This document shows positions 1 to 12,193 of a stretch of DNA of 12,193 nt, in pieces (within the stretch, counting starts at the first letter, position 1; every line of letters begins with the position of its first letter). Both the position numbers and the translations under genes were made by a program. Under the pieces are notes generated by a model that was given only the letters and a program-made list of their open reading frames with translations, did no database searches and was not told the DNA's origin. Source of the stretch: Planctomycetota bacterium (lineage in GTDB: Bacteria; Planctomycetota; GCA-002687715; DRQF01). The stretch covers positions 1-12,193 of the forward strand of contig JAZGFI010000190.1 of NCBI GenBank assembly GCA_036479435.1. The letters are read 5' to 3'.

Positions 1-56
1 ATCCTCCAGATCATTCGCGAAGTCCAAAGCTCCGGTCTTGACCTTAAGCCACGTTC

Positions 57-449
57 GTGACGGGTAAAAAAGTGCCGCGTGGTCCCAGCCCCGACCTCGT
101 GGTCTTGCGGCAATGGGAGGCCTTTGCTGCAAGCTTCCTGCGGCAGGCCAATCGATGGCCCAAAATTCACCGTTTCACCCTCAGCCAACGCCTGCAGAAT
201 CTCACGCTCGACGTTCTGGAGAAACTGGTCCAAGCCCGCTACGAACCATCTCAACGCAGCCAGAATTTGGCGGAATGCAACATGATTCTCGAACGTATGC
301 GCTTTTTGATGCGCGTGGCTCATCAACTGAATGTCTGCTCTGGGAGGGGATTTGAAAACATCCTTCGATCTCTTGATGAAACCGGGCGCATGCTCCACGG
401 ATGGCGCGTCAGCCATGAGCGAAAGGAGGTAAGCCATCGTCAGGCGTAG
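57..449 (+). CDS. avd: DGR accessory variability determinant (Avd; four-helix-bundle family)
   Basis: 130-aa basic, helical-looking protein with Avd-family motifs WPKIHRFTLSQRL (cf. FPKxxRxxLxxxI) and ETGRMLHGW (cf. EIGRMLGGW), immediately upstream of and overlapping the RT start region. The GTG start at 57 is uncertain. Confidence 0.9.
   Translation: MTGKKVPRGPSPDLVVLRQWEAFAASFLRQANRWPKIHRFTLSQRLQNLTLDVLEKLVQARYEPSQRSQNLAECNMILERMRFLMRVAHQLNVCSGRGFENILRSLDETGRMLHGWRVSHERKEVSHRQA
422..430 (+). promoter_or_regulatory. Strong Shine-Dalgarno sequence for the RT gene, inside the avd 3' end
   Basis: AAAGGAGGT at 422-430, 5 nt upstream of an ATC (436) that is in frame with the RT ORF. Confidence 0.7.
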
Positions 450-1449
450 CGGACAACTCTTCGACACGATGGTCTCTTTCGACAACATCCTTAAGGCCAG
501 CCATCTTGCCGCCCGTGGCAAATCTCGTCGGTCCGGGGCCGTCGCACGTTTCCTTGTAGATGCCGAAACCGAGGCCTTTGAACTTGAGCGTGAGCTGCGC
601 GATGGCACCTACCGCCCGGGCCCGCTTTTTGAATTCACCATCTTCGACCCCAAAGTCCGCAAGATCAGCGCAGCACCCTTTCGTGACCGCGTCGTCCATC
701 ATTGCATGATGTCGGTTCTCGCTCCGATCTTTGAGCGCCGCATGGTGTTTGAGAGCTTTGCTTGTCGCAAACGAAAGGGGCAGCACGCGGCTCTTTTTTA
801 CGCCCAAAAACAACTTCGTCGCCACGAGTTCTTTATCAAACTCGACATCCGACAGTTCTTCGCCTCACTTGATCACCGCGTGGTCTTAGAAAGCCTGTAT
901 CGCTGCGTCAAAGATCACCGTGTGGGCCAACTCATGGAGGTCATCGTGCGGCATCCGCAATCCCATGGCTTGCCTTTGGGGAATCTCACCAGCCAATGGC
1001 TGGCCAATCTGACTTTGGATCGCCTCGACCATTTCGTGAAAGAGCAGCTTCGCGTTAGGGGCTACCTGCGCTACATGGATGACTTCGTGCTCTTTGGCGA
1101 CGACCGCCAACAACTCCGCCGGGCCGAACAACAGCTTGAACGATTCCTCGTCGAGGTCCTAGGTCTGCAGATCAAAAGCGCCGCGACTGTACGAGGGCCA
1201 AGTTCGGGTGGTCTCCCCTTTTTGGGCTGGATGGTATATCCAAGGTTGATGAGGTTGCGCCGAGACAGCATCCAGCGCAGCAAGAACCGTCTTCGCGAAC
1301 AGGCCTACCGGCGGGTTCGAGGGGAGATCTCGGAAGAGACTTTTGTGTCTGCGGTGCGCTCGGTCTTGGCGCATTTGGATGCAGGCGGAGCCCAGGGGCT
1401 TCGGCGCCGACTTTTTCTGGATTGGGTGGAAGTTCCGGGAGCTCCCTGA
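436..1449 (+). CDS. DGR reverse transcriptase (bRT-like); first ATG at 469, probable true start ATC at 436
   Basis: Motifs RKISAAPFRDRVVHH, SFACRKRKGQHAA, KLDIRQFFASLDH, GLPLGNLTSQWLAN (DGR-type GxxxSQ, 967-996), YLRYMDDFVL (YMDD at 1072-1083) and PFLGW. No group II intron maturase/endonuclease C-terminus. The frame is open back to a TAA at 430-432. Confidence 0.95.
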   Translation: MVRRSGQLFDTMVSFDNILKASHLAARGKSRRSGAVARFLVDAETEAFELERELRDGTYRPGPLFEFTIFDPKVRKISAAPFRDRVVHHCMMSVLAPIFERRMVFESFACRKRKGQHAALFYAQKQLRRHEFFIKLDIRQFFASLDHRVVLESLYRCVKDHRVGQLMEVIVRHPQSHGLPLGNLTSQWLANLTLDRLDHFVKEQLRVRGYLRYMDDFVLFGDDRQQLRRAEQQLERFLVEVLGLQIKSAATVRGPSSGGLPFLGWMVYPRLMRLRRDSIQRSKNRLREQAYRRVRGEISEETFVSAVRSVLAHLDAGGAQGLRRRLFLDWVEVPGAP

Positions 1450-1503
1450 CTGGATCAAACTCAGCAAGCTAATGATTCTGGGAACTGAGATCGTCACTTT
1501 TCG

Positions 1504-1622
1504 CCGTGGTTCGCGGCGGGGCCTTCGACAACGATGCGGACAACTGTCGCGCAGCCAACCGCAACGACTTATCGGACAACCCCGACAATCGCAACGCCAA
1601 CCTCGGCTTTCGCCTTGCGCAA
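1504..1622 (+). repeat. DGR template repeat (TR)
   Basis: Aligns without gaps to the reverse complement of 1895-2013. Rich in AAC/AAT/GAC codons in the VR reading frame. 15 of 18 mismatches are at A positions of this copy. Confidence 0.95.
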
Positions 1623-1808
1623 TGCGCCGCCCTATCTAGGCCAGATCGCGCTCACTCTTCGCCCCTGCGGGCGAAGTCTGGCGCGCCGTGCCGCGCGGTG
1701 CCCAGGTCTCGCTCCCGTCTGTTCGCGTGCCTTTGGCGCGGAGAGCAAAGATCAGTCTCGCCATGGATGGTAGGCGCGAAAGGCCGACGTTCGTGGCGGG
1801 ACGTTTTT
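1623..1808 (+). ncRNA. Structured DGR spacer RNA downstream of TR (putative RT-binding/priming element, possibly ending in an intrinsic terminator)
   Basis: Stems found by eye: GCCAGA 1640-1645/TCTGGC 1677-1682; perfect CTTCGCCC 1657-1664/GGGCGAAG 1669-1676; 1683-1690/1694-1701 (two G-U); and a 15-bp stem 1755-1769/1788-1802 (four G-U) capped by a GAAA-tetraloop hairpin and followed by TTTTT (1804-1808). Confidence 0.7.
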
Positions 1809-1882
1809 CGTGACGCGGCGGACAGTCCCGAAAAGGCCAGGAAAATTCGAATGAGTGCAGAAAGACGCGAAGTCGTAAAGAA

Positions 1883-4800
1883 TCAAGGGGTGCCCTGCGC
1901 AAGGCGAAAGCCGAGGCCGGCGTAGCGATCGTCGGGGCCGTCTGACCAAACGTTGCGGTTGGCCGCGCGACAGCTGACCGCATCGCCGCCGAAGGCCCCG
2001 CCGCGAACCACGGAATCCTGGCACCATTCCACAACATTGCCGCCCATGTCAATGACCCCTTCGGGCGTGACGTCCCTCGCGAACAAGCCAACCGGACTCG
2101 GATGACCGATCTTGGCCTCAACAAAGTTACAGCGTTGCGAATCTGGCATAGTTTCACCCCAAGGAAAAGGCCGCGAGTCGGTCCCGCGGGCTGCGAACTC
2201 CCATTCAATGTCGGTGAGTAGGCGAACCCCTTTGCCGCGCCATTTGGCGTAGGCGGCGGCCTCTGAGTAACTCATTCCGACCACGGGGCGAGTTGGGAAG
2301 CTTTGTTGCCTAAGCCAAGCCGCTGGCTTTCGCACATCTTCAGCAACGGCATCCAAGAACTTCGCGTACTCCGCTACGGTGACCGGGTAACGACCTATCG
2401 AGAATTTGGGGACCGTTTGACGCTTGCTCCCAAGCTGCGACCATCCACGTTTCTCGACAACCGCATCACCCCCAAGCATGAAGCTGTCACCGGGGATTGT
2501 GACGAACTCGGAGGGATGGTCGGCGAACCAAAGGGCCCCGTTCTCTTCTTGCCCGATGGCCTCGGCGGCGCCACAACGCAAGCGGAGATCGAGGGTTTCG
2601 TCCTGCACCCGAAGAAGGGACTTTGTGAGTAATTCACGGTAGCGGGGGTCTCGCCAAGATCCTGGCTCGGCGCGGCGGTGGATGTCGCCGAGCCGTGACA
2701 AAAGTTGCAGGCTTTCGGCGACGGGGCAATCTTTTTCTAAAGCCATCTCGACTAAAGGCGAAAGCAAGCCGCTGAGGTCGCGGTCGAGCTCTAAGGCGTG
2801 GTGTTCCGCGGCCATGGACAAGACTTCGCCAGACCGTTCTTGAAGGCAAAGTGCGCGATCGTTCAGGAATCGATTGAGGCGTTCGGGGTCGTCGAGGTCA
2901 CAAAGGCGATGAGCGGCAAGATATTCACGGAGACGGGCGTGCCAAAAAAAGACCTCCGAATCGTCCCGAACGATGATGCCGCTCTTTTTCTCTTCGGCGT
3001 CGAGAAGGGCTTTCAAATCCTCAACGCGATCCTCGATCATGGCCCCTTTGGCAATAGCCTGCAAAGCCTGAACTGCCTTGCGCCGCGAGATCCTGGTCAA
3101 CGGCGGGTTCTGAGAGTGGAAATGGAAGGCCAGGCGTTCCAAAAAGAGTCTTCGGTTACTGCCCAGACCACCGGATTCATCTTTGCGGCTAGTGAGGAGC
3201 CAGTTGATGATTTCTTCGAACAGCCGTACTCGCTGTTTGGGCAAATCGTGCTCGGACGAAAACATGGCGATCATGCAGGCGAGCATCAAGGGATTGCGAG
3301 CCAGCTCGCCAAGCTCGGGATCGCTGCCGCTGGTAACGCGCTCGAGAAAACTCTCGCACAAGTCATTTTTGTTGAGGCCCAAAAAAGCCTGCCCTGCGAA
3401 GGCCTTGATGGCCGTCTTTGACAAGTCTTCCACGTTGACCTGCAAAAAACGTGGTAGGCGTATCTCTCCGGCCTTGAAGGCCCCTGGCCGCACCGTGACG
3501 ACGATTCGGAGTTCAGGGTAGTCGTCGTCGGAGAGCTTACTGAGGGTTTTTGCAATGAGCGCTGGCGCGGCTGCTTCGTCGAGACCGTCCACAAGAAGGA
3601 GCACGGGTTGGGTGCGAAACAGCGTCTCGCAATCTGGCGTCACCAGGGAGCTTAGGACCTCGAAGAAGTCTGAACTCAAATTGGGATCCTCTGCCGAATT
3701 CAAGCTGGCGTCCTCTGGTTTCATCGCGGCCAAAGGCGGCGAGAGGACGGCGGCATCAACGAGCAAGGGAATGATGTCCGAGGGCAAGTCAGTAAGCCAT
3801 GAATCCCTGGGGACTGGGTCTTCGGTGAGAGCGGCCTCTGCGGCGACAAAGGCGAGCCGTCTAAGGAAAGTGCTCTTGCCAGAGCCAGGATCGCCAATCA
3901 AGGTCAAAAAGCGCTCTTTGAGGCGAGTCTGAAGAGGCTCGCGCTGATCGGAGTCCGCACGAAGAAGAGTGGCTTCGCTTCGGCGAGATTGAGGCTCCGT
4001 GATCCGTGTTTCGAGTTCGGCGAACGTCGTGCGGATATCCAAATCTGCATGAGACTTTTCGGGGTCTTTGGGGGCGGGAAGTTCTAAGCGGCTGGTGCTC
4101 TTTGCGAGCTTTTCGAGATAGCGACCTAGAACTGGCGTGAGGCCGGCGGGCTTAGCCTCGTCGAATTTGGGGTTTCCGAAAACTGGTTCATCGGCTCGGG
4201 ATTCAGGGTAGACCGAGGCTTCGGGTGCACCCTTTTCTTTGAGCTTTGGGTTTACCCACGATAAGACATCGGCAATGCTGAGCATCTTTTTCGCATTGGC
4301 GGGCGAGGGCCCATCTGTCTTCAAGCCGCAGCTTAGGCCTTCAACGAACTGTTGGCTGAAGTAGCTTTCTTGGTTTTTCTCGTCAACGAAGCTGTCGCCG
4401 AAACTTGACGCGATGAGAGTGAAGCCTTCTGGGATTTCCGCGAGCGAGGCGGATGCTGGCGCAGGTCCTTTTCGAATGCCGTCTGACTTAAGGTCATCTT
4501 GGGCTTCAGCAGCGTCGCAAGCATCGAGGATGAACACGACTCGGTGAAAGCCACACTCCTGCAGCGTCTCAATAATCCCCAAAAACGGAACCGCTTCGGC
4601 GCCAAACAAGAACTCAAAGCCACCACGTTCTGCGCGCTGTCCATGACCGCTGTAGTAGAAGAAGAGCTCCGCGGTCTTGGGCAGAACATCCAAGAACCGG
4701 ACTAACTCGATCCGAAACAAGGTCGCATTGGCGCCCATAAGGAGGCCAGGAGTCTGGCCTTCAATCTCAGGTCTGCACCCCCCGATGCTCGGCTTGGCCA

Positions 4801-4906
4801 AGCAGTTCCACATTGCCGTCACGTCGCGCGGGCCGCCCAAGGGCGTGGCAGACTCGGCGCTGACTGCAAACACATATCTATTGGACGCCACCGATACTCC
4901 CTCCAC
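1883..4906 (-). CDS. DGR target: caspase-like (peptidase C14) + NACHT/STAND NTPase + FGE-sulfatase (CLec-fold) domain protein, NLR-like
   Basis: N-terminus: FFYYSGHG (H88) and VFILDAC (C130). Middle: Walker A GDPGSGKS (aa 338-345, nt 3895-3872), Walker B LLLVDGLDE, sensor IVVTVR, NPLML, and winged-helix FWHARLREYLAA. C-terminus: YPVTVAEY, RPVVGMSYSEAAAYAKW, RLLTDIEWEFAARG, FPWG, DMGGNVVEWC, VRGGAF, GFRL. The start may be the GTG at 4891, which is preceded by GGAGG. Confidence 0.93.
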   Translation of the reverse strand: MEGVSVASNRYVFAVSAESATPLGGPRDVTAMWNCLAKPSIGGCRPEIEGQTPGLLMGANATLFRIELVRFLDVLPKTAELFFYYSGHGQRAERGGFEFLFGAEAVPFLGIIETLQECGFHRVVFILDACDAAEAQDDLKSDGIRKGPAPASASLAEIPEGFTLIASSFGDSFVDEKNQESYFSQQFVEGLSCGLKTDGPSPANAKKMLSIADVLSWVNPKLKEKGAPEASVYPESRADEPVFGNPKFDEAKPAGLTPVLGRYLEKLAKSTSRLELPAPKDPEKSHADLDIRTTFAELETRITEPQSRRSEATLLRADSDQREPLQTRLKERFLTLIGDPGSGKSTFLRRLAFVAAEAALTEDPVPRDSWLTDLPSDIIPLLVDAAVLSPPLAAMKPEDASLNSAEDPNLSSDFFEVLSSLVTPDCETLFRTQPVLLLVDGLDEAAAPALIAKTLSKLSDDDYPELRIVVTVRPGAFKAGEIRLPRFLQVNVEDLSKTAIKAFAGQAFLGLNKNDLCESFLERVTSGSDPELGELARNPLMLACMIAMFSSEHDLPKQRVRLFEEIINWLLTSRKDESGGLGSNRRLFLERLAFHFHSQNPPLTRISRRKAVQALQAIAKGAMIEDRVEDLKALLDAEEKKSGIIVRDDSEVFFWHARLREYLAAHRLCDLDDPERLNRFLNDRALCLQERSGEVLSMAAEHHALELDRDLSGLLSPLVEMALEKDCPVAESLQLLSRLGDIHRRAEPGSWRDPRYRELLTKSLLRVQDETLDLRLRCGAAEAIGQEENGALWFADHPSEFVTIPGDSFMLGGDAVVEKRGWSQLGSKRQTVPKFSIGRYPVTVAEYAKFLDAVAEDVRKPAAWLRQQSFPTRPVVGMSYSEAAAYAKWRGKGVRLLTDIEWEFAARGTDSRPFPWGETMPDSQRCNFVEAKIGHPSPVGLFARDVTPEGVIDMGGNVVEWCQDSVVRGGAFGGDAVSCRAANRNVWSDGPDDRYAGLGFRLAQGTP
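1895..2013 (-). repeat. DGR variable repeat (VR) encoding the C-terminal ligand-binding surface of the target (VVRGGAFGGDAVSCRAANRNVWSDGPDDRYAGLGFRLAQ)
   Basis: Inverted copy of TR with adenine-specific substitutions, ending a few codons before the target stop codon (1883-1885). Confidence 0.95.
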
Positions 4907-5052
4907 GACCTGAGAGCCCGAATATAGCAGGCTCGTGTTGGGCCGTCAGGAAACTGCTGCGAAAAAGGCGCGGCCAGCCTACGGTTTTCGAAACTCAATC
5001 GACGACTCCCTGCGCGATGGGATGGCCATCGCTGAACTCAAGGAGATTCGTC

Positions 5053-5877
5053 ATGTCTAAAGCTCTCAACACCACTGGGCACGCAGGGCCCTGCAAGTCA
5101 CCTGTCGCTAAACGCAGCAAACTCCAGCTCGCCGATCTTCAGGATCTGTTTTCGGGCCAGCGCTTGGCCATCGTGATTCCTCAGTACTTCGATGCCAAAA
5201 CCGTCGCCGCCCTCGCCAAACGCATCGAGCAATCTGGCCAGCTCGGCGCCTACAGCTCGGGCCTTAACTCGAACGAGGTTCTCAAGATCGGCCAGACTCT
5301 TTATGAGTGCGATACCCCGGAGAAAGTTGCGGAGTACTTTGCCCTCGCAAAGAGCCACGAAGAACCCCTGCGTTACATCGCGGCGGGATTGCCTTTGCCT
5401 ATTGACCGGGTGATCGAGGATCTCAACTACCTCTGGCCCAAGGGAGCCGGGGTTTTGAAGATTGACGGCCAGCGAACCTTTGCGGGTTTGCTCCGTGGGT
5501 TCAATCAGGCCGGAGAAGCTCGCCCTCATACCGACCGTGCGGATTGGGATCTGCCGACGCCCACCACGCTGGCCCTCAAGGGACAGTTCGCGGGCAATCT
5601 TTACCTGTCCAATCCCCGCGGGGGTGGCGCTTTGCAGTTGTGGTGGATGAAACCTGACCGGAGCACTTATCAAGCCATGCAGGTTTCCGGAGACTACTCG
5701 CTGCAACGCGAGATCCTCGGCCGCCCCGCGGCCGTGATTCACCCGAAACCAGGTGACCTGGTGCTCTTCAACGCTTGGCGCCCCCACGCGGTGACGGCTT
5801 CCACTGGGCTGCGGATCGCCCAGTCATGGTTTGTTGGCTACCGCGGTGAATCTCAAGCTCTGGGTCTTTTCTCCTAA
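5053..5877 (+). CDS. 2-oxoglutarate/Fe(II)-dependent oxygenase superfamily protein, substrate unknown
   Basis: HxD (PHTD) ... GDLVLFNAWRPHAV ... R facial-triad and 2OG-binding pattern. AGGAG at 5041-5045 supports the ATG at 5053 over 5017. Confidence 0.8.
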   Translation: MSKALNTTGHAGPCKSPVAKRSKLQLADLQDLFSGQRLAIVIPQYFDAKTVAALAKRIEQSGQLGAYSSGLNSNEVLKIGQTLYECDTPEKVAEYFALAKSHEEPLRYIAAGLPLPIDRVIEDLNYLWPKGAGVLKIDGQRTFAGLLRGFNQAGEARPHTDRADWDLPTPTTLALKGQFAGNLYLSNPRGGGALQLWWMKPDRSTYQAMQVSGDYSLQREILGRPAAVIHPKPGDLVLFNAWRPHAVTASTGLRIAQSWFVGYRGESQALGLFS

Positions 5878-5893
5878 GGATCCCATCGGCCTT

Positions 5894-5939
5894 GAATCCT
5901 CACCGGGTTAATCTCGCCTCGGTGGGGATTCCTTTGTTT
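5894..5939 (+). terminator. Rho-independent terminator after the oxygenase gene
   Basis: 14-bp stem 5894-5907/5918-5931 (two G-U pairs), 10-nt loop, then CTTTGTTT. Confidence 0.75.
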
Positions 5940-6053
5940 GGATTAAGAGAAAGATGCAGCCAATGAGAGTCGCGTGAAGCCTTGGCACCACAAATTCAAA
6001 TGTAAACGTCGGAGCGCTTGTCGGAAGCGGATGCGGGGGGCATGATTTGAACC

Positions 6054-7229
6054 ATGAGTGGCTCACAACGTGCGATTGAATCGGGGCCTGCGTTTGGCTG
6101 GCTACCGCTATTGCTTTTGGTGGTGGCGGTTGCCGCAGGTGCCTTTGCGGCGGCGAAGTTTCTCGGAGCGGATGAGGTTCCGGACCACGGGCTAAAAGCC
6201 GTGACGGCGCGCGGTGATCTCGCCAGTTCTGAGAAGACGATCATTGAGATCTTTGATCGCGGACGAAGGTCGGTGGTCAGTGTTGCGACGGCGCGCGTGG
6301 TGCGCGTGTCGCCGCGCTTCGGCGAGTCGCGCACGGTGGATACTCCGGACGGAGCGGGGACCGGCATTGTCTGGGATCGCGACGGACACATCGTCACCAA
6401 CTATCATGTGATTGAAGCGACGGGGTCGAGCCGACGGGGAATTCCGGCGCCGGTCCAAGACAAGATCACCGTACACTTGCCGGGGTTTCGGGAGCCCGTT
6501 ACGGCCCGAGTGACGGGAGTAGCGCCCGAATATGATCTGGCGGTGCTCAAAGTCGACATCAATGCTGCGAAGTTGTTTCCGATTGCCATCGGCGAAAGCA
6601 GCAGCCTCAAAGTTGGGCAGACCGCCGTCGCCATTGGCAACCCCTTTGGTCTTCCCCACACGCTGACGACCGGAGTGATTTCGGGACTTGGCCGGCAGAT
6701 CAAATCGCAAACGGACCGCGTCATCGAAGAGGTCATTCAGACCGATGCGGATATCAACAAAGGCAATTCCGGGGGGCCGTTACTGGATAGTGCCGGTCGC
6801 TTGATCGGCGTGAACACCGCGATCGCATCGACCAATAGTCGCAGCCCAGGAATCGGATTTGCCATCCCGGTCGATACCGTGAACTGGGTCGTGGCGCAGC
6901 TCATAGGCCACGGCGAGCTGAAGCGGGTGCAACTGGGTATCAATGCTATCGCGACCAGCATGCTGCGACCGATGCCTAAGATGGCGGGGATCTACGTGGC
7001 CGGCGTGATTGAAGGCTCACCCGCAGACCGCGCTGGACTGCAAGGGACGGTGATGGATCGCCAACGACGCGTGACGCGCGATGGCGACATCATTACGCAT
7101 GTGAATGGCACGCGGGTCTTGAGCAATAGTCAGCTGTTCTCAGCGCTGGAGATGGCGAGCCAAGACGGACGCCTTGATTTGAAGGTTTGGCGCCGCGGCA
7201 AGAGCCTGGAGCGCTCCGTCGAGCTTTAG
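6054..7229 (+). CDS. HtrA/DegP-family (S1C) trypsin-like serine protease with N-terminal membrane anchor and one PDZ domain
   Basis: Hydrophobic N-terminal segment; GTGIVWD..HIVTNYHVI (His), DLAVLK (Asp), GNPFG, IQTDADINKGNSGGPL (Ser); C-terminal PDZ-like GSPADRAGL..GDIITHVNG. Confidence 0.93.
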   Translation: MSGSQRAIESGPAFGWLPLLLLVVAVAAGAFAAAKFLGADEVPDHGLKAVTARGDLASSEKTIIEIFDRGRRSVVSVATARVVRVSPRFGESRTVDTPDGAGTGIVWDRDGHIVTNYHVIEATGSSRRGIPAPVQDKITVHLPGFREPVTARVTGVAPEYDLAVLKVDINAAKLFPIAIGESSSLKVGQTAVAIGNPFGLPHTLTTGVISGLGRQIKSQTDRVIEEVIQTDADINKGNSGGPLLDSAGRLIGVNTAIASTNSRSPGIGFAIPVDTVNWVVAQLIGHGELKRVQLGINAIATSMLRPMPKMAGIYVAGVIEGSPADRAGLQGTVMDRQRRVTRDGDIITHVNGTRVLSNSQLFSALEMASQDGRLDLKVWRRGKSLERSVEL

Positions 7230-7303
7230 TCGGGTGTCGTCAAACCCTACAAAGCAGACTTTGAACAAAAGGTGTATGGTTTGAGCGTCTGAATGAGGGC
7301 ACG

Positions 7304-7332
7304 AAAAGACCCGTCACGCAAACGCAACGGGT
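7304..7332 (-). terminator. Probable intrinsic terminator for rpmB
   Basis: On the - strand: ACCCGTTGCG-TTTG-CGTGACGGGT (10-bp stem with two G-U pairs) followed by CTTTT, ~60 nt after the rpmB stop. Confidence 0.55.
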
Positions 7333-7390
7333 GTTTCGACTAAGGGGTTCTGGTGGTCAGCGCTTTCCGCGCCAGGGGCGCAGAAATTGC

Positions 7391-7675
7391 CTACTTGCGG
7401 CGGGCCTTCGGCGGCTTGACGAGGCCAGCCTTCAGCAGCACCGGATAGGGGCCATCACGGTCGATGGTCTTCAAGGCGCGCGTCGTGAGGCGAACGGTCA
7501 CCCAGCGATTAAGCTCGGGAACGAAGATCCGCTTCTTTTGGAGGTTGGGCTTGAAGGTACGGAAGGTGATTCCCGTGGTATTCAGGCCGATACCGCCTTC
7601 TTTTTTGGGCTTACCGCGCCGAACGATCTTCTTACCCGTTTTCGGGCCAGCACCGGTGATTTGGCATTTCGCCAT
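7391..7675 (-). CDS. rpmB: 50S ribosomal protein L28
   Basis: MAKCQITG..RRGKPKKEGGIG..TGITFRTFKPNLQKKRIFVPELNRWVTVRLTTRALKTIDR matches the L28 pattern (CxxTG, FxPNLQ, LKTI). Confidence 0.95.
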   Translation of the reverse strand: MAKCQITGAGPKTGKKIVRRGKPKKEGGIGLNTTGITFRTFKPNLQKKRIFVPELNRWVTVRLTTRALKTIDRDGPYPVLLKAGLVKPPKARRK

Positions 7676-7844
7676 GTCTTCGTCCTCAGAGCAGAGCGTT
7701 TGTTTCGGGCCGCGATCATAGCGAGCCGAGGAGGCCTTTCAAGGCCGAAGGCCCGGGCCCCAAAGGGCTCGTTGAGGTTGCCCCGAAGGTGGGCGACAGA
7801 GTTTAAGATGTTTGAAATTGAGTACTTAGGGACCTGACCATAGC

Positions 7845-9284
7845 GTGAAGAGTGCTGAGGAAACCCATCGTGAATCCCCCGACGAGGTGCTGGATCGGAT
7901 TCTGTCCGATCCCAGCTGCCGAGTGCATTTCGTGGGCCTCGCCGGAGCCGGAATGAGCGCCCTCGCCGAATTTAGGCTTCGGGGTGGCGGCGCGGTGTCC
8001 GGCTCTGACCGTTTTTTTGACCGGGGTGAGCTCAGCGACGAAAAGCGTCGCTTTGAGGACTTGGGCGCCAGGGTCTTAGTGCAAGACGGACGGGGAATCG
8101 CTTCGGCCGACATCGTGGCGGCGTCCACGGCCGTCGAGGCCGCGATTCCCGATCTGGTCGAGGCGCGCCGCTGCGAGCGCCCCATCTATCACCGGTCAGA
8201 AATCCTGGCCAGCTTCATTCGCAGAGGTCGCAGCGTCGCCGTCACGGGCACGAGTGGCAAGTCCACGGTCGTCGGCATGCTGTGGTCGGCTTTGCGCGCC
8301 GCGAAGGAAGACCCGGCCCTCATCACCGGCGGCGAGCTGATGGCCTTGCGCGGCCCCACGGCGCGCGGCAATGCAGCTGTTGGCAGCGGTCCTTTGATCG
8401 TTGAGGCCGACGAGAGTGATCGCAGCGTTTCGCGCTACGCGCCGTCTTTAGGTCTGATCTTGAATCTCCACAAAGACCATGCCCCGGCCGAAGAAATCCT
8501 GCCGGCGTTTAGGAGCTTCAAAGACCAATGCCGTGAGGCCTGCTTGCTAGGCGATGATCCGGCACTGCGCCCCTTGCGAGTCGGGGCCGAAGTCTTCGGT
8601 TTTGGCGAAGAAGCCGGGCTTCGCGGCCACAACTTGCAACTTGAGCCCTTCGGCAGCCGGTTCGAGTTTGAGGGCATTGAAGTCGCAGTGCCCATGCCTG
8701 GACGTCACAACGCCGAAAACGCGCTAGCCGCTCTGGCGGCGGCCAAAATGCTCGGGGCGGCGATGCCCGCCGTTTCGGTGGGATTGGAGTGCTTTGGCGG
8801 CATCCATCGCCGCTACGAAGTGGTGGGTGAAGCCGAAGGCGTGCTCGTCATCGACGACTTCGCCCACAATCCGGCCAAGATCGCCGCCAGCCTCAAAGCC
8901 GCAAGACGACAAGCCCGGGCCCGCGGCGGCAGGCTGCTCGCGATTTTCCAGCCTCACGGGTTCGCGCCCACCAAGTTCTATCGCAGTGAACTTGTTGAGG
9001 CTTTTGCCGAGATCTTGGACCCCGACGATCAGGCCTTTTTGCAAGAGATTTTCTTCGCCGGGGGCAGCGCGGTCAAAGACATCAGCTCTGCAGAAGTGAT
9101 CCATGACCTGCAGGATAGGGGGGTCAACGCCTCGTTGGGATCAACGCGCAAAGCTCTTTGCGAGAAACTGGCCAACACCGCCTTATCGGGTGACGTCGTT
9201 TTGAGCATGGGGGCCCGCGACCCCGGCCTGAACGGCTTCGCGCAGCAGATCTTCGAGCGGCTTTCGGTCGCAAACGAGGGCTGA
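7845..9284 (+). CDS. murC: Mur ligase of the MurC/Mpl family (UDP-N-acetylmuramate--L-alanine ligase-like)
   Basis: HFVGLAGAGMSALA (N-terminal Rossmann), GSD, AVTGTSGKST (P-loop), VEADESD, NLHKDH, GRHNAENALAA, DDFAHNPAKI, FQPHG. It could be a stand-alone MurC paralogue or Mpl-like recycling enzyme. Confidence 0.8.
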   Translation: MKSAEETHRESPDEVLDRILSDPSCRVHFVGLAGAGMSALAEFRLRGGGAVSGSDRFFDRGELSDEKRRFEDLGARVLVQDGRGIASADIVAASTAVEAAIPDLVEARRCERPIYHRSEILASFIRRGRSVAVTGTSGKSTVVGMLWSALRAAKEDPALITGGELMALRGPTARGNAAVGSGPLIVEADESDRSVSRYAPSLGLILNLHKDHAPAEEILPAFRSFKDQCREACLLGDDPALRPLRVGAEVFGFGEEAGLRGHNLQLEPFGSRFEFEGIEVAVPMPGRHNAENALAALAAAKMLGAAMPAVSVGLECFGGIHRRYEVVGEAEGVLVIDDFAHNPAKIAASLKAARRQARARGGRLLAIFQPHGFAPTKFYRSELVEAFAEILDPDDQAFLQEIFFAGGSAVKDISSAEVIHDLQDRGVNASLGSTRKALCEKLANTALSGDVVLSMGARDPGLNGFAQQIFERLSVANEG

Positions 9285-9295
9285 TAAAGTCCCGC

Positions 9296-9982
9296 ATGAC
9301 TGATCAAGAACTGCTTCCTTGCGCCGAGCTCGAACCCGAAAAAACCGCCACCGCCGCCGTCATTTGGTTGCATGGTCTGGGTGCCGACGGAAACGACTTT
9401 CTCGATGTGGTCCCGATGCTCGGCATCCCGAAGAACATCCCCACTCGCTTCGTCTTCCCCCACGCCCCGGTGCGGCCGGTGACCTTGAACATGGGCCATG
9501 AAATGCGGGCCTGGTACGACATCGAGATGATGGATGACAAGCGCCACTACCGCGACGACGACATCCTGCTGTCAAGCCGTCAAATCTACGCGCTTTTGGA
9601 CCGCGAAATCAAACGCGGCGTCGCTTCCGAACGCATCGTTTTGGCGGGATTTTCCCAGGGTGGAGCCATCGCCTTGCATGCTGGCCTGCGCTATCAGCAT
9701 CGCCTCGCGGGCTTGATGGCGTTATCGACCTACATGGTTCGCGACGACGAGATCGACGCCGAGCAATCTGACGCAAATCGTGAAGTAGCCGTGTTTCAGG
9801 CGCACGGGCAGTACGATCCGATGGTGCCCTTTGCCTGGGGCGAATCAGCCCGAGATCGCCTCATTTCTCTGGGGCATTCAGTCGAGTTCCACGCTTATCC
9901 GATGGAACACCAGGTGGTTCCCGAAGAGATCACTGCTATTGGCGACTTTTTGCGACGCCAACTGTCTGGAGCAAACGCATGA
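9296..9982 (+). CDS. Carboxylesterase/phospholipase (alpha/beta hydrolase, Abhydrolase_2 type)
   Basis: WLHGLGADG, FVFPHAP, MRAWYDI, GFSQGG nucleophile elbow, HGQYDPMVP (Asp), YPMEHQV (His). Confidence 0.92.
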   Translation: MTDQELLPCAELEPEKTATAAVIWLHGLGADGNDFLDVVPMLGIPKNIPTRFVFPHAPVRPVTLNMGHEMRAWYDIEMMDDKRHYRDDDILLSSRQIYALLDREIKRGVASERIVLAGFSQGGAIALHAGLRYQHRLAGLMALSTYMVRDDEIDAEQSDANREVAVFQAHGQYDPMVPFAWGESARDRLISLGHSVEFHAYPMEHQVVPEEITAIGDFLRRQLSGANA

Positions 9983-10527
9983 GTAGAGCCGATCGGCTAG
10001 TTTGGATTGACCTCGAAATGTCGGGTCTCGACCCCGAACGCTGCACGATTCTTGAGATCGCCACGATCGTCACCGACGGCAATCTGAAGGTCATCGCAAA
10101 TGGCCCCAATCTCGCCATCCACCAACCGAGTGATGTCTTGTTGTCGATGGACTCTTGGAACTGCGCTCAACACGCCAAAACCGGTTTGACCGAGCGGGTG
10201 AAAAAATCAGACTTAGGACTCTTCGGCGCCGAGTCGCAAACCCTGAAGTTTTTGAAAGAGCACATCGACGCCGGCGTGTCGCCTTTGTGCGGAAATAGTG
10301 TTCATCACGACCGCCTATTCATCAAACGCTACATGCCCGATCTCTCGAAGTTCCTCCACTACCGCCACATCGACGTGAGCACCGTCAAGGAACTCGCGCG
10401 CCGCTGGTACGGCGATGCCGCCAAGTACCAAAAACAAGGCAACCACATCGCCCTTAGCGACATCAAAGAGTCGATCGAAGAACTCCGCTTTTACCGCGAA
10501 AACTTCTTCAAGGGAGTCCCGGTCTAA
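9979..10527 (+). CDS. orn: Oligoribonuclease (DEDDh 3'-5' exonuclease)
   Basis: LVWIDLEMSGL, ILEIATIVTD, LCGNSVHHDR, HYRHIDVSTVKEL, HIALSDIKESIEELRFYR. ATGA overlap with the esterase stop suggests translational coupling. Confidence 0.96.
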   Translation: MSRADRLVWIDLEMSGLDPERCTILEIATIVTDGNLKVIANGPNLAIHQPSDVLLSMDSWNCAQHAKTGLTERVKKSDLGLFGAESQTLKFLKEHIDAGVSPLCGNSVHHDRLFIKRYMPDLSKFLHYRHIDVSTVKELARRWYGDAAKYQKQGNHIALSDIKESIEELRFYRENFFKGVPV

Positions 10528-10579
10528 CCCGCAACATTCGCGTCAGACGTTTTTCACTACCCATTGGTCGCCGGCGACG

Positions 10580-12193
10580 TCAGCCTTGGCGTGCCATGAA
10601 CCGCGCCGCGAGGCCTCCCAGCAGGTCATCTTCAGAAGCTCGTTTGCGTAAAGCCCGGCGCAGCTCTGGTTGATTCTCGCCGGTTAAAAACAACTCCGCG
10701 CGCAGAAAGCGCAAGAGCGCGCGACGCTCGGGCAACAGCCAGGTGTCATCGATCACAAGGTCGTTCGACTCCTCCAGGTAGGGGATCATCACGCGGCGTG
10801 TTTCGTCATCCAGTGAAACTAGCAAAGCGACCGCCCGCACTTTTTCGCCCGTCGCCAAAAGCAAGCCGACGGTAAAAGCCCGTGCTTCGTCATCAAGCCT
10901 GCCGAGGACATCGTCGCTCTCTTTTTGAACGGCGGCTTTTGAGGCGGCAAGCCCTGCGGCTCCGCCCCCGCCTTCCTCCAACTTCAAACGCAACAACAGC
11001 GTCTTGCGCATCGATACCGGTTCGTAGTTTGCCAGCTGGTCAGCCGAAAACTCTGCGGGGCGGGTCGCGACCAACAGGGCCCGATAAAGGCCCTCGGAAG
11101 GTTCCTCACCCAGAAGTGAAGTCATTAACGCATGCAAATCCGCGAGATTCGGAGGAAAGTCCGCGCGCTCGCGAACTCGTTCCCAGATCAAAAACAGGCG
11201 GGCAAACTCGCCCTCTTTGTGGGTGCTCAGCGCTTTGACAAAGGCCCCCGCCGCCGAACGCGGCTGCCCGAGCCGAAAGCCGTTTCGAAACCGCAGCTCA
11301 GTGGCCGCGGACGCGGCCTCGGCTCCAAGGTCATGGACCTTTGCAAGGTGCTTGTCGGAGCGGTCAAAGTCTTTGGCAAAGTGCGCCGCCATTCCCGCCA
11401 ATAGTTGAATCGCACTCGACGCCGGGTAACTCTCGAGGCCCTGGCTTAGAACCGCGGTGCCTTCGCGCGGCCCCAGGACTTTCACCAACAACTCACAGCT
11501 CAAAGCGTCGCTCAGGCCTTCGCGATGCCGAGTTTCATAGTCACAAATCAAGCGGGCTCGATCATCATGGCTTTGTCGCAAGCGCAAGACCTCGCGCCGA
11601 AACTCAGCTTCGGCCGGAAACTCCCCCGCCAACTCGAAACCAAAACGACCGGCGACTTTCGGCGACTCCGCAAAGGCCACAAAGTCGAGGGTGCGCAAGC
11701 GATCATCGCCGTCGAGGCCCGGCAAGCTCGCAATTTTCCTCGCGACGGAGGCGACTTCCATTGAGGTTCGCTGGTTGAGTTGCTCGGCCAGGGCTGCGGC
11801 CCAGCCGCCGCTTTGACGATCCAACACGCGATAGCGCCCGGCAACTAGACCGTCGATCTGATCCGACGGCGGCAAGACCAGGTCAAAGGCGTTGAACTGA
11901 ATGGCTGGGCGCCCGTGCCGGATGACCGCTTCGTTTTCGTAGGAGCGCGTGCCGTCTGCCTTCACATCGATGACGCGAACCACCAAGGGTGTTGCGCCGA
12001 GGACAGCGTAGACCTGAACAAGATCGGGACCACCCAGCTCAATCGTGGTCTGTTCGAGCAAGTTGCCTTCGCGATCGTAGGCGCTCATCTCGGTTTCGCC
12101 GCGGGCTAAACCTTGAAGGGTCTGCATTCCCCCGGGCTCAACATGCGCGCTTATCGCCCCAATCCTGAATTCGATCGGCACCGGAAGATCGTT
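10580..12193 (-). CDS. Hypothetical protein, 5' end outside the window; helical/TPR-like central region
   Basis: Frame stays open to the window edge (AAC GAT CTT CCG precedes the GTG at 12181). LESYPASSAIQLLAGMAAHFAKDFDRSDKHL resembles a TPR helix pair. No family recognised. Confidence 0.6.
   Translation of the reverse strand, partial: NDLPVPIEFRIGAISAHVEPGGMQTLQGLARGETEMSAYDREGNLLEQTTIELGGPDLVQVYAVLGATPLVVRVIDVKADGTRSYENEAVIRHGRPAIQFNAFDLVLPPSDQIDGLVAGRYRVLDRQSGGWAAALAEQLNQRTSMEVASVARKIASLPGLDGDDRLRTLDFVAFAESPKVAGRFGFELAGEFPAEAEFRREVLRLRQSHDDRARLICDYETRHREGLSDALSCELLVKVLGPREGTAVLSQGLESYPASSAIQLLAGMAAHFAKDFDRSDKHLAKVHDLGAEAASAATELRFRNGFRLGQPRSAAGAFVKALSTHKEGEFARLFLIWERVRERADFPPNLADLHALMTSLLGEEPSEGLYRALLVATRPAEFSADQLANYEPVSMRKTLLLRLKLEEGGGGAAGLAASKAAVQKESDDVLGRLDDEARAFTVGLLLATGEKVRAVALLVSLDDETRRVMIPYLEESNDLVIDDTWLLPERRALLRFLRAELFLTGENQPELRRALRKRASEDDLLGGLAARFMARQG

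Follow-up and report, generated by a model that had tools for sequence, protein, structure and literature searches.

A diversity-generating retroelement with three caspase–NACHT–lectin targets and a probable second template allele in a likely planctomycete host

The element, its repeats, and its targets

The window (the whole 12,193-nucleotide stretch of DNA that was analyzed) and an overlapping contig, C4, hold the core of a complete cellular diversity-generating retroelement (DGR). Its order is target 1, an HRDC gene, avd, a reverse transcriptase (RT) gene, the template, and an inverted target 2, plus a remote target 3. The 3′ end of the HRDC accessory gene occupies positions 1–60 of the forward strand; the remainder lies at 4612–5136 of C4, and the stop codon overlaps the start of the accessory gene avd (57–449, forward), which encodes a basic protein of 130 amino acids (pI 11). 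The RT gene follows at 469–1449 on the same strand and encodes 326 amino acids. The reading frames of all three genes are intact. The overlap between C4 and the start of the window is 127 bases long, contigs of runs X1–X3 bridge the junction, and the genes for a kinase, target 1, and HRDC lie on C4. The HRDC gene matches Pfam HRDC (E 1.4e-18), and Avd scores 53.8 bits against Pfam bAvd (cutoff 40) and 74.8 bits against NCBIfam DivGenRetAVD, just below the cutoff of 80. The RT belongs to Pfam RVT_1 and has YMDD at residue 202 and LGNLTSQ at 170, the latter matching the signature [I/V/L]GxxxSQ that PMC7826257 gives for DGR RTs. A promoter and terminator scan returned counts at shuffle level, and RNA folding of 1450–1890 gave nothing above shuffles (z −0.09). 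On the far side of target 2, window positions 5017–12181 encode a 2OG-Fe(II) oxygenase, an HtrA protease, ribosomal L28, a MurC-like ligase, a carboxylesterase, an oligoribonuclease-like exonuclease, and a protein of 533 residues whose sole match, to TPR, is weak; the GC content of this region is the same as that of the DGR.

The template repeat (TR), present in the window as what we call allele A, lies 3′ of the RT gene at 1504–1622 (forward) and matches three variable repeats (VRs) in the genome. The VR in the window occupies 1895–2013 on the reverse strand and encodes residues 966–1004 of target 2 (1883–4906, reverse; 1007 amino acids), a gene that converges on the TR and whose last 40 codons are the VR. 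In a repeat search of the window, the inverted pair 1504–1628/1889–2013 was the strongest repeat. The TR aligns without gaps to the reverse complement of the VR over 119 bases, with 15 of 26 TR adenines changed in the VR (12 to G, 3 to T) against 3 of the 93 other bases (Fisher p 1.1e-9). The pair is real, and its adenine bias is far above chance. A 139-codon open frame that runs through template and spacer (1506–1925, forward) is probably a by-product of the stop-free template.

A sequence-only reading had proposed this alignment and interpreted the pair as the TR and VR of a DGR with adenine mutagenesis. Its alignment was reproduced, all 13 of the codon changes that it named are present, and its core counts stand: 24 adenines in eight AAY, six GAY, one TTA, and one GCA codon, 14 of them changed (11 A>G, 3 A>T, 0 A>C), plus an A>G at the boundary. 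The theoretical variant spaces recompute to 2.8e14 for DNA and 2.1e13 for protein, and the DGR interpretation is backed by the RT motifs, Avd, the lectin-fold target, and an independent VR variant. Mutagenesis was also said to be adenine-specific, which describes 15 of the 18 mismatches, above the DGR threshold of at least 75% of TR/VR mismatches at template adenines in PMC8144416; however, strict specificity of this pair is not supported, because three mismatches (1568 C>T, 1570 T>G, and 1574 G>A) lie at other bases. These three cluster at 1568–1574 and sat unflagged in the earlier codon list. W987 of target 2 is the only VR residue that the window's template, with its TTA codon, could not have made. 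The boundary A>G at 1622 is likewise present but is no mutagenic event: all three of the genome's VRs have it in identical form, and identical VR-only bases come next in each, so we read it as a difference between template and target ends.

Target 2 combines a caspase domain (residues ∼81–224), a NACHT NTPase (∼332–506), and an FGE-type C-type lectin fold (800–1003; Pfam FGE-sulfatase, E 1.6e-33), with the motifs SGHG at 86, DAC at 128, Walker A at 338, and Walker B at 440. A lectin-domain model from a 19-sequence alignment (pLDDT 75.9) matches FGE-fold structures with a best E of 2.2e-17; a model of the whole protein was too poor to use (pLDDT 44.7). Two further targets, overlooked in the sequence-only reading, are served by the same TR; their VRs lie elsewhere in the assembly (G000). 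Target 1, on C4, is again a caspase–NACHT–lectin protein, as is the full form (P0047) of target 3, which on contig C156 is cut at its 5′ end. All three share the effector–NACHT–sensor order, intact Walker A and B motifs, and catalytic His/Cys motifs, complete for target 3 only as P0047. By their domains, the three targets are likely immune sensors of the NLR-related STAND type, a setting in which lectin-STAND proteins lack experimental characterization according to PMC10907252. In another assembly, target 3 is split into P0045 and P0046 (610 and 372 residues), the end of the first being altered, through either assembly error or target decay. The Ser/Thr kinase gene directly upstream of target 1 (C4:154–1494; L001) may regulate the sensors. 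The inversion of target 2 is no obstacle, since PMC3240598 (section 9) reports that homing into an inverted VR has been demonstrated; PMC12875486 (section 9) gives orientation effects on homing of up to 44-fold.

Relatives, codon layout, and target ends

Among 80 loci with related RTs, many of them incomplete, 60 gave a TR/VR pair and 9 share the layout of one direct target upstream and one inverted target downstream. Five others (L055, L067, L068, L073, and L075) have a different layout, the template seemingly upstream of the RT and an inverted VR downstream. Sixteen related targets comprise seven with NACHT and other N-terminal parts (TIR, SIR2, DUF4062, or ParA-like), five with caspase and no NACHT, three with a kinase, and one with NACHT and no named N-terminal domain. 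A DNA search of eight family genomes found no close copy of the locus, and metagenome contigs scanned with the constant block of the repeats gave four matches, none with an RT or extending beyond a short template match.

The genome holds a second DGR (C17:99841–102495 and C251/C157; L003, L004), with a target that joins a kinase-like N terminus to a lectin, an HRDC gene, an RT, and a template, and with no avd seen. Its core was assembled twice, at 93% identity, with template alleles that differ at three sites; the VR fits the C157 allele. Two longer RTs on C159 and C191 (L005 and L006; frames of 566 and 583 residues) look like group II intron proteins.

The element can be placed beside three published systems. 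By architecture, it resembles the clade 5D DGRs with STAND/NACHT–lectin targets described from multicellular bacteria in PMC10907252, such as Thiohalocapsa PB-PSB1 DGRs 3 and 6; the RT tree built here comprised 83 rows (80 searched relatives, the two RTs of this genome, and an outgroup). These too are cellular, with two core-adjacent targets that have a central NACHT and a C-terminal FGE-type lectin, remote targets, several DGRs per genome, stop-avoiding codons, and unequal target variation. It differs in that all three targets fuse a caspase with His/Cys motifs, whereas that paper describes peptidase or TIR effectors in some, and in its likely planctomycete host and two template alleles. With the DGR of Bordetella phage BPP-1, as described in PMC3240598, PMC7826257, and PMC12875486, it shares the RT signature, Avd, an AAY-rich template, a constant 3′ block with different template and target ends, and A>C as the rarest change. 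Unlike that system, it has its template 3′ of the RT, an HRDC gene, three chromosomal targets of which one is inverted, and, in place of a significant hairpin behind the VRs, a tandem repeat with 8-base spacing. Finally, HRDC together with avd, multiple and remote targets, and some non-A-to-N differences are features of the HRDC-containing DGRs of architecture C, near the Treponema denticola DGR, in PMC5758913, and there is a weak sequence match to TvpA (PDB 2y3c; E 4.6e-5). In contrast to the surface lipoproteins of the Treponema type, the targets here are predicted to be cytoplasmic and NLR-like, and the non-A differences trace to a second allele.

The TR had been credited with a stop-proof codon layout. 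The layout is present, with no stop-prone codon in any of the three frames, but it is nothing special: it recurs in 5.4% of 20,000 shuffles, is expected at 15.5% from the codon use of the target, and is matched by 36 of 53 related TRs, the other 17 framed templates having a stop-prone codon, in some perhaps as boundary overhang. Taken alone, freedom from stop-prone codons is only weakly beyond chance. The significant signals are the enrichment of AAY (8 of 39 codons, p 2.4e-6) and the split of adenines over codon positions 1, 2, and 3 (8/15/3). A stop-avoiding layout is the published norm for DGRs (PMC10907252, main text and supplement 1; PMC7826257), and together with the AAY-rich and codon-position pattern it is described as standard (PMC10907252, PMC5758913, PMC7826257).

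The mutation spectrum is similarly ordinary. In 65 related pairs, which remained of 80 rows once 15 that were gapped, short, or of ambiguous direction had been set aside, 1075 of 1894 adenines were changed (57%), 47% of them to G, 42% to T, and 11% to C. Given that 11%, a special status for the missing A>C is not supported (0 of 13, p 0.21); PMC7826257 likewise reports A>C as the rarest change in vitro (22.2, 17.8, and 11.6%). A special A>G bias was also rejected: 10 of 13 has p 0.03 alone, yet targets 1 and 3 lean to A>T, and the pooled changes of the three targets are 16 G, 18 T, and 3 C.

By sequence, the repeats end in an IMH/IMH* layout. A constant block at 1601–1621 (forward) is common to the TR and all three VRs, and the template diverges from 1622 in what would be an IMH*-like end; the VR 3′ end with the target stop (1883–1916, reverse) has the same bases after that block in all three targets and is putatively IMH-like. 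No significant hairpin was found behind the three VRs, where 112, 152, and 64 of 200 shuffles fold equally well. PMC5758913 reports a GC-rich hairpin behind the IMH in just 127 of 372 DGRs, so a hairpin is not required for DGR membership.

Instead, just behind the stop of target 2 (1867–1879, reverse) lie two TTYRC units, 8 bases apart, which are a candidate target mark. In the relatives, pyrimidines make up at least 75% of the 30 bases past the target stop in 28 of 52 cases and past templates in 0 of 52, and tandem TTYRC units occur behind 27 of 57 VRs, in 20 of 42 related loci against a shuffle expectation of 0.6, counts to be read with the loci being related rather than independent draws and the motif being defined on the same data. 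Behind templates the units occur in 0 of 42 cases, and behind other ORFs in 1 of 268. The spacing is 8 bases in 25 of 30; targets 1 and 2 have this pair, target 3 has spacings of 15 and 10, and the target of the second DGR has none. The repeat showed no link to HRDC (17 of 37 loci with it, 3 of 5 without), and we found no description of it in the literature searched, which lay mostly outside subscription journals. Behind the template, a TYYAMGG motif occurs in 22 of 42 related loci, mostly 33–37 bases after the end of the GFR codons, and perhaps acts in the RNA that primes cDNA synthesis.

Diversification and a second template allele

A second copy of target 2 from another assembly (P0044) is identical to the window's over residues 2–965 and differs at 12 residues, all in template-adenine codons. 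The sequence-only reading had predicted VR polymorphism limited to TR-adenine positions, and all 12 differences accord with this. Because the two copies differ at these residues and nowhere else, diversification has happened; two VR variants prove past diversification, not present activity. Every VR residue of P0044 is reachable from allele A. The same longest contig, 3.99 Mb, is listed for P0044 and for proteins identical to the window's RT, Avd, and targets 1 and 3, and we therefore take these to lie on one chromosome. Targets 1 and 3 are unchanged between assemblies, and target 3 is identical in three records.

Depth in sequencing runs bears on which variant is common. These data are assembled contigs rather than reads, with differences and pieces being those listed; X1 and X2 may be the source of the window's DNA and so are not independent, and X3 and X6 both come from a single other study, one sample each. 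After subtraction of two paralogue contigs, a VR contig has a depth of 34.8 in X2 and 12.4 in X3 and agrees with P0044 at the positions listed. The window's VR is the lesser variant, at 3.6 in X1, ∼24 in X2, and ∼5 in X3 (the latter two by subtraction). Further low-depth VR contigs were counted in X2.

An invariant TR had also been predicted, and as stated this is not supported. Run X6 has one template contig, extending from ∼1474 to past 1640 and taking all of the depth (23.1 of 23.1), with four differences (1568, 1570, 1571, and 1574) among the positions listed. These four are listed at full share, and any other change on that contig would rank alike. Since the contig has template flanks, and since its other adenines are without change among the positions listed, we read it as a second template allele, B. 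The polymorphic patch (1568–1574, forward) fixes Trp where allele A gives Leu or Phe, at target residue 987. The difference between alleles is not mutagenesis of the template. Among the contigs listed for X1–X3 there is no other template contig.

Rescoring over 1508–1621 separates the targets. Target 2 has three non-adenine mismatches to A and none to B, with 13 adenine changes (10 G, 3 T), so that its mismatches at template adenines go from 15 of 18 against A to 13 of 13 against B; accordingly, one of the 14 changes first counted (TTA to TGG) is an allele difference. Target 1 has no non-adenine mismatch to A and three to B. Target 3 has four to A and two to B and keeps the allele-B patch. Thus, the non-adenine mismatches match a second template and are likely not copying errors. 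A description of template polymorphism was not found in the literature searched, again mostly outside subscription journals. As a general rule, shared non-adenine mismatches were rejected: 15 multi-VR related loci share 2 of 18 such positions, both at the 3′ boundary. Cross-talk from the second DGR was rejected as the source of the patch, its template being 71% identical and 6 bases shorter there. By eye, allele B forms a short near-palindrome at about 1555–1571 that is absent in allele A and could bear on the origin of the patch.

How a template of one allele came to stand beside a VR of the other can be approached through the population. Two avd/RT haplotypes are present, ∼7% apart (18 of 264 and 19 of 304 bases) and roughly 70:30 in X1–X3. 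The minor one has depths of 5.7 (X1), 20–26 (X2), and 9–10 (X3), beside 3.6, ∼24, and ∼5 for the window's VR. The assembly contains seven whole twin contig pairs at 90–94% identity, and the second DGR has two template alleles, one of which its VR fits. The haplotype depths, the twin contigs, and the allele pattern of the second DGR favor a strain mosaic, in which the assembly would have combined A, the template of the majority, with the VR of a minority of cells carrying allele B, as the depths suggest. Allele B is not necessarily linked to the minor haplotype, since X6 lists both avd haplotypes while its entire template depth belongs to B. Beyond the DGRs, six further twin pairs (C183/C184, C213/C231, C258/C259, C168/C270, C32/C33, and C11/C16; 90–94%) point to two co-existing haplotypes with patchy divergence.

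Overall, we consider it probable, with good but incomplete confidence, that the locus is a complete DGR (HRDC, avd, RT, and template) between two caspase–NACHT–lectin genes, matching a third elsewhere, and that the window's VR was likely written from the second allele. Against this weighs that allele B rests on one contig of one run and that the linkage of template allele to VR comes from contig depths.

An alternative without any mosaic is that the template switched from B to A in this lineage by one patch replacement, the window's VR and target 3 being old products not yet overwritten, in which case non-adenine mismatches would date the last homing event at each target. Target 3, identical in three records, keeps its Trp on a long contig beside A-type targets 1 and 2, which favors a template change in time, at least in part; it also has two extra non-adenine changes at its 5′ end and the looser repeat. 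The crowding of four differences into 7 of ∼153 bases suggests a single event (p 1.3e-4), and the pieces listed for the body of target 2 include no second haplotype. However, the depth of the window's VR tracks that of the minor avd/RT haplotype across X1–X3, and X6 still contains allele B. We regard this switch, as a complete account, as unlikely, but the mosaic and a change in time can both hold, and either way the mismatches record another template.

A second alternative is that the element is a relic, its repeats recording past mutagenesis after homing had stopped and the VR variants being old strain differences. Consistent with this, targets 1 and 3 are unchanged between assemblies, and just two full VR variants of target 2 were seen; yet with the avd, RT, and HRDC frames intact, target 2 copies that differ solely in adenine codons and at none of 964 other residues, and the additional low-depth VR contigs in X2, we think it improbable. 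Finally, we give very little credence to noncanonical RT or integration errors (PMC5758913 proposes them for such cases, and its section 17 finds that 86 of 372 DGRs have non-A-to-N changes; of our 65 related pairs, 17 have one or more in the interior and 48 have none there) or to gene conversion between VRs (around the VR, targets 2 and 3 share 79% identity), because a template-flanked sequence with its other adenines intact carries exactly these bases, a VR–template chimera would need ∼30 unmutated bases on each side where 57% of adenines are normally changed, and the Bordetella RT errs at just 0.3–1.6% on other bases (PMC7826257).

Mechanism and implications

By analogy with the Bordetella system, the RT and Avd would copy the template RNA, erring opposite adenines, and the cDNA would replace the last 40 codons of each target. 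The domain order, the intact motifs, and the account in PMC10907252 suggest that the variable lectin tip may bind an invader molecule, whereupon NACHT would oligomerize and cell death or arrest would follow through the caspase. What marks a target here, where Bordetella has its hairpin, may be the 8-base-spaced repeat that follows each target stop.

Neither the adenine bias nor the avoidance of stop codons goes beyond what is textbook for DGRs, and the original observation identified an ordinary DGR correctly. Beyond this, the locus contributes modestly, with a template allele, three caspase–NACHT–lectin targets, and a repeat. These additions may be relevant in several respects. First, the locus is a natural, testable case of non-adenine mismatches, which PMC5758913 leaves unexplained in 23% of DGRs, tracing to a second template allele. 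It also carries a caution, since TR/VR comparisons in metagenome assemblies can pair parts of different strains or times. Second, it offers a compact set of three caspase–NACHT–lectin proteins for testing DGR diversification of bacterial immune sensors, a pair of targets in opposite orientation with which the effect of orientation reported in PMC12875486 could be tested in nature, and, for DGRs that lack a hairpin, a candidate target mark.

Finally, these elements can be joined in a single reading, which we put forward tentatively, as a possibility that is more doubtful than not. The DGR template would be an allelic, exchangeable germline, of which two versions segregate and fix Trp versus Leu or Phe in the binding tip of NLR-like caspase sensors, so that populations could switch whole repertoires. 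Non-adenine mismatches, often read as loose RT fidelity, would then reveal the template from which each target was last written. In this lineage, which bears HRDC, the hairpin would give way to the 8-base-spaced repeat as target mark, and decay of that repeat may retire target 3.
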